A DNA stretch of 64,000 nt from Gaiellaceae bacterium (GTDB lineage Bacteria > Actinomycetota > Thermoleophilia > Gaiellales > Gaiellaceae): the NCBI GenBank assembly GCA_050697555.1, contig JBOHAD010000002.1, positions 10,464 to 74,463 of the forward strand, in the 5' to 3' direction. Position numbers and translations under genes: made by a program. Each line of letters starts with the position of its first letter. Position 1 is the stretch's first letter. Below the pieces are notes generated by a model, which was not told where the DNA came from, did not search any database, and was given only the letters and a program-made list of their open reading frames with translations. Of the stretch, positions 1-64,000 are shown piece after piece.

Positions 1-152
1 AGAGCCTCAGGTACGGCTTCCGGGTGACCGTGCTCGGGGCGCCCTGCGACGCCCGCTGGCGCTCCGAGGCTGGGCTCGGGCTCGTCGGACCGCGCTACTT
101 CGGCTACGACGTCGAGTACGTCCCGGTGGAGGAGCTGGCCGCGCGCGGATGA
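1..152 (+). CDS. 3' end of an unidentified CDS entering from the left edge
   Basis: Frame 3 is open from the window edge with strong GC3 bias and ends at TGA 150..152. Only 49 aa are visible and the product is not recognisable. Confidence 0.4.
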   Translation, partial: SLRYGFRVTVLGAPCDARWRSEAGLGLVGPRYFGYDVEYVPVEELAARG

Positions 153-187
153 GCCTGGTGGTGAGGGTTCGATTCCCTTCGCCCGCT
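153..187 (+). repeat. tRNA 3'-half-like fragment (possible att relic)
   Basis: GAGGG-TTCGATT-CCCTT T-arm followed by the CGCCCGC acceptor strand. It resembles the 3' end of tRNA-Leu at 60826..60910. No 5' half is present. Confidence 0.3.
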
Positions 188-1456
188 CTAGTCCGGAGCC
201 TCGAGCGCGAGGAGGTCGTCGATGGTTTCGCGCCTCCGGATGAGCCGCGTCTTCCCATCCCCGACGAGGACGGCGGCCGGCCTCGGCACGCCGTTGTAGT
301 TGGAGCTCATACCGAGCGTGTAGGCGCCGGTGGCGGGAACTGCGAGGAGGTCGCCGCGCGCCGGTTCCGGGAGAGCGACGCGGTCGATGAGGACGTCGCC
401 GGACTCGCAGTGCTTCCCGCAGACGGCGTAGTTGCCCGTGGCGTCCTCGCTCACGCGGTTGGCGAGGAGGGCGCTGTAGCGGGCGCCGTAGAGCTGCGGC
501 CGCGGGTTGTCCGACATGCCGCCGTCGATCGCCACGTAGGTCGTCGCCTCGCTCGCGGCCTTGACGACGCCTACGCGGTAGAGCGTGAGGCCGGCCTGGC
601 CGACGAGCGAGCGCCCGGGCTCGAGGACGAGCTGCGGAAGCGGCAGCCCGAGGAGGGCCCACTCATGCTCGAGCCGGCCCGCGAGAGCGGCGACGAAGTC
701 CTGCACGCGCGGCGCAGGCTCCTCCGCGACGTGCCGGATGCCGAGTCCGCCCCCGAGATCGACGACGGCGGGCGTCCACCCGAGCTCGGCTCGGCAGTCG
801 GCCGCGAAGGAGGCGAGCCAGTCGACGCTCGCCCGGGCTGCCCGCGTCTCGAGCAGCTGTGAGCCGATGTGGAGGTGAACGCCTGCGACCTCGAGGGACG
901 CCGAGAGCGCCTGCGCGATCGCGTGCAGGGCGAGATCGGACGGGAGGCCGAACTTCGAGCCGTGGTGGGCGGTCATGATCGCCGGGTGAGTGTCGGCGTC
1001 GACGCCCGGCGTGACGCGCACGAGGACGCGACGGATCCCGGCCGCCGCCGCACGCGCGACCTCGTCCAGGGCGTCGAGTACGACGAGGCCCGCTCCGGTC
1101 TCCGCCGCCGCGCATAGCTCCTCGTCGCTCTTGTTGTTCCCGTGTACGACGATCCGCTCGCCGCGAACTCCTGCCTGCCGTGCGAACGTGAGCTCTCCCA
1201 GCGTCGAGACGTCCGCGCCGAGCCCCTCGGCCGCGAGCAGCTTCAGGACCGCGACGTTCGGGAATGCCTTGACGCTGTACGCGACGAGCGCTTCCGGCGC
1301 CGCGCGCCGGTACTCGCGCGCCCGGGCGAGCAGGGTCTGCTCGCAGTAGACGACGAGCGGCGTGCCGAACTCCCCTGCGAGCGTCGAGGCTCGAACGCCT
1401 CCGACGGACAGCTCGCCCTCGTCGGCTGCGGCGGTGTGGGGGAAGAGATCGAGCAC
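188..1456 (-). CDS. lysA: diaminopimelate decarboxylase
   Basis: The 422-aa C-terminal part of ORF 188..2308 has typical PLP-dependent LysA/ODC-fold sequence (AYSVKAFPN, HGNNKS, GSKFG, HLHIGSQ, DLGGGLG, EPGRSLV, CGKHCESGD). GTG start at 1456. The upstream 280 aa of the ORF are Arg/Ser-rich junk. Confidence 0.93.
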   Translation of the reverse strand: MLDLFPHTAAADEGELSVGGVRASTLAGEFGTPLVVYCEQTLLARAREYRRAAPEALVAYSVKAFPNVAVLKLLAAEGLGADVSTLGELTFARQAGVRGERIVVHGNNKSDEELCAAAETGAGLVVLDALDEVARAAAAGIRRVLVRVTPGVDADTHPAIMTAHHGSKFGLPSDLALHAIAQALSASLEVAGVHLHIGSQLLETRAARASVDWLASFAADCRAELGWTPAVVDLGGGLGIRHVAEEPAPRVQDFVAALAGRLEHEWALLGLPLPQLVLEPGRSLVGQAGLTLYRVGVVKAASEATTYVAIDGGMSDNPRPQLYGARYSALLANRVSEDATGNYAVCGKHCESGDVLIDRVALPEPARGDLLAVPATGAYTLGMSSNYNGVPRPAAVLVGDGKTRLIRRRETIDDLLALEAPD

Positions 1457-1715
1457 GGGAGCGGGCGCCGGCCTCCTCGCCGCCTGGGACACGGCCGCGC
1501 GATCGTATCCGCCCGACCGGTTGCACGCGGTTGCCGCGTCGCGACCGCGTCGAGGTGCTCGACCGTTCGCTCGAGGGTTGAAAGCCCGCCTGGGGCGGTG
1601 CGCGGGTGCGTGCCTATTCGCGGCGACTGAGGGATACCTTGTCGAATACCGCGCTGAACGTCGTCTCGCGGCTGCCCCGGCGTGCGACACTTTTCGCGGC
1701 AACGGAGGGGGTCGC

Positions 1716-2189
1716 ATGAGGACGGAGTCCATCGGGTCGCAGGCGCTTGCAGAGCGGATGCTGACCGACGCGTACGAATTCGTGCGCAGCGGCTGGTGCC
1801 AGGGCGCTGCGGCGCTGGACGAGTGCGGGCGGCCGATCGAGCCGGCCAGCGCCTTCGCACGCAAGTGGTCGGCGCTCGGAGCGCTCGAGAGGGCCTGGCG
1901 GCGTGCTCCCGAGCGGCCCGGAGTCGCGCTCGACGCCTTCCAGAGCGCGAAGCTGGCCCTCACCGCGGCGGTGAACGACGTCCCGCGGGTCTGGAACGAC
2001 AGCCCTGACCGGCACGAGAGCGACGTGCTGAGCGCGCTCGCCGAGGCGGTTCGACTCCTCGGCCTTCCCGCGGCGGTACCTCCGTCGGCCCTGGACGACC
2101 TTCTCGAGGACGTGGACGCGATCCGCCCCCGCGGGAGCCTCGAGCTGCAGCCGCTTCTGCCCCTTCCCGCCGAGACGGTCGAGCCGTAG
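1716..2189 (+). CDS. hypothetical protein (GW-QG...CALGAL-type small protein)
   Basis: ATG at 1716 is preceded by GGAGGGG. The 157-aa product looks protein-like. The longer ORF upstream of it is implausible. Confidence 0.6.
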   Translation: MRTESIGSQALAERMLTDAYEFVRSGWCQGAAALDECGRPIEPASAFARKWSALGALERAWRRAPERPGVALDAFQSAKLALTAAVNDVPRVWNDSPDRHESDVLSALAEAVRLLGLPAAVPPSALDDLLEDVDAIRPRGSLELQPLLPLPAETVEP

Positions 2190-2306
2190 GAAGGGCCGCT
2201 CGGGGAGCGGCCCTGGGGGGAGAGGTACGACGCCTTCGCCGGGTGTCTGGGCGTCGAGAGCGCGTCCTTCGGCGCCGAAACCGCGATCCCTTCCTCCGTC
2301 CGGCAC

Positions 2307-3419
2307 ATGGGTCAGGCTTGCGGAGCGATGGAGGAACGCGTCGTCTACATCCGCCCGCGCACGATCCTCGTCGTGCTCGGCATCGTCCTCGTCGCCACCG
2401 CGCTCTTCGCGTTCCTCTACCTCGCGTGGCACGTCATCACGTGGATCCTCATCGCGCTCTTCCTCGCCCTAGCGCTCAACCCCGCCGTCGAGTTCTTCGA
2501 GCGACACGGCCTCAGGCGGGGCCTGGCCTCGGCCGTCGTCTTCCTGCTCGCGCTCGCCGCCTTCGCCGGCCTCGCGTCGCTGCTCCTTCCCCCTCTCGTC
2601 GAGCAGGTGACCGACTTCATCGACGCAATCCCCGGCTTCATCGACGACGTGACGGCCGGCCGGGGGCCGCTCGGCTTCCTCCAGGACGACTACCAGATCG
2701 TCGACAGGGTGGAGGAGGCGCTCGAGACTCGCGGGGCCGGAGAGGTGCTCGGCGTCACGGCGGCCGGGATCGCCATCGCCCAGGGCGTGATCACCGCGGT
2801 CGTCGGCGCCGTTGCGATCGCCTTCATCACGTTCTTCATGCTGCTCGAGGGACCTCGCCTGGTGGAGCGCTTCCTCGGCTTCGTGCCCGCAGGCGCCCGG
2901 CCGCGCTGGGAGCGCGTCGGCCGCGACATCTATCGCACGGTGGGCGGCTACGTCACCGGGAACCTGCTCATCAGCCTCATCGCGGGGATCGCGTCGGCGA
3001 TCGTGCTCTTCGCGCTCGGGAGCGAGTACGCCGTCGCGCTCGCCGTTCTCGTGGCGGTGCTCGACCTCGTCCCCCTCGCCGGCGCCACGCTGGCCGCGAT
3101 CATCGTCTCGACGGTCGGCTTCATCGAGCTGGGCTGGGTGCGCGGCGTGACCCTCATCGTGTTCTTCGTCGTCTACCAGCAGCTCGAGAACCACGTCCTC
3201 CAGCCGGTCATCTACGGCCGCACGGTGCAGCTCTCCCCGCTGATCGTGCTCGTCGCCGTGCTCATCGGCGCCGAGCTGGTCGGCATCCTCGGCGCGCTCG
3301 CGGCCATCCCGGTCGCGGGCATCGTGCAGTCGATCGCGCGGGAGCTGCTCCGCTACCGTCGCGAGGTCCTCGTCGCGCCGGCCGGGCCGACCGTCCTTCC
3401 GGCGGAGGAGCCGCCCTAG
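2307..3419 (+). CDS. AI-2E family transporter (PerM/UPF0118)
   Basis: Multi-TM protein carrying the family-typical YQQLENHVLQPVIYGRTVQLSPL and AAIPVAGIV segments. The start could instead be the Met at 2328. Confidence 0.88.
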   Translation: MGQACGAMEERVVYIRPRTILVVLGIVLVATALFAFLYLAWHVITWILIALFLALALNPAVEFFERHGLRRGLASAVVFLLALAAFAGLASLLLPPLVEQVTDFIDAIPGFIDDVTAGRGPLGFLQDDYQIVDRVEEALETRGAGEVLGVTAAGIAIAQGVITAVVGAVAIAFITFFMLLEGPRLVERFLGFVPAGARPRWERVGRDIYRTVGGYVTGNLLISLIAGIASAIVLFALGSEYAVALAVLVAVLDLVPLAGATLAAIIVSTVGFIELGWVRGVTLIVFFVVYQQLENHVLQPVIYGRTVQLSPLIVLVAVLIGAELVGILGALAAIPVAGIVQSIARELLRYRREVLVAPAGPTVLPAEEPP

Positions 3420-3458
3420 GGCGTTTCAGGCCACAGCCGGTGGGGAGACACGGCCCAC

Positions 3459-3767
3459 GTGGATCTGGACGCCGATGCGACCCAGGCGGTCTTCCGCCGG
3501 GCGAACGAGGAGATCTTCGGCTTCGCCGGGGAGACGCTCGGTGACGAGCCGGATGCTCTCGCGCCGTTCCTCTGCGAGTGCGCCGACCGGCGCTGCACCC
3601 GCATCGTCCGGCTGAGGCCGGCGGAGTTCGAGGCGGCGCGCTCCGTTCCGGGGCAGTTCGTCGTGCTCGCCGGCCACGAGGGGAGGGTCGACGACGAGCG
3701 GGTCGTCGAGCGCGGCGAACGCTTCACGCTCGTCCAAAGGCCCGCGCGAGAACGCTCGTGTAGCTGA
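3459..3767 (+). CDS. small CxC-x5-C / GHE protein, paralog 1
   Basis: 102 aa. Shares FRxxNE...F(L/I)CEC..x..C...VRL..EYE/FE..R...F(V/I)..GHE...ER(V/I)V with the next gene. Confidence 0.6.
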   Translation: MDLDADATQAVFRRANEEIFGFAGETLGDEPDALAPFLCECADRRCTRIVRLRPAEFEAARSVPGQFVVLAGHEGRVDDERVVERGERFTLVQRPARERSCS

Positions 3768-3782
3768 CAAGATAGAGCCGAC

Positions 3783-4118
3783 GTGACGGAGCGCGAGGCC
3801 AGGCTGGCGAAGAACGAGGCGCTCTTCCGCGGCGTCAACGAGCGCGTCAAGGACGTCAAGGGTGAGCTCGGGGAGGCGGCCCCCGGCGCGAGGATCGAGT
3901 TCATCTGCGAGTGCGGCCGCGAGGACTGCGTCGCGCAGGTGCGGCTCACGCTCACGGAATACGAAGGCGTGCGGGCGAACGCGACGCACTTCATCCTCAA
4001 GCCGGGACACGAGACCGCCCACGTCGAGCGGATCGTTCGCGAAGAGGACGGCTACGTCGTCGCCGAGAAGCATCCGGAGGAAGCGACGATCGCGCGGCGG
4101 ACCGACCCGCGCAGCTGA
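3783..4118 (+). CDS. small CxC-x4-C / GHE protein, paralog 2
   Basis: 111 aa tandem paralog of 3459..3767. Confidence 0.65.
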   Translation: MTEREARLAKNEALFRGVNERVKDVKGELGEAAPGARIEFICECGREDCVAQVRLTLTEYEGVRANATHFILKPGHETAHVERIVREEDGYVVAEKHPEEATIARRTDPRS

Positions 4119-4125
4119 CCGCCGG

Positions 4126-4653
4126 CTACTCGCGGGCCGCGAGGGCAACGTTCAGGGCGGTTACGGTCCCGGAGCCAACGACGCCGTCGGGGTCGATGCC
4201 AGCCTCTCTCTGGAAGCGGCGGACGGCCCGGGTGGTTCTCGGCCCGAAGACGCCGTCGGCCGTCAGGCCGTACTCGAGGCTGACGAGTGCACGCTGAAGC
4301 TGGCGGACGCGGGCTCCGCTGTCGCCCTCTCTGAGCACGCCGTCCGCGGGGAGCCGCAGGCGCAGAGCCGGTTCCGTCTCGGTTTCGGTCGGAGTCGTCT
4401 CGGCCGGCGGAGCCGTGGGCGTCCCCTCCTCCGTGTCGCCGTTTCCCTGGAGAGCGACGAGCAGGATGACGATCAGAATGACCGCCGCGCCGCCGACCAG
4501 GGCGATGAGCCGGCGGTTCGGCGCTCCGACGGACGGCCGCGTTGGCCGGGGCCGAGAGGGCCCGGACACCTCCTCGGTGGGCGCCTCGAGCCAGTCCTCC
4601 TCCTCGGCGAGCCAGTCTTCCTCGGGGGGCTCTCCGTCCTCACCGCGCCGCAT
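4126..4653 (-). CDS. membrane-anchored peptidoglycan-binding domain protein
   Basis: Acidic N-terminus, one TM helix (LIALVGGAAVILIVILLVAL), a Thr/Pro/Glu linker and a C-terminal PG_binding_1-like motif (VRQLQRAL..LGY...DGVFGPRTTRAVRRFQ...G). Confidence 0.8.
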   Translation of the reverse strand: MRRGEDGEPPEEDWLAEEEDWLEAPTEEVSGPSRPRPTRPSVGAPNRRLIALVGGAAVILIVILLVALQGNGDTEEGTPTAPPAETTPTETETEPALRLRLPADGVLREGDSGARVRQLQRALVSLEYGLTADGVFGPRTTRAVRRFQREAGIDPDGVVGSGTVTALNVALAARE

Positions 4654-4725
4654 GCCGATACCGTACCCGCGCCGAAGGAGCGCACACGGGGACGCTGCAC
4701 CTTGCGTTTGCAGGGCCTCCCAGGT

Positions 4726-4780
4726 GCGCCTGCCAGGATTCGAACCTGCGACCGCGGAGTAGAAGAAGGTCTCGGGCGCC
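4726..4780 (-). pseudogene. internally deleted relic of tRNA-Arg(TCT)
   Basis: The reverse complement, GGCGCC..CTTCTAC.TCCGCGGTCGCAGGTTCGAATCCTGGCAGGCGCA, matches the acceptor, anticodon-loop and T-arm parts of the intact gene at 22730..22802. It lacks the D-arm and has a T-stem mismatch. Confidence 0.6.
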
Positions 4781-5717
4781 AGAGGCGCGAACGGAACTGA
4801 GACTTTCCCTGCTAGAAGCCTGTTTACGCCGTCTCGGCTCAGGCAGGGTTTCGGCCTTCGGCGGGTCGTGTTGTCCCCTTGTTGTCCCGTCTGGGCTGCC
4901 CCCGTGCGCCTCTACGCCGTCGCCAGTCTCGAGACCGGCCGAACGGGTCGAGGTCTTCTCCGCGCTCCAGCGATGATCGCCGACGTGAGAGCGGACGAGT
5001 CCGACCTCGCAGACAGGCTCACGGTCAAGACGCTCGACCTCGAGACGCCGGCCAACTGAGCCACGACGCGACTCGCGAGGCTGCTCAGCCTCTAGTCAGG
5101 TGAGAGTCGCGGCGCTACCCTCGGTGCGAGGGAGCCGGCCGAGGGAACGTTGAATGCCCCTCCACATCTGTCCCGAAGTGGCCGCGGGTCTGGCCGCGGG
5201 CCCTTGCGGCGGTCGGTTCCCTCGCTTTCGACTCGCCTTTCGGCTAGTAGTTCGAAGTCTTCTGCGTCCTAAGCTTAAGGGCGAGGGAGCCGATCGACTG
5301 CGGCCGGTTGGTTCCCTCGTCTTCCTGCGCTTGCTCAGAACAAGCCCGACACCGGCTCTTCACCAAACCGAAACCCACGTAACGGCTCGCATGCGCGAGC
5401 CTCTACCGTGGGAGTACGGGAGCCAGGCGCGATCTGGAGCGCATGGAGCTGGTACCCGCAACCTCCAACCGAACCTCCTCACGGGGCGCCCCGCGGCCAC
5501 GAAGAAGTGGGCGCCCCCTCGCCCCCTTGGGCTCCATCGCCGTCACACTTGCAGCGACGTAGCCCAAGCGTTCAGCACTCGCCGCGATCGCTCGTCCGGG
5601 CCGGACGATCAAAGTTCGGCCGGACTCTTTCGTTTGCTGTTGTCCGGTCTGTTGTCCCCTGAGAGTTCGTCTACCTGCCAGACAACACCTCATCTCGATT
5701 AGCAGGGACTTCGCGAC

Positions 5718-5790
5718 GCGCCTGGCAGGATTCGAACCTGCGATCCGCGGATTAGAAGACGAGTGCTCTGTCCGCTGACCATGCGGGTTT
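5718..5790 (-). pseudogene. decayed full-length copy of tRNA-Arg(TCT)
   Basis: The 3' 44 nt (anticodon loop to acceptor end) differ from 22730..22802 at one base. The 5' half has diverged, so the anticodon and acceptor stems no longer pair. Confidence 0.7.
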
Positions 5791-5799
5791 GAGCGGCCT

Positions 5800-5821
5800 G
5801 CGCGCCAGTGCGTGCGCCAGT
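5800..5821. repeat. GCGCGCCAGT-type direct repeats (candidate integrase arm sites)
   Basis: GCGCGCCAGT followed by GCGTGCGCCAGT lies immediately inside the left island boundary. The same motif recurs at 22601..22631 and 30391..30412. Confidence 0.5.
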
Positions 5822-5939
5822 CTTGCGCCCGCGAGTGCACCACGGTCACACGGCGCGGTCTCCCCAGAGCCGACCCGAGCATCGCGTCGCGCCTCCCCTG
5901 GTTGCCTGCGCGCGCCCAGCGCGGGGTGCTGTCGCCGGT

Positions 5940-6743
5940 CTACGGGTGGCCGACGAGCCAGTCGGTGATCCGGCTGGATGCGCCGAGTGACGAGAAGTCG
6001 CCCTCCTCGCGGATCTGCACCGCGGCGGCGGCGAAGGCCTCGACCGCTGCCCACGTCAGCGCGCCGCCGACGCTGACGCGGCGGCCACCGGCCTCGACAA
6101 TCTCGCGCAGCGACAGCCCGGGACGGGCGAGCACGTTGACCGGCTTGGAGACGGCCTCGCAGACGGCGCGAATCTCGTGGGCGTTTTGGAGACCTGGTGC
6201 GTAGAGCACGTCGGCGTCCGCGCGTTCGTAGGCCTGCAGCCGGGCGATCGTGTCGTCGAGGTCGGGGTTGCCGCGAATGAGGTTCTCGGCTCGCGCCGTG
6301 AGCACGAACGGGAACGAGAGCCGCCTCGCCGCTTCGCAGGCCGCGGCCACCCGCTCGACCGCGTTTGCGAGCGAGTAGATCGAGCCGCTCGGGTCGTAGT
6401 CCTCGATCGAGCCGCCGACGGCTCCCGCCCCGGCGGCACGCTGGATGGCGGCCGCCGCAGCGCCCGGCTCGGGCCCGTATCCGTTCTCGAGATCGACCGA
6501 GACCGGCAGGCTCGTCGCCCGATCGAGCGCGCGGACGTGCTCGATCACCTCGTCCAGGGTCGCGCCGCCGTCCGGAAGCCCGAGCGTGAAGGCGAAGCCG
6601 GAACTCGTGGTCGCGAGTGCCTTGAAGCCGAGCGCCTGCAGGACCCTGGCCGAGCCGACGTCCCACGGGTTCGGGATGACGAAGGCCGCGCCCTCGTGCA
6701 GCCCGCGAAAGTCCGCCGCCTTCTGTTCCTGGCTTCGTTGCAC
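5940..6743 (-). CDS. isocitrate lyase/PEP mutase family protein (methylisocitrate lyase-like)
   Basis: FVIPNPWDVGSARV, KALATTSSG, PVSVDLENGYG and GGSIEDY motifs. GTG 6743 has GAGGA upstream. The ORF continues to 6800 if the ATG is used. Confidence 0.85.
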   Translation of the reverse strand: MQRSQEQKAADFRGLHEGAAFVIPNPWDVGSARVLQALGFKALATTSSGFAFTLGLPDGGATLDEVIEHVRALDRATSLPVSVDLENGYGPEPGAAAAAIQRAAGAGAVGGSIEDYDPSGSIYSLANAVERVAAACEAARRLSFPFVLTARAENLIRGNPDLDDTIARLQAYERADADVLYAPGLQNAHEIRAVCEAVSKPVNVLARPGLSLREIVEAGGRRVSVGGALTWAAVEAFAAAAVQIREEGDFSSLGASSRITDWLVGHP

Positions 6744-7160
6744 GCTAGTCCTCGTCCTGTGAGGCTTGCCGACCAAGCCAGGCGAGCGTCTCCGCGGCAT
6801 TCATTTGCGGCGCGAACACGGGGTAGAAGACCCAGACGATGCGGCCAGCTTCGGAGATGAGGGTCACGCATGCTTCAAGCATGGCACTCGCGGCGTGGCC
6901 CACGCCTTCGTCTGCGAGCGTATCGCCGCCGCGCGTCCCAAGCTCGGGGGCTTCGTGTCACCAGACGTCTTGCAGTCTGGCACGGCGGCATACCGGGGTA
7001 CGCGCAGGGTGCGGGCTGGGCGAGCGCAGGGGTGGGCGGGCAAGAGGTGCGGTGTCGTCCGGTTCGTCTCGAGCGCGTGAGCGCTTCTCGGCCCGGGTCG
7101 TTCCGCGGTCCCGGAGAACGCCCACGTGGCCACGCAGCAGCGGCGCACCACGCCGGATCA

Positions 7161-8408
7161 CTACGTGTTAAGCGCGTGGAGCTTGCGGGCGAGCCCGGTG
7201 ACTCCGTCTCCGTGACTGACCCGGATGCGGTCCATCGTGAAGGGCTCGCTTCGCGAGGCGAGACCGTGTTCGGTCGTGGTCGCGCCCTGGTAGCCGGCGG
7301 CGCGAACGGCGGACACGACCCTTGCGTCGTAGGCACCGGTCGGGTAGCAGAAGAAGTTGACCGGGACGTCGAAGCGGCGGCGGAGGACTCGCCGCGACCT
7401 AGACACCTCGGCGCGTAGACGCGTCGCGTTCAGCCCCGGCAGGAAAGCATGCGTGAGCGTGTGCGAGTCGAGCTCCCAGTTCGCGGCGAGGAGCGCGCGG
7501 ATCTCCGCTCGGCTCAAGTCGCGCCCGTAGTGGCTGAGGGCGAGGTTGAGCGTCCCCGACCATCCGTGCCGGGCAAGAATTGGTCGCGCACGTCGGTAGT
7601 GGCCGTCGAAGCCGTCGTCGAAGGAGACGACGATCGCCTTCCTCGGCAAGGGACCGCCGTGCCAGTAGTCGTAGACGTCCTGGAGGTTGACGACGTCGTA
7701 TCCGTGCCGAGCCAGATAGCGCATCTGGGCCGCGAACGTGGACGCAGACACCCACAGATGGGTGAGGGGCGTTCCAGCCGGCGGGTCCCCGATCACGTGG
7801 TACATCAGCACGGGCACCCGTCGGTCATGCGATGCGACGATCGGATGCCGGCAACCCCTGCGCCAGTCGCCCGCGTCGGCGATGCAGAGGTCGACGCCCG
7901 CTCCGCCTGCAACGAGGTCGTAGGGCTGCCGGTCACGCGTGCGGAGCCGGTCGCGGCCGTCGCCTCCGAAGAGGCGGTCACGCCCGGTCGCGTCCACGAG
8001 CGCGTCGGAGCCGGCTCCACCTCGGAGCCGATCGTCCCCTTCACCACCCCGGAGCGCGTCGTTTCCCGCCCCACCCAGAAGCAGGTCCCCGCCGGGACCA
8101 CCGCGAAGGACATCGCTTCCAGGGCCCCCAGCAAGCGTGTCGCTCCCCGGGCCGCCGGTGATGAGGTCGTTCCCGGCGCCTCCGCAGATCACGTCGGACC
8201 CGGCGGTGCCCACCAGAACGTCGTCGGCATCCGTCCCCACGATTGTGCAGGACAGTCCCTCCACAATCGTGGGCTCACCTGCCTGCATGGCCGCGGTCGG
8301 CCGCGACGCCCTCCCGTCACGGTTCTCACCGCCCAGGCTGCACGTCGAAAGGGCGAGTGCTACTCCGGCCGCTGTCGCCAGCGCCCAGCTCGAGGACTTC
8401 TTGCCCAT
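7161..8408 (-). CDS. lipoprotein with RTX-type GGxGxD repeats fused to a polysaccharide deacetylase (NodB) domain
   Basis: Lipobox LSTC. About 10 repeats of the GGAGNDxLxGGxGxD type. C-terminal half has VLMYHVI, VSFDDG and HTLTH motifs. Confidence 0.85.
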   Translation of the reverse strand: MGKKSSSWALATAAGVALALSTCSLGGENRDGRASRPTAAMQAGEPTIVEGLSCTIVGTDADDVLVGTAGSDVICGGAGNDLITGGPGSDTLAGGPGSDVLRGGPGGDLLLGGAGNDALRGGEGDDRLRGGAGSDALVDATGRDRLFGGDGRDRLRTRDRQPYDLVAGGAGVDLCIADAGDWRRGCRHPIVASHDRRVPVLMYHVIGDPPAGTPLTHLWVSASTFAAQMRYLARHGYDVVNLQDVYDYWHGGPLPRKAIVVSFDDGFDGHYRRARPILARHGWSGTLNLALSHYGRDLSRAEIRALLAANWELDSHTLTHAFLPGLNATRLRAEVSRSRRVLRRRFDVPVNFFCYPTGAYDARVVSAVRAAGYQGATTTEHGLASRSEPFTMDRIRVSHGDGVTGLARKLHALNT

Positions 8409-8450
8409 GTTGCCAAGCTAGGCACGGGCGCTCAAAATCCACTCAATGAG
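8409..8450 (-). promoter_or_regulatory. conserved upstream element, copy 1 (putative promoter/operator)
   Basis: A 41-nt block is 31/41 identical to 9740..9780, including an AT-rich GCTCAAAATC core. On the minus strand it ends 0-6 nt before the ATG of 7161..8408 (TAGCTT-GGCAAC-ATG). Confidence 0.4.
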
Positions 8451-8842
8451 CTCTCTGGTGGGCCGCCCGGAGTGCGGAGCCTCTGGTTGGGGGACGCGCC
8501 CGACCTCGGATCGGTCAGGCTGCCGGGCGGAAGGATGGAGCGAGGGCTAGGGCAAGGCCCGCGCAGCCAGGCTCGAGCTCTCGCAGTTGAGCCGATCGTT
8601 CGGCCCGTCGGCGCCGCTGCCGGACCAGTGCGACATCGGCACCGCCGCCCCGCATGCGCGCTCATTCCCGCCACGCCAGAACCGTGGGTTGCGACGCATC
8701 CCCGAGCACGCCGCGCGCCTGGAGGCCGGGGGAGACGTCTCACTCGACTCGCGGAGACCGGAACTGTGCGCGCCTCCCTGGTGGCGCGGAGGGGCTCGGC
8801 CTGGAGCTGTTCGTCGGCATCCCTCGCCCGTCCCCTAGAACG

Positions 8843-9307
8843 TCAGTCGGCCTGGGCCTTGCCTTCGTGTACGACGTCCACCGTCCCGGTGGCGAAGTTC
8901 GCCGATCCGGACGCGCCCGGGTGGCCGCCCCCCTTGAGATCGACATACGCGCCCGTCCCGGCGGCGAACCGCCAGTGGCCGGCGAAGAAGGTCGCCGTCG
9001 TCGCTGACGTCCACCGAACGACCGCTTGCCCCGCAACTGTGATCGTCCCGTTGCTGCCTGACAACGTCTTGATCACGTGGATGGTCTCGCCGACGAGGCG
9101 GAACGAGACCACGGAGGTACCCGAGTCCGTCACGGCGCCGGAGATCGTGAAGGTCCCGGCGGTCGAGTTCGGGCCGGTGAAGACCTCGTGCGTCTCGATC
9201 CTGACGGGGTCCGGCGCGCTCGCTGCCACGCCCAGGGGCGCAGCCAGAGCAAGAGCGCCCACCCCGACGAGCACGGCGATTCGTGCCCTCATACGTGTGA
9301 TCTTCAT
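8843..9307 (-). CDS. secreted hypothetical protein
   Basis: Signal peptide (ARIAVLVGVGALALAAPLGVAAS) followed by a beta-rich Thr/Gly/Val mature part. Confidence 0.7.
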   Translation of the reverse strand: MKITRMRARIAVLVGVGALALAAPLGVAASAPDPVRIETHEVFTGPNSTAGTFTISGAVTDSGTSVVSFRLVGETIHVIKTLSGSNGTITVAGQAVVRWTSATTATFFAGHWRFAAGTGAYVDLKGGGHPGASGSANFATGTVDVVHEGKAQAD

Positions 9308-9410
9308 CGTTGATCCTTTCGCTCGTCGACCACCAAACTGAGGGCGAGGGAGGCCGCCGCGCCGGAGGGCCAGCGTGGCGGCCGTACACCTCGCCGGGAG
9401 AAGCCGTGTG

Positions 9411-9713
9411 TCAGGCGTCCGACCTGCATCGACCTTCCCGTGCTATCGGGCGGCCGGGCGGGCCACGTCGTGCGGGCCGATCCGGTGGCGGCGCCTGGCC
9501 AGAGCCGTTCCCACCGCCACAGCCGCTCCCGCGGTGCCGATCCCGATCCCGACGCCCGCGTCGCTCCAGTCGAAGCCCTCGACCCGCACCTGCCGGGGCC
9601 GGGCTGGACGGAGCGGCTCCGCCGCCCTCGTCGGGCACGGCCTGCACGGGCGCCGAGAAGAGCGCCGCCAGGGCGAGCCCGAGCGCGAGTCCGCTGACCT
9701 TCCTGCCCGTCAT
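9411..9713 (-). CDS. small secreted protein, probably frameshifted (alternative frame gives an FDWSDAGVGIG TM anchor plus RRRHR tail ending at 9443)
   Basis: Good signal peptide (LALGLALAALFSAPVQA) and a promoter-like element upstream. After about 40 codons the listed frame turns Arg/Gly junk. The +1 frame encodes a classic C-terminal anchor. Confidence 0.4.
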   Translation of the reverse strand: MTGRKVSGLALGLALAALFSAPVQAVPDEGGGAAPSSPAPAGAGRGLRLERRGRRDRDRHRGSGCGGGNGSGQAPPPDRPARRGPPGRPIAREGRCRSDA

Positions 9714-9739
9714 GTCCGACCTTCTTGCTCGTGGGACCG

Positions 9740-9780
9740 TTGCGAGGCTAGGAAGAGGGGCTCAAAATCGGCTCAACGTG
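9740..9780 (-). promoter_or_regulatory. conserved upstream element, copy 2
   Basis: See 8409..8450. It lies 27-67 nt upstream of the ATG at 9713 on the minus strand. Confidence 0.4.
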
Positions 9781-9807
9781 AACGTTCGGCGGCAGCTCTC
9801 TCGAAAG

Positions 9808-12800
9808 ATGCCCGGCGCCGGCAAGGGGTCGCCGGAGCTTTGCTTGCTCGGCCCGCTCGAAGTGCGTCGAGCGGGCCAACCGCTTCCGCTCGGAGGCGCG
9901 CACGCCCGCGCCCTCCTTGCGCTCCTCTCGCTTCACCGAGGGACGGTCGTCTCGGTGGATCGGATCGTCGACGGGGTCTGGGGCGAGTCGCCGCCGCAGA
10001 CCGCGCGGCACATGGTGGAGGTGTACGTCTCCAAGCTCCGCAAGCTGCTCGGCGCAGACGTGCTGGCGACGCGCGCTCCCGGCTATCTCCTCCGAGTCGA
10101 TCCGGAATATGTTGACATCGCACGCTTCGAGAGGCTGCTCTCCGAGGGGAGGGATGCCCTCGGTGAGGGCGACGCGGCGGTCGCCGCCTCCAAGCTCACG
10201 GGTGGGCTCAGCCTCTGGCGCGGCCCGCCTCTGGCCGATTTCGCCTACGAGCCGTTCGCCCAGGCGGAGATCGCCCGCTTGGAGGAATTGCGGCTGCTGG
10301 CCGAGGAGGAACGGGTCGAGGCGGAGCTGGAGCTCGGCAAGGGCGCGGAGCTGGTCGCGGAACTCGAGGAACTGGTCGTCGGAGCTCCCTTCCGTGAGCG
10401 CTTTCGCGGGCAGCTCATGCTCGCCCTCTACCGGGCGGGCCGCCAGGCGGAGGCTCTCGCCGCATATCGAGCCGCGCGGGAGACGTTGGTCGAGGAACTC
10501 GGCGTCGAGCCGAGCCCAGAGCTTCGCAAGCTCGAACGGGCGATCCTCGGTCAGGAGGAATCGCTCATCGGCCCTCGCGCGCTCGATCGTCGGACGCCCG
10601 AGGGGCGCGAAACACGCAGGGTCGTCACGATCGTCTTCGTCGACCTCGCCGCCGGCGAGGCCGAGCGCGACCCGGAGGCGCTTCGTCCCGTGATGACCCG
10701 GTTGCTCGAGCGCGCCGAGGAGGTATTCCAGCGGTTCGGCGCCACCGTGGAGCAAGTGCCCGGCGGCACCGTCATGGCCGTCTTCGGCAGCCCCGTCGCA
10801 CACGAGGACGACGCCGTACGGAGCTTGTACGCAGTGGCCGAGCTGCGAGAGCTCGGAGTTGTCTCCCGTGCAGCCGTGGATACCGGCGAGGTCCTGGCCG
10901 GCCCCGAACCGGTCGTGCGCGGTCCGGTGGTTCGGGCGGCAGCCCAGCTTCTCGCCTTCGCTTCGCCGGACGAGGTGCTCGCCGGCGAGCTGACCCGTCG
11001 GCTCGCAGCCCATTCAGCACAGTTCGAAGCCGCTGACCTCGACGACGCCAACGCTTGGCGCCTGGTGGACGTCATGTCTGGCGCCGCACCGCGCCCCCTC
11101 CTCCTCGACACACCCGTCGTCGGACGCAGGAAGGAGCTCGCCGAGCTGCGTGAGGCCCTGGCCCGAGCCGTTCACGAGCGGCGTCCCAACCTCGTCACGG
11201 TCGTCGGCGAGGCCGGCATCGGTAAGTCTCGCCTTGCACGAGAGTTTGGCGAGACGGCAGAGTCCGAGGCGCGCGTCCTCACAGGACGTTGCCAGGCGTA
11301 CGGCGAGGGCATCACGTATTGGCCCCTTCACGAGATGATCCGCGAGCTCGCGCCGGATGAGACCGTTCAGGCGCTCAACGCGCTCGTCGCGGAACTTGCC
11401 GATGGTGAGCGGATCGCTCGGCGCCTCGCAGCCACCGTCGGGCTCGTCGAAGACGTTTATCCCGTCGAGGAGGTCCGCTGGGCGGCCCGCCGATTGTTCG
11501 AGCAGCTCGCAGGCGAGCGCCCACTCATTCTCGTCTTCGAGGACGTGCACTGGGCTGAGCCGAGCTTTCTGGATCTCGTTCAACACGTTTTCGAGGTCGG
11601 CAACGACGCTCCGATTCTCCTCGTCTGTCTCGCGCGGCCAGAAATATTGGAAGGGCAGCCGGATGGCCTTCAGACGATCCTCACTCTTGAGGCTCTGAGC
11701 CCCTCCGAGGCCGAGGAGCTCGTCTCGAGACTCGACCCGGCCGCGACGCTCCTTCGCGATCAGCGCGCACAAGTCCTCGCTGCGGCCGAGGGAAATCCGC
11801 TCTTCCTCGAGCAGCTCGTCGCCTTCGCTGGGGAGAAGACCTCGCAGGCACACGATCTCGACGTTCCCCCGACGCTCCAGGCGCTCCTCGCCGCCCGCCT
11901 AGATCTCCTCGGCCCGGGCGAGCGGACGGTCGTGGAATGCGCAGCGGTCGTTGGGCGGGAGTTCTGGGTCGGCGCAGTTGCGGAGCTCCTCCCGCCCAAG
12001 CTTCGAACGACGCTTCTCAGGCACCTCGACGCTCTCCAGAGGAAGGAGCTCCTCGAGCCGGAACCATCGGCGCTTCCGTCTGAGCGCGCCTTTCGGTTCC
12101 GCCATGTCCTCATCCAGGAGGCGGCCTACCGCTCGCTGCCCAAGGAACGGCGGGGCGAGCTACACGAGCGCTTCGCCGGCTGGCTGGACGGAACGGCTGC
12201 GGCCGGAGGCGGGGACCAGGACGAGATCGTCGGCTACCACCTCGAGCAGGCCTACGAGTGCAGGACGGAGCTGGGCCTCGCAGACGACAGCGCGCGGGCG
12301 CTGGCGCTTGGCTCCGGCGAGAAGCTAAGCGCTGCGGCTGGACACGCGCTCGCCCGAAACGACCTGCCGGCCGCGGTGAATCTTCTTATGAGGGCCACCT
12401 CCCTCTACGAGGCGGGCGGTAGACCGCGCCTCGACCTGCTCGTCGACCTCGGAGCGGCGCTCTTCCCGTTGGGAGAAGGGCGGCGGGCTCTCGCCGTCCT
12501 CGACGAGGCGCTCGGGGCGGCGCACGCGTCCGGCGAGCCGGCGCTCGAATGGCGCGCGAGGCTGGAGCGGGATTACGTCGTCTCTCACCTCGAGCCGGGT
12601 GTCCTCTCGGTCGAGGAGGGTCTCCGCACGGCCGAGCGCGCGGTTCAGGCACTCGAGCGCCTCAGCGATCACCGCGCGCTCGCGCGCGCATGGCGGTCGG
12701 TGACCCAGCAGCGTTTCTGGCTGGGGAAGATCGAGAGCTCGCTGGACGCTTCGGAGCGTGCGCTCGATTACGCACGGCGCGTGGGTGACCGCCAAGGGGA

Positions 12801-13572
12801 GATCTGGACGCTTCGCACCCGCATCATGGCTCTCTGGACGGGACCGACGCCGGCGGCCGAGGCCGCCCGGGGCTGCGAGGAGTTACTGGCGGCTGCGGAG
12901 AACGAGGAGGTCGTTGCGTGCGCGCTCGAGAATCTCGGCGGACTCCGCGCCATGCAGGGCCGATTGGAAGAGGCGCGCCACCTCGTCGACAGCTCCGCCG
13001 CCATCTACGAGGAGCTCGGCCTCACGATGCGCCGGGCGTTCTCCATCGGCCTCCACAGAACCGAGGTGCACACGCTGAGCGGAGACTTCGTAGCCGCGGA
13101 GCACGACCTCCGGAACGCAATTGAGCTTTTCGAGTCGATTGGCGACAAGGCGACGCGCTCACTCGCCACCGCCTGGCTGGCCGACACGCTCTACGCCGTC
13201 GGCCGCTACTCGGAGGCCGAGCGGCACGTAGAGATGGGAGAACAGCTTGCGGTCGTCGACGACTACGCGGCCAACTCGAAGCTTCGGTCGGTTCGGGCGA
13301 AGATCCTGGCCCGCCGCGGTGAGTTCCAACGCGCGAAGGCCGCCGTGGAAGAAGCGGTCGGAATCGCCGACGCGACTGACGACCTCGATTCGCGCGGTGC
13401 GCTGTGGATGGACAAGGCAGAGGTCCTCCAGCTCGCAGGCGAACGGGAGGGCGCAGCGTCGTGCCTCGACCGGGCAATCGAGCTGCTCGAGCAAAAGGGC
13501 AATGTCGTGATGGCCGGGCGCGCTCGAGCGAACCTCGCTGAACTGCACGCAGCCGCTGCCTCTTCCCGCTGA
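9808..13572 (+). CDS. SARP/BTAD transcriptional regulator fused to a class III cyclase-homology domain, P-loop ATPase and TPR region
   Basis: OmpR-type wHTH plus BTAD (LLGPLEV, WGE.PP, LWRGPPLADF, LMLALYRAGRQAEAL). Cyclase-like VVTIVFVDL...GGTVMAVFGSPVAHEDDA. Walker A GEAGIGKSRL. Helical repeats to the C-terminus. ORF residues before the ATG at 9808 are junk. Confidence 0.85.
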   Translation: MPGAGKGSPELCLLGPLEVRRAGQPLPLGGAHARALLALLSLHRGTVVSVDRIVDGVWGESPPQTARHMVEVYVSKLRKLLGADVLATRAPGYLLRVDPEYVDIARFERLLSEGRDALGEGDAAVAASKLTGGLSLWRGPPLADFAYEPFAQAEIARLEELRLLAEEERVEAELELGKGAELVAELEELVVGAPFRERFRGQLMLALYRAGRQAEALAAYRAARETLVEELGVEPSPELRKLERAILGQEESLIGPRALDRRTPEGRETRRVVTIVFVDLAAGEAERDPEALRPVMTRLLERAEEVFQRFGATVEQVPGGTVMAVFGSPVAHEDDAVRSLYAVAELRELGVVSRAAVDTGEVLAGPEPVVRGPVVRAAAQLLAFASPDEVLAGELTRRLAAHSAQFEAADLDDANAWRLVDVMSGAAPRPLLLDTPVVGRRKELAELREALARAVHERRPNLVTVVGEAGIGKSRLAREFGETAESEARVLTGRCQAYGEGITYWPLHEMIRELAPDETVQALNALVAELADGERIARRLAATVGLVEDVYPVEEVRWAARRLFEQLAGERPLILVFEDVHWAEPSFLDLVQHVFEVGNDAPILLVCLARPEILEGQPDGLQTILTLEALSPSEAEELVSRLDPAATLLRDQRAQVLAAAEGNPLFLEQLVAFAGEKTSQAHDLDVPPTLQALLAARLDLLGPGERTVVECAAVVGREFWVGAVAELLPPKLRTTLLRHLDALQRKELLEPEPSALPSERAFRFRHVLIQEAAYRSLPKERRGELHERFAGWLDGTAAAGGGDQDEIVGYHLEQAYECRTELGLADDSARALALGSGEKLSAAAGHALARNDLPAAVNLLMRATSLYEAGGRPRLDLLVDLGAALFPLGEGRRALAVLDEALGAAHASGEPALEWRARLERDYVVSHLEPGVLSVEEGLRTAERAVQALERLSDHRALARAWRSVTQQRFWLGKIESSLDASERALDYARRVGDRQGEIWTLRTRIMALWTGPTPAAEAARGCEELLAAAENEEVVACALENLGGLRAMQGRLEEARHLVDSSAAIYEELGLTMRRAFSIGLHRTEVHTLSGDFVAAEHDLRNAIELFESIGDKATRSLATAWLADTLYAVGRYSEAERHVEMGEQLAVVDDYAANSKLRSVRAKILARRGEFQRAKAAVEEAVGIADATDDLDSRGALWMDKAEVLQLAGEREGAASCLDRAIELLEQKGNVVMAGRARANLAELHAAAASSR

Positions 13573-13621
13573 AAGGGACCGCCTCGGCTGCGCAGGCTGC
13601 GCCATCGACGACATACCGCTC

Positions 13622-13828
13622 CTAGGGCACGGGGGAAGTCAGTGCCAGTCGGGAGCAATGTCTTTTCGGCGCCAGTTGCCCGTCGCTGAGCGGCAATCTG
13701 CGCAGGTCGGGGACGACCACGTCGGCAGAATCGCCGAGCAGTGGAGTCACCGCGCGGTAGTCGGCGCGGTCCCCCGGCCAGCCGTGAAGCAAAACCACGG
13801 GAGGCCCGGAACCTGCCTTAGTGCTCAT
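13622..13828 (-). pseudogene. N-terminal fragment of an alpha/beta hydrolase (epoxide hydrolase-like)
   Basis: PPVVLLHGWPGDRADYRAVTPLLGDSADVVVPDLR, then a stop after 68 codons. The nucleophile and rest of the fold are missing. Confidence 0.55.
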
Positions 13829-13915
13829 GGCCGGAAGTCCTGTCCGAGTCAGACGGCGACTCGCATCGAACCGTCGCGCGACCTGGTCGCAAGTGGGCTC
13901 GATATAACGTGTCGG

Positions 13916-14266
13916 GTGACGATCAGAAGGGCAGTCCCGAACATCAGAGCCAATCTGCCCGCCGAGACGCGCGACTTCTTCGTAGACCTGCTCGGCTTCG
14001 AGGTGGCGATGGACATGGGCTGGATCGTGACCGTCGTCTCCCCGAGCGATCCTGCGGTCCAGGTGAGCATCATCGGCAACAACGATCCGGCCGCGCCCGG
14101 CATCTCGGTCGAGGTGGCCGACGTGGATGCGGTCCACGCCAAGGCACTGGAGCGGGGCCTCGAGATCGCCTATCCCCTGCAGGACGAGGAATGGGGAGTC
14201 CGGCGGTTCATGCTTCGCGAGCCGAGCGGCACGATCGTCAACGTCCTCTCCCACCGCTCCGATTGA
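13916..14266 (+). CDS. VOC (glyoxalase/bleomycin-resistance) family protein
   Basis: 116 aa from GTG 13916: FFVDLLGFEV...VEVADVDAVHAKALERGLEI..PLQDEEWGVRRFMLREPSGTIVNV. Confidence 0.8.
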   Translation: MTIRRAVPNIRANLPAETRDFFVDLLGFEVAMDMGWIVTVVSPSDPAVQVSIIGNNDPAAPGISVEVADVDAVHAKALERGLEIAYPLQDEEWGVRRFMLREPSGTIVNVLSHRSD

Positions 14267-14283
14267 GCGGCGCTTGCCGCGGC

Positions 14284-14557
14284 TCAGGCTGCGAGCCGGA
14301 GCTCGGGCTGGTGGGCGGCCAGCCTGTCGACCAACGCGGCGAGCTGCTCGCGGGTGAAGTTCCACTCAAAGGGCTCGGCGACCGCGGCAGACCTCGCGGA
14401 ATTCCGCGAGCGTGTAGTGGCTGCGCTCACGGGCAGCCTGACCGATGGCCAGGGCTTCGTCGTCCCCTGCGGAGGGATAGCGGGCGGCGTACTCCGGCAC
14501 TCGCCCGATCCGAATTGCAATGTGACCTCCGGCGTCGGCTGCACCGTAATTACCCAC
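14284..14557 (-). pseudogene. unidentified gene relic split over two frames
   Basis: VGNYGAADAGGHIAIRIGRVPEYAARYPSAGDDEALAIGQAARE... runs in one frame. It continues as ...EPFEWNFTREQLAALVDRLAAHQPE in another, with the shift near 14366. Confidence 0.3.
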
Positions 14558-14578
14558 GCCGAATCGGCGCTTCGAGGC

Positions 14579-17254
14579 CTACGAGCGGGCGCTGCGAACA
14601 GCCTTGAGCACCCCAATTATGGCCTTGGCCGCATCCTTGAAGCTCGCGTTCGCGCGCACCATGTCCTGATCAGTAGGGTCCGTGCCGATGTGGGCGAAGG
14701 TGCGGTTGCAGCGCAGGTCGTGCAACGTCTGCAAATTAGCGACCTGCTTCGAGAGCTTGGTGCTGCCGAGGGCGGTGATCAGCGCGCCGTAGTCAGGCTT
14801 CGTCTCGTCGGCGCGAATCTGGCTCTTGATGTTCTCGCTGTCCCCGATCTCGAGATAGGCGGCACGCGTAAGCCGCTCGGAGATGATGTCGAGGTTCTCG
14901 AGCTGGCCCGGCCGACCTGATTGGCCTCGGTCGCGCTCCTTCGCCCACAACCCGGCGTGCCGAAAGATCCAGTCCTTCTCGTCACCGTAGAGGACGGCAG
15001 GCGCGATACCCGGATCGAACCCGATCTCGTCGTACAGGCTCGCGAGCGCGACATCTTCGCCTAGTGCCACATTCGCCAGGGCTGCCGACAAATCAGCTCG
15101 AGCCTGCTGGTCGACCTCCTGGCTTTCGCCTTCGAGGAGGGCGACGAGGGCCGCCTGCTGCTCGGGCGTGATGTCGCCGAGGACGGATCCGCATGCCGAA
15201 CGCAACGCCGAGGCCGCCAGGCGGTGGATGTCCTTGTCGTCGTACTCGGCGTCGGGACCGACGTAGCCGAGGAGTGGATTGATGACGGCTGGTCGGCCCA
15301 CGGCCCCGAGCAGCGGCAGGAGCGCACTGACCTCGCTGCGGGAGGAGGCAGCCGCCAGCTCGCTCGTGAAGATCGAGCTCAGGTCGTCCAGTACCTGCGT
15401 TGCCTCACGGCCAAGTTGCCCACCGCCGGCGGCGATCTCGCGGAGATGGCCGATTAGGGGTTGGTCACGCGGCTTGACCTTGCCGATCGCCTGAATGCCC
15501 GCGCGCCGAAGCTCGGGGCGGCCTGACGTGAGCAGGTCGACAACGCCAGGCGGCAGCGTTCCTCCCTCGGGCGTCAACTCTGCGATCGCGGCCGTCGCCT
15601 GTGCTCGGCGCGCCGCATTATTCCTATGGACGTCGCCGACGATCGTCTCGAGGATCGGTTGCTGCGCGGCCGCCCCATGGGACACAACGAGCTTCGTGAG
15701 CTCGTCCTTTTCCGACGCTGAGAGAGCTACCCAGGCCTCCGCACCCCCGGCGAACGCGGCGTCAGGCGCGGACGGAGCCAGCGCCTCGGCAATGTCCAAG
15801 GCGAAGGCCCGCTGCTGAATCCCCGAAGCGGCCTGTACGACCTCGTCGTCACGGTCTTTGATCAGCTCGATGGCAAGCGCGCCGCGCTCAGCTCCCGCGC
15901 CGAGGAACTCGAATGCGTTCTCGACCTGGTCATCGGGAATCAGGAAGGCGACGTCGGTCGTGCCGATCAGGTCGCGCTGCCGTGCACCGAGGATGAGCTG
16001 CGTAGCAAGTACTGGGTCGCTGCCCAAGGCGGCGTCGAGCACGGCTTTGAACATCTGCCGCGTTTCGCCTGAATCGCCCTTACGTGGCCAGCGAATTGCG
16101 TCAATTTGCGCCTGGGTGTTCGCCGCCTCATCGTCTTCCACAACGGTCTGGATGCGGCTGTGGAGCGATTGGCCGACACGTTGCAGAAGAGGATCGTCTG
16201 GGCCCTGCCGCGCTTGCTTCAGTGCAAACGCGACAATCTCCACAGAGATCGTCGCAGGGGCGTTGTCGACGATGTATGCGGCGACGCTTTGCTGAAGGCC
16301 ATCCGCACTCCCGAGTGCCGCCAGGCGCCGCTTCCACTCGCTCTCGTCCCAGTTCGGCATTGATTCGGCGAGGACCCTCCACAAGTGGGGCTGGTGGGCA
16401 GCCGCCGTTGCGAACGCACGTGTGCGATCACGAGCGCCGTCAATGGTTTCGATCGCGCGCAGGAGAGCGCCGCTGCCAGGCGTGTCGGGAAGAGCCTCGC
16501 CGCCGAGCACGACTACGAGCCTCGCCGCATTGGCAACGAGGTTCTCGAGAGCGTCCGGGAAGGTGGTCGACTGCGCGAACCGCGGCGCCTGCTCGACTAG
16601 CCAGTCGAGCAGTGGTTCGAGCGACGGGGGCACGGTGGCCGCGCCCGGAGATGTGCGATCGAGGAAGGTCGTGACCTCGATCCAGGTTTCGCGTGTGGGG
16701 GTGGTCTCTGTCCGCTCGACCATGGCGGCGGCGGCTGCCTTGAGCAGCTTCGGGTCGCTCGCGCAGCGGAGGTACGCGCCCTCGCGCACGGTTTGGTTTG
16801 ATGCACTCGCAGGGGTCTCCTGCTTGACGGCGGCGAGCGCCAGGTCAGCGGCAACGCTGCTCTCTTGCTCGATCACCCACCGCTCCAGGACGCCACGCCC
16901 TGTCTCGTAGTGGTTCTGGGGAAACGGCACCTCGTCACGCAGACGGGCTGCGAGCCTCCGCGTCGCGGACTCGGGCAGCCGCGGTTGATGCTGACTGAGC
17001 GTCGTCACGATCTCGGCTGGAAGAGGATCGGCCATCGTCGAATCCACGATCTCGTCGACGACCATGGCCGTGAGAGCCGGGTGGTCGGCGCGCAGGATGC
17101 AATCGGCGACGATTGCGGCCAGACCGGCGTCGCGATAGCGCCAGAACGCCTCGACGACTTCGAGATGTCCCTGCTCGAGCGCCCGTTCAAGCACCTCCCG
17201 GCCGCTGGCGTCCTCAAGCCAGCGCGCGGCGGTGCTCTTCCTCGTGGGAGTCAT
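14579..17254 (-). CDS. large alpha-helical-repeat (HEAT/ARM-like) protein with HEPN-like C-terminal domain
   Basis: 891-aa uninterrupted ORF, helical and Ala/Leu-rich. The C-terminus contains LQTLHDLRCNRTFAHIG (an R-x6-H HEPN-type motif) in a roughly 120-aa helical module. Composition is slightly AT-richer than neighbouring genes. Confidence 0.6.
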   Translation of the reverse strand: MTPTRKSTAARWLEDASGREVLERALEQGHLEVVEAFWRYRDAGLAAIVADCILRADHPALTAMVVDEIVDSTMADPLPAEIVTTLSQHQPRLPESATRRLAARLRDEVPFPQNHYETGRGVLERWVIEQESSVAADLALAAVKQETPASASNQTVREGAYLRCASDPKLLKAAAAAMVERTETTPTRETWIEVTTFLDRTSPGAATVPPSLEPLLDWLVEQAPRFAQSTTFPDALENLVANAARLVVVLGGEALPDTPGSGALLRAIETIDGARDRTRAFATAAAHQPHLWRVLAESMPNWDESEWKRRLAALGSADGLQQSVAAYIVDNAPATISVEIVAFALKQARQGPDDPLLQRVGQSLHSRIQTVVEDDEAANTQAQIDAIRWPRKGDSGETRQMFKAVLDAALGSDPVLATQLILGARQRDLIGTTDVAFLIPDDQVENAFEFLGAGAERGALAIELIKDRDDEVVQAASGIQQRAFALDIAEALAPSAPDAAFAGGAEAWVALSASEKDELTKLVVSHGAAAQQPILETIVGDVHRNNAARRAQATAAIAELTPEGGTLPPGVVDLLTSGRPELRRAGIQAIGKVKPRDQPLIGHLREIAAGGGQLGREATQVLDDLSSIFTSELAAASSRSEVSALLPLLGAVGRPAVINPLLGYVGPDAEYDDKDIHRLAASALRSACGSVLGDITPEQQAALVALLEGESQEVDQQARADLSAALANVALGEDVALASLYDEIGFDPGIAPAVLYGDEKDWIFRHAGLWAKERDRGQSGRPGQLENLDIISERLTRAAYLEIGDSENIKSQIRADETKPDYGALITALGSTKLSKQVANLQTLHDLRCNRTFAHIGTDPTDQDMVRANASFKDAAKAIIGVLKAVRSARS

Positions 17255-17336
17255 GCCGTCAGGGTAAGCATTGGGCGAGCACTGCCCGGCGGATTTGCGC
17301 GGCCGTGCAATCGCCGCCGCGAAGCCGACTGTGCGC

Positions 17337-17573
17337 TCAGTGCTTCGTGTCCCTCGGCGGGTTCGGGTCGCGAGCCGGCTTCACCGTGTCCGAGTCCCGG
17401 ATGAGTCCACTCGGGCGGTGAATTCGCACTTCGCCTCCGCCCTGGTGTCCGGCATAGCCCTTCGCCGCCGCCTCGGCCTGGGTGGAGTGGTTGGAGCTCG
17501 CGCGCTTCGCGCCCTCAGCTTTCGCGTCCCAGCCGCCCTTCGGGTTGCGCGTGACGTGGTAGTTGCGTGCCAT
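17337..17573 (-). CDS. DUF2188 family protein
   Basis: YHVTRNPKGGWDAKAEGAKRASSNHSTQAEAAA...GGGEVRIHRPSGLIRDSDT matches the DUF2188 pattern. Confidence 0.8.
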   Translation of the reverse strand: MARNYHVTRNPKGGWDAKAEGAKRASSNHSTQAEAAAKGYAGHQGGGEVRIHRPSGLIRDSDTVKPARDPNPPRDTKH

Positions 17574-17737
17574 TGTCGTTCCCTCCAGTCGTCGGTCTCT
17601 ACCTCCACACGTTCCAGGTTACGGCGCGGGTCGGACGCACCCACGGCGTCGTTTGTCTGACGAGCGGCGTCGAGGTGAGGACCGTCCGACGCCGGTCCTA
17701 GGCTCCTCGCATCCCGCCTACTGAGAGGAGCAGCACG

Positions 17738-17950
17738 ATGGCCGAGATCAGTGTCCGCACCGACGAACTCCTGCCAGCGCGCGAGGCGAGCCGGTCGCTG
17801 GGCAAGGCGATCGACCGCCTGCTCGCCGGACAGGTCCAGAAGTACGTGATCGTGAACCGCAACCAGGTGCAGGCGGTCTTGCTCAGCGTCGACCGATATG
17901 CCGAGCTAGCGGACGAGCGCGCTGTCCTGGATGCTCGCCGAGCGGCCTGA
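17738..17950 (+). CDS. Phd/YefM-type antitoxin
   Basis: 70 aa. The AREASRSLGKAIDRLLAGQVQKYVIVNRNQVQAVLLSVDRYAEL pattern is typical of Phd/YefM. Confidence 0.75.
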   Translation: MAEISVRTDELLPAREASRSLGKAIDRLLAGQVQKYVIVNRNQVQAVLLSVDRYAELADERAVLDARRAA

Positions 17951-17968
17951 TCCCGGCAGACGCGGGCA

Positions 17969-18559
17969 GTGGGAGCGACAGAGAGTGGCGTCTTCGCACT
18001 CGCCCGCGAGGCTGGGATCGAACTCGAAGCTGGCCGCTCGCTGCCGTGGCTCTCTAATCGCGGGCACCTGAACCCGCTGGTCTCAGCTTCCGTACCTCGC
18101 GGCACGCTGGGAATCTTGGCCGCGCTGCACGAGCGACTCGGTGGAGACGAGACCGCTCTCGCCCTCAAGCGGTCAGGTGGTGGCCCGCGGCCCGACTTCA
18201 TCCTCCGCGAGGCGGAGCTGATCGTCGAGGTCGATGAAGTTCAGCACTTCACGAGCGACCGACTGTTGACACTCGAGCTCTATCCGAAGCGCATGGAGAT
18301 TGCCTTCGACATTGACGAGTACCGAACGCTCGCGAGCAAGTGGAGTTCGGTGGCGGACAAGTATCGGGCAGCCAAGCCGGCCCTTGACTTTCCACACCCT
18401 GGCGGACGGCGAGCGCAACGAGCCTACTTCGATGCCGTCCGTGACCTGGTGGCGCCCTCGTTCGGCTGGACAGTCTGCCGCATCCCAGCGCCGGAGTGCG
18501 ACCCGATCATCGCCTTCACGAGATTGACCGATCGCCTCGCTCGGCCGTTGTCGCGTTGA
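17969..18559 (+). CDS. DUF559/Vsr-like PD-(D/E)xK nuclease-fold protein (candidate toxin partner)
   Basis: RPDFILREAELIVEVDEVQHF resembles the DUF559 core (D-F...E-x-D-x-x-x-H). It starts 19 nt after the antitoxin stop. Confidence 0.55.
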   Translation: MGATESGVFALAREAGIELEAGRSLPWLSNRGHLNPLVSASVPRGTLGILAALHERLGGDETALALKRSGGGPRPDFILREAELIVEVDEVQHFTSDRLLTLELYPKRMEIAFDIDEYRTLASKWSSVADKYRAAKPALDFPHPGGRRAQRAYFDAVRDLVAPSFGWTVCRIPAPECDPIIAFTRLTDRLARPLSR

Positions 18560-18670
18560 GCAGGGGTCGGCGCCACCATCGTAGCGCTGGGCCGACAGGA
18601 GAACCCGTCGTCGTCGTCGTCGTTCCAGGACTCATGGCTGGTTGAGACCGAATGCGGGGGCCGTTCGCGA

Positions 18671-18877
18671 CTAGACGGCCCGCAGGGCGTTGATGAGAGC
18701 CGCGGTTTCGTCGAGCCCATACGCAAGTTGCGCACGCTCGTCGCCGGCGGCCTGGACGTCGCTCACGTCAATACGAAGCCGGTAGGCCTTGAATGTCTCC
18801 TTGTCCTTCACCTCAGGAATGCCGGCAGCCCGCATCGCCTCCTGCAAGCGGGGTCTCCATCGCCCAGGGATAATCAA
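18671..18877 (-). CDS. hypothetical small protein or gene fragment
   Basis: 68-aa ORF with protein-like composition and no recognisable family. Confidence 0.3.
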   Translation of the reverse strand: MIIPGRWRPRLQEAMRAAGIPEVKDKETFKAYRLRIDVSDVQAAGDERAQLAYGLDETAALINALRAV

Positions 18878-19136
18878 CGACCAGCCGGATGCCTTTCGCG
18901 TAACGCCGGGTAGAAGAGCCCGGCGGCGAGTTCAACGCTAGGGCTCTCCTACTCCCGGCGCCAGGCCAGATCCAGGCTGGAAGGTTGCGGCAGCGCCGGG
19001 CTAAAGGGTTTCCTCTTGAATCTTCTGGTGCAATGGGGTATCACTCTATCTTGCCATCAGGCATCAGGGAGTTTCCTCGGGTCGCGCTCTGCGGTCGCGG
19101 TCCCCGGGACACGCTTCGCGACCATAGGGGGTTACG

Positions 19137-21203
19137 GTGACACGTGCTGTGAGGGCTGCGCGCCGGCTTCGCATGCGGCGACCGTCCGGCTTTGTTCTCG
19201 CGCTCTTGATCCTACTTGTCATCACGGGCTCATTTCGTCTGCCTGAGCGGGCCGCTGCGACTCATGGGGGAACCCATGTGAGCGGGACTATTGGCTCGAA
19301 CGCCACCTGGACTGTGGGAGGAAGCCCGTATGTGCTGGACGGGAACGTGACGGTGGCCTCGGGCGTGACCCTAACGATCGAGCCCGGCGTGGTCGTGAAG
19401 TTCAACGGGCAGTACCGCACGTTTACGGTCAGGGGGACTCTGAGCGCTGTGGGAACGCCGGAGAGCGGGATCGTCTTCACTTCGATTCAGGACGATTCGG
19501 TTGGAGGCGACTCGGGCGGAGATGGCCCGACACCCGGGGCGCCTGGGCAGTGGTACGAGATCGGCTTCAAATCGGGCAGCACGAGTTCACTCCTGAAGTT
19601 CGTCGAGGTTCGCTACGGGGGGTACGGCTCCGCGAACTGGGCCTACGGGGCCATCAACGTCGGGGCTTCGTCGGCAGTCACGATCGAAGACTCACGAATC
19701 ACGGATAGCGACCGCTCGGGAATCAAGATCAACGAGGGCGGGGCGACCGTTCGCCGCTCTGTGATCCAGAAAGGCGGCAACGGAATCTCGGTCAACCAAG
19801 GGTGGGTCGCGGTCGAAGACCGAACGTTCATCCAAGACAACTCGGGCGAAGGCGTCTGGTTCAACCTCACGAGCTCGTACGATGGCCCCGCCTCTTCGAT
19901 CATGGAGAGCGACGTCACGGACAGTGGTGGTGAGGGGATCGAGCTCCAGGTGGCTAGCACGCTCCCCACCTCGAAGTGGCCGCATGGAAACCGAAACAAC
20001 ATTTTTGCGAATGCGGGGAAGCAGCTAAAGCTTTCGGGTTACCATCCGCCGTCGTACACGAAGCAGTACGCGGTCGATTGGACTGGTAACTACTGGGGGA
20101 GTGACGTCCACTTCTGGTATGCGCCGTCGCTCTGCTCAGGAACGGATCCATATTCTCCTGGCCATCTCGGGTACACGTGGAGCAATCCTGCTCCTGAGCC
20201 CGGCGGACTCGTTCCGCCGCCGAGTGGACCGATTAGCTACACCACTTTCAAAGCCGGCACAGGGGACAGCGTCGTCTATTGCGCCTACGATCGCTTCAAG
20301 ATCGACACCTGCCAGCTCTCAACTAGCTATATTATGAGCGACCTTCACACAATTACTTTCTCCACTCCGCAGCCGCTGGAGACGGTCCTGGATTGCGCAG
20401 CCGATGGCGGGGTTTCTCCGCAGCTGCTTCAGTCGAACGTAGCCACAACATGCCCGGATACGCATGTCGGCTACTTTGTCGACCCGCTGGCATCTACGAG
20501 CGATGTACTGGCAGGCTACGAGCCCATGGTGAGTGGCCTCGTCGATGAACTCAACGTAATCGGCGACTTCTCATGCTCATACGCTGGATCGGCGCCTGTC
20601 AACGAGATGGTGGCTATTCACATACCAACCTATGACCCTCGGCTTCCTGACTTTCTCGAGCCGGACTTCGAATGCTCGGCCTCGGATCCTTGGGAGCCTT
20701 CACATGGAAGGATCGACGTCTTTCCTTCCTATCGACCAGGCTTTGAAGGGCAGCGCTATGTGTACCAGCTATTCCGATGGGATGTGGCTCGCCTAGATGT
20801 CCTCAAGGGTTGTGGTAATGGCGTCACCATCGAGGCCGACGCCGTCTTCAATAACTTCGATGGCCAGCAGTACCTTGGTGAGATCGTCGGCTGGGCATCG
20901 AACCTACCGGATGACTACAAAGACACGCAGGCCTTTGATTGTCTCCCGCTATTGCCGTGCAATCGTCGCATCTATACGGTAGGGTCGGCCGACGTGCATC
21001 GCCTACAAGCCAACTTCGCCTACTACACGCTAATTCGAACCAAGCCGGGCAACGCTAGCTCGGATACTGCCGCACTGAACTTTCAGGGCGGTACACGCCT
21101 CCCCGAGTTTTGCCACAAAGCGTGGTGCGTCGAGCCCAAGGAGAGCAAGATCGTGATTCCCGAATGGGGCATTCCGGTGCCCGGCTCTGTCTCCTGGGAC
21201 TGA
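19137..21203 (+). CDS. secreted right-handed parallel beta-helix repeat protein with unknown C-terminal domain
   Basis: Signal/TM segment FVLALLILLVITG. Repeats such as VASGVTLTIEPGVVVKF, VTIEDSRITDSDRSGIKI and NGISVNQGWVAVEDRTFIQDNSGEGVWF. The locus is visibly AT-richer. Confidence 0.8.
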   Translation: MTRAVRAARRLRMRRPSGFVLALLILLVITGSFRLPERAAATHGGTHVSGTIGSNATWTVGGSPYVLDGNVTVASGVTLTIEPGVVVKFNGQYRTFTVRGTLSAVGTPESGIVFTSIQDDSVGGDSGGDGPTPGAPGQWYEIGFKSGSTSSLLKFVEVRYGGYGSANWAYGAINVGASSAVTIEDSRITDSDRSGIKINEGGATVRRSVIQKGGNGISVNQGWVAVEDRTFIQDNSGEGVWFNLTSSYDGPASSIMESDVTDSGGEGIELQVASTLPTSKWPHGNRNNIFANAGKQLKLSGYHPPSYTKQYAVDWTGNYWGSDVHFWYAPSLCSGTDPYSPGHLGYTWSNPAPEPGGLVPPPSGPISYTTFKAGTGDSVVYCAYDRFKIDTCQLSTSYIMSDLHTITFSTPQPLETVLDCAADGGVSPQLLQSNVATTCPDTHVGYFVDPLASTSDVLAGYEPMVSGLVDELNVIGDFSCSYAGSAPVNEMVAIHIPTYDPRLPDFLEPDFECSASDPWEPSHGRIDVFPSYRPGFEGQRYVYQLFRWDVARLDVLKGCGNGVTIEADAVFNNFDGQQYLGEIVGWASNLPDDYKDTQAFDCLPLLPCNRRIYTVGSADVHRLQANFAYYTLIRTKPGNASSDTAALNFQGGTRLPEFCHKAWCVEPKESKIVIPEWGIPVPGSVSWD

Positions 21204-21365
21204 GCCGGAAGGGCCAGTCGTGCTTCAGGGAATCGAACGTGCTGAAGAAGACGGGTCTCGCGGACTCGGATCCCGACAACCGAGGCCTTTTGGTCGAGCC
21301 ATGCCGCTGGACTCCCCGAAGAGGGGACGTCGCTCGCGTGCTCTTGTACTACTCTTTGGAGGGTC

Positions 21366-21899
21366 GTGTCGCAGCTAGCTGCTAGGGGGACGAAGCTGAC
21401 GTTCGCCTTTTCGGCGGGTTTGTTGTGGATCCCTCTAGTCATCGGCGCACTGATTGCCGCTGACACGGGTCCCCTCGCCGTGGCCGTCGCGTTCGCGATC
21501 GCGGGATCGTGTGCGCTCGGGAGCGCGATCGTACTATCGGTTGTGCGCGGCGCGATGGTGAGGGTCACGGCGCTCGCCGGGCTCTCGCTCGGCGTTGTGC
21601 TCGCGTCAGCTGGCCTTCCGGTCACCGTGCCGAGTTACGACCCGTACACCGAAGTGGGATTCGGTTATCCGATTCCCTTCGTCTTCGCTGATCTTTCGTA
21701 CGGGGGCGGCCACCAGCCCGTCGCCCATCCCACCACGGAGCACTGGAATCCATGGGAGCAGCCTGCGCTATTGGATCTACCTCGCTTCTTGCTCTCATAT
21801 CTCGTCGTCTTCGCTTTGCTCACTGTGATCTCACTCGGCGCCCGCGCAAGCTGGCGACGCGTACGCCACTCGCCGGTTCGGCGGTCGAGCTCCTGGTAA
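21366..21899 (+). CDS. integral membrane protein (about 4 TM)
   Basis: Hydrophobic segments throughout. It follows the beta-helix gene on the same strand. Confidence 0.6.
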   Translation: MSQLAARGTKLTFAFSAGLLWIPLVIGALIAADTGPLAVAVAFAIAGSCALGSAIVLSVVRGAMVRVTALAGLSLGVVLASAGLPVTVPSYDPYTEVGFGYPIPFVFADLSYGGGHQPVAHPTTEHWNPWEQPALLDLPRFLLSYLVVFALLTVISLGARASWRRVRHSPVRRSSSW

Positions 21900-22600
21900 G
21901 GCCTTAGACTGCGAGTCGCCAGACGGCTTCGACGTTTCGCTTGCTCAGCCGGACTTCGGCGCTCGGGCACCAGCGAGCGGGTATCACTCCCTATGGCCTT
22001 CGATGGCTCGAGGCTCAGTCGGGACGCGACAGAGTTCTCCACGACGCGCATGGAGTCATGGTCTTTGAGGCCGAGCCGACTCCTTCGTTCGCCTCACTTG
22101 GGCCAGTGACAGCGGTGGTCGTAAGCCCGGCGAACGGGTGGTCGAGATAGTGCAGGCCGCCGCTCGGCCGGACGTCCAGATGACCGAGCAGCAACAGCTC
22201 GCCTTCGACCTCTACTCGGCCTCGTTCTCTGAAGAGTCAGCGGACGCGCGCTTCCTACTGATGATGGCGGTCGAGACCCTGCTGGAGCCCCAGAAACGCT
22301 CCGAAGCCGTCGCCGCGCACGAAGGTGAGACCGCGTTCCTGCTCGCGGGCGACGAGAAGCTGAAGGTGCGTCGGCCAGGGCTGGCCTGGGATCGGCCCGG
22401 CCCGCCCAACCGACAGGGCCCGCCTCGCACCGCGCCTGCTGGTTCCTCGCCCCTTGGCTGCTCAAGAGGACTCGAGGCACGGTAGCCATGTCGGCGCGTG
22501 CTTAAGCCATCCCTGCGACCGCCGGTCGCCCCGGCCGGCGGTCGCTCCCGCTTGCTCGGCTCGCCCGGCGAGTCCTCGCGCCCGGCGCTGACGGGCGAGT

Positions 22601-22666
22601 GCGCGCCAGTCGCGCGCCAGTGCGCGCCACTCTTGAGCGGTCTCTAGCGGTCTAGGGCGGTCTCGC
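22601..22666. repeat. tandem GCGCGCCA(G/C)T x3 and GCGGTCT x3 repeats (candidate integrase arm sites)
   Basis: Read directly: gcgcgccagt c gcgcgccagt gcgcgccact, then gagcggtct ctagcggtct agggcggtct. They lie 65-130 nt inside the island from the tRNA. Confidence 0.5.
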
Positions 22667-22729
22667 GGAGGACGCCGCCTGGAGCCCGAAACCGGCGGGA
22701 TTGCAGCGGTTTCCGCATGAACAGGCGCA

Positions 22730-22802
22730 TGCGCCTGGCAGGATTCGAACCTGCGACCCGCGGATTAGAAGTCCGCCGCTCTGTCCACTGAGCTACAGGC
22801 GC
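22730..22802 (-). tRNA. tRNA-Arg(TCT)
   Basis: Cloverleaf read by hand: acceptor GCGCCTG/CAGGCGC, D-arm GCTC-AGTGGACA-GAGC, anticodon arm GCGGA-CTTCTAA-TCCGC, T-arm GCAGG-TTCGAAT-CCTGC, discriminator A. No CCA is encoded. Confidence 0.95.
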
Positions 22803-22844
22803 CCGGCGCCACCGTACCACTCGCTACACTCGGCTCCAGAGCGC

Positions 22845-22918
22845 GGTGGCGGTAGCTCAGCTGGTAGAGCCCCGGGTTGTGGTCCCGGTGGTCGTGGGTT
22901 CGAATCCCATCCGCCACC
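22845..22918 (+). tRNA. tRNA-His(GTG)
   Basis: G-1 plus acceptor GTGGCGG/CCGCCAC, anticodon arm CCGGG-TTGTGGT-CCCGG, T-arm GTGGG-TTCGAAT-CCCAT, discriminator C. Confidence 0.95.
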
Positions 22919-22919
22919 C

Positions 22920-24053
22920 CTAGCCTCTGGCCCCGATGAGCCGGCGGCCGACGCCCCTCATCTCGAGTGCCCGCGCGACGTCCGTCACGGAGAGAATTCC
23001 GACGAGCCGCTCTCCGTCCAGGACGAGCGCGCGGTTGACGTCGTTCTCGCCGAGCTCCGCGGCGGCGGCGATGAGCTCGTCCTCCTCCGCGACGACCGGC
23101 ACCTCCTCGCGCGGGATCATGCAGTCGCCGACGGTGCGCGTATCCCATTCGCGCCGGGGCACCTCAGCCACGCGGCGGAAGGGGAGGAGGCCGACGGCGC
23201 GGCCGTTGTCGGTCACGGGGTAGGTCGTGTGGCGGCGCGTCCAGACGACGTCGTCCATGAACTCGCCCAGCGTGACGTCCGCCCGCGTGCTGACGGGATT
23301 GCGCACCATCAGGTCGCGCACGCGCAGACCGGCGAGCGCCTGCCGCGTGAGGAGGTAGCGATCCTCTGCGCCCGCGGCCATGAGCAGGAACCAGCCGATG
23401 AACGCCAGCCAGGCGCCGCTGAACGCGTTCAGGAAGATGAGCAGGGCGATTCCGCCGCCGATGAAGAGGTAGCCCATGGACCGCCCGATCGCCGCCGCGA
23501 TGCGGGTCGCCCAGGCGAACTCGCCGCGGAAGTGCCAGAGCGCTGAGCGCAGCACCCGGCCGCCGTCGAGAGGCAGGGCCGGCAGCAGGTTGAAGACGAG
23601 GAGCGTCAGGTTGATGTAGCCGAGCCAGAAGAGGACGCCGTCGACGCTCGGCGTCATGCGCAGGGCCCAGGCGAGGAGCGCGAAGAGGAGCCCGAGCACG
23701 AGCGAGACGAGCGGCCCCGCGACGGCGATGCGGAACTCGGCGCCCGCGGTCGGGAACATGCCCTTGAACTTCGCCACCCCGCCGAAGAGCCAGAGCGTGA
23801 TGCCCTCGATCTCCATCCCCTCCCGTCGCGCCTCGAGCGCATGGCCGAGCTCGTGGAGGAGGAGCGAGACGAAGAAGAGGACCGCCGCGACGATCGCCAT
23901 GGCGACGTACGTCCCGTCGGAGAGGCCGGGGTTCTGGTTCGGGAAGATGCCGGTCGCCAGCGTCCAGACGATCAGCGCGAAGACGACGAGCCAGCTCCAG
24001 TTGAGCCCGATGCGGATGCCGCCGATGCGGCCGAGGGTGAAGCTGTCCTGCAA
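22920..24053 (-). CDS. site-2 protease family (M50) metalloprotease with CBS pair
   Basis: HELGHAL zinc motif in a multi-TM N-terminal half. The C-terminal region has tandem CBS-like segments (VSTRADVTLGEFMD, VTDNGRAVGLL, LVLDGERLVGILSVTDV). Confidence 0.9.
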   Translation of the reverse strand: MQDSFTLGRIGGIRIGLNWSWLVVFALIVWTLATGIFPNQNPGLSDGTYVAMAIVAAVLFFVSLLLHELGHALEARREGMEIEGITLWLFGGVAKFKGMFPTAGAEFRIAVAGPLVSLVLGLLFALLAWALRMTPSVDGVLFWLGYINLTLLVFNLLPALPLDGGRVLRSALWHFRGEFAWATRIAAAIGRSMGYLFIGGGIALLIFLNAFSGAWLAFIGWFLLMAAGAEDRYLLTRQALAGLRVRDLMVRNPVSTRADVTLGEFMDDVVWTRRHTTYPVTDNGRAVGLLPFRRVAEVPRREWDTRTVGDCMIPREEVPVVAEEDELIAAAAELGENDVNRALVLDGERLVGILSVTDVARALEMRGVGRRLIGARG

Positions 24054-24059
24054 CGGCTT

Positions 24060-24236
24060 CTACCGGGCCTTGCGGGCCTTCTGGACGGCCGTGCCGATCC
24101 GTCGGGCCACGACCGGCCCGTGCGTGCGCACGCTTCGACCGGCCGTCTCCCTGATCCGGCGGCGCTGCTCAGGCGGGATGCGCTTCCAGCCCCGCCGTGC
24201 TCGGTTGGCGACGAAGATCAGCTTCCACACGACCAT
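24060..24236 (-). CDS. small basic hypothetical protein
   Basis: 58 aa. The ATG is preceded by GGAGAGAGAGGAGGTGG. Confidence 0.5.
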   Translation of the reverse strand: MVVWKLIFVANRARRGWKRIPPEQRRRIRETAGRSVRTHGPVVARRIGTAVQKARKAR

Positions 24237-24462
24237 CCACCTCCTCTCTCTCCGCTCCGGGCGCTTTCGTAACGGTACGCGTCCGGCGTAGGTCTCGCAG
24301 GATCGCTCCCTCCCGAGGAGAACCCAGCCGCCGTGGCCCTCCTGGTTCTCGCGCGGCCCGGCGACGCAAGCGCGGAGACGCTGGCGCTCGCGCTCGTCCC
24401 GAACGGCTGACGTTCGGCGGGCCACGACCGCGAGCGGGGTCCTCACGCCGGCTCAGCCGGAC

Positions 24463-25474
24463 GTGGGGATCGTGGTCGAGCGCAGGGCCGGTCCGGGCTG
24501 GGAGACGGTCGCGGAGACCGCCACCGACGCGGCGGGCGCCTTCTCCGCGACCTTCGAGCCGCGGGCGGGAGGCAGGGTCCGCGCGCGAATCGCCGACGCA
24601 GGTGCGATCAGCTCCGAGGTCCGCCTCAGCGTCCTTCCCAGCATTGCGGTCAGGAGGAGCGGGGGCCGCGCGTTCCTCGGCGCGCCGCTCCGCGTGCAGA
24701 TCCGTCCGGTCACCTACCGAGGCCGGGTCACCGTCTTCTCGCTGCGGGGCGGGCCGCGTGGTCGGGCGCGCGAGCGGACGTGTCCGGGACGGACGCCTGC
24801 GCGTGGTCGCGCCCACGCCCGGGATCGGGAGCTTTCGCGTGAGACTGGCTTTCCGGCAGCGTTCGGCCTCGAGCCGCGCATAGTGAAGTCACGCGTGCGG
24901 GCGACGGCGCGACGCCTCTCGGTCGGGTCGCACGGCCCCGACGTGCGCGCGCTTCACCGCAGGCTCGCCGAGCTACGGGTGCACGTCCCGGGGCTCTCAC
25001 GCCGCTACTCCTGGGCGACGTTCGACGCGGTGCTTGCCTTCCAGAAGGCGGTCGGCCTCTCGCGCACGGGCGTCGTCTCGGCCGCGACCTGGCGGGCGCT
25101 GGGCCGCCGCCGCGGCTTCGGCCCTCGCTACGGCAAGCCGAAGCTCCACATCGAGGTCGGCAAGACCCGGCAGATCCTCATGGTCGTCCGGCGGGGGCGC
25201 GTGACGGCCGTGCTGCCCGTGTCGACGGGCGCCACCGGGAACACGCCTGAGGGCGCCTTCCGCATACCTCTGGAAGGCGCCGGCGACGAGCACCTGGCTG
25301 GGGCCCGGGATCCTCTATCGCACGATGACCTTTCACGGGAACTTCGCCATCCACGGCTGGGCCGACGTACCGCGCTACCCGGCGAGCCACGGGTGCGTGC
25401 GCGTTCCCATCTGGGCCGCCGACTGGCTCTACGACCGCTCGCCGGTCGGAGAGCGCGTGTACGTCTACGGCTGA
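24463..25474 (+). pseudogene. L,D-transpeptidase (PG-binding plus YkuD domains), frameshifted
   Basis: PG_binding motif (VRALHRRLAEL...FDAVLAFQKAVGLSRTGVVSAATWRAL) and the YkuD start (HIEVGKTRQILMVV..G.V.AVLPVSTGATGNTPEGAFRI) are in frame 1. The catalytic part (YLWKAPATSTWLGPGILYRTMTFHGNFAIHGWADVPRYPASHGCVRVPIWAADWLY...VYVYG, stop 25472..25474) is in frame 2. The shift is near 25264, and there may be further shifts near 24745 and 24860. Confidence 0.75.
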
Positions 25475-25501
25475 GCAGCCGTGCGGGTATAAAGGTCGGA
25501 G

Positions 25502-26239
25502 GTGGCTGACCGCGTGGGGGAAAGGCTCGCGCTCGAGCAGGCTGTCGAGGCGGTGCCGGGCACGGACCTCGCCGCGTCGCTCGACGACGTCGCGGCGGCG
25601 CTCCCGGTGGCTGTCTCGGTCGAGGCCGTGACGATCCGCCTCCGCGACACGGAGACAGAACGGCTGCATCTGCTCGCGGCAGCCGGGATGCCCTCGCGCG
25701 ACGTGCGCCGGCTGAGCCTGGAGCCGCTCACGATCGCGCACGCGCGTACGCTCCTCGCCGTCGGCGCGGAGCACTCGCTCGCGCGCAAGGTCGGCCTCGT
25801 CTGGCTGCACGGCCGGTGGCTGGCGGACGAGGGCGATCCGCTTGGACTCGTGCTCGTCGGCTCACGAACCCGTCGCCGGGCGGACGACGACGATCTCGCG
25901 CTGATCGCGGCGACGGCGGCGCTCCTCGCCGAGCGGCTCGCCCACGTCGATCGCTCACCGGCGGCTCTGCACGCGGCGTCGCTCTCGCTCGTCCGTCGTC
26001 TCGTCCTCGAGACGCCGCCCAGCCTGGACGGCCGCCTGGCCGCGCTGCGGCCGCGGGAGCAGACGATCCTCGAGCTCTACGCGGACGGCCTCTCGGCCCG
26101 CGAGATCGCCGAGCTGCTCGTCATCTCGCCGCATACGGTGCGGACGCACCTCAAGCTCGCCTTCAAGCGGCTCGACATCCACTCCCGCGATGATGCGACG
26201 GAGATCGTCCGCCGCGACCAGCTGCTGACACTGCTCTGA
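25502..26239 (+). CDS. LuxR-family transcriptional regulator (GAF-like N-terminus, LuxR HTH C-terminus)
   Basis: LRPREQTILELYADGLSAREIAELLVISPHTVRTHLKLAFKRLDIHSRDDA. Confidence 0.88.
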   Translation: MADRVGERLALEQAVEAVPGTDLAASLDDVAAALPVAVSVEAVTIRLRDTETERLHLLAAAGMPSRDVRRLSLEPLTIAHARTLLAVGAEHSLARKVGLVWLHGRWLADEGDPLGLVLVGSRTRRRADDDDLALIAATAALLAERLAHVDRSPAALHAASLSLVRRLVLETPPSLDGRLAALRPREQTILELYADGLSAREIAELLVISPHTVRTHLKLAFKRLDIHSRDDATEIVRRDQLLTLL

Positions 26240-26240
26240 G

Positions 26241-26843
26241 CTACGAGCCCGAGTAGCCCTCCGCGACCTTCGCCCACTCGACGACGTTCCACCAGGCGTC
26301 GATGTAGTCCGGGCGTCGATTCTGGTACTTGAGGTAGTAGGCGTGCTCCCAGACGTCGACGCCGAGGAGCGGCGTCTTTCCCTGCGAGATCGGGTTGTCC
26401 TGGTTCGGCGTCGAGACGACCGCGAGACCGCCGCCCTCCTCGACCAGCCACGCCCAGCCGGAGCCGAACTGGTTCACGCCGGCGTCCTTGAGCTGGGCCT
26501 TGAAGTCCTCGAAGGAGCCGAAGCCCGACTGGATCGCCTCCGCGAGCGCGCCCTCGGGATCGCCGCCGCCGCCCGCGCTCATCCACTCCCAGAAGAGGGA
26601 GTGGTTGTAGTGGCCGCCGCCATTGTTCCGAACCGGGGTGCGCTTGTCGTCCGGGATCCGGTCGAGGTTTCGGAGTACCTCCTCGATCGGCTTGTCCGCC
26701 CACTCGGTGCCTTCGAGCGCGGCGTTGACCTTGTCCACGTAGGCCTGGTGGTGCTTGTCGTGGTGGACCCGCATCGTCTGCTCGTCGATGTGCGGCTCGA
26801 GCGCGCCGTAGTCGTAGGGAAGTGCCGGAACCTCGTACGCCAT
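26241..26843 (-). CDS. sodA: Fe/Mn superoxide dismutase
   Basis: [36 protein letters not shown]...[12 protein letters not shown]...[18 protein letters not shown]. Confidence 0.97.
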
Positions 26844-26995
26844 TGCGGTGCCTCCTTCGCGTCGTGTCGATCTGCCCGGAATCTACAGTGGCCTCGATTC
26901 GTCCCGCCGACGATTGCCCCGGTGGGGCATCTCCGCGACGATTTGCGCCCGTAGCTGCTGGAGATCAAGGCCCCGAGTTCCTTACCTGGTCGCGC

Positions 26996-28129
26996 TTGCC
27001 CGGGGAGCCAGGGGCATCATCCGTTCTCAGCCGCCGGGCCCTGAACCGGGCGACCCTCGAGCGGCAGCTGCTGCTCCGTCGCTCGGAGCTGTCGGCCCTC
27101 GACGTCGTCGAGCACCTCGTCGGCATGCAGGCCCAGGTGCCCCTGAATCCGTACACGGCGCTGTGGTCGCGGCTCCAGCGGTTCCGGCCCGACGAGCTCG
27201 CGCAGCTGCTCCTGGACCGCAAGGTCGTTCGGATCGTCGTCATGCGGGGGACGCTGCACCTCGTCACCGCCGGCGACTGCCTGGTGCTGCGGCCGCTCGC
27301 ACAGCCCGTGCTCGACCGCGAGCTCACCCGCCATCCGCAGTACGGGCCCGCGCTCCTCGGGGTCGAACTCGACCCGGTCCTGGCCTTCGCCCGGGCGCTG
27401 CTCGCCGAGCGGCCACGCACCGGCGCTGAGCTGCGCGCCGCCATGGAGGAGCGGTTCCCGGAGTACGACGGAGCAGCACTGGCGTACGCCTGTCGCAACC
27501 TGTTGGCCTTCGTCCAGGTCCCGCCGCGGGGCGTGTGGGGCCGCACCGCCCAGGTCGCCTCCACGACCGCCGAATCGTGGCTGGGCCGGCCGCTGGCGAC
27601 CAACCCGTCGATCGACGACGTCGTTCTCCGCTACCTCGCCGCCTTCGGTCCGGCGACGGTGGCCGACGTGGCCACCTGGTCGCGCCTGACGGGGCTGCGG
27701 GAGGTCGTCGACCGGCTCCGGCCCCTGCTACGGACGTTTCGGGACGAGCGCGGCCGCGAGCTGGTCGACCTCCCCAACGCGCCCCGGCCCGACCCCGACA
27801 CGCCGGCCCCGCCTCGCTTCCTGCCCGAGTTCGACAACGTGCTGCTCTCGCACGCCGACCGCAGCCGTTTCGTCTCGGAGGAGCAGCGCGCGCGCCTCCC
27901 CGCCACCGTCGGGCCGGTTCACGGTTCCGTGCTCAACGACGGGTTCCTCTGCGGCACCTGGCGGCTCGAACGCGACGGCGACCCCGGGAGCGCCACGCTG
28001 GTGGTCAGCCACCTGGAGCGCCTGACCAAGCGGGCCACGGCCGCGCTCGCGGCCGAGGGCCGCCGACTTCTTGGCTTCGTGGCCGCCGACGCCGACGCCC
28101 ACGACGTCCGCTTCGTCGCCGTCGACTGA
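26996..28129 (+). CDS. winged-helix DNA-binding domain protein (AlkZ/YcaQ-like DNA glycosylase family)
   Basis: LNRATLERQLLL.R...L..VVEHLVGMQAQVPLNPY.ALWSRL..F....L..LL.DRKVVRIVVMRGTLHLV. The start is uncertain: TTG 26996 is suggested, but the ORF is open from 26822. Confidence 0.8.
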   Translation: MPGEPGASSVLSRRALNRATLERQLLLRRSELSALDVVEHLVGMQAQVPLNPYTALWSRLQRFRPDELAQLLLDRKVVRIVVMRGTLHLVTAGDCLVLRPLAQPVLDRELTRHPQYGPALLGVELDPVLAFARALLAERPRTGAELRAAMEERFPEYDGAALAYACRNLLAFVQVPPRGVWGRTAQVASTTAESWLGRPLATNPSIDDVVLRYLAAFGPATVADVATWSRLTGLREVVDRLRPLLRTFRDERGRELVDLPNAPRPDPDTPAPPRFLPEFDNVLLSHADRSRFVSEEQRARLPATVGPVHGSVLNDGFLCGTWRLERDGDPGSATLVVSHLERLTKRATAALAAEGRRLLGFVAADADAHDVRFVAVD

Positions 28130-28153
28130 CTTCCCGCGTTGGGCGGGGAGCGT

Positions 28154-28633
28154 CTAGGTGCCCGGCTGGGCCGGCGGGCTGCCCGGGAGGTGGAGGAGGT
28201 TCTCGACCGCGCGGACGCCCTTCACGTTGCGGACTCGGGCCTCGAGCTCCGCGACCAGCTCCGGTCGGTCGACCTGACCCCGCAAGAAGACGACGCCTTC
28301 CTCGGCGTTGATGTTGATCTGGCCCTTGGGGACGTCACGGTCGCGGAAGAGGATGCTCTCGACTTTGTGCGCGAGCGTCACGTCGTCGGGGTCCTCCCTG
28401 CTGTGCGGTAGCGCGCGGGCGACGCGTCTCGCACGGCCAAGGGTCTCGGCGGACGCGTGGCGCGCGAAGCGGCGGGCCCGGTTCTCGCCACGGCGGGCGA
28501 GCTTGAGCCCGCGGTCGCGCGTGGTGTGCCGGCGCCGCCTCCCGCTCGAGGGATCGAGGAAGTGCGCGAGGGCCGCTCCGACAGCCGCCGAGGCGGCGAG
28601 GAGGAGGGTCAGTGGGCGCGCGGAGGGACGCAT
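28154..28633 (-). CDS. BON domain-containing membrane protein
   Basis: N-terminal TM segment. C-terminal ININAEEGVVFLRGQVDRPELVAELEARVRNVKGVRAVENLL. Confidence 0.85.
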   Translation of the reverse strand: MRPSARPLTLLLAASAAVGAALAHFLDPSSGRRRRHTTRDRGLKLARRGENRARRFARHASAETLGRARRVARALPHSREDPDDVTLAHKVESILFRDRDVPKGQININAEEGVVFLRGQVDRPELVAELEARVRNVKGVRAVENLLHLPGSPPAQPGT

Positions 28634-28686
28634 GCGGCGGATGCCGCGACCCTACCATCCGTCGGGGCCGAGTCAATGGGCGCCTG

Positions 28687-29199
28687 TCAGGCCGTGCGCC
28701 TGCGCGCCGCGGGGCCCTCGAGGAGCTTGAAGCGGCCCTCCAGGGCGAGCAGCTTGCGGTCCTTGAGGCGCTTGGTGATGAGCTCGCAGAGGCGCTCGCG
28801 CGCGGCGGCCGTCTCCCTGCTGGCCTGCTCCTCTTCCCGGTGTCGCAGATAGGCGTTCGCGAGGAAGCCGATCTGGATGACGTCGCCGCGCGCGGCGCGA
28901 ATCGCCTTCTTCGCCTCGTCGAGTGTGAGGGAGACCTCTGCCGGCAGCTCCACGGGAAGGTCCGGCGCTACCTCTTCGCCAGGTGCATAGGGGCGCGCGT
29001 ACTCACTCGCAGGGTGCCTGGGACGCGGTCCCGCGGGCGCCGTCTGCTCGTCCTCGGGCGCCGTCTGCGCGTCCTCGGGCGCCGCCGGAGGGACCGGCGG
29101 CCGGGTCGGCTCAGACTCCTCCGTTGTCGGTTCTTCGGTTGCCGGTACTTCGCCCGCATTCTCGACGCGCCGGCGCCACGGCCACAGTCGCAGCTTCAT
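28687..29199 (-). CDS. hypothetical protein (Pro/Glu/Thr-rich N-terminus, helical C-terminus)
   Basis: 170-aa ORF with a protein-like C-terminal half. No family recognised. Confidence 0.55.
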   Translation of the reverse strand: MKLRLWPWRRRVENAGEVPATEEPTTEESEPTRPPVPPAAPEDAQTAPEDEQTAPAGPRPRHPASEYARPYAPGEEVAPDLPVELPAEVSLTLDEAKKAIRAARGDVIQIGFLANAYLRHREEEQASRETAAARERLCELITKRLKDRKLLALEGRFKLLEGPAARRRTA

Positions 29200-29319
29200 G
29201 CGCTCCTTCTACCGCAGGTGCACGATCTCCGTCGCGGGTCGGGTGATCGAGTTTAGGGCCCCGGCGTCTCGAGGCCGAGTAGAGAACCTCGAGTCTGCCA
29301 GACCGGCGCCGTTGCGCGT

Positions 29320-29862
29320 TCAGTCTCCGCGCTCTTCCTTGGCGTCGAGCACCTCGGCGAGCATGAACGGGGTCCCGTCGGGGTCGTAGAAGGTAGAGGG
29401 CTTGACCTGACCTTCGATCTCGTGGGTGTCGCCGTCGAACTTCACGCCTCGCGACTCCATGTGCAGGCGGGCGGCGTCGATGTCGGAGACGCCGAAGGTG
29501 GGCGTCGTCCCGCCCGGCTTGACCTCCTCGACTTGGCCGAGTCCGAGGCTGAGCCCCTCGACGCTCGTCGCCAGCTCGCACCAGCCGTAGTCGTCCATCA
29601 GGTAGGTCGGCTCGAACCCGAGCATCTCGCCCCACCAGTCGATCGAGCGGTGGAGGTCGGAGACGTTCACGGAGATGACGACGTTCCGGGTGCGCTCGAA
29701 CGGCAGCGCCCTGCTCGTCGCATCACTGTTGGGCGCGCCCGTGCTGGCCGAGCTGGATCGTTCGAGGGGAAGCCGCTTCGTCACCCTCTCGAGCCGGCTC
29801 GCGCTGAGCCGGGAGTCGCTGCGCCGCACCCTGACGGCGCTGATCGACGCCGGACTGGTCAT
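29320..29862 (-). CDS. VOC (glyoxalase) family protein, N-terminal boundary unresolved
   Basis: The VOC domain begins about 29682 (VVISVNVSDLHRSIDWWGEMLGFEP...). No ATG/GTG/TTG lies near it, and the only Met (29862) overlaps the divergent HxlR ORF. Confidence 0.7.
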   Translation of the reverse strand: MTSPASISAVRVRRSDSRLSASRLERVTKRLPLERSSSASTGAPNSDATSRALPFERTRNVVISVNVSDLHRSIDWWGEMLGFEPTYLMDDYGWCELATSVEGLSLGLGQVEEVKPGGTTPTFGVSDIDAARLHMESRGVKFDGDTHEIEGQVKPSTFYDPDGTPFMLAEVLDAKEERGD

Positions 29863-30229
29863 GAAGAACCCAGGCTACGGCCACCCACTCCGGCCGGAGT
29901 ACATCCTGACCGAGCGCGGGCGCGCCCTCGCGCCCGCCTGCGCGCGTTTGCTCGCAGCGCTCGCGCGGCTGGGCGCGAACGAGGTCGGCCTCAAGAAGTG
30001 GTCGATGCCGGCCGTGCTCGCGCTTGCCGCCGGGGAGTGCCGCTTCTCCGAGTTGCGCAAGCGGCTCCCCGAGGTCACGCCGCGAGCGCTAACACTCGCG
30101 CTCAAGGACCTCGACGCCGTCGGCCTCGTCGAGCGCCAGGTGACCGGCGACTACCCGCCCGCCACGATCTACCGGCTCAGACGCAGCGCGGAACCGCTGG
30201 CCCGCATCCTCTCCGGGCTCGCCGCCTAG
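29675..30229 (+). CDS. HxlR-type winged-helix transcriptional regulator (two wHTH-like halves)
   Basis: KKWSMPAVLALAAGECRFSELRKRLPEVTPRALTLALKDLDAVGLVERQV is classic HxlR. The start is uncertain because of overlap with 29320..29862. Confidence 0.75.
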   Translation: MTTFRVRSNGSALLVASLLGAPVLAELDRSRGSRFVTLSSRLALSRESLRRTLTALIDAGLVMKNPGYGHPLRPEYILTERGRALAPACARLLAALARLGANEVGLKKWSMPAVLALAAGECRFSELRKRLPEVTPRALTLALKDLDAVGLVERQVTGDYPPATIYRLRRSAEPLARILSGLAA

Positions 30230-30296
30230 AACCCGCGCCAGAGCCCGGGAGCGTCGCTAACACGCATGAAGAGCGGGATTCCAGATGACTAGAGAG

Positions 30297-30343
30297 GATG
30301 GCCCCGGGAGGAGTCGAAGCTGGGCACGCGGATTCGAAGCCCG
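30297..30343 (-). repeat. degenerate copy of the tRNA-Arg(TCG) 3' half (old att site)
   Basis: gatggccccgggaggagtcgaaGctGGgcacgcggattcgaagCccg differs at 4 positions from the repeat at 35581..35627 and 59656..59702. The T-stem no longer pairs. Confidence 0.6.
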
Positions 30344-30390
30344 AGGACCGAAACCCGATTTGCAGGGGGAAACTGCTCGATGTGAAGGCG

Positions 30391-30412
30391 GCGCGCCAGT
30401 GTGCGCGCCATT
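30391..30412. repeat. GCGCGCCAGT / GCGCGCCATT direct repeats
   Basis: Same 10-mer as at 5800..5821 and 22601..22631, located about 50 nt inside the islet boundary. Confidence 0.45.
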
Positions 30413-30732
30413 CCCGCGTAGGGCGCTGAGTGACGCAATCACTGCGGCCCGATGTCCTCGTCACTATCTACGGGCTCGACCAGCCGCAGGTCGCCTCTCC
30501 GCCGACTGGTCGACCTCAGCGGCTCCCGTTCCGCGCACCACGAGATTGCCGCGGTTTTCGAGACCGGACTGAAAGGGCCGATTTGCAGCGGGTTATGACC
30601 TGGTTCGCCAGTAAGTTCTAGCACGCAGCTCCTCGAACGCATGGAGATAAGTCGAGTGCGACACTCGACGCCAAGCGCGGGCGGAGGCGGGCGAGTCCTC
30701 GGCTCTTGAAACCAAGGCTGTAGTCGCTTACC

Positions 30733-31095
30733 TTGACAGCTGTAGTCAGCAGAGGACGGACGTTGGACCGCAGTCCCAACGCGCTTGTGAAGGTCGATCT
30801 CGGCGGGAACCGTTTCGTCGCCGTCGAGGCGCACAACGTCAGCCCGGAGAGGCCGGTCGGGATCCGAGACGTTCTCCCGTTCGAGGGACTCTCGGACTCC
30901 ATCGAAGCGATCGCAGAGCGCATGACGGCGGCCTTCGATCGCGTGAAACCCGACCGGGCTGCAGTCGAGTTCGGCGTCGACGTCGGCGTGGAGTCCGGCG
31001 GGCTGACTGCGCTGATCGTGAAGGGGACCGGCACCGCCACGATCAAGGTGACGCTGGAGTGGCAGAACAGCAAGGCGACCGAGGATGAAGGATGA
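30733..31095 (+). CDS. trypsin-co-occurring domain 2 (trypco2 / CU044_2847-like) small protein
   Basis: VKVDLGGNRFVAVEA...AAVEFGVDVGVESGGLTALIVKGTGTATIKVTLEW matches the remembered family pattern (V.FG.K...E.G..IAK...E....V.L.W). The start may be GTG 30787. Its stop overlaps the next start (ATGA). Confidence 0.65.
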   Translation: MTAVVSRGRTLDRSPNALVKVDLGGNRFVAVEAHNVSPERPVGIRDVLPFEGLSDSIEAIAERMTAAFDRVKPDRAAVEFGVDVGVESGGLTALIVKGTGTATIKVTLEWQNSKATEDEG

Positions 31096-32945
31096 TGAGC
31101 ACGGCCGGAAACGGCGCCGGCCTGATCACCGACCGCGAGTTGCGCGTGTGCACGGTTCGCATCGATGTCGCCGGCGCGCCCAAGGGGACTGGCTTCTTCG
31201 TCGCTCCCGGCCACGTCGTGACGTGTGAGCATGTGCTCGGAGGTGCGACCGAGGGCATCCAGATCTCGGATGTCGACGGCGCCGAGTACTCGCTCGTCAA
31301 GGTCGCGGATGTCTCCAAGGACGCCGACCTCGCCGTCCTTCAGGTCAAGCCCGCAGCCGAGCACCGCTGCGTGCTGCTCATCGGCGGACAGAACTTCGAG
31401 GATCGCTTCCTCACATTCGGCTACTCCGAGCTCCACCGCGAAGGCGTTCCGAGCCCACTCGTAGCCGAGGGAAACACGGGTGACGAGCGGCTCCTGAAGC
31501 TCGGCCGGGGACAAGTTCAGCCGGGCATGAGCGGCGCGCCCATCCTCAACAGGCGCACAGGCGGAGTGTGCGGCGTCCTCAGCTGGACGCGCAACGAGCA
31601 GACGGACCTCGGTGGATATGCCATCCCGATCGAGCGATTGTGGCTCCTGAGCCCGACCCTCAAGAGGCAAAACGAGGCGTACCACGAGGCGCATCGTGAC
31701 GAGTGGCTCGACAAGCTGCCGATGATCCAGAAATCGGTATTGCTCAACGCGCGCCCGGGAACGCCCTCCACCGCGGGCTTCACGACCTGGTTCGTCGTCT
31801 CGGTCGGGGGTGAGCAGCGCCACTGGCGGGTCAGCGCGACGCTGCACCCGAGCGGCGAGCTTCTTCCTGCCGAGCCGGCGGACGTGCACCTCGTGCTCGA
31901 CCAGGCGGCGCGGCTCTTCCGCGATTGGGCTGCGCGTCCACGTGTCGACCCGACCGGCACAATCCAGTGGCGGTTCAACCAAGGCGAGGCAATCCGCCTG
32001 CTCGGAAGCATCCTCTTCGACGCTGTGCTGCCGGACGAGATCGGGAGGCGCTTCGACGAGCTCTTGGCGGCCGGAGACGAGCGCGTCCAGCTCGCGCTCC
32101 ATTTCGACCGGACGGTCATCCCGACGGAATTCGTCGACATGCCCTGGGAGTACCTCTACCTCGGCGATGAGCGCGGCTTCCGGAGAGACGCGCACGTAGC
32201 GGCCGAGGAGAAGCTCGCGTTCGTGCGCGTCGAGCAGAACGAGTTCCGAGAGCCCGACCGGCCGACCGGGCGCCAGCTGTCCGCGCTGATGGTCCGGGTC
32301 ACGCCGCCTTCGCAGGGCGGCGACTCCGCCGTCGATGACATTTCCGAGCACGCCTGCGACGTCATTCGTGACCTCGCCGGATTCGAGGCCAAGCCGCTGG
32401 TGATGGCGAAGGCCCTGGATCTTAGGGACGAGATCGCGCTCGGCGCGTATGACATCGTCCACTACGTCGGCTTCGGGCGCTACCACGAGGGCGCCGATCG
32501 CCTCGCGCTCGGAGGCTCGCCCGACTATGACTATCGGGAGGCGCAAATGTTCGCGACTCTCCTGCCGGACGCCGAGCAACGACCGCGCGTCGTCGTCCTC
32601 CAACAGATCGACGGGCCGAGCGAGTTCGTCCCCCCGGACCTCTCCGTCTTCGCCTGGAGGCTCCTCGAGCGCGGCGTGGAAGCCGTCGTGGCGTACCAGT
32701 TCCCGCTCGCCGCGCGGTTCAGCAAGGCGTTCAACAAGGAGCTCTACACCCAGCTCGCCGCCGGCGAGTGCCTGGAGAACGCAGTGCAGAAGGCACGCGC
32801 GTTGATCTGGACCATGGAGCCGGACGTCCATGCTTTCCGCGCGCCGGCCGCCTTCGTGACCCGGCCCGGCGAGCTCAGACTTACCGCCCGAGCAGGGCCG
32901 TCCGCTCCGTCGGCCCGGGTCGGCGTGACCGCAGGACACGCGTAA
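31092..32945 (+). CDS. trypsin-like serine protease fused to a CHAT (caspase-fold) domain that appears catalytically degenerate
   Basis: S1 triad contexts are VVTCEHVL, KDADLAVLQV and QPGMSGAPIL. The C-terminal half has CHAT topology (VQLALHFD...DMPWEYLYL; DIVHYVGFGRY; RVVVLQQIDG; GVEAVVAYQFPL...F...LY..LAAGECLENAV). Confidence 0.8.
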   Translation: MMSTAGNGAGLITDRELRVCTVRIDVAGAPKGTGFFVAPGHVVTCEHVLGGATEGIQISDVDGAEYSLVKVADVSKDADLAVLQVKPAAEHRCVLLIGGQNFEDRFLTFGYSELHREGVPSPLVAEGNTGDERLLKLGRGQVQPGMSGAPILNRRTGGVCGVLSWTRNEQTDLGGYAIPIERLWLLSPTLKRQNEAYHEAHRDEWLDKLPMIQKSVLLNARPGTPSTAGFTTWFVVSVGGEQRHWRVSATLHPSGELLPAEPADVHLVLDQAARLFRDWAARPRVDPTGTIQWRFNQGEAIRLLGSILFDAVLPDEIGRRFDELLAAGDERVQLALHFDRTVIPTEFVDMPWEYLYLGDERGFRRDAHVAAEEKLAFVRVEQNEFREPDRPTGRQLSALMVRVTPPSQGGDSAVDDISEHACDVIRDLAGFEAKPLVMAKALDLRDEIALGAYDIVHYVGFGRYHEGADRLALGGSPDYDYREAQMFATLLPDAEQRPRVVVLQQIDGPSEFVPPDLSVFAWRLLERGVEAVVAYQFPLAARFSKAFNKELYTQLAAGECLENAVQKARALIWTMEPDVHAFRAPAAFVTRPGELRLTARAGPSAPSARVGVTAGHA

Positions 32946-32951
32946 CGCGCG

Positions 32952-35507
32952 ATGAGCCACGCGCTCGACACGATCCGGGACGCGGCGCGTTGGCTGGGCC
33001 CGCATCCGACCTCGCCGGAACAGGAGCTCAACGACATCCGCGACCGCTGGCGCGCCTCCTTCGCAGACGTCGCGCAGGATGCGCACCGGCTGGCCGCGCT
33101 CGTCGACGAAGCGTTGGCGTCCGCAAGCTCCGTGGAATCGTTCGACGCCGAGCGCACTGGCTTCGAAGAGCTGGCAACGGCAGGGAAGCAGGCCGTAGGG
33201 CGGATCCGCTCCGTCATCGACCACATCGACCGGCTGCGCGACGAGTGGAGGGCCGTGCACCGCTTTACGCCCGAGGCGCTCGAGGCCCTGAAGCAGGAGC
33301 TCGACGCGAGGCTCGCCGACTCGAGCGGTGGCGGCGCTCGGGCCTGGCTGAGCGAGCTCCTCGACGCGGCGGACGCCGGCGAGGAAGAGGCGGCAGCGGC
33401 GATCGCGACGGCCGATCTGCCCTGGCCTGAAGATCTTCGCCCGGGCGCAGCGCGGCTGGCGGAGGCGTTTCGGGACTGGCGTGACGGCGGGCCGCCGCCT
33501 GCCCTCGAGCCGATCGAGGAGGTCGCGGAAGGGGCGCTCGCGGGATGGCAGGAGTTGCTGACGCGCGACCTTCGGAGTCGAGCGCATCGATTCGCGGCCT
33601 GGACCGTGCTTCGAGGCGAAGGCGATTCAGCCCGGGCGGTCGCCCACATGGACACTGCGGTCAAGCTTTATCCCTATGCGGGTCGGATGCACGCGGAGCG
33701 CGCCGCGTTCCGCCTGTTCGTCGGCGACTTCGAGCGGGCTGCGACCGACGCTCAGCACGCGATCGAGATGACGCCGCAGGAGCCGTTCGGCTACCTGATG
33801 CTCGGCATCTGGGCCGAGCTGACGGGCAAGTTCGCCACGGCCGATGACCTCTACCGGCGTGGGTTCAGCCGCATGGCAACCGCCGCCGTGGCGCACGTCC
33901 ACAATCGCTCGGCGCTCATTGACCCGCCGGGACGGCTCCTAAAGATGGCGGCCGCCGTGTTGCTCGAGAGCGGTCGCCCCGAGCAGGCTCTCGAGCTCGC
34001 GGACGAAGCGCTGCTGAGCGGCGTCCGCGGCGTGGAAGCGCACCCCGAGGCGGATGCGCACGTGATCCGTCGGAAGGCGCTCGAGCAGCTCCCGGACCGC
34101 CCGCGAAGCCAAGCAGCCGACGCTGCCATCAAGGCCGGCCGGCTGTGCCTCTGGAACGGCGACGTTGATTGCGCGATCGACGAGCTCGATCGCGCGACGA
34201 AGCTCGGCGGGCCTCCGGAGAGCGGCTGGCTCCTCGCGGACGCGCTGCTGACGAAGAGCTACCCGCTCGGCGCGCTGACCCCCGACCAGGAGCTCGTTGC
34301 GCGCGCGCGCTCAATCTGGGAGGCCACGGTCGACGAGACGGGGATCCCGCGTGGGCGTACTGCGTGGGCATACGTCACGAGGGCGATCGTCGCCGATCTC
34401 CAGTCGCAGCGCCCGGACACCGATCGCCGGCGCCCCGGTCTCTTCGAGGCGCTCATGTACGTCGAAAAGGCGATCGTGCATAACTACACCGATGCGCAGC
34501 GGTGGGGCTATGTCGCGCAGTACCTTCGCTACCTCGGGCTCGAGGAGCTGGCCTTCGAGGCGGCGGAGGCCGGGTACGAGCTCGCAGCAGCCGACAGGCA
34601 AGTTCTCGCCGAGCGGCTCCCGCTGCTCGCCAACCGACGCGCGTTCGACGAGGCCGAGGCCGTCGCCGAGCAGCTTGTGGCGATGTACGGCGAGGACCCG
34701 TGGGTGAGCGCCGTCCGCGCGTGGCTCGCGCTCCACCACCGGCGGGACGACGAGCGCACGCTAGCGCTACTCCAGCTCCCGATTACACAGGGCAACGACC
34801 AAGCCTGGTACTGCGAACTGCAAGCCCACGCGTATCTCCTGCGGGACGATGTCGCGGAGGCTCGCGCCGCGTACGGCCGGGTGCTCGAGGTCGAACCGAT
34901 CGACGGCAACACGAAGTGCCGTTTGGCCCGGGCGTCGCTGGCGCTCGGGAAGACCGAGGACGCGCGGGGGTGGCTCGCGAAGGCACGGGACGATTCGACG
35001 ACGCCGCGCCCGAGCTACGTCGTGACGGCCGCGCTGCAGGCTGTTGCTGCCGGCGATTCCGAGGCCGCAGTGCGGAGGCTCGGCGAGGCCGTCCGCCTCG
35101 CGTCGAGTGCCGTGGAGATCGATGACATCCTGTTCGAGACGACGCTCGCGATGCGCGCAACAGCGGCGGACGGAGCCGAAGCTGCGGCCGCACGGGAGCG
35201 CGAGCTCCTCGAGGCTACGAAGGAGACCGTCGCGGAACGGAAGTCAGAGCTCGAGCGGGATCCTCCGACGGCCGACTCGGAACTCGAACGCGCGTTGGCA
35301 GGGCTACCCGAAGGTTCGCTCGATATGCCGGCGATCGCTCTTCTCGCCCTGGCCGGCCGTCGCGACGCAGCCGCCGGTCGCCACGACATCGCCCGAGGGC
35401 GGTATGAGCAGCTGCGCGGCACATGGTTCGAACCCGAGGCGACAATCGCCTTCGAGCGGGAGCTCAAGCGCGTGCGGACGCGCAACGTGTCCATGTCGCG
35501 CCGGTAG
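32952..35507 (+). CDS. large TPR-repeat protein with about 230-aa helical N-terminal region
   Basis: 851 aa. Many 34-aa A/L/Y-rich repeats (for example AERAAFRLFVGDFERAATDAQHAIEMTPQEP). No P-loop seen. Confidence 0.8.
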   Translation: MSHALDTIRDAARWLGPHPTSPEQELNDIRDRWRASFADVAQDAHRLAALVDEALASASSVESFDAERTGFEELATAGKQAVGRIRSVIDHIDRLRDEWRAVHRFTPEALEALKQELDARLADSSGGGARAWLSELLDAADAGEEEAAAAIATADLPWPEDLRPGAARLAEAFRDWRDGGPPPALEPIEEVAEGALAGWQELLTRDLRSRAHRFAAWTVLRGEGDSARAVAHMDTAVKLYPYAGRMHAERAAFRLFVGDFERAATDAQHAIEMTPQEPFGYLMLGIWAELTGKFATADDLYRRGFSRMATAAVAHVHNRSALIDPPGRLLKMAAAVLLESGRPEQALELADEALLSGVRGVEAHPEADAHVIRRKALEQLPDRPRSQAADAAIKAGRLCLWNGDVDCAIDELDRATKLGGPPESGWLLADALLTKSYPLGALTPDQELVARARSIWEATVDETGIPRGRTAWAYVTRAIVADLQSQRPDTDRRRPGLFEALMYVEKAIVHNYTDAQRWGYVAQYLRYLGLEELAFEAAEAGYELAAADRQVLAERLPLLANRRAFDEAEAVAEQLVAMYGEDPWVSAVRAWLALHHRRDDERTLALLQLPITQGNDQAWYCELQAHAYLLRDDVAEARAAYGRVLEVEPIDGNTKCRLARASLALGKTEDARGWLAKARDDSTTPRPSYVVTAALQAVAAGDSEAAVRRLGEAVRLASSAVEIDDILFETTLAMRATAADGAEAAAARERELLEATKETVAERKSELERDPPTADSELERALAGLPEGSLDMPAIALLALAGRRDAAAGRHDIARGRYEQLRGTWFEPEATIAFERELKRVRTRNVSMSRR

Positions 35508-35580
35508 TGCTCGCCTTGGAGCCCCCGGGCCAGTAGACGACGCTGACGTATCAAAATTAGCTCTTTACGGGGAGCTTCGT

Positions 35581-35627
35581 GATGGCCCCGGGAGGAGTCG
35601 AACCTCCGCACGCGGATTCGAAGTCCG
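35581..35627 (-). repeat. attR-type direct repeat: exact 47-bp copy of the tRNA-Arg(TCG) 3' half
   Basis: gatggccccgggaggagtcgaacctccgcacgcggattcgaagtccg is identical to 59656..59702. Confidence 0.85.
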
Positions 35628-35729
35628 TCTGGGCAGGCTGCGGCGAAGCGCGCTTCGCGGAAAGTTCCTGCAAAGAAGTCATTCCAGATTGCAGTGGCTT
35701 GCTTCGAATGGCGCCCTTTGGAGGCAAGC

Positions 35730-35751
35730 CGGTACGCGCACGGTACGCGCA
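35730..35751. repeat. tandem GGTACGCGCAC x2 (candidate integrase arm sites)
   Basis: Perfect 11-mer twice here and once at 59586..59596, just inside the opposite island end. Confidence 0.55.
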
Positions 35752-36004
35752 CCCCTGGGCACGAATCCCTGCAGCGCGCGGAAACCCTGGAGAAGCCAGA
35801 CCCGGCTACACAGGGACGATCGCGTCGGCAGCGAGCTGAATCGCCACCGGCGTGCCGCGCTCGAGCCGCTCAAGGAGCGCGAGGTTTCCCAGACCCGTGA
35901 TTCCTGTCCATGGCCTGAGTCCAGGCCGGACCTTGCGCGGCCGGAGGGGAGCCGAGTTCCGGCTCACCCTCTGGTCGTCGGCTGGCCCAGGAATCGCCAC
36001 GGCC

Positions 36005-36859
36005 TCATACGGGGAAGACCTCCGCGAAGAAGTCGGCGAAGACGGCGAGGGCAAGAAGCCAGAGGCCGACTAGGACGAGGATGCGGCCGCCCCAGCGCTT
36101 CAGGGCGGGTGCGCTCTCCTCCAGCGTTCGGGCGACTCGGTCCTGGCCGGCCGCCAGCAGGAGGGCGAGCGTGAAGACGAGGAGGATCATCGTCAGGGCG
36201 GCGACGAGGAAGGCGAGGAACGCGGGTGCGAATCCGCCCATCGTGAGCGCTTGCCCGGCCAAACCGGCCAGGATCGGGCCCGTTCAGCCGAAGCCGGCGA
36301 GGATGTAGCCGAAGCCGAAGACGAAGTGGCCGGCAAGGGGTCGGCGGCGGCGAAAGCCCGCCTGCCGTCGGAGCAATCCATGCACCGCCGGCTCGAATCC
36401 TCTGAAGGAGATGCGAAGTCGGCCGAGCTGGACGAGCCCGAGGAGGATGAGGAGCGCGCCGACGAGAGCGCGGATGAGACGGCCGGTTGTGCTCGTGAAG
36501 GTCACGCCCTCGAAGAGTGCGGCCCCGGCGATCGCAATCAGCGTGCCCGTGAGGAGGAGGAAGGTGGCCGCTCCGAGCGCGAGCGCCGCCGCGAAGACGA
36601 AACCCGCGCGCCCGTCGCCGCCTCGCCCGCGAGGCGCGTGGGCGAGGATCGAGAGAAGGAGGGGGAAGGAGCAAGGCGAGAAGAAGGAGGCGATGCCCGC
36701 GCCGGCGGCTAACAGGAGGAGCCCGCCTCCCGTCCCTGCCGGCAGCTCGAAGCGGGGGTAGACGACATAGCCGAAGTAGCCGACGAGCGCGACGACAACG
36801 GTCGCGAGCGCGAGCAGCGCGTAGCGGGCCCGCGGATCAGCGAGAACCTTCTCGGTCAC
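36005..36859 (-). CDS. CcdA/DsbD-core family membrane protein with in-frame TGA (36284..36286) at the second redox Cys: candidate selenoprotein
   Basis: ORFs 36284..36859 and 36005..36262 share one frame and are separated by a single TGA. FFSPCSFP aligns with the first CcdA motif, and AGFG-TGA-TGPILAG aligns with GWTPCVGPTLAA of the paralog at 40491..41204. A hairpin follows the TGA. Confidence 0.6.
36254..36272 (-). other. candidate bacterial SECIS hairpin
   Basis: mRNA reads UGA-ACGGGCCCGAU-CCUGGCC-GGUUU-GGCCGGG: a 7-bp stem starting 11 nt after the UGA, with a 5-nt loop starting GG. Confidence 0.45.
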
Positions 36860-36962
36860 GCCGGCAACCGTAGAGATTGCCGTAGCGGGAAGGTCAGGCG
36901 GCTAGGGTTGACGGCATGGCGGCGGCCAAAGTTCGAGACGTCGGCCGCGGAGCCAGCGCCGC

Positions 36963-38111
36963 TCAGGCCACAAACGTCGGCGGCGCGAGCACCGGAACGG
37001 GACAGTTGACGGTAAACACGGTCCCTTTCGTGTCGGGCATGCCTGGGAACTCGTCGAGCTCGCCTCCGTCGCGGGCCGCGTGGATCTCCTTTTCGCTGGT
37101 CAAGAGACGGGCTTCGGCATCGTCCGCCCACCCATACGTGAAGTGGTCCCAGTAAGGACTCCATTCTGGCGCGCCGGCGTCGAAGTCGAAGACGGACGGC
37201 TGGAAGCCCATCGGTCCAGGCCCGGGGAGGCCGTTCATGAAGACGTTCGTGCGGCCCGTCGCGCCTGCTTCGCTCGGTCCGCCCTGCAAACCAGGCGAGA
37301 AGATCGTCTTCGTCATCGCCGCCGCCGGGGCGATCGAGTGCTCGGTGACGAAGTATCGGCTGCCCGGATAGCACTGACCGAGCTTGAAGGTGACGCGCAT
37401 TGCGCCGGTGTCCGGCGGCTCGAGAAGCGGCCCCTCGCCGAGATAGCCCTTGCGCTCTCGGTCGACAGCGAGCTCGCCGGTTGACCACTTGATAATTGCG
37501 GCGTTGAGGACGAATCCGCTGTCCTCGACCATGAGCGCGCCTGCGCGCTTGGCCTCTTGGATCTCTGCCACTGAAGCGAGCTCGCGTGGGCCGTTGCTCC
37601 AGCGCAAGTAATGGACACGCCAGGCCGGCGTGTAGGCCTCGCGCCCCGGCTCCGATGAGAAGATCGCGGGCCGGTCCGCGGCGACGCGATCCACGTAGAC
37701 AGCACCCGAAAGCTTCGGGGTCGCGAGAGCGGCCAGCTTCGGCACGAAGACGAGGCGCTCCGCGTCAGCGAAGCCCTCGTCCGAGACGTCCGTGCGGATG
37801 AAATAGACGTCGCTCCCGTCCACGCGCCCGCCATGGAGGCGCATCGTGACGAAGCCGAAGTCACCGTCCCATTCGTCGGATTCAAGCGAGAAGTCGACGA
37901 CGTCGCCGATGATGGGCCGGGCCCGCTCCGCCGCCTCCTCGAGTGTCGCCGTCCCGACGCCTGACTCACTAGGCGCCGCCTCGTCCCCGCTGCCGCCGCA
38001 GGCGGCCAGCAGGGTCGGGCCAAGCGTGCCGACGGCCACCACACCTGTGGCACGCCGGAGCAGCTCCCCCCGGTCGAGTCGAACTGTCGCAATCGATCCC
38101 TGAGGTTGCAC
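36963..38111 (-). CDS. Tat-signal lipoprotein of unknown function
   Basis: GTG 38111 is preceded by GAGGGGGG. Twin-arginine motif and lipobox (ELLRRATGVVAVGTLGPTLLAACGG). The conserved-looking C-terminus is WSPYWDHFTYGW...FTVNCPVPV. Confidence 0.7.
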   Translation of the reverse strand: MQPQGSIATVRLDRGELLRRATGVVAVGTLGPTLLAACGGSGDEAAPSESGVGTATLEEAAERARPIIGDVVDFSLESDEWDGDFGFVTMRLHGGRVDGSDVYFIRTDVSDEGFADAERLVFVPKLAALATPKLSGAVYVDRVAADRPAIFSSEPGREAYTPAWRVHYLRWSNGPRELASVAEIQEAKRAGALMVEDSGFVLNAAIIKWSTGELAVDRERKGYLGEGPLLEPPDTGAMRVTFKLGQCYPGSRYFVTEHSIAPAAAMTKTIFSPGLQGGPSEAGATGRTNVFMNGLPGPGPMGFQPSVFDFDAGAPEWSPYWDHFTYGWADDAEARLLTSEKEIHAARDGGELDEFPGMPDTKGTVFTVNCPVPVLAPPTFVA

Positions 38112-38249
38112 GTCTGCCCCCCTCGTTGGACTGCCGAACAAGTAGGTTGGATGCGAGCGGGCGACGAACGTCGCTGCGCCACGCGTCTCGGCGCCTCGTC
38201 GCACGAGCGAGCGCGTGGACGGAGAGCCCGGGCAGTTTCAATCGACCTT

Positions 38250-38414
38250 CCGGAGGGAGAGTTGGCCGTGCGGAGGAGCGAACCGGTCCTGTCGACGGAA
38301 TCGAGATGCGGTGGCTCGAGCGCGGTGCCGATCGTATTCGTGCGTGGGATTCCGACCTCGCCAGAGCTGTGGCGCCTGGTCTTGTCGCTCGTCCCCTCGT
38401 CTGTGGCGCGATGA
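38250..38414 (+). pseudogene. N-terminal relic of an alpha/beta hydrolase (haloalkane dehalogenase-like)
   Basis: DGIEMRWLERGA in one frame and PIVFVRGIPTSPELWRLV in another, followed by a stop. Confidence 0.35.
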
Positions 38415-38787
38415 TGCGGTCGGCGCTACGCGAAGGCGCGCAGCTCAGGCAAGGGGCCAACCGATCGAGGAGGAGTTGACGGCCGTCCACACGCAGGGTG
38501 CGAGCGTGCCGGAGATGAGCCGCTAAGGGCGGCCGCGGCCGTCACGACTGGGGGGCGCTGTGTGAGGTGCAGGCGACGGCGCGCTGCCCGGCGGCAGCGT
38601 CCGCTTTCGCGTCCGCGTAGTAGAAACGTGAGGAGCCCGGCGGCGAAGAGCATTCCTCGGTGAAACGGGCCTGCGCGCCCGCTCTCGGGTGGAGCCTTTC
38701 CGACTCCTTGCGAGTGACCCTAGTCTTGCCCACTCCCGACACGGACGGCATGCGGCGCCAGGGCGGCTGGGGGCATCCAACGGATGG

Positions 38788-39927
38788 ATGAGGCGCATCG
38801 TCGTGCTGGGCGGGTTGCTCGCGCTCGTCGCCATGGGCTGCGGTGGCGGCGATGAGGGCGGCGCGGGCGGGGGGCGGTCGAGCGGAGAGGCGAGTGACGA
38901 GCTTGCCGTCTCGACTCTCGGGTGGGAGACCGACTTCTCCAAGCACACGGTGCCCCTCTCAGAATTCATGAGCGGGGGACCGGGGAAGGACGGGATCCCG
39001 GCGGTCGACGAGCCGAAGTTCGTTTCGGTCGAGGAGGCAGGCGACTGGCTCGCCGCGCGGGAGCCGGTCATCGAGCTCGAGCTCGGCGGTGTCACCCGCG
39101 CGTATCCGCTCCAGATTCTCGTCTGGCACGAGATCGTGAACGACGAGGTTGCCGGTCGCCCTGTGGCGGTGACGTTCTGTCCCCTCTGCAACACGGCCAT
39201 CGTCTTCGACCGGCGTTTGGACGAACGGGTGCTCGACTTCGGCACGACAGGCAATCTGCGCCACTCGGACCTCGTCATGTACGACCGCCAAACCGAGAGC
39301 TGGTGGCAACAGTTTGGGGGCGAGGCCGTCGTGGGCGAGCTCGCCGGCGAGCGCCTGGAGCTGCTGCCCTCGCGGATCGTCGCCTGGGGGGACTTCGCCG
39401 GCCGCCATCCCGACGGGGAGGTTCTCTCCCGGGACACAAGCTTCGGCCGCGACTACGGCCGTAATCCCTACGCCGGCTACGACGACGTCGACTCGGGCCC
39501 CTTCTTCCCTGCGAAGGGAGCGGACGACGATCGACTCCTGCCGAAGGAACGCGTCGTGTTCATCGAGCTCGAAAACGAGGCCGTCGCGGTTCCGTTCTCT
39601 GTCCTGCGGAAGGAGCAGACGATGGAGGTGGAGGTCGGGGGAGAGCGGCTCGAGCTCCGCTGGGTGCCGGGGGTCGGTTCCGCGCTCGACTCGCCCGACA
39701 TCGGGGATGGGCGCGAGGTCGGCTCCGCGGAGGTGCGGTCGCTCGTGAGTGGCGAGCCGGTGCCGTTCGACCAGCCGTTCTGGTTCGCGGTTGCCTCCTT
39801 CCGCCCCGACATCCGGATCGTGGGAGCCGAGGCGGGGGCGAGCTCCTCCTCGTCCGCCCCAAAGGACACCGTCCCGGCCGCGCCAGCCTCTCCGCCGCGG
39901 CGCGGTTACCTGGCTCCTCAGGCGTAG
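38788..39927 (+). CDS. DUF3179 domain-containing lipoprotein
   Basis: Lipobox LVAMGCGG. GKDGIPAVDEPKF, ELGGVTRAYPLQILVWHEIVND, TFCPLCNTAIVFDR and GTTGNLRHSDLVMYDRQTESWWQQ are typical DUF3179 motifs. Confidence 0.85.
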   Translation: MRRIVVLGGLLALVAMGCGGGDEGGAGGGRSSGEASDELAVSTLGWETDFSKHTVPLSEFMSGGPGKDGIPAVDEPKFVSVEEAGDWLAAREPVIELELGGVTRAYPLQILVWHEIVNDEVAGRPVAVTFCPLCNTAIVFDRRLDERVLDFGTTGNLRHSDLVMYDRQTESWWQQFGGEAVVGELAGERLELLPSRIVAWGDFAGRHPDGEVLSRDTSFGRDYGRNPYAGYDDVDSGPFFPAKGADDDRLLPKERVVFIELENEAVAVPFSVLRKEQTMEVEVGGERLELRWVPGVGSALDSPDIGDGREVGSAEVRSLVSGEPVPFDQPFWFAVASFRPDIRIVGAEAGASSSSSAPKDTVPAAPASPPRRGYLAPQA

Positions 39928-39932
39928 CCGCG

Positions 39933-40475
39933 CTACTCCCAGGTGATCGAGCGTCGGACCCAGCTGAACTCGGCCGCGTGAGCGGTCTGGTTCTCGGCGG
40001 CGAAGATGATGATCGCCACTTCGCCGGAGTCGAGCTCGATTCCATAAACGCGCATGGTCGGGCCAAGCGGGTCGTCCTGGTTGGCCGCCCAGATGATCGA
40101 CGCCTCGACGCCGGGTCGGTCGCCGATGCGGGCGGTCTGCGTGTACACGAGCGTCGTTCCGTCACCCCGGGGAGGACGCAGGATGGCGGCGGCGAGCTCG
40201 GCAAACTCCGCATGGGATCTGTGCTTGCGCCGCGGGAGATACTGCACGCCGATGAAGGCCGCTGTTCGCTCCGTGTTGTCGTTCAGGAGCTCGCCGAAGC
40301 GGTCGGAGCGGCCTCGGCCCCAGTCGCTCGGGTATCGCAGCGTCAGCCGTCCATCCGCGTAGGTCTCGTCGATCCAGGAGGGGAAGTATTCCTCGACCGG
40401 TGGCGTGGAGGTCTGTTCGTTGCCGAGCGAGCAGCCCGCCCCGAGGAGAGCGAGGAGAACAAGAATCGTGGGCAC
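39933..40475 (-). CDS. lipoprotein of unknown function
   Basis: Lipobox LLGAGCS. 180 aa. Confidence 0.65.
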   Translation of the reverse strand: MPTILVLLALLGAGCSLGNEQTSTPPVEEYFPSWIDETYADGRLTLRYPSDWGRGRSDRFGELLNDNTERTAAFIGVQYLPRRKHRSHAEFAELAAAILRPPRGDGTTLVYTQTARIGDRPGVEASIIWAANQDDPLGPTMRVYGIELDSGEVAIIIFAAENQTAHAAEFSWVRRSITWE

Positions 40476-40490
40476 ATCCGGTTGGATGCG

Positions 40491-41204
40491 TCAGATCTGC
40501 CAACCGGTGTAGCGGGCGAGCCGTGTCGTCAGTCGGACGAGGTCGCCGCTGATGAGGAGCGCGCCGAAGGCGACGAGCACAGTGGCGGAGGCAACGCTGA
40601 CGGTGCGCCAGTGACTGCGCAGCCAGCGGACGAGCCCGAGCGAGCGCGTGAACGCGAGCCCGAAGAAGAGGAACGGCAGGCCGAGGCCGAGCGAGAAGGC
40701 GGCCAGGAGGACGGCACCCTCGGCCGCGCCTCCGCCTCCGGCTGAGAGCGTCAGGATCGCCGCCAGCGTCGGCCCGACGCAGGGCGTCCACCCGATCGCG
40801 AATGCGACTCCGGTGAGCCCGGAGGCAGCCATGCTTCCGCCGGGTCGGAGGCCGAGGCGGCGCTCGGTCGAGAGGAGCCGCGGAAGGGGGAGCCCGAGGA
40901 AGGTGACGGCGGCGACGATGATCAAGATCCCCGCGGCGATCTCGAGCGGGCGCCGGTTCTCGAGCAGGAAACTGCCGAACCAGGCGGCCCCGGCGCCGAA
41001 CGCGACGAACATGGCCGTGAATCCGCCGACGAAGGCCGCCGTAGACGTGGTGACCCGGCGCGGGCGGGCGCCGAGCTCGTCGAAGCCGACCCCCGAGACG
41101 AAGGAGAGATAGCCGGGCACGAGCGGGAGCACGCAAGGCGATGTGAAAGAGACGACGCCGGCGGCGAAGGCGAGCGCCAGCCCTGCGGGGCCGAGCTCGA
41201 TCAC
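40491..41204 (-). CDS. ccdA: cytochrome c biogenesis / thiol-disulfide transfer protein CcdA
   Basis: FTSPCVLPLVPGYL and IGWTPCVGPTLAAIL motifs, 6 TM. GTG 41204 overlaps the stop of the upstream reductase (GTGA). Confidence 0.88.
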   Translation of the reverse strand: MIELGPAGLALAFAAGVVSFTSPCVLPLVPGYLSFVSGVGFDELGARPRRVTTSTAAFVGGFTAMFVAFGAGAAWFGSFLLENRRPLEIAAGILIIVAAVTFLGLPLPRLLSTERRLGLRPGGSMAASGLTGVAFAIGWTPCVGPTLAAILTLSAGGGGAAEGAVLLAAFSLGLGLPFLFFGLAFTRSLGLVRWLRSHWRTVSVASATVLVAFGALLISGDLVRLTTRLARYTGWQI

Positions 41205-42565
41205 GTATCCGCAGCCGGGTCGAGCGGCAGGTCGCGGGCGGCAAAGAAGAGCGCCTCCGAGAAGGTGGGGAAGGGCTGGATTGTGCTTCGGAGGACGTCG
41301 ACGGGGACTTCCGCCTGGATCGCGAGCGTGACCTGGCCAATCCACTCGCCGGCCTCGGGGCCGACGGCGACCGCGCCGACCAGGATGCGACGCCCGGGAT
41401 CCGCGAAGAGCCTGACGAAGCCGGGCCGCTTCGGTCGCTCATAGGTCGAGGAGCGCGAGGTGGCGTTGACCTCCCAGCTCGCGGAGACGAGCCCCTCGCC
41501 GTCGGTGCGGCCGACCGAGGCGACCTGAGGGTCGGTGAAGGCTACAGCCGGAACCGCCCGGTAGTCGGCCCGGGCGTCGCCGCCGGCGACGTTCACCGCG
41601 GCCACCCGTGCCTGATACTTGCCCATGTGCGTGAAGAGCGCGATCCCGGTGACGTCCCCGATCGCCCACACGTTCTCCGCGGCCTGGAGGCGGTCGTCGA
41701 CCTCGATTCCGGTCCTACCGAGCCGCACGCCGACGTCCTTGAGACCGAGTCCGTCGACATTCGGACGCCGGCCGGTCGCGACGAGGAGCCGTTCCGCCTC
41801 GAGCAGCACGCCTCCGGGGAGGTGGAGGCGGAAGCCGTCCGACGTCCGCTCGACCGCCTCCGTGAGCGTGTTCAGGAGGATGTCGATTCCCTCCTCTTCG
41901 AGGGTGGCCTGGATGAGGCGACCCGCGTCGGGGTGGTCGCGGGGCAAGAGATGGTCGATGTCCTGGACGATCGTGACCCTCGTGCCTAGCCGTGCGAAGA
42001 ACCGGGCGAGCTCGCAGCCGACCACCCCGCCGCCGAGCACGACGAGGCTGCCCGGCAGCTCGCGAGTCGTCGTCGCCTCGCGGTTCGTCCAGTAGCCGCT
42101 GCCCTTGAGGCCGTCGATGGGGGGCGCGGAGGCCGAGGAGCCCGTCGCGACGACGAGCTTCTGGTACTCCACCTCGCGGTCTCCGACTTGGAGGGGGCCG
42201 GGGCGGACGACCCGTCCGGCGCCGCGGACGACTTCGACCTGTCGGTCGGCGAGCCAGGTCTCGTGGCTCGAGTCGTCGAGCTCGTCGGTAACGTGGTCCC
42301 GCCACCAGAGGACGCGCTCCCAGTCCGTCTCTCCGTTGACCGCCTCGGCCGCACCCGGGGCGCGGCGTGCCGCCGCGACGACTTCGAGCGGGCGCAGGAG
42401 CGTCTTCGAGGGCATGCACGCCCAGTAGGTGCACTCGCCCCCGAGGAGTTCTCTCTCGACGAGCGTGATCGGCACCTCGGCATCGAGGCGCCTGAGCGCC
42501 CCGCCGCACGCCTCGCCGGTCGAGCCGCCGCCGAGGACGACGACGCGTCCGCCCTCACCTGCCAT
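41201..42565 (-). CDS. class I pyridine nucleotide-disulfide oxidoreductase (LpdA/dihydrolipoyl dehydrogenase-like)
   Basis: VVVLGGGSTGE FAD motif. Redox pair GGECTYWACMPSK. NAD motif VVLGGGVVGCELA. C-terminal dimerisation domain. The ATG at 42565 is preceded by GGAGGGAG. Confidence 0.88.
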   Translation of the reverse strand: MAGEGGRVVVLGGGSTGEACGGALRRLDAEVPITLVERELLGGECTYWACMPSKTLLRPLEVVAAARRAPGAAEAVNGETDWERVLWWRDHVTDELDDSSHETWLADRQVEVVRGAGRVVRPGPLQVGDREVEYQKLVVATGSSASAPPIDGLKGSGYWTNREATTTRELPGSLVVLGGGVVGCELARFFARLGTRVTIVQDIDHLLPRDHPDAGRLIQATLEEEGIDILLNTLTEAVERTSDGFRLHLPGGVLLEAERLLVATGRRPNVDGLGLKDVGVRLGRTGIEVDDRLQAAENVWAIGDVTGIALFTHMGKYQARVAAVNVAGGDARADYRAVPAVAFTDPQVASVGRTDGEGLVSASWEVNATSRSSTYERPKRPGFVRLFADPGRRILVGAVAVGPEAGEWIGQVTLAIQAEVPVDVLRSTIQPFPTFSEALFFAARDLPLDPAADT

Positions 42566-42687
42566 TGATTCGCTCCCTCCGTTCGATCGTAGGATGCACT
42601 GCTCGTGTTCGATTCCCCGGGAGCGCCGAACGTTGCACGGCCACTCCTTGCGGCGCTCGACCGCCCGCGCGCATCTGAAGGAGAGCC

Positions 42688-44172
42688 ATGAGCGGGAACG
42701 GCGCACCGAGAGCCCGCATCGACCGGCCCGAGGTCTTCCTCGAGCTGACCAAATCGATCTGCCCTCTCTGCAAGCGGGTGATCGACGCGGAGGTCAACGT
42801 GCGTGACAACCGCGTGATCATGCGCAAGCGCTGCCCCGAGCACGGGCCCTTCGAGGCCCTCGTCTACTCCGATGCCGAGCTCTACACGGCGCAGCTCCGC
42901 TTCAACAAGCCGGGGACGTTGCCGCTCGAGTTCCAGACGGAGGTGAAGGACGGCTGCCCGTTGGACTGCGGGCTCTGTCCCGAGCACAAGCAGCACGCCT
43001 GCCTGGGGCTGATCGAGGTGAACTCCAACTGCAACCTCGACTGTCCCATCTGCTTCGCCGACTCGGGGCACCAGCCCGACGGGTTCGCGCTGACGGTCGA
43101 GCAGGTCTCCTTCATGGTCGACCGCTTCGTGGCCGCGGAGGGGGAGCCGGAGGTGCTCCAGTTCTCCGGAGGCGAGCCCTCCATCCACCCGCGGATCGTC
43201 GAGTTCATGGAGCTCGCGAAGGGACGCGGGATCCGCGTCGTCATGCTGAACACGAACGGCCTCCGGCTCGCCCGCGACCCGCGTTTCGCCGCCGAGTGCG
43301 CCCGCGTGGGGTCGCACGTCTACCTCCAGTTCGACGGCTTCGAGCGCGAGACGCACCTGGCGATCCGGGGTCGTGACCTGCGCTCCGACAAGGAGCGAGC
43401 GCTGGCCAACTGCCAACGGGAGGGTGTGAGCGTGACCCTCGTGGCGGCCGTCGAGCGGGGCGTGAACGAGCACGAGGTCGGCGAGATCGTCCGCCTCGGC
43501 GTCTCCCACCCGGCCGTGAACAGCGTCGTCTTCCAGCCCGTGACGCATGCAGGCCGGCACCTCGTCTTCGACCCTCTCGAGCGTCTCACGAACGCCGATG
43601 TCATGAAGCTCGTCGCCGCTCAGGTGCCCGAGTGGTTCCGGGTCGACGACTTCGTTCCCGTCCCCTGCTGCTTTCCGAACTGCCGCAGCATGAGCTATGC
43701 GCTCGTCGACGGGGGAGACGTGATTCCGCTCACGCGCCTCTTCGAGGTCGAGGACTACCTGGACTACCTCTCGAACCGGGTCATCCCCGACCTCGAGATC
43801 CGGGGCGCGCTCGAGCGGATGTTCTCGTCGTCTGCGACGCCCGGCGCCGAGGCCGCCCTCCTCGCCTGTGAGAGCTGCGCGGTCGACGTTCCTGCCGCCC
43901 TCGCCGACGTCCGTGAGCACGCGTTCGTGCTCGCCGTGCAGGACTTCCAGGATCCGTACACGCTGAACGTCCGCCAGCTGATGAAGTGCTGCATCGCGCA
44001 GATCACGCCGGACGGGCGACTCATCCCCTTCTGCGCCTACAACTCCGTCGGCTACCGCGAGCAGGTGCGCGCGCTGCTGACCGGTGCCGAGGTTGTGCCG
44101 GTCGTCCCGAACGCGGAGCCGCTCCAGCCCTTGCTGGCCTACACGTCCTACGGATCGAGGCGCCTGCCGTGA
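42688..44172 (+). CDS. radical SAM protein with N-terminal Cys-rich ribbon (MJ0619 / tetraether-synthase-like branch, from memory)
   Basis: ICPLCKRVIDAEV...KRCPEHGPF, GCPLDCGLCPEHKQH, and radical SAM cluster motif NSNCNLDCPICFA (CxxxCxxC). LQFSGGEPS SAM-binding motif. Confidence 0.85.
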   Translation: MSGNGAPRARIDRPEVFLELTKSICPLCKRVIDAEVNVRDNRVIMRKRCPEHGPFEALVYSDAELYTAQLRFNKPGTLPLEFQTEVKDGCPLDCGLCPEHKQHACLGLIEVNSNCNLDCPICFADSGHQPDGFALTVEQVSFMVDRFVAAEGEPEVLQFSGGEPSIHPRIVEFMELAKGRGIRVVMLNTNGLRLARDPRFAAECARVGSHVYLQFDGFERETHLAIRGRDLRSDKERALANCQREGVSVTLVAAVERGVNEHEVGEIVRLGVSHPAVNSVVFQPVTHAGRHLVFDPLERLTNADVMKLVAAQVPEWFRVDDFVPVPCCFPNCRSMSYALVDGGDVIPLTRLFEVEDYLDYLSNRVIPDLEIRGALERMFSSSATPGAEAALLACESCAVDVPAALADVREHAFVLAVQDFQDPYTLNVRQLMKCCIAQITPDGRLIPFCAYNSVGYREQVRALLTGAEVVPVVPNAEPLQPLLAYTSYGSRRLP

Positions 44173-45005
44173 CCGCAAGCCCGGAGGCGATCAAGGCCTG
44201 CTGCGCGACCGCCTACGCCTCGCCCGTCGCGCGCTGGCTCTTGGGCTCGAGCTTCCATCCCGGCGGGGTGGCGCTCACGCGGCGGCTGATCCGTTCCCTC
44301 GGCGTAGGTTCGGGCGACACGGTCGCGGACGTGGCATGCGGCCCGGGCGCGAGTTCAATGCAGCTTGCCCGCGAGGCGGGGTGTCGCGTCGTCGGGATCG
44401 ACCTCTCGTCCGAGTCCATCGAGTCGGCCCGGCGCGCAGCAGAAGAGACGGGGCTCGCCGCCTCGGTCAGCTTCGTGGTCGGGGACGCGGAGGCGCTTCC
44501 TCTCGAGGACGCGAGCGTCGACGGGGTCCTCTGCGAGTGCTCTCTCTGCACGTTCCCGGACAAGCGTTCGGCGGCCGCCGAGCTCTCCAGGGTCTTGAAG
44601 CCGGGCGGACGGCTCGCGCTCTCCGACATGACCGCCGATCCCGCGAAGCTGCCCGCGTCGCTGCGGACCCTCGAGGCCTGGATCGCCTGCCTGGCCGACG
44701 CGCGTCCGCTTCCTGCGCTCGTCGAGCTCCTCCGCGGCGCGGGGCTCGTCGTCGAGAGCGTGGAGCGCCACGACGACGCGCTCGCACGACTCCTCGACCG
44801 TGTCGAGGCGCGCCTTCGCCTCGCACGGGTCGCCCTCGCCCACGGCGGCGATCCCGCTCTCGTCGACCGCGGCCTTGAGCTCGTGGCGGTCGCGCGAGAG
44901 AGCCTCGAGCGCGGCTTCCTCGGCTACGCCGTCCTCGCCGCCCGCCGGCCGGCCGGCCGAGTCGAAGCGACCGCCAGGCCGGTCGGCGCATCGAACCTCG
45001 TGTGA
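44169..45005 (+). CDS. class I SAM-dependent methyltransferase, ArsM-like (CC motif)
   Basis: IKACCATAYASPVARWLLGSSFHPGG, VADVACGPGASS (motif I), VDGVLCECSLCTFPDK and LKPGGRLALSD. The GTG start overlaps the rSAM stop (GTGA). Confidence 0.8.
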   Translation: MTASPEAIKACCATAYASPVARWLLGSSFHPGGVALTRRLIRSLGVGSGDTVADVACGPGASSMQLAREAGCRVVGIDLSSESIESARRAAEETGLAASVSFVVGDAEALPLEDASVDGVLCECSLCTFPDKRSAAAELSRVLKPGGRLALSDMTADPAKLPASLRTLEAWIACLADARPLPALVELLRGAGLVVESVERHDDALARLLDRVEARLRLARVALAHGGDPALVDRGLELVAVARESLERGFLGYAVLAARRPAGRVEATARPVGASNLV

Positions 45006-45607
45006 GCGGCGAAGAACGTCCGCGAAACCGCCGCCCTCCCCTGCGGATCGGCCTCGCGGCGCTTGCGCTGGCTGCCCTTCTTGCCGTAGCGGTCTTCGCC
45101 GCTCTCGCCCTCCTCTCCGACGACGGAGCGCTCCGGGGGAGCCCGAGCCCCGGCTCCCCCGGCGCCTCCTCGGCGCAACCGGTCGCAGTGACGCCGGAGG
45201 AGGCGCCGACGCTGCTCGGGGAGGATCCGATCAGCGGGGAGGAGGTCACGCTCGCCGACTTCCGTGGGAAGCCGGTGGTGATCAACGTCTGGGCCTCCTG
45301 GTGCCCGGGCTGCAACGACGAGGCGGCCGACCTGCGCGAGTTCGCCGCCGACCACCCCGAGGTCGTGGTCCTGGGCGTCGACTTCCAGGACACCGTCGAG
45401 GGGGCGCGCCGCTTCTACCGGCGCTGGGAGTGGACGCACCCGAGCATCTTCGACTCGTCGGGAACGCAGAGCGCGGCGCTGGGGCTTTTCGGCATGCCGA
45501 CGACCCTGTTCCTCGACAGCCGGCACCGCATCGCCGCGCGCGTCGTGGGGGCCACCGACCGGGCCGGATTCGAGCACGGGCTCGAGCTCGCCACGCAGGC
45601 CTCGTAA
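45002..45607 (+). CDS. membrane-anchored TlpA/ResA-family thiol:disulfide oxidoreductase (CPGC)
   Basis: TM anchor, then FRGKPVVINVWASWCPGCNDEA. The GTG start overlaps the methyltransferase stop (GTGA). Confidence 0.88.
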   Translation: MSGEERPRNRRPPLRIGLAALALAALLAVAVFAALALLSDDGALRGSPSPGSPGASSAQPVAVTPEEAPTLLGEDPISGEEVTLADFRGKPVVINVWASWCPGCNDEAADLREFAADHPEVVVLGVDFQDTVEGARRFYRRWEWTHPSIFDSSGTQSAALGLFGMPTTLFLDSRHRIAARVVGATDRAGFEHGLELATQAS

Positions 45608-45692
45608 GAGAGGCCGGTGCTCCGTGCAACCGGGAGGGCGCGTGCGCATCGGACCGCGAAGGTAAGACAAACGACAGAGGGGGCAAGCTGCG

Positions 45693-46199
45693 ATGCAGTT
45701 CAACTGGTGGGAAGGCCTCGCAGCGGGCGCGGTCGCGACCGTGGCGATGACAGTCCTCATGCAGATGGGTGCGGCGATGGGCATGACGCGCATGAACATG
45801 GCCCTCATGCTCGGCTCTATGTTCCGCCGCGATCCCGAGTCTGCCAGGTCGGTAGGGATGACCCTCCACTTCATGAACGGCCTCGCGTTCGGCGTTCTCT
45901 ACGCACTCGTCTGGAGGGCGATCGATCCTGCCGATCTCGCCGACGCCTGGTGGATCGGTCTCATCTTCGGCGCCGTGCACGGGGTGGTCGCGATGGCCAT
46001 GATGCCGGTGATGAGCGCCATGCACCCGCGCGTCCGAAGCGACGCGCTGGCGGTCTCCGAAGGACCGGGGAGCGAGGTGCGGCTCCCCCCGTTCGGCTTC
46101 GGCGGCCGCGGCTTCGGTGCGATGACGCCGATGGGCATCCTGCTCGGCCACCTCGTGTTCGGCGTCGTCTGGGGGTTCGTTTTCTGGTGGCTCGCCTAG
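45693..46199 (+). CDS. integral membrane protein (4 TM, Met-rich)
   Basis: 168 aa, hydrophobic, Met/Gly-rich. Confidence 0.65.
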   Translation: MQFNWWEGLAAGAVATVAMTVLMQMGAAMGMTRMNMALMLGSMFRRDPESARSVGMTLHFMNGLAFGVLYALVWRAIDPADLADAWWIGLIFGAVHGVVAMAMMPVMSAMHPRVRSDALAVSEGPGSEVRLPPFGFGGRGFGAMTPMGILLGHLVFGVVWGFVFWWLA

Positions 46200-46219
46200 A
46201 CGGAAACACAACGGTCGCC

Positions 46220-46531
46220 GTGGAGCTGCTCTACTTCGAAGGCTGTCCACACTGGCGGCAGGCGGCCGCAGCAATTGCCGACGCTGCCCGGGTCACGGGG
46301 ATCAGGTCGGATGTCCGCGCGACCAGAGTCTCTGACCCAGAGGACGCCGTTCGCCATCATTTCCTCGGCTCGCCCACGGTGCGTGTCGCGGGTCGCGACG
46401 TCGACCCTGCGGCGCAGCAGCGTTCCGCGTACGCGCTCGCCTGCCGGGTCTACGACTCGGAGGCGGGACGAGCGTGGTCCCCTCCAGTCGGGTGGATCGC
46501 CGCCGCGCTTCACGAGGCCGCGGGCGCGTGA
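46220..46531 (+). CDS. small thioredoxin-fold-like protein (YFEGCPHW motif)
   Basis: VELLYFEGCPHW...HHFLGSPTVRVAGRDV resembles small thioredoxin-like proteins. GTG 46220 is the suggested start. Confidence 0.6.
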   Translation: MELLYFEGCPHWRQAAAAIADAARVTGIRSDVRATRVSDPEDAVRHHFLGSPTVRVAGRDVDPAAQQRSAYALACRVYDSEAGRAWSPPVGWIAAALHEAAGA

Positions 46532-47031
46532 GCCCGCCTCTCCTCGCCCGGTGGCCGCCGCTGGCACCTCTTCTCTACGGGCTCCTCCTGGCAGGAATGG
46601 CGGCGGGTCAGGTCGCCAGCCTCGACACCTTCGAGGACGCGCTGGCGTCCTACGAGCTCCTGGGCGGACTGCTTCCCGCCGCCGTGATCGGTCTGCCGGC
46701 GCTGGAGGTGCTTGCCGCCCTGGGGCTGCTCGGGTCCCGCCTGCTGCCTCGGCGTGCCGCCCGCGCGGCCGGAGTGCTCGGCATTGTCGTCGCCGTCGCC
46801 TGGTCGGTCCTCGCCGTCCAGGCGTTCGCGCGCGGGCTCGCGGTCGAGAACTGCGGCTGCTTCGGCGCCTATCTGGCTCAGGAGCTCCGCTGGTGGGTGC
46901 TGCTCGAGGACGCCTACCAGCTGCTGCTCGCTCTCCTGGCGGCGCGCGCGCTCGACGTTCGCCTCCTCGGAAGAGGCCGGGTGCCGGTCTCCGCGTTGGG
47001 CGAGGCCCCGCCGGAGCCTGCCCGGCGATGA
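46528..47031 (+). CDS. MauE/DoxX-family redox-associated membrane protein
   Basis: 4 TM plus the ENCGCFG motif. The GTG start overlaps the previous stop (GTGA). Confidence 0.8.
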   Translation: MSPPLLARWPPLAPLLYGLLLAGMAAGQVASLDTFEDALASYELLGGLLPAAVIGLPALEVLAALGLLGSRLLPRRAARAAGVLGIVVAVAWSVLAVQAFARGLAVENCGCFGAYLAQELRWWVLLEDAYQLLLALLAARALDVRLLGRGRVPVSALGEAPPEPARR

Positions 47032-47684
47032 CCCGGCTCGCCGTGTTTGCGGCAGTGGCGGCCGTGGCGCTCATCGTTCCCGCCCCGGGCGCCGCAGGCA
47101 CCGAGCGCTGCTGCTTCCTCGTCGATGCGCGGGCTTCCGGGCGCCTGTCGCTGACGGCCGGAACCGATCTCGCGGCACCGGGTGCGAGTGCCTATCGCGC
47201 TCGCTGGCGCTGGAGGGTGCGGCACGTCGTCCGCTACGTCGAGCACGGCCGGATCTTCAACGCCCTCACGACATTCGGATCGTTGCGGCAGCGCGAGCTC
47301 TCGATCCGGCTCTCGGAGGAGCGAGCCGGCCTGCGCGTCCCAACCTGCCGGCGCGAAGTCAGCCGGGACCTCGCGAGAGGGAGCAGGGAGGCGTACGTCT
47401 CCTTGGAGGACACGACCGAGGGCGACATAGCGCTCGTGGTTCGCGCCAATCATCAGGCGCTTCGGTCGCGCTGCAGCCCCGCGCTCGCGCTGCCGACGGC
47501 ACACATCGGCCCGGCGCCCGCGGGCGTCCTCCTGCGACAGGCACGCACGCTCTCACTCGCCTGGCGAGATCCGATCCGTCTCGAAGACGGTCGTCTCGTC
47601 GGGTCGGTCGAGGTTAATGTGCGCCTGTCGGTGGTTTCGCCGACGCGCGTCGCCGCCGCATTTCACCACGGCCGGCGCCCGTGA
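47028..47684 (+). CDS. secreted hypothetical protein
   Basis: The ATG overlaps the MauE stop (ATGA). Signal peptide AVFAAVAAVALIVPAPGAAG. Contains a CC pair. Confidence 0.6.
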   Translation: MTRLAVFAAVAAVALIVPAPGAAGTERCCFLVDARASGRLSLTAGTDLAAPGASAYRARWRWRVRHVVRYVEHGRIFNALTTFGSLRQRELSIRLSEERAGLRVPTCRREVSRDLARGSREAYVSLEDTTEGDIALVVRANHQALRSRCSPALALPTAHIGPAPAGVLLRQARTLSLAWRDPIRLEDGRLVGSVEVNVRLSVVSPTRVAAAFHHGRRP

Positions 47685-47701
47685 TCTGCCGCGGAGTCGC
47701 C

Positions 47702-47974
47702 TCAGCCTGCGTCGTCCCGGCCCTCGTCCCGCACGCGCCCAAGGACCCGAGAGGTAAAGTCAGGATCGGGAGGCGGCTCTTCGCGGCCGAGGCCTCGGAG
47801 GGACTCGAGCGTCGCGAGAAACGAGCGGTAGAGGGCCTGGCACTTCTCGCACCGCGCCAGATGACGAGCGACCCGCCAGCGGCGGTAACCGGTGAGCTCG
47901 CCCTCGGCGTATTCCGAAATGGAGCGGGCGGTCTCCCCGTGCGACCCGTTGATGGCGAAGAGGAGGATGCTCAC
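47702..47974 (-). CDS. zf-HC2 anti-sigma factor-like protein
   Basis: YAEGELTGYRRWRVARHLARCEKCQALY contains the H-x3-C-x2-C motif. GTG 47974 is suggested, because the longer ORF would overlap the sigma gene start. Confidence 0.6.
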   Translation of the reverse strand: MSILLFAINGSHGETARSISEYAEGELTGYRRWRVARHLARCEKCQALYRSFLATLESLRGLGREEPPPDPDFTSRVLGRVRDEGRDDAG

Positions 47975-48043
47975 GGTCTCTTGGATGCGGCGGCCGCCGG
48001 GCCCGTCGCAGGCTAGCGGAACAAGGCTGCTAGCGTCCTCCCG

Positions 48044-48631
48044 ATGCCGCATCCGGAAGCCGCGCTGCTCCTGCGGGCACAGGAAGGCGACCTCGACGCC
48101 TTCGCCGAGTTCGTCCGCGTGTTCGAGCGTCGCGTCCGAGGGGTGCTCGCGCGCCTCCTCGATGACGAGCGCGACATCGAGGAGGCGGCGCAGGACACGT
48201 TCGTGCAAGCGTGGCGGCATCTCGATCGCTTCCGCGGCGAGGCCGCCCCCTTCACCTGGCTCTACCGGATCGCTGTCAACGAGGCACTGCAGCGAAACCG
48301 ACGGCGGCGCCTGGACACGCAGCCGCTCGAGCAAGCGGCCGATCTCGAGACTCGCGTCAGTCCCGAGTCGACTGCCGGGCGGCCGCTGCCGGCGGACGTC
48401 GCGGCCGGGCAGCGTGAGGAGATCGCAGTCTTGCTCGCCGAGTTGCGCGCGCTTCCCTTTGAGTCACGCGCGCCCCTCGTCCTCCACGACGTCGAGGGAT
48501 GGCCGTACGAGGACGTCGCCGCCGTGCTGGATATCTCAGTCTCCGCCGCCAAGAGCCGCGTGCACCGGGCGCGGCTCCAGGTGATCCGAGCCCTCACCGG
48601 CCTGGGACCGGGAGGGGGGCTCACGGGTTGA
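48044..48631 (+). CDS. ECF (sigma-70 family) RNA polymerase sigma factor
   Basis: Region 2 (DIEEAAQDTFVQAWRHLDRFRGEAAPFTWLYRIAVNEAL) and region 4 (LVLHDVEGWPYEDVAAVLDISVSAAKSRVHRAR). Confidence 0.9.
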   Translation: MPHPEAALLLRAQEGDLDAFAEFVRVFERRVRGVLARLLDDERDIEEAAQDTFVQAWRHLDRFRGEAAPFTWLYRIAVNEALQRNRRRRLDTQPLEQAADLETRVSPESTAGRPLPADVAAGQREEIAVLLAELRALPFESRAPLVLHDVEGWPYEDVAAVLDISVSAAKSRVHRARLQVIRALTGLGPGGGLTG

Positions 48632-48721
48632 CCTTCGGCGCAGCGAAGCCGGGCCGCCGGTCATCGAACCGGGCGATGCGATCCGCGCCGGACGAGGCGA
48701 GACCGACTGTCGACAACTTCG

Positions 48722-49282
48722 GTGACCGGTCGTAGGTTCGCATCCGTTCTGGCCCTCGGCGCGTCGGCGGCTGGACTCTACGGCCTCCTTGTTCGTGGAG
48801 CGCTGACGGTCGATATCCAGATCGGCAGGAGCGTGCGCCCGCTCGGACCCTTCACCGTCCGGATCGACGCATCTCGCGAGGTCGTCTTCGACGTGATCTC
48901 GGCGCCCTATCTGCGCCGGACCCCACGGGCGCTCGAGGGGAAGCTCGAGGTCGTCGAACGGGGAACTGACATGGTGCTAGCCGCGCACTTCACGGACGTC
49001 GGTCGCCTCGTCGCGACTACGCTCGAGACCGTCCGCTTCGACCCGCCGAGCGAGATCCATTTCCGTCTCGTTCGCGGCCCCGTGCCGTACGTGGTCGAGA
49101 GCTTCGTCCTGAGCGAGGCCGGCCCCGGGACGGTGCTCGAGTATGCCGGCGAGCTCGGCACGGACCTGTGGTCGCTCGGCCGGTGGTGGGGGGGCCGGGT
49201 CGCCCCGCGGTGGGAGGCGGCGGTCGAGAGCTCACTCGCTGACGTGAAGACGGAGGCCGAGCGACGGGCCCCCCGGAGGTAA
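48722..49282 (+). CDS. SRPBCC (START/polyketide cyclase-like) family protein with N-terminal TM
   Basis: 186 aa. VVFDVISAPYL...EIHFRLVRGPVPYVVESFVL...GTVLEYAGELG. Confidence 0.7.
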   Translation: MTGRRFASVLALGASAAGLYGLLVRGALTVDIQIGRSVRPLGPFTVRIDASREVVFDVISAPYLRRTPRALEGKLEVVERGTDMVLAAHFTDVGRLVATTLETVRFDPPSEIHFRLVRGPVPYVVESFVLSEAGPGTVLEYAGELGTDLWSLGRWWGGRVAPRWEAAVESSLADVKTEAERRAPRR

Positions 49283-49333
49283 GCACTGGCGGCCGCACAT
49301 CCGTTCATAAGCAGGAAAGATCCTTCGGCTACG

Positions 49334-49849
49334 GTGAACCGGATGCTGCGTCTCGGAGCCCTCGCCGTCGCACTCGCCGCGCTCGCCGCGTGCGGCGGGA
49401 ACAGCTCGGGCGGCGCCGACGCGGCTGGTAGCGCGGCAACCAGCTCCCCAGCAGCCTCGACCGTCGCGCTCGAGGGCGAGACGCTCGACGGCGACCGCCT
49501 CTCACTTGCCGACCTCCGCGGGAAGCCGGTCTTCGTCAACGTCTGGGCCTCCTGGTGACCCATCTGCAACGGCGAGGCGGTCGCCTACGCGCGCTTTGCG
49601 GAGAGCCACCCGGAGTACGGGTTCGTCGGCCTGAATATCTCCGACGACCGAGACGACGCCAAGGGATTCCTGCACAAGTACGGCTGGACGTGGCCCTCGC
49701 TCGCCGACCCGGGCGCCGAGCTCGCCGGCTCCCTCGGACTCTACGGACACCCCGCCGTCGCCGTCCTCGACGAGCGCGGCGCCGTAATCGCCCGCCACAT
49801 CGGCGGCGGTGACGCCACAATCTGGGAGGCGCTCGCAGACGAGCTCTAG
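49334..49849 (+). CDS. TlpA-family thiol:disulfide oxidoreductase lipoprotein with in-frame TGA (49556..49558) at the first Cys of CxxC: candidate selenoprotein (UPIC)
   Basis: Lipobox LAACGG. LRGKPVFVNVWASW-TGA-PICNGEA aligns residue for residue with FRGKPVVINVWASWCPGCNDEA of 45002..45607. The frame stays open and homologous to TAG 49847..49849 (YGWTWPS, GLYGHPAVAVLDERG). Confidence 0.65.
49571..49585 (+). other. candidate bacterial SECIS hairpin
   Basis: GGCGA-GGCGG-UCGCC starts 12 nt after the UGA. The loop starts GG. The stem is short (5 bp). Confidence 0.35.
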
Positions 49850-49935
49850 GTGAATCGCTTCGGCTGGGCGCGCATCGGACCCAGGTACCCACAACCGATA
49901 GGGGGATTCGCGATGCTACGTCGCCGCACAGTCTC

Positions 49936-50427
49936 GTGGGTGTTCGTCCCTATGGCGGTTGTCCTTGCGCTCGCGGGAACAGCAAGTACTGGCAGCAGCT
50001 GACGAGCCTGATGGAGCCGGTCGACTTGCCGTCGATGACCGACCACCGAGCCTACATGCTCCCGAGCGGCCATCTGCTCGCCCTCCACTTCGACGACATG
50101 GAGCTAGCCCAGGCGAAGAACCTGAACTGGGTCGCCCTCGGCGTGCCCGGCACGTTCTGCAAGAACGACCAGCAGCGCGTCGAGAACGAGTACGGCTCCG
50201 GTTTCACCCACTTCCACGACCTCGAGGCCGACACGCACGGCGGCAAGCCGGGCGCGAAGGGCGTCTGGTTCGTCCACGTCGGTGTGCGCGACTTCGAGTC
50301 GCCGATGTCCACCGGCCCGGTGACCGGCGGGGAGGTCGACGACGGCTTCATGCCGACCCCGCCCCCGAGCTGCGCGGAGCGCGAAGCGAGCAGGGAGCAG
50401 GTGCGTGACTTCGGGTACAGGCCGCCC
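49936..50427 (+). CDS. hypothetical protein (HFHDLEADTHGGKPG motif), boundaries unresolved
   Basis: The protein-like body is in frame 1. A good signal peptide (MLRRRTVSWVFVPMAVVLALAG, ATG 49913) sits in frame 2. There is no stop before the next gene. Confidence 0.35.
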
Positions 50428-51104
50428 ATGACGAGAGCGGTCGCGTTCGATGCGATGGGAACCCTCTTTGAACTGTCGCCTCTGCGCGACCGCCTCCGCG
50501 GCATCGGGGCGCCCGAGCAGACCCTGGAGGCGTGGTTCGGGAGGCTCCTCCACTCGGCGGCCTCCCTCACACTCGCCGGAGACTTCCGCGCCTTCGCGGA
50601 CCTCGCCGAGACAGCCCTGCAAACCACGCTGGCGCAACAGGGTCGGGACCAGAGCCTAGCGGGGGACGTGCTCGAGGGCTTCGCTGAGCTCCCGCCGTAC
50701 GAGGACGCGGAAGAGGCGCTCGCAAAGGCGCGCGAGGCGGGACTCACTGTCGCGCTGCTCACGAACGGAGGCGAGCCGAACACGAGAAAGCTCTCGATAC
50801 AGCCGCCCTCGACCGGTACGTGGACGCAGCGATCAGCGTCGACGAGGTTCGGAAATACAAGCCGGCGCCGGAGCCGTACCTGCATGCAGTCAACCGCCTC
50901 GGCGTCGAGCCAGGCGACGTCTGCTTGGTCGCCGCGCACGGTTGGGACGTGCTCGGCGCGCGAAACGCGGGCCTACAGGCCGTGTGGGTCGATCGGCTCG
51001 AGCGGCGCTGGCCGTTCCCGCTCCCCGAACCTGCGCGAGCGCCCGGCCTCGTCGAGGCGGTCGCGCTGGTGCTGCAAGGAAATGCAACCGGCTCGCGTCC
51101 ATGA
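50428..51104 (+). pseudogene. HAD-superfamily hydrolase (haloacid dehalogenase type II-like), frameshifted
   Basis: AFDAMGTLF (motif I) and LLTNGG are in frame 1. LDTAALDRYVDAAISVDEVRKYKPAPEPY...VAAHGWDVLGARNAG is in frame 3. The shift is near 50788..50790 (gagaaagc). Confidence 0.7.
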
Positions 51105-51405
51105 CTTGAATGCGGACGGCGCTGCGGAGCCGCCGGCGACGCTTGGCCCTGCTCCGAACTGAAGGGTCCCAGTCACCGCGGCCACCGGCTAACACTCTCG
51201 CGGCGCTCTCCCCAACGGCAAGGAAGGGGCCCAGAGGCGGATTTCGGCGATCGTCCTGCGACGGACAAGCTTCAGGGCCTGGTCGGTCCAATGCCGACGA
51301 CGTAGGCCGGCGTGACCATGACCACGGCGACCTTCTCGACGTCGTACGCGTCCATACTTCATTCTCTATAGCGGCCTCGAATGGACCGCGGTAACCTCGG
51401 GCTTC

Positions 51406-52353
51406 GTGGACGAGGCGTCGATCGGGATCCTCTACGAGCACCCGCTCTGGTTCCGGCCGCTGTTTGCGGAGCTCGACCGGCGCGGAGTGCCGTACGAGCG
51501 GCTGCACGCCAATGAGCTCACGTTCGATCCGGGCGAGCGCGAGAGCCCGTACTCCGTCCTGCTCAACCGAATGAGCCCATCGGCATGGACGCGCGGGCAC
51601 GCCCAGGCGATCTTCCACAGCCTCCATTTCCTCGCCTACCTCGACGAAATCGGTACCGATGTGATCAACGGCCACCACGCCTTCCAGGTGGAGATCTCGA
51701 AGGCTCGCCAGTGCGCGCTGTTCGCGCGCGTCGGCGTGCGTTACCCGGCGGCGCGGGCGGTCAACGACGTTAGGCAGCTCGAAGCTGCGGCAGAGGGGCT
51801 GCGCTTCCCCGTGCTGGTAAAGCCGAACGTGGGCGGAAGCGGCGCCGGCATCCGCTCCTTCGCGACCCCAAGCGAACTCCGCGAAGCCGTTACGGAGGTG
51901 AGCCTCGGGCTCGGCGTGGACGGCACCGGCCTCGTGCAGGAGCAGCTGCCCGCCGCGGACGAGTCGGTCGTTCGGGTCGAGATCCTGAGCGGCGAGTTCC
52001 TCTACGCGATCCGTCTCCGGCTGCTCCCAGGCAGCTTCAACCTCTGCCCGGCCGACTATTGCGAGTTGCCGGGGATCACGGACGGCGTCTCCGGTCGCGG
52101 GCTGCCGATCGAACACTACTCCCCGCCGAGCGAGCTGATCGAGGACGCGAAGCGGATCGTGGCCGCGGCCGGGATGGAGGTCGGCGGGGTCGAGTACCTC
52201 GTGAACGAGCGGGACGGCCTGCCCTACTTCTACGACGTCAACGCGCTCTCGAACTTCGTCGCGAACGCGCCCGACGTGATCGGTTTCGACCCGTTCGTCG
52301 ACCTCGTCGACTTCCTGCTCGGCCGGGCCCGCGGACTCGTCGCGATCCGGTAG
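51406..52353 (+). CDS. ATP-grasp domain protein (RimK/glutamate-ligase-like)
   Basis: FPVLVKPNVGGSGAGIRSF and VRVEILSGEFLYAIR. 315 aa. Confidence 0.75.
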   Translation: MDEASIGILYEHPLWFRPLFAELDRRGVPYERLHANELTFDPGERESPYSVLLNRMSPSAWTRGHAQAIFHSLHFLAYLDEIGTDVINGHHAFQVEISKARQCALFARVGVRYPAARAVNDVRQLEAAAEGLRFPVLVKPNVGGSGAGIRSFATPSELREAVTEVSLGLGVDGTGLVQEQLPAADESVVRVEILSGEFLYAIRLRLLPGSFNLCPADYCELPGITDGVSGRGLPIEHYSPPSELIEDAKRIVAAAGMEVGGVEYLVNERDGLPYFYDVNALSNFVANAPDVIGFDPFVDLVDFLLGRARGLVAIR

Positions 52354-52361
52354 TAGCGCTG

Positions 52362-52730
52362 CTAGAGGGAGTCGAGCGCGGCGACCGCGTGCTCGAGGTC
52401 GGGGCAGATGCGAACGGCGACGTAAACCGTCCAGGGGTGCGGAGGTGCGCCGCCGGTGTACGCGACGACCGGTTTGCCCGCCGCGTGCGCGTACCAGGCC
52501 TCCATCGCCGTTCCCTCGTCGGCGTGGGTGAACGCGGCAAGCACGGCGTCGCAGCTGTCGATGTCGGCGAGATCGCCCTCGACGATCTCGCGCTCGTGCC
52601 CCTCAGTGCGGCTGCGGAAGTCGCGCCGCATCGGGTCGACTGCTTCCCATCCTCGCTGCTCCACGAGGGTGGCCGCCCGACGGCGATACTCATCCGCGCA
52701 GGGCGGGCCAGCGAGGTAGAGGCGCTTCAC
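52362..52730 (-). CDS. nucleoside 2-deoxyribosyltransferase-like protein
   Basis: MKRLYLAGP...DLADIDSCDAVLAAFTHADEGTAMEAWYAHAAGKPVVAY matches the NDT-like fold pattern. Confidence 0.6.
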   Translation of the reverse strand: MKRLYLAGPPCADEYRRRAATLVEQRGWEAVDPMRRDFRSRTEGHEREIVEGDLADIDSCDAVLAAFTHADEGTAMEAWYAHAAGKPVVAYTGGAPPHPWTVYVAVRICPDLEHAVAALDSL

Positions 52731-52762
52731 GTCTTGAAGCTTGAAGCGCCTAGAGTACGCGC

Positions 52763-53146
52763 GTGACCGACGTTCGCTCCACTGAGGAGTTCGTCGCGCT
52801 CGGACATGCCGGCTCCGAACACTACGCCGGATTGGAGACGTTCGAAAATCCGGGCGTTACGCGCGTCGAGATGACGAGCGACGAGCTGACCGCGGTCTGC
52901 CCGATCACGAGACAGCCGGACATGTACGTCGCAACAATCGAGTACAGCCCACAAGCGCTCTGCCTCGAATCGAAGTCGCTCAAGCTGTACCTCGCCCGGT
53001 ACCGAAACGAGGGCGCGTTCTGCGAAGCCCTGGCCGTGCGGATCCGTGGCGACATCGCGGAAGCGCTCGAGCTCGAGACGAGCGAAGTCAGGGTGACGTT
53101 GAGGCAGAAGGCGCGCGGCGGCATCACGGTCACGGCAACCGCCTGA
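52763..53146 (+). CDS. queF: NADPH-dependent 7-cyano-7-deazaguanine (preQ0) reductase, unimodular type
   Basis: TAVCPITRQPDMY (catalytic Cys) and the QueF signature ESKSLKLYL. Confidence 0.88.
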   Translation: MTDVRSTEEFVALGHAGSEHYAGLETFENPGVTRVEMTSDELTAVCPITRQPDMYVATIEYSPQALCLESKSLKLYLARYRNEGAFCEALAVRIRGDIAEALELETSEVRVTLRQKARGGITVTATA

Positions 53147-53196
53147 CCTCGGCGGAGGGAAAGGCAGGGGCGACCTCGGGCCGCGCGCCCATTCGC

Positions 53197-53640
53197 CTAA
53201 CTCGAGGCGATCTGCCCGCGGATTTGGCCGGCGCCATTCTTCGGCGTGTGGCTATTCACGTAGGTGCCGCCGCCGAGGATCTTCTTCATCACGGCTGCGG
53301 ACGCGCCTTCGAGCGCGCGCTGCTCCCACGTGACCTAGTTGAGGTCGCGGGTGTTGACGACGAGCACGATCAGGCGCGGGTCGCCCCAGCGCTGCCAGTA
53401 CTTGGCGATCGTGATCAGTTCGTTCGGCCCGTTCATCTGCATCGCGCCGTCGCCGATGAGCGCGATTGCGACCCGGTCGGGACGGGCGAACTGGCTGCGA
53501 TCGCGTAGGGGACGCCAGGACCCATCGTCGCGAGCGTGCCCGAGAGCGACGCCATCATCCCGCGCCGTAGCTTGGGGTCGCGCGCGAACGCAGTCCGGCT
53601 GGATTCCGGGTAGGTACTGAACATGTCTGCGATCAGCGTG
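53197..53640 (-). pseudogene. C-terminal relic of a thiamine-pyrophosphate enzyme (pyruvate oxidase/PoxB-like)
   Basis: GTLATMGPGVPYAIAA / VAIALIGDGAMQMNGPNELITIAKYW...LIVLVVNTRDLN-TAG-VTWEQR. There is one frameshift (about 53480), one in-frame TAG (53335..53337) and no N-terminal domains. Confidence 0.7.
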
Positions 53641-53827
53641 CTCTGGCTCGTAGGGCGATGGCTGTCCTAGCGATCGTTGTCGTTGCCGTCATCTTCGCCG
53701 TCTCAGGCGGAGGCGATGGCGAAGGCCCGTGCGGATCCGACGACGCGCGCGCCTTGACGGGAAGGGTCGCGCGCTCGTACTCGTCCGGGGCGGGCTGCGA
53801 TGCGGCGGCGGCCTGTCCCCGGACGGT

Positions 53828-54010
53828 TCAAGACTCGCCACGGATGATCTGCGCTACCCGTTGACGCGTGACGCCGAGAGTCCGGCCGATGGTCGCCAGG
53901 CTCGCGCCCCCTCGTGGGCGGTGCTGATCGCCTCCCGGTATTCGCGGCGGGCCTCGGCGAGGGCGGCCTCGCGCTCTTGGATGCGCTCGGCCGCTCGACG
54001 AATTCGGGCA
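53828..54010 (-). pseudogene. small HTH protein, frameshifted
   Basis: EAQLLARIRRAAERIQEREAALAEARREYREAISTAHEG is in one frame and GASLATIGRTLGVTRQRVAQIIRG in another. The shift is at the C5/G5 run near 53908. Confidence 0.4.
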
Positions 54011-54301
54011 AGGAGTTGGGCCTCGGTCGGACCGGCAGGCGGCGCGCTTGCAGGAGCAGCGCGACGTGCTCAGGGCCGGCGAGCCCGTCCGCTGCAAGTG
54101 CTGCCTCCCCATGATCGAGTCGTCCCGCGAGGCCGCCGAGAAGCACCGGACGCTCGTCCACGCCGGCGACGGCGAGCGACAGTGGGGCGCCGCCCCGACG
54201 ACTACGAGGAGGCCGCCGAGTGACCCTCTGTCCGCCGGAACTACTAAGCTCGATAACACGCGAGCCGCAGATGCATCCGATGATGCTCTTATGCTGCACG
54301 T

Positions 54302-57236
54302 GTGCTCTCAGTAGCTAAGCTGACGCCGGGGCAGGAGGCCTACTACGAGCGGGCCGTGGCCGCCGGCCTGGACGACTACTACGCCGGCAAGGGTGAGTCA
54401 CCGGGGATCTGGGCCGGTGCGGGCGCGGCGAGCCTCGGGCTCGAGGGAGAGGTGGAGAAGGGTGAGCTGGGTTCGCTCGTCCGCGGCAAGCACCCGCAGA
54501 CTGGGGACGAGCTTCGCGCCCACGTGAAGGCGCGTACGATCACGGTCGAGCGGATCGACGCCGAGTCGGGGAAGCGCTGGCTCGAGGAGAAGAAGCTCGC
54601 ACCCGTCGCGGGCTTCGACCTGGTCTTCTCGACTCCCAAGAGCGTCAGCCTCCTGCACGCCCTCGGCGAGGAGGAGACCCGCAGCGCGATCGCCGAGGCG
54701 CACCGCTGCGCCTGGCAGGCGGCGCTTGCCTACCTGGAGGAGGAGGCCTGCGTCACGCGCCGGGGGAAGGACGGGTTCATCCGCGAGCGCGGGGGCGGCT
54801 TCGTCGCGGCTGCCTACCAGCACCGGACGAGCCGAGCGCAGGACCCGCACCTACACACGCATGTGATCGTCGCCAACATGACGCAGAGTCCCTCCGACGG
54901 CGAGTGGCGGGCGCTCGACGGGGAGGCGATTCTCAAGACCTGCCGGCTCGCGGCCGGTTACCTGTACGAGGCGCACCTGCGTTTCGAGCTCTCCACCAGG
55001 CTCGGGCTCGAGTGGGAGAAGCCGGAGAAGGGCTGGGCCGAGCTCGAGGGTGTCCCCCGGGCCGTGATCGACGCCTTCTCGACCCGGCGGGCGCAGGTGG
55101 TCGGGCATATGGGCGAGCAGGCGACCTCGGGCTTCTACGCCGCCCAGGTGGCCGCGGTGGCGAGCCGCGAGCGGAAGGAGGAACTCGACCTTCCGCGCCT
55201 CAGGGAGGAGTGGGCCGCCCGCGCCACGGAGCACGGCCTCGACCAGAAGGAGCTCGAAGGGCTCCTCGACCGCTCTCCCTACCGCGAGCCGAGCCCGGCC
55301 GGGCTGGTCGCGCTCGCCGAACGCATGCTCGGCCCCGAAGGGCTGACGGAGAAGCGAAGCGCCTTCTCGACGCCCGAGCTCGTGATGGCCTGGGCGCAGG
55401 CACACGCTCAGGGCGCTGCGGTCGAGCGCATCCGCTCCCTCTGCGCCCGCTTCCTCGAGCTACCGGGCGTCGAGCGCGTGGCCGAGACTCCCGCGCCGGG
55501 GCGGGCGGCCTACTACTCGACGGCCGAGCTGCTCCGGATCGAGCGAGAGGCGCTCGCTCTCGTCGAGCGCAGGCACGGCGCCGACGCCTCGGCCGTGCCC
55601 GCCGCCGATCTCGACGAGCTCCTGCGAGAGCCCGCGGGCCGTCCCCTCTCCCCGAGCAGGAGCGCATGGTCCGCGCGGTCGCGGGCAGCGACGACCGCGT
55701 GGTCTCGGTTGTCGGGCTCGCGGGCGCCGGGAAGACGACGGCGACGCACGAGCTCGCGTCTGCCTTTGCCGCAGCCGGGATCCCGGTGCTCGGGGCCGCT
55801 CCCTCCGGGATTGCCGCCGAGCGTCTGCAGGACGAGAGCGGCATCCCGGCAACGACACTCCACCGCCTCCTCGCCGGGGCGCGACGGGCAGGCGGGCTCC
55901 CGAAGGGCTGCGTCCTCGTCGTCGACGAGGCGGGGATGGCGGAGACGCGCGTGCTTGCCCCGCTGCTCGCGCTCGTCGAGGAGGCGGAGGGGAAGGCGGT
56001 GCTCATGGGCGACCCGCGCCAGCTCCCCGCCGTCGGCGCGGGCGGCCTCTTCGCCGCCATCGTCGAGCGCCACGGCGCGATTCAGCTGCGCGAGAACCGA
56101 CGCCAGCGGGACGAGCTCGAGGGAAGCGCGCTCGCGGCCCTCCGCGGCGGCCTGGGGCGCGAGTACCTCGCCTTCGCCGAGCGGAACGAGCGCCTCGTCC
56201 TCTCGGAGGGTCCACAGGAGACGAGGGCGCGGCTCCTGGCCGACTGGTGGGAGGCGGCGAAGGAGGACCTGCCGCGAAGCGTCATGATCGCCCCCGGCGC
56301 GCCGACGTGGGCGAGCTGAACGCGCTCGCGCGCAGGCTGATGGAGAGAGTGGGGCGGCTCGGGCAGGAACGCCTAAGCGTCGGCGACCTCGAGCTTCGGG
56401 CCGGCGACCGGATCGTCTGCCGTCGCAACTCGGACGCGCTCGGCGTTCGCAACGGCACGCTGGGTACGGTCGCGGGCGTCCACCCCGATCGGGGGGCGGT
56501 GACGCTGGCCCCAGACCGCGGCGGCGAGGTGGAGCTTCCCCGCCGCTACCTGGAGGCCGGGCACGTCCAGCACGCCTACGCGCTCACCGGACATGCCGGG
56601 CAGGGCCTCACGGTCGAGCACGCCTTCGTGCTCGGCTCCGACCGCGGAAGGCTGCAGGAGTGGGGCTACGTCGCCCTCTCCCGCGCCCGCAAGCAGACGC
56701 ACCTCTATGTGACGGAGACTGTCGGAGCGCGGGAGGCCCACTTCCACGAGCTGGACAAGCGCGATCCGGTGACGCGGCTGGCGCAGGCGCTTGAGGAATC
56801 CGAGGCCGAGCGGCTGGCGAGCGAGCAGCGACCGCTTGGTTCGGGCCCGCCCCGCGGCACACGCCCGGTCATCACGCGATCGCCGCCGGCCGAGCGCGAG
56901 CGCTCGCGCCTGCGCCTCCTCGACAGGCGAGTGCGGGACACGGCGCAACTACGCGCCCGCGCCCAGCGGCGGCTTGACGCGGCGGAGGACGGACTCGCCG
57001 CTCTCGGCTGGCGCGGCCGCGGCGGCCGCGGGCGCGGGCTGCGCAGTGAGATCGCGCGCGAGCGGAGCGCGCTCGCCCTCGCGGAGGAGAAGATCGTCGA
57101 GCTCGCGCGGGAGCGGAAGCAGGTGCTCGAACGCCTCACCCTCGCCGAGCAGGCGCCCCTCCGCGGGCGCCGGCCCGAGATCGCCGGCCGTGAGTACGCG
57201 CCGGAGCGGCAGCTCAGCCTCGACCTCGACCTGTAG
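54302..57236 (+). pseudogene. MobF/TrwC-TraA-type conjugative relaxase-helicase, two frameshifts
   Basis: Relaxase N-terminus (AYYERAVAAGLDDYY, GFDLVFSTPKSVS, YQHRTSRAQDPHLHTHVIV). The P-loop helicase (VVGLAGAGKTT, VLVVDEAGM) is in a second frame after about 55652. The C-terminus (AYALTGHAGQGLTVEHAFV) is in a third frame after about 56295. Confidence 0.85.
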
Positions 57237-57242
57237 GGAGCG

Positions 57243-57764
57243 CTACAGCTCGAGCTCGAGCGTGTGCCCCAGTGAGCGTTCCAGCTCGTGCAGGCGGCGC
57301 ATGCCGAGCAGGAGCTCCAGGTCCTGCTCGCGCCCGCGAGCGGCAAGCATGCGGGAGAGGTCGTTGATCGAGGCGACGTCGGCACGCACGCCCTGGCCGA
57401 GGTATTCGCGGCGGGCGCGGCGGCGCAGGTCGTCGTAGCCCTTCGTCCCAGTGGGGGTGGGGACGATCTTGAGCTCGCCCCGCTCCGTGCGGAAGGGGAT
57501 CACCTCCTCGCCGCGGGCGATCCGCTCGGCCAGCGGGGTCTTCCTGCGATCCCTCGCCTGCGCGCCCAGGTAGTCGACGGCCGCTTCCACCCGCTCGAGG
57601 TTCTTCTCGCGCAGGGAGGGTGTGATGTCCACGCCGCGCGAGAGCTCGTCCGCGCCCTGGAGGACGCGCGCGAGACCTCCCACGAGCACGTAGCTGACCG
57701 CCTTGCGCTCGAAGGCGGCCACGATCGCGAGCGGATCGAAGCGCTCCTCAGCCACGGCGTCCAC
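57243..57764 (-). CDS. nucleotidyltransferase-fold protein (AbiEii/MNT-like)
   Basis: YVLVGGLARVLQGADELSRGVDITP resembles the minimal NTase hG[GS]...D.D strand-turn motif, though the second acidic residue is absent. It overlaps the upstream HTH gene by 17 nt. Confidence 0.5.
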   Translation of the reverse strand: MDAVAEERFDPLAIVAAFERKAVSYVLVGGLARVLQGADELSRGVDITPSLREKNLERVEAAVDYLGAQARDRRKTPLAERIARGEEVIPFRTERGELKIVPTPTGTKGYDDLRRRARREYLGQGVRADVASINDLSRMLAARGREQDLELLLGMRRLHELERSLGHTLELEL

Positions 57765-58062
57765 CCCCTCTGCCGATGTCGGCCTCGACCGCCTTCACGA
57801 GCTGCTCCAATCTCCGCTCGGGCGAGAGCTTGAGGTTGGCGGTCAGGCGCTCGTTCCTATTCGTCTCGTAGGGGACGAGCACGAGCTCGAGGTCGAAGCC
57901 GCAGGCACGCAGCAAGTCGACGAGCGTCTCTACGGAGGGGGAGACGACCTCCTGTTCCCAGCGGGCGATCACGGCCCGGTCGCGGCCCGTGCGCTCGGCC
58001 AACTCGTGCTGGGTGAGGCCCGCCCGCAGCCTCGCCTCCTGCAAGAGCGCGCCGCTCTTCAT
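57748..58062 (-). CDS. XRE-family HTH transcriptional regulator
   Basis: LLQEARLRAGLTQHELAERTGRDRAVIARWEQ. Confidence 0.85.
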   Translation of the reverse strand: MKSGALLQEARLRAGLTQHELAERTGRDRAVIARWEQEVVSPSVETLVDLLRACGFDLELVLVPYETNRNERLTANLKLSPERRLEQLVKAVEADIGRGGGRRG

Positions 58063-58084
58063 GAGGGGAGTCTAACCCGACGAG

Positions 58085-58372
58085 TTGATGTCGTCATGTG
58101 ACGCAGATATGCTTCATCAGCTTCCGATGGCTCAGGCACTCGCGCCGGCGCTCAGTCCCTACCTCCTCGTCGAGGACGTCGCCCGCCGCCTGCGCTGCTC
58201 CCGCCGGACCGTGCACGAGCTCACCCGCACCTGCGCCATCCCCCACCGCCGCCTCCCCGGCGGGCGGCGCTGCCTCTTCCGCGAGGATGAACTCGAGGCC
58301 TGGGAAGGCGGCACTCCGCTCGAGGTGATCGAGACTGCTCGCGGCGGTAGAGTCGTTCGGCCGAAGAGCTGA
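58085..58372 (+). CDS. excisionase-family (MerR-like HTH) DNA-binding protein
   Basis: LLVEDVARRLRCSRRTVHELTRTCAIPHRRLPGGRRCLFREDELEAW. The start could be 58109 or 58127. Confidence 0.8.
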   Translation: MMSSCDADMLHQLPMAQALAPALSPYLLVEDVARRLRCSRRTVHELTRTCAIPHRRLPGGRRCLFREDELEAWEGGTPLEVIETARGGRVVRPKS

Positions 58373-59530
58373 TGGCGAGCCTGCAGGCCAGACACAGCCG
58401 CACCTGTGCCCTCGGGAAGCCGTGGACGCCCTTCGAGCGCGCGAGCGAGGGATGCTCGTGCCCGGGCGGCGGGCCCACCTACTACGTCGTCGTGCGCGAG
58501 GGACGGAGAGTGCATCGAGAACGGGCAGGCCAAGAACCGCCGCCAAGCCGAACGGGCACTGACCAAGATCCAGGCCCACGTCGACGACGGCGACTTCCGA
58601 CCCCAACGCACCATCCGCTTCGCCGAATGGGGCGAACGCTGGCTCCGCTCGCTCGAACGCAAGGACAACACGATTCGCTCGTATGTATCGACCATCGCTT
58701 ACGCCTCCGAGGCATTCGGCGACAAAATCGTTCGCCAGCTGACGCCCGCCGATGTCTCCGCCTTCAATCGGCTCCTGCGCGACCGCGGCATTGCGACCTC
58801 GACACGGGCCAAGCACCTGCGGGTCCTTGGCGCCTGTTTGAACTCGGCAGTCCAGCACGGCTACGCGGCCCGTAACCCGGCGCGCGACCTCCCCAAAGCC
58901 GAACGGCCACGTCCATCACGCAAGGAAGCCGCGTACTTCGAGAACGAGGAGCTTCCTCGACTCTTCGCCGAGGTTGAGCCGGGCGTCTTTCGAAGTCTCT
59001 TCCTCGTCGCTCTCAAGACCGGAATGCGTCAAGGAGAACTCACCGCGGTGACCTGGAACGATGTCGACCTGTCAGCAGGGGTGATCCGCGTGCGTAGCTC
59101 GTACACGGCCGGCTTTCTTTCCCCACCGAAGAACCACGAGCGTCGTGACGTCGATCTCACCGCAGACGTCGTCGAGCTCCTCGGTGAATGGTGGGGAGAG
59201 TGCGGGCGACCCGGCGACAACGTGCTTGTCTTCCCGGGCGACGGAAAGCGGGGTTACGTCGTCGACTCGACCATCCGCCGGCGGGAGCTCTATCCGGCCA
59301 TGGGGCGCGCCGGCGTCTCGCGAGTGGGGCCAACGGGCGAGTTGCGGACCTTCCACTCGTTCCGCCACACGTTCGCGAAGCGCGCGCTTGAGAACGGCGC
59401 TCAGATCACCTGGCTCAGCCGCCATCTCGGGCACTCGTCTCTGAAGGTCACGACGGACGTGTACGGACACTGGGAGCGCGCCGAGCGGAAGCGACAGGCT
59501 GAGCTGCTCCTCGGAGCCTTCGGCGTGTAA
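58372..59530 (+). pseudogene. tyrosine recombinase/integrase, frameshifted near 58531
   Basis: The N-terminus (MASLQARHSRTCALGKPW...CSCPGGGPTYYVVVREGRRVHRERAG) is in frame 1. The remainder (KNRRQAERALTKIQ... FHSFRHTFAKRAL...LGHSSLKVTTDVYGH, with R..H.R..Y catalytic contexts) is in frame 2. Confidence 0.85.
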
Positions 59531-59585
59531 CCGGCCGAGATCCGCCGACGACCCGAGGCGCATCTGAGTGATTTCGTACTACTAC

Positions 59586-59596
59586 GGTACGCGCAC
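59586..59596. repeat. GGTACGCGCAC arm-type 11-mer
   Basis: Identical to the tandem pair at 35730..35751. Confidence 0.5.
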
Positions 59597-59657
59597 GCCT
59601 CTGGAACGCGTCGTAGGACTGAGTCGAATGTATCTGTTTGCAGGAAGATTCGAGAGA

Positions 59658-59729
59658 TGGCCCCGGGAGGAGTCGAACCTCCGCACGCGGATTCGAAGTC
59701 CGCCGCTCTATCCGCTGAGCTACGGGGCC
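59658..59729 (-). tRNA. tRNA-Arg(TCG)
   Basis: Acceptor GGCCCCG/CGGGGCC, D-arm GCTC-AGCGGATA-GAGC, anticodon arm GCGGA-CTTCGAA-TCCGC, T-arm GGAGG-TTCGACT-CCTCC, discriminator A. Confidence 0.93.
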
Positions 59730-59757
59730 ATTCGCCTGAGTGTAGCCGCGGCCCTGC

Positions 59758-60789
59758 TCAGGCCTTCGCCGGCGCTTGGAGCTCTTCCTCGGCCGGCTTT
59801 CCCTGGCGGAGCTCGCGGCTCCGCTCCGCCTCGGAGTTGATCTCGGCGCCCAGGAGAAGCGCGAGCGCGGAAAGCCAGAGCCAGGTCAGCATGACGATCA
59901 CGGCCGCGAGCGAGCCCCAAGCCTTGTTGTACGAGCCGAACATGCTCACGTAGACGGCGAAGAGGCCCGAGGCGACGAGCCAGACGAGGCCCGCGAAGAC
60001 CGCTCCGGGCGTCAGGAACTGCCAGCGCGGGTGGTCGACGTTCGGGCCGAGGTAGAGGATCCCGGCGAAGGCGAGCAGGAGGCCGAGCACGAGGATCGGC
60101 CACTGGAGCGTCCACCAGATCCAGCCGAAGGCGCTCTCGAGCCCGAGGACGCCGCCGAGCCAGTCCGCGATCACGGGCCCGAGGACGAGCAGGCCGAACG
60201 AAAGGGCGAAGGCAAGGAGCATGCAGGCGAGCATTGCGAGCGCGGTGATGCGCTGCTTGAGAAAGTTGCGCGTCTCCTTGCGGTCGTAGACCCTGTTCAG
60301 CCCGCGCATGAGGCCGGTCATCGCGCCAGTCGTCGTCCAGAGCGCGAGGAGGAAGCCGAGCAGCACCATGGCGAGCCCACCGCTCGAGTTCTCCGTCATG
60401 CGCGTGAGGCTCTCGCGAAGGAGGTCGATCGCGTCGGCGGGGACGACCCCCTGGAGGCGCTCCATCGCCGAGTCCACGGTGCCCGGCCCCGCGACGAGGC
60501 TGAAGATACCCACCGCGACGAGGAGCGCGGCCGGGATGGCCAGGAACGCGTAGTACGCGAGCGCGGCCGCGACGTCCGTGACGCCGTCGGCGAGCGCCTC
60601 CTTGCCGGCACGCACGACGATCGCCTTGTAGTCCCGCCGCAAGAGGTCCGAGAGCGAGGGATCGCGGAGCTCCGGCTCCCGGCGCTCGGGCTGCGGCCTC
60701 GGCGCTTCGTCAGGGAGCGTGCCGTTTCCGCGGCGCACCTGCGGACCGTTCGGCGCGCTCCGCCGCCGCTTCCTGCCGAGGATTCCCAT
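59758..60789 (-). CDS. YihY/BrkB family membrane protein
   Basis: AAALAYYAFLAIPAALLVAVGIFSL plus 6 TM, and a typical C-terminal YVSMFGSYNKAWGSLAAVIVMLTWLWLSA. Confidence 0.88.
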   Translation of the reverse strand: MGILGRKRRRSAPNGPQVRRGNGTLPDEAPRPQPERREPELRDPSLSDLLRRDYKAIVVRAGKEALADGVTDVAAALAYYAFLAIPAALLVAVGIFSLVAGPGTVDSAMERLQGVVPADAIDLLRESLTRMTENSSGGLAMVLLGFLLALWTTTGAMTGLMRGLNRVYDRKETRNFLKQRITALAMLACMLLAFALSFGLLVLGPVIADWLGGVLGLESAFGWIWWTLQWPILVLGLLLAFAGILYLGPNVDHPRWQFLTPGAVFAGLVWLVASGLFAVYVSMFGSYNKAWGSLAAVIVMLTWLWLSALALLLGAEINSEAERSRELRQGKPAEEELQAPAKA

Positions 60790-60825
60790 GGCGTCCGTCT
60801 ACCCCGCGGCTATCGTTTCTCACAC

Positions 60826-60910
60826 GCGGGCGTGGCGGAACTGGCAGACGCGACGGGTTTAGGTCCCGTTGGGCCGCAAGCCCTTGGAGGTTCGAGTCCT
60901 CTCGCCCGCA
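60826..60910 (+). tRNA. tRNA-Leu(TAG)
   Basis: Acceptor GCGGGCG/CGCCCGC, anticodon arm ACGGG-TTTAGGT-CCCGT, long variable arm, T-arm GGAGG-TTCGAGT-CCTCT. Confidence 0.93.
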
Positions 60911-61025
60911 CCTCGAGTCACGAGCCCGGTTGCCCGCGAACAGTCATACTGAGAACAACCAACGTGCTCCCTCCGCCTCTCTGACTCATCGGCCACTGGG
61001 GTCGGAGAGCAGAAAGGGGGGCTTC

Positions 61026-61232
61026 ATGCCACCCGAGGAAATGCAGATGCACGGCGTCGAACATCCTGCGACTCACCTCGAGGAGAGGGTACTGGGCGAG
61101 CCGCCAACGGTGATGCTCCGCGTTCCGATCGAGAGCAAACTGGGGCTGGGGCCCAGCGATCCCGACAGCGCCAGGCCGCGGATTGCGGAGCCGACGCCCG
61201 GCAAACGGGCGCGCCGCCGCCGCCGCCTCTGA
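61026..61232 (+). CDS. hypothetical small protein
   Basis: The ATG is preceded by AAAGGGGGG. 68 aa with a basic C-terminal tail. Confidence 0.4.
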   Translation: MPPEEMQMHGVEHPATHLEERVLGEPPTVMLRVPIESKLGLGPSDPDSARPRIAEPTPGKRARRRRRL

Positions 61233-61259
61233 CTCGCGGGTGCGCAGGAGCTCGACGGA

Positions 61260-61454
61260 GTGAGTGACGGCGCGCCGACCAGGCTCGAGCTGATCCTCGT
61301 CAACGGCGAGAGCCGTTCCATGACGCTGCCTGCTCACACCGGTTCTCTCGGAAACGTCTTCGATCGCCTCGACGACTGGATCCAGACCGACGACGGCGGC
61401 TGGGTGCAGAAGAGCTTCGTCGTCGAGGTGCGGCCCGCCGCACCCGCGCATTAG
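61260..61454 (+). CDS. hypothetical small protein
   Basis: 64-aa ORF with protein-like composition (LELILVNGESRSMTL...WVQKSFVVEV). Confidence 0.4.
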   Translation: MSDGAPTRLELILVNGESRSMTLPAHTGSLGNVFDRLDDWIQTDDGGWVQKSFVVEVRPAAPAH

Positions 61455-63157
61455 AAGCTGCGCGGCAGGACGAGCTGGAAGCGTGCGCCTCGCGGCTCTG
61501 CGGGCTCGTAGAGAAGGTCGCCCCGGTGCGCGTGGGCGTACGAGCGGGCGATCGCGAGGCCGAGCCCCGTGCCCGCCCGGCCGCGTGCCTCGGGACTGCG
61601 GGTGAAGCGTTCGAAGAGCTCGGGCACGAACTCGGCCGAGACGCCCGGACCGCGGTCCTCGACCGTGAGGCGGAAGTGGCGATCGCTCTGCGCCGCGTGC
61701 ACCGCGATCGGGGGCTCGCCGTAGCGAAGCGCGTTCTGGAGCAGGTTCGAGACGACACGGTCGAAGGCGGCGAGATCGGCGGTGGCCGCGAGATCCTCCG
61801 GGATGGCGATCTCGACGTCCTGGACGCGCGGCCCCGCGAGGGTGGTGACGAGCTCTTGTACCCGGCGCCGCACGACGAACGGCACGGGCTCGATCGCCAC
61901 GGCCTCGGCCTCCAGCCGGGAGAGGTCGAGCAGCTGCTCCACGAGCAGACGCAGCCGCTCGGACTGCGCGTGCAGGTGCGAGTGCAGCTGGGTCACCAGG
62001 GCGGGGGAGAGGTCGGCGCTCCGGCGGGTGAGCGTCTCGGCCGTCGTGTGCACGGTTGCGACGGGTGCCCGCAGCTCGTGGGCAGCGAGCGCGACGAAGT
62101 GGCTCTTGAGCTCGTCGGCCCGCTCCAGCGCCACACGGGCCTCCCGCTCCTGCGCGAAGAGGCGGGTGCGGTCGAGCGCCAGCCCCGTCAGCGCGCCGAG
62201 CGTCTCGAGCAGCCGCCGCTCCTCGTGCCCGAAGTAGGGCGCGTACGGGCTCGCCCAGACAGTCAGCGATCCGCCCGGGATGTCGACGGTGAACGTCGCG
62301 TTCGGCCGCTCCTCAGCTTCCGGGACGGTGTCGTAGGTACCGACGACTCGCTCGTCCTCTCCGCGGAGGACGAGCGCACGCGCCCCGACGATGTGCGCCA
62401 TCGGCGGAAGGACCTGAGCGGCGACCTCCTCCTGGCTCGTCGCTCCCATGAGCCCGGCGACGCCGGCCTGGAGCCGCTCCTGCTCGGGGCGGCGCCAGAG
62501 CACGCGAAGGAAGGTCGGCGGTGCCAGCCCGAAGAGGAAGGCGAGCGCGCTGAGCGTGACGAGGAGCGCGACGACGAGGTCGGCCCAGGGCTCGTCTTCC
62601 GGCCCGAAGGCCGAGAAGAAGAGGGCCGCCGTGACCGCGAGCATCGCGAAGACGAGAAGCTGCATGCGGCGGCGGGCGACGGTCGGCTCGCCCCGCGCGC
62701 CGCGCCAGAGCCGGCCGCCGGAGACGAACGTCAGAACCGTCCAGTGGACGACGAACGCGGCCACGTAGGCGGTGAACCAGGTGGGCTGCGGCTCTCCCTC
62801 CTCGGGAAGGGAGGGGAGCGCGAACGTCCAGGCGATCAGCACGACGGTCATGACGCCCAGGCGCTCCTCCAGCCGGCGCGAAGGCGGGTTGAACGCGGTC
62901 GTGAACCTGTAGAGCAGGTACGGGAAGAGGACGAGCGTCGCGATCAGGAACCGCCTGGCGACCGCGACGAGGTCGGAGGAAGACTCCTCGGGCAGCACCT
63001 CGCCGACGTCGACGACGGCGGCGAGCGCGACGAACGCGAGGGCCGCCCACAGCCCGGCTCGCCCGTGCCCGAGGCGCCATTCGCGCAGGGCGACGACGGC
63101 GACAGCCGTCAGGAGCGCGAGATTCGCATACCCAAGGTACTCGACGATCGACCGCAC
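61451..63157 (-). CDS. sensor histidine kinase (multi-TM N-terminus, HisKA, HATPase_c)
   Basis: H-box FVALAAHELRAPV, N-box VVSNLLQNALRYG, G-boxes EDRGPGV and GTGLGLAIA. No adjacent response regulator. Confidence 0.9.
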   Translation of the reverse strand: MRSIVEYLGYANLALLTAVAVVALREWRLGHGRAGLWAALAFVALAAVVDVGEVLPEESSSDLVAVARRFLIATLVLFPYLLYRFTTAFNPPSRRLEERLGVMTVVLIAWTFALPSLPEEGEPQPTWFTAYVAAFVVHWTVLTFVSGGRLWRGARGEPTVARRRMQLLVFAMLAVTAALFFSAFGPEDEPWADLVVALLVTLSALAFLFGLAPPTFLRVLWRRPEQERLQAGVAGLMGATSQEEVAAQVLPPMAHIVGARALVLRGEDERVVGTYDTVPEAEERPNATFTVDIPGGSLTVWASPYAPYFGHEERRLLETLGALTGLALDRTRLFAQEREARVALERADELKSHFVALAAHELRAPVATVHTTAETLTRRSADLSPALVTQLHSHLHAQSERLRLLVEQLLDLSRLEAEAVAIEPVPFVVRRRVQELVTTLAGPRVQDVEIAIPEDLAATADLAAFDRVVSNLLQNALRYGEPPIAVHAAQSDRHFRLTVEDRGPGVSAEFVPELFERFTRSPEARGRAGTGLGLAIARSYAHAHRGDLLYEPAEPRGARFQLVLPRSF

Positions 63158-63233
63158 TGGACGCTCCCTTTCGAGGCTCCGACCGGGAATCCCTCAGGGA
63201 TCGTCGGATCGTAGCTGCGGAATCCGGCTTCTG

Positions 63234-63506
63234 CTAGGCCGCTTGAAGCCGCCTGTCGACCTCCTCGGAGTCGAGCCCTTCGACCTCGACGACCTTGCTC
63301 CGTGACGTGTGCCCGGCGACGAGCCGCACGTCCGCAAGCGGCACGCCGAGGGTCTCGGCGAGGAGCCGTTGCAGCGCCGCGTTCGCGCGCCCGCGCTCGG
63401 GCTGCGCGGCGACTCTCACCTTCCAGGCGTCTCCGTGGCGCCCGGCGATCTCGGTGCGACGCGCGCCGGGGGAGAGATGAATCCTGACCCGGCTCATTAC
63501 TGACAC
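63234..63506 (-). CDS. DUF167 (YggU) family protein
   Basis: VRVAAQPERGRANAALQRLLAETLGVPLADVRLVAGHTSRSKVVEV. Confidence 0.85.
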   Translation of the reverse strand: MSVMSRVRIHLSPGARRTEIAGRHGDAWKVRVAAQPERGRANAALQRLLAETLGVPLADVRLVAGHTSRSKVVEVEGLDSEEVDRRLQAA

Positions 63507-63517
63507 AATGGCCCCCA

Positions 63518-64000
63518 GTGAGGACGAAGGTCGAGGAGCTCCCGGAAAGCCGCGTCCGCCTCGAGGTCGAGGTTCCCGAGGAGGACGTCCAGCACGCGCT
63601 CGAGCACGCCGCTTCCGATCTGGCGGGCTCGCTGCGCATCCCCGGCTTTCGCAAGGGGAAGGCGCCGGTCAAGGTGGTCGCAGCCCGTGTGGGGCGCGAA
63701 GCCCTCTGGGAGGAGGCTGTGCGCAGCCACCTGGACGGCTGGTTCTGGACGGCCGCGCAGAGCTCCGGCATCCATCCGGTGGCCAACCCGGAGGTCGAGA
63801 CCGGTAACGGTCCGCCGTCGGAGGGCGACCCCTTCCGCTTCACCGCGACCGTCGCGGTCGTGCCCACGCCCGAGCTCCCCGACTGGACGACGCTCGAGGT
63901 AGGCGCCCCCGAGGCCGAGGTTCCCGGCGAGCTCGTCGATCTCGAGCTCGACCGTGTGCGCGCGAGCGTCGCCGAGCTCACGCCCGCCGACCGGCCGGTC
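63518..64000 (+). CDS. tig: trigger factor, N-terminal part (continues beyond the window)
   Basis: GTG 63518. VRTKVEELPESRVRLEVEVPEEDVQHALEHAASDLAGSLRIPGFRKGKAPVKVV. The frame is open to the window end. Confidence 0.85.
   Translation, partial: MRTKVEELPESRVRLEVEVPEEDVQHALEHAASDLAGSLRIPGFRKGKAPVKVVAARVGREALWEEAVRSHLDGWFWTAAQSSGIHPVANPEVETGNGPPSEGDPFRFTATVAVVPTPELPDWTTLEVGAPEAEVPGELVDLELDRVRASVAELTPADRPV

Follow-up and report, generated by a model that had tools for sequence, protein, structure and literature searches.

A tetraether-synthase-like radical SAM protein and a cysteine-bearing methyltransferase form a conserved gene pair in a Gaiellaceae bacterium

The gene pair analysed here resembles one reportedly described bioinformatically, without an assigned function, by Haft & Tolstoy in 2025, namely TrsS and the DVU_1556 methyltransferase (NF045646/NF045667). 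The radical SAM protein (rSAM) of our pair is also homologous to GDGT-MAS, or Tes (MJ0619; 7TOL/7TOM), which takes a hydrogen off an unactivated terminal lipid carbon, the carbon radical being trapped on a sulfur of the C-terminal [4Fe-4S] cluster, in a reaction without a methyltransferase; lipid binding has been described (PMC9433317) and GDGT-MAS co-purifies with phospholipid. MJ0619 was the founding member of the HMPTM label, and since it has been re-assigned as GDGT-MAS and the original pterin activity was not reproducible (PMC9433317), that label is uninformative. For the methyltransferase (MTase), the relevant comparison is ArsM/AS3MT (4FS8, 5EVJ, 8XT7), where Cys72 is conserved in all ArsMs and at least three of four cysteines serve as the criterion for an ArsM (PMC5552862). 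An rSAM together with an ArsM has precedent in arsinothricin biosynthesis (bioRxiv 10.1101/2024.02.01.577332, PMC8552651). In ArsL-ArsM (arsinothricin), as in ArsS-ArsM (arsenosugar), an rSAM forms a carbon-heteroatom bond and a cysteine-lined MTase then methylates the heteroatom; by analogy only, these would be the nearest mechanistic precedent for the logic proposed below, although the best NCBIfam matches of our rSAM are TrsS and Tes and no arsenic genes lie nearby.

The window, i.e., the whole 64,000-nucleotide stretch of DNA that was analysed, carries the pair within a set of predicted thiol-redox and membrane proteins (Table 1). The rSAM, MTase and TlpA genes overlap start to stop, with GTGA at both junctions (44169-44172 and 45002-45005), as an earlier note on this DNA had claimed, and gene calls were identical on an NCBI MAG contig with an identical rSAM. 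These overlaps are not due to chance, because an NTGA overlap joins rSAM and MTase in 43 of 75 orthologous loci and the 4-nt MTase/TlpA overlap is kept in all three close relatives examined (L003, L086 and L087).

Table 1. Predicted features around the rSAM-MTase pair (positions are those of the window)
Feature	Coordinates	Strand	Remarks
rSAM	42688..44172	+	494 aa, ATG start with GAAGGAGAG just before; GDGT-MAS/Tes/TrsS superfamily
MTase	44169..45005	+	278 aa, GTG start; class I SAM methyltransferase, DVU_1556-like, ArsM-related
TlpA/ResA-like thiol:disulfide oxidoreductase	45002..45607	+	201 aa, GTG start; N-terminal membrane anchor, WCPGC active site
Divergent spacer, 122 bp	42566..42687	.	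two GTTCGAT 7-mers and Shine-Dalgarno of rSAM gene
Class I flavoprotein disulfide reductase	41201..42565	-	Pfam Pyr_redox_2/Pyr_redox_dim
CcdA/DsbD-type transmembrane thiol electron transporter	40491..41204	-	Pfam DsbD_TM; also called as a gene in L004
Lipoprotein, function unassigned	39933..40475	-	180 aa; lipobox LGAGC
DUF3179 protein	38788..39927	+	Pfam PF11376, E 2e-97; lipobox and CPLC motif; recurrent neighbour
DUF6789 membrane protein	45693..46199	+	Pfam
MauE/DoxX-like membrane protein	46474..47031	+	Pfam PF07291; recurrent neighbour
zf-HC2 (ZAS-type) anti-sigma factor	47702..47980	-	Pfam PF13490
ECF sigma factor	48044..48631	+	family search; homologues in L003/L086/L087 annotated Sigma70_r2/r4
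SRPBCC (Polyketide_cyc2) protein	48722..49282	+	Pfam
Second TlpA-like lipoprotein, candidate selenoprotein	49334..49849	+	in-frame TGA at first Cys of CxxC

The pairing of rSAM and MTase holds well beyond this genome. The MTase stands beside the rSAM in 75 of 80 orthologous loci, which come from five phyla (Actinomycetota, Chloroflexota, Acidobacteriota, Dormibacterota and Armatimonadota), that is, it is a near-obligate partner, and the rSAM and MTase make up a cytoplasmic core module of two enzymes with translational coupling. One locus (L010) encodes a single fused ORF, rSAM-MTase-X-AhpD, P0212/P0260 are MTase-TrsS fusions, and Lgt-rSAM fusions occur as well. At the five remaining loci an Lgt homologue takes the place of the MTase; altogether, an Lgt homologue adjoins the rSAM in seven loci, these five included, and a CDP-alcohol phosphatidyltransferase is found in about 15, often directly after the MTase. 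DUF427 is also among the neighbours. Orthologues occur in Acidobacteriota (Bryobacterales, Terriglobia), Chloroflexota, Streptomyces, Kitasatospora and Mycolicibacterium, i.e., mostly in what we take to be aerobic soil groups, and some loci are plasmid-borne or flanked by mobile elements or transposases; for instance, a Mycolicibacterium vanbaalenii plasmid carries a TlpA-like protein, CcdA, a CMD family protein, a glutaredoxin domain and Crp/Fnr near the pair. It might be argued that three unrelated genes stand together by accident and that their overlaps are no more than a consequence of a compact, high-GC genome: such GTGA/ATGA overlaps are frequent among high-GC actinobacteria, the window has a third where the GTG start of CcdA lies over the reductase stop (41201-41204), and the position of TlpA varies between lineages. 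For rSAM and MTase, however, conservation across five phyla and domain fusions in two clades effectively refute this explanation, which we consider extremely improbable for the locus as a whole.

The rSAM consists of a rubredoxin-like ribbon (C25-x2-C28-x20-C49-x2-H52), an N-terminal auxiliary cluster site (G-C90-PLD-C94-GL-C97-PEH, with H100/H103), the CX3CX2C radical SAM site (C115-NLD-C119-PI-C122) and a Cys-rich C-terminal domain. These ligand residues are invariant or almost so among 82 orthologues, and four additional cysteines of the C-terminal domain, C327/C328 (CC) and C394/C397 (CxxC), are invariant. Pfam assigns Zn_ribbon_HMPTM (PF23545) and Radical_SAM, where HMPTM (pterin dimethyltransferase; 7,8-dihydro-6-hydroxymethylpterin) is a legacy name of PF23545 and of the JGI annotations. 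Homology to GDGT-MAS (7TOL) extends across residues 19-460 (E 1e-78), and the AF2 model (pTM 0.81) has GDGT-MAS as its sole full-length fold match (Foldseek against 7TOM/7TOL, TM 0.71, E 5e-36), the next being MoaA at TM 0.39. The three N-terminal metal-site motifs (CX2CX20CX2H, C-x3-C-x2-C plus His, and CX3CX2C) are identical in the two proteins, which also share the KCC...PFC stretch of the C-terminal cluster domain. The domain assignment, the 7TOL homology and the fold match thus bear out the earlier placement of the rSAM in the MJ0619/tetraether-synthase branch rather than the SPASM or B12 classes, and every Cys motif that had been listed for rSAM and MTase is present in the sequence.

Nevertheless, the rSAM is not simply Tes. 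It lacks about 36 residues of GDGT-MAS insertions, scores 321 bits against the NCBIfam Tes model (NF045702; cut-off 450) with the best stretch aligning only residues 21-330, and has V and Q at the positions of GDGT-MAS Cys438/Met439, so that the chemistry of its C-terminal cluster may differ. With its extra cysteines and its MTase partner, it forms a separate bacterial clade. A true bacterial synthase of tetraether or other membrane-spanning lipids, in which the rSAM would, like Tes, join two alkyl tails (brGDGT or iso-diabolic acid type) and the MTase would introduce methyl branches, would be in line with the full-length homology, with the orthologues in Acidobacteriota and Chloroflexota, with the treatment of bacterial Tes homologues in the literature as brGDGT candidates, and with the Lgt, CDP-alcohol phosphatidyltransferase and SRPBCC neighbours. 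We consider it improbable, since the nearest cluster representatives are also below the Tes cut-off, the C-terminal cluster ligands differ and four invariant cysteines are added, and a saturated chain is not methylatable by a class I MTase. The orthologues in Streptomyces, Kitasatospora and Mycolicibacterium, partly on a plasmid or beside transposases, also speak against it, as these genera are, to our knowledge, not known for membrane-spanning lipids. Further, Tes homologues are missing from most producers of iso-diabolic acid (PMC13159169), which counts against this reading.

The MTase carries the motifs C11C12 and C122-E-C124-SL-C127. Among 76 orthologues, C11/C12 are conserved at 96-97%, C124 at 100% and C174 at 99%, and these four cysteines and an HPGG motif are near-invariant. 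The protein scores 149.4 bits against the NCBIfam DVU_1556 model (cut-off 155). The earlier suggestion of an ArsM-like enzyme stands in part: hhalign aligns the two with 99% probability over a homologous Rossmann core, and the MTase has cysteines at the positions of ArsM Cys44, Cys174 and Cys224, the last two (the As(III) ligands of CmArsM) being kept at 99-100% and the Cys44 equivalent, also conserved, being placed by ungapped extension and by MAFFT. The active site is lined by near-invariant cysteines where ArsM holds As(III). What did not stand is the identification with ArsM itself. Cys72 is absent, G32 of the HPGG motif occupying its position in the alignment; the score against the ArsM HMM (PRK11873) is 104 with a cut-off of 263; no ArsM-type C-terminal domain was found; no ArsM is among the top 50 Foldseek matches of the AF2 model (pLDDT 91), which is nearest in fold to AtmM/RebM/TleD/MitM; and phmmer against the PDB gives 4e-25 for MitM vs. 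9e-10 for ArsM. Other fold neighbours (GPP-MT and PMT, with TleD and RebM) are small-molecule and prenyl C-, O- and N-methyltransferases, which need no thiolate site; the cysteines might thus coordinate a structural metal or an Fe-S cluster instead.

An organo-metalloid pathway, with the rSAM making a C-As (or C-Se/C-Te) bond and the MTase working as an ArsM-type metalloid methyltransferase, would be a third route of this kind beside ArsS-ArsM and ArsL-ArsM and serve detoxification or yield a bioactive product. With three of the four ArsM cysteines, both that hold As(III) throughout catalysis included, the MTase would pass as an ArsM by the published criterion (PMC5552862). The arsinothricin precedent, the neighbours (a MerR regulator, a MerA-like reductase, and AhpD/glutaredoxin/TlpA-type thiol proteins), the mobile setting of some loci and the selenium links mentioned below also favor this pathway. 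Yet the MTase lacks the cysteine that all ArsMs share as well as an ArsM-like score, C-terminal domain and fold match, no arsR/arsC/acr3-type gene is among the recurrent neighbour families in the 80 loci, and five loci have no MTase at all, so that we judge it unlikely.

A close counterpart of the pair as a whole is TrsS with DVU_1556. Both combine a Tes-like rSAM with a Cys-bearing class I MTase having (H/R)PGG and EC(S/A)L motifs (the MTase shares (H/R)PGG and ECS with the MTase domains of TrsS fusions), and fusions occur. However, TrsS differs in its C-terminal Cys pattern, with GCGC/CCC loops and only one Cys instead of the KCC of our rSAM, and bona fide TrsS proteins (P0212, P0205 and P0216) reach 635-698 bits against the TrsS model (cut-off 490) vs. 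346 for our rSAM. In 80 TrsS loci, which are on metagenome contigs, TrsS is accompanied by a MocA-like NTP transferase, XdhC, molybdenum hydroxylase, an F390-synthetase-like ligase, a C_GCAxxG_C_C protein and a CobC-like phosphatase. The families that accompany TrsS (DVU_1551 NTP transferase, C_GCAxxG_C_C, ligase, XdhC/Mo-hydroxylase) neither recur around our 80 orthologous loci nor occur among the annotated genes near the pair in the window, and the 80 TrsS loci contain no partner family of the present pair (e.g., disulfide reductase, TlpA/CcdA, DUF3179, MauE, CDP-alcohol phosphatidyltransferase or Lgt); the rSAM-MTase core is the only common component. The present module and the TrsS/DVU_1556 pair are sister variants, and the former is neither Tes nor ArsM nor a pterin methylase. 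Databases currently call the rSAM a lipid synthase and the MTase an arsenic methylase. The TrsS partners, the shared core and the DUF427 and thiol-redox neighbours could also point to TrsS-like tailoring, apart from membranes, of a soluble thiol-rich or metal-binding cofactor or other small molecule (pterin/dithiolene, low-molecular-weight thiol); the absence of any common partner family, and the Lgt fusions and adjacency, which favor a membrane substrate in the present clade, make this distinctly unlikely.

The earlier note had also claimed a coupled, exported thiol reductase, and the 4-nt overlap and the predicted membrane-anchored, extracytoplasmic TlpA (a WASWCPGC motif and N-terminal hydrophobic anchor; Pfam AhpC-TSA/Redoxin) agree with this. 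TlpA is, however, linked to the pair in only about 15 of 85 loci, plus the Mycolicibacterium plasmid, and is therefore a recurrent accessory rather than part of the core. All its matches to the NCBIfam DsbE/ResA/TlpA models are below cut-off, which makes it a generic TlpA-like protein. As in the TlpA/ResA-CcdA pathway, a membrane-anchored, Trx-fold WCPGC protein is encoded near CcdA, but here CcdA is translationally coupled to the flavoprotein disulfide reductase and TlpA to a cytoplasmic MTase, and genes for cytochrome c maturation or Cu delivery were not seen near the pair. The reductase is the commonest neighbour (about 35 loci within 10 kb), with CcdA near about 12 and DUF3179 near about 16 loci; MauE is present in the three close relatives and in Streptomyces loci, the zf-HC2 anti-sigma arrangement is repeated in the same three relatives, and the SRPBCC protein is also in the Streptomyces island. 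A MerA would have a C-terminal Cys pair (usually NmerA too) besides the CxxxxC disulfide and score at least 454 bits against TIGR02053; the reductase scores 328, has only C46/C51 (C46-x4-C51) conserved and no C-terminal pair, and was rejected as a MerA. Finally, the second TlpA-like lipoprotein, 38% identical to the operon TlpA, is a candidate selenoprotein: its in-frame TGA (49556-49558) would be read as WASW-U-PIC, with U aligned to Cys, and the TGA is kept in L087 with substitutions downstream of it. This gene lies 4 kb from the pair, and the sister family TrsS is a selenoprotein.

The 122-bp divergent region upstream of the rSAM gene was correctly delimited, but the proposal that its GTTCGAT repeats could be an operator found no support. 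The match between the copies at 42581 and 42607 stops at the 7-mer with no extension, some repeated 7-mer is expected by chance in 122 bp in roughly a third of cases (our estimate), and the spacer is not conserved in close relatives, where CcdA directly abuts the rSAM. No sigma-70-like promoter was found in the spacer.

Overall, we favor, at a probability of roughly 40%, a reading in which a hydrophobic, probably lipid, substrate undergoes radical C-H functionalisation and is then methylated in a thiolate-lined site, with a thiol-redox accessory cassette. Under this hypothesis, the rSAM would activate an sp3 C-H in a substrate that is hydrophobic and most likely glycerolipid-linked, and form a carbon-heteroatom bond, by default to sulfur from the cluster or a Cys site (Se or As being possible), and the MTase would hold that soft centre via thiolates and then methylate it. 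The divergent reductase-CcdA operon with the co-transcribed TlpA, DUF3179, MauE and the ZAS/ECF pair would provide or buffer reducing equivalents on either side of the membrane, not act as a catalytic partner. The GDGT-MAS homology and fold, the conserved and fused pair, the ArsM-aligned cysteines, and the lipid and thiol-redox neighbours are all consistent with this. On the other hand, we infer both the substrate and the binding of lipid by the rSAM, GDGT-MAS Cys438/Met439 are replaced, the MTase fold is shared with enzymes that use no thiolates, and Lgt and the phosphatidyltransferase are each in a minority of loci. True TrsS relatives, moreover, are in molybdenum-hydroxylase/cofactor rather than lipid contexts, and therefore the shared core chemistry need not involve lipids.

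A bolder version, which we regard as a long shot, is that this is the first example of heteroatom installation on a lipid tail, where the terminal carbon radical of a membrane lipid would be captured by a Tes-like rSAM on S, Se or As held by the extra cysteines and an ArsM-derived MTase would cap the atom. If true, the resulting lipids would end in a methylthio, methylseleno or dimethylarsino group, and bacteria would thereby have a route to molecules of the arsenolipid or thio-lipid kind, for which we know of no established biosynthesis; the reactive intermediate would be dealt with on both membrane sides by the flanking thiol-redox cassette. This widely conserved pair in a soil actinobacterium probably encodes new chemistry.

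The radical SAM protein (rSAM) of the operon has the MJ0619/tetraether-synthase architecture that the earlier note had proposed for it. Pfam detects Zn_ribbon_HMPTM and Radical_SAM domains, the sole strong PDB relative is GDGT-MAS (Tes, MJ0619; 7TOL/7TOM; E 1e-78 over residues 19-460), and an AF2 model (pTM 0.81, with low confidence in the cluster loops, which is to be expected when cofactors are absent) fits 7TOM with a TM of 0.71, followed by MoaA at 0.39. GDGT-MAS contains a rubredoxin-type site (C9X2C12X20C33X2H36), an N-terminal [4Fe-4S] cluster with C73/C77/C80 and a His as ligands, a radical SAM CX3CX2C site, and a C-terminal cluster with a labile Met439, on a sulfide of which a lipid radical was trapped (PMC9433317). 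The first three sites recur in the window protein as C25X2C28X20C49X2H52, C90/C94/C97 (with H100/H103) and C115/C119/C122, invariant or nearly so among 82 orthologues. The C-terminal domain differs from that of GDGT-MAS: Cys438/Met439 align with V and Q, and, among eight conserved Cys (C327, C328, C332, C394, C397, C434, C435 and C449), C327/C328 and C394-x2-C397 are without counterpart.

The NCBIfam scores of the protein, 346 bits for TrsS (a related rSAM with its own methyltransferase partner; cut-off 490) and 321 bits for Tes (cut-off 450), lead us to reject membership in either family, and the same is true of the 15 nearest non-fused 50%-cluster representatives that were scored, all at 252-363 bits and likewise between Tes and TrsS. 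This intermediate position places the window rSAM in a third, uncurated branch of the Tes/TrsS superfamily. True membrane-spanning lipid synthesis, which the close match to GDGT-MAS might suggest and which sits poorly with the Tes score and the replaced Cys438/Met439, appears distinctly improbable.

The methyltransferase (MTase) was previously described as resembling ArsM, and this description stands for the active-site cysteines and not for the protein as a whole. Its best NCBIfam match is the DVU_1556 family, that is, the partner of TrsS (149.4 bits vs. a cut-off of 155), with ArsM models ranking next (PRK11873, 104 vs. 263). Among 76 orthologues, C124 (100%), C174 (99%), and C11 and C12 (96-97%) are near-invariant, as are an H30-P-G-G33 motif and E123, with C122 and C127 somewhat less conserved (83-89%). 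Alignment to ArsM references (PDB 4KW7, 5EVJ, 8XT7; hhalign probability 99%, E 2e-18, 188 columns) places C124 on C174 and C174 on C224 of CmArsM by both HMM and profile-profile comparison, and C11 on ArsM C44 by ungapped extension and MAFFT alike; ArsM C72, however, is matched by a glycine, G32 in HPGG. Every ArsM is reported to retain C72, C174 and C224 (PMC5552862). Globally, the similarity lies elsewhere: phmmer against PDB ranks MitM/RebM best (4e-25; ArsM 9e-10), and the matches to a confident AF2 model (pLDDT 91) include AtmM, TleD, SpnF, RebM, MitM, a GPP C-methyltransferase and phosphoethanolamine N-methyltransferases, with no ArsM in the top 50. On global similarity we therefore reject an identity as ArsM, and we read the protein as another methyltransferase scaffold whose thiolate-lined active site is related to that of ArsM. 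By analogy, such a site could serve a metalloid (As/Se) pathway comparable to ArsL-ArsM; de novo clustering of the neighbouring genes returned no ars, mer or sel families, and we consider this explanation rather unlikely.

The pairing of the two enzymes proved to be widely conserved. When one genome per species was scanned, 80 loci with rSAM orthologues (52-78% identity) were recovered, in Actinomycetota, Chloroflexota, Acidobacteriota, Dormibacterota and Armatimonadota, and the actinomycetotal hosts include cultured Streptomyces, Kitasatospora hibisci, Saccharopolyspora cebuensis, Amycolatopsis echigonensis and Mycobacterium sp. SM1. Among non-redundant loci (scan loci plus the metagenome loci L001, L003 and L005), 80 had 1 kb or more of downstream sequence, and in 74 of these the MTase gene lies immediately 3' of the rSAM gene on the same strand. 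One further locus brings the paired loci to 75/80: a single 1160-aa ORF (L010:9926-13408, from the uncultured Actinomycetes MAG contig CAWAGI010000009.1, with an Lgt (prolipoprotein diacylglyceryl transferase) homologue directly 5') that joins rSAM, MTase, an unassigned ~250-aa region and an AhpD/CMD domain bearing CPYC. An NTGA overlap is found in 43/75 paired loci, and most of the others show a gap or overlap of <30 nt. On the Kitasatospora hibisci chromosome (L015:11503-13091), two class I methyltransferase genes stand in tandem, again with a 4-nt overlap between them, in the order reductase-rSAM-MTase-MTase, with a Mutator-family transposase upstream. The five loci without an MTase (L045, L049, L057, L060, L067), all in Chloroflexota, have an Lgt homologue beside the rSAM. 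There are also Lgt-rSAM fusions (proteins P0152 and P0269), and on a Chondrinema litorale plasmid (L169:7259-9380) the Lgt and rSAM genes overlap within one operon. Since two MTase-rSAM fusions (P0212, P0260) are bona fide TrsS proteins, the coupling of the two enzymes is ancestral to the window branch and the TrsS branch.

The TrsS/DVU_1556 pair is the nearest described entity, and is known only bioinformatically (Haft & Tolstoy, 2025). Our comparison with it is based on NCBIfam scores, a review table and a survey of 80 metagenome TrsS loci, in which the recurrent partners were a C_GCAxxG_C_C protein (59 loci), an F390-synthetase-like ligase (53), the DVU_1556 MTase (52), a DVU_1551 MocA-like NTP transferase/HD protein (47), an Fe-S oxidoreductase (46), a CobC-like phosphatase (43), a small zinc-ribbon protein (35), a molybdenum hydroxylase (33) and XdhC (30). 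No reductase, TlpA, CcdA, DUF3179, CDP-OH transferase or Lgt was detected in these 80 loci, and the two-enzyme core is the only part that the systems have in common. The TrsS cluster context hints at a cofactor-related role of TrsS, and the window pair might, by analogy, tailor a soluble cofactor; with only the core shared, we hold this to be improbable.

Re-reading of the ORFs and junctions (table below) agrees with the three-gene layout and spacer reported before: the rSAM/MTase and MTase/TlpA junctions are both GTGA, with stop and start sharing 4 nt, GAAGGAGAG precedes the rSAM ATG, and an NCBI MAG contig (GCA_050697835.1) has an identical rSAM and agrees in its gene calls. A third GTGA overlap, at 41201-41204 (-), had been missed; there, the stop of the divergent reductase meets the GTG start of CcdA. 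The suggestion that GTTCGAT direct repeats form an operator is rejected, since the repeat (at 42581 and 42607) is a bare 7-mer without extension, the spacer is absent from close relatives, and a scan of 42300-47200 yielded no promoter-like site or terminator. The 7-mer occurs 13 times in the window (69% G+C) vs. 6.6 expected, and Rfam returned nothing credible for 38-52 kb.

Features of the operon and its surroundings (positions in the window)
Feature	Position	Strand	Remark
DUF3179 protein	38788-39927	+	lipobox and CPLC motif
180-aa protein	39933-40475	-	lipobox
CcdA	40491-41204	-	GTG start
Flavoprotein disulfide reductase	41201-42565	-	divergent from rSAM
Spacer	42566-42687		divergent gene starts at 42565
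rSAM	42688-44172	+	ORF
MTase	44169-45005	+	ORF
TlpA-like	45002-45607	+	ORF
Second TlpA-like lipoprotein	49334-49849	+	in-frame TGA at 49556-49558

Within about 10 kb of the pair (the window itself and two duplicate loci are counted in), the recurrent neighbours are a class I flavoprotein disulfide reductase (about 35 loci), DUF427 (17), DUF3179 (16), TlpA-like (15), CDP-alcohol phosphatidyltransferase (15), Crp/Fnr (14), CcdA (12), MauE (9) and Lgt (7). In Acidobacteriota, the reductase frequently lies immediately 5' of the pair on the same strand. The CDP-alcohol phosphatidyltransferase is frequently the next gene 3' of the MTase. In Streptomyces, the genes form an island in the order MerR, DUF427, CDP-OH_P_transf, SRPBCC, reductase, DUF3179, MauE, rSAM, MTase, Crp, TlpA, CcdA, which in one locus (L021) adjoins an integrase-like gene. 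A 183-kb plasmid of Mycolicibacterium vanbaalenii JOB5 (NZ_CP126902.1) carries the pair (L168:12016-14384; 61% identity, 4-nt overlap), with the rSAM at 129074-130657 and the MTase at 128289-129077 of the plasmid. An operon for TlpA-like and CcdA proteins runs divergently from it, and CMD-family, deiodinase-like, glutaredoxin-domain, MFS and Crp/Fnr genes and a second small radical SAM gene lie nearby. In close relatives of the window (L003, L086 and L087; 86-89% identity), the rSAM-MTase-TlpA order and both overlaps are retained, and MauE, a zf-HC2 anti-sigma factor and an ECF sigma factor come next; the reductase is missing there, and CcdA directly adjoins the rSAM.

The coupling of TlpA to the pair thus holds only in part: the 4-nt overlap is real and the linkage recurs, enriched over our own rough expectation (about 1% per random 20-kb window), but TlpA is outside the core of the module. 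Its N-terminal anchor places the Trx domain outside the cell; the rSAM and MTase, in which neither a signal peptide nor a membrane anchor is seen, are presumably cytoplasmic. The GTGA overlap of the reductase and CcdA genes suggests that the two form an electron-supply unit, an uncommon combination given that thioredoxin is the normal electron donor to CcdA. The reductase has the CxxxxC disulfide only, without a C-terminal Cys pair, and is therefore not MerA.

The second TlpA-like lipoprotein is 38% identical to the operon TlpA. Its TGA takes the first Cys position of the CxxC motif (VWASW-TGA-PIC), and the frame runs on through a complete Trx fold. Given that the close relative L087 keeps the same TGA (WASW-TGA-PVC) despite substitutions 3' of it, the codon likely specifies selenocysteine, with U opposite the Cys of the operon protein. 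A hairpin 3' of the TGA was insignificant (z -1.4), and the window contains no tRNA-Sec. The cluster with this candidate is predicted to encode at least three lipoproteins. The DUF3179 family has selenoprotein members according to a review's list. The 180-aa protein had no Pfam or NCBIfam match and a homologue only in the duplicate contig L004.

Taken together, the rSAM combines the GDGT-MAS architecture with a distinct, more Cys-rich C-terminal domain, its near-obligate partner, translationally coupled or fused, has thiolates at ArsM metalloid-binding positions, and lipid-handling and thiol-redox genes recur nearby. We tentatively favor (probability roughly 0.4) a model in which the substrate would be hydrophobic, probably a glycerolipid; the rSAM would remove H from one of its unactivated carbons and, as in GDGT-MAS, bond that carbon to a cluster- or Cys-held soft atom, which the MTase would then methylate. 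The Lgt-bearing loci without an MTase suggest that methylation is a dispensable tailoring step. The reductase, CcdA, TlpA, DUF3179 and MauE, with the ZAS-ECF pair, would resemble a thiol-stress-responsive redox cassette.

Our literature search found no characterised bacterial Tes-like rSAM+MTase pair, arsenolipid rSAM or DVU_1556 account. Database names are more specific: JGI (in the annotations of P0001-P0120 and P0271-P0390) calls close rSAM relatives "tetraether lipid synthase" or "7,8-dihydro-6-hydroxymethylpterin dimethyltransferase", the latter a legacy of an irreproducible MJ0619 assignment (PMC9433317), and most close MTase homologues "arsenite methyltransferase", while NCBI names are generic. 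Membership tests of the window proteins support none of the three JGI names. The pair matters in three respects. First, bacterial "Tes homologues" serve as genomic markers for producers of brGDGTs, which underlie palaeoclimate proxies, and since the window clade, spread over five bacterial phyla of mostly soil-associated lineages, does not qualify as Tes, counting it as tetraether synthase is unsafe. Second, an arsM survey accepted sequences with at least three of the four Cys (PMC5552862), a filter that the window MTase would satisfy despite the missing C72; together with the automatic name, this means that soil arsM inventories may be inflated by MTases of this type. Third, the rSAM+MTase logic of the TrsS system is extended here to a different gene setting and to tractable organisms in culture (the Mycolicibacterium vanbaalenii JOB5 plasmid, Streptomyces vastus JCM 4524, Kitasatospora hibisci and Saccharopolyspora cebuensis), which open the entire Tes-like branch, whose chemistry is uncharacterised, to experiment.
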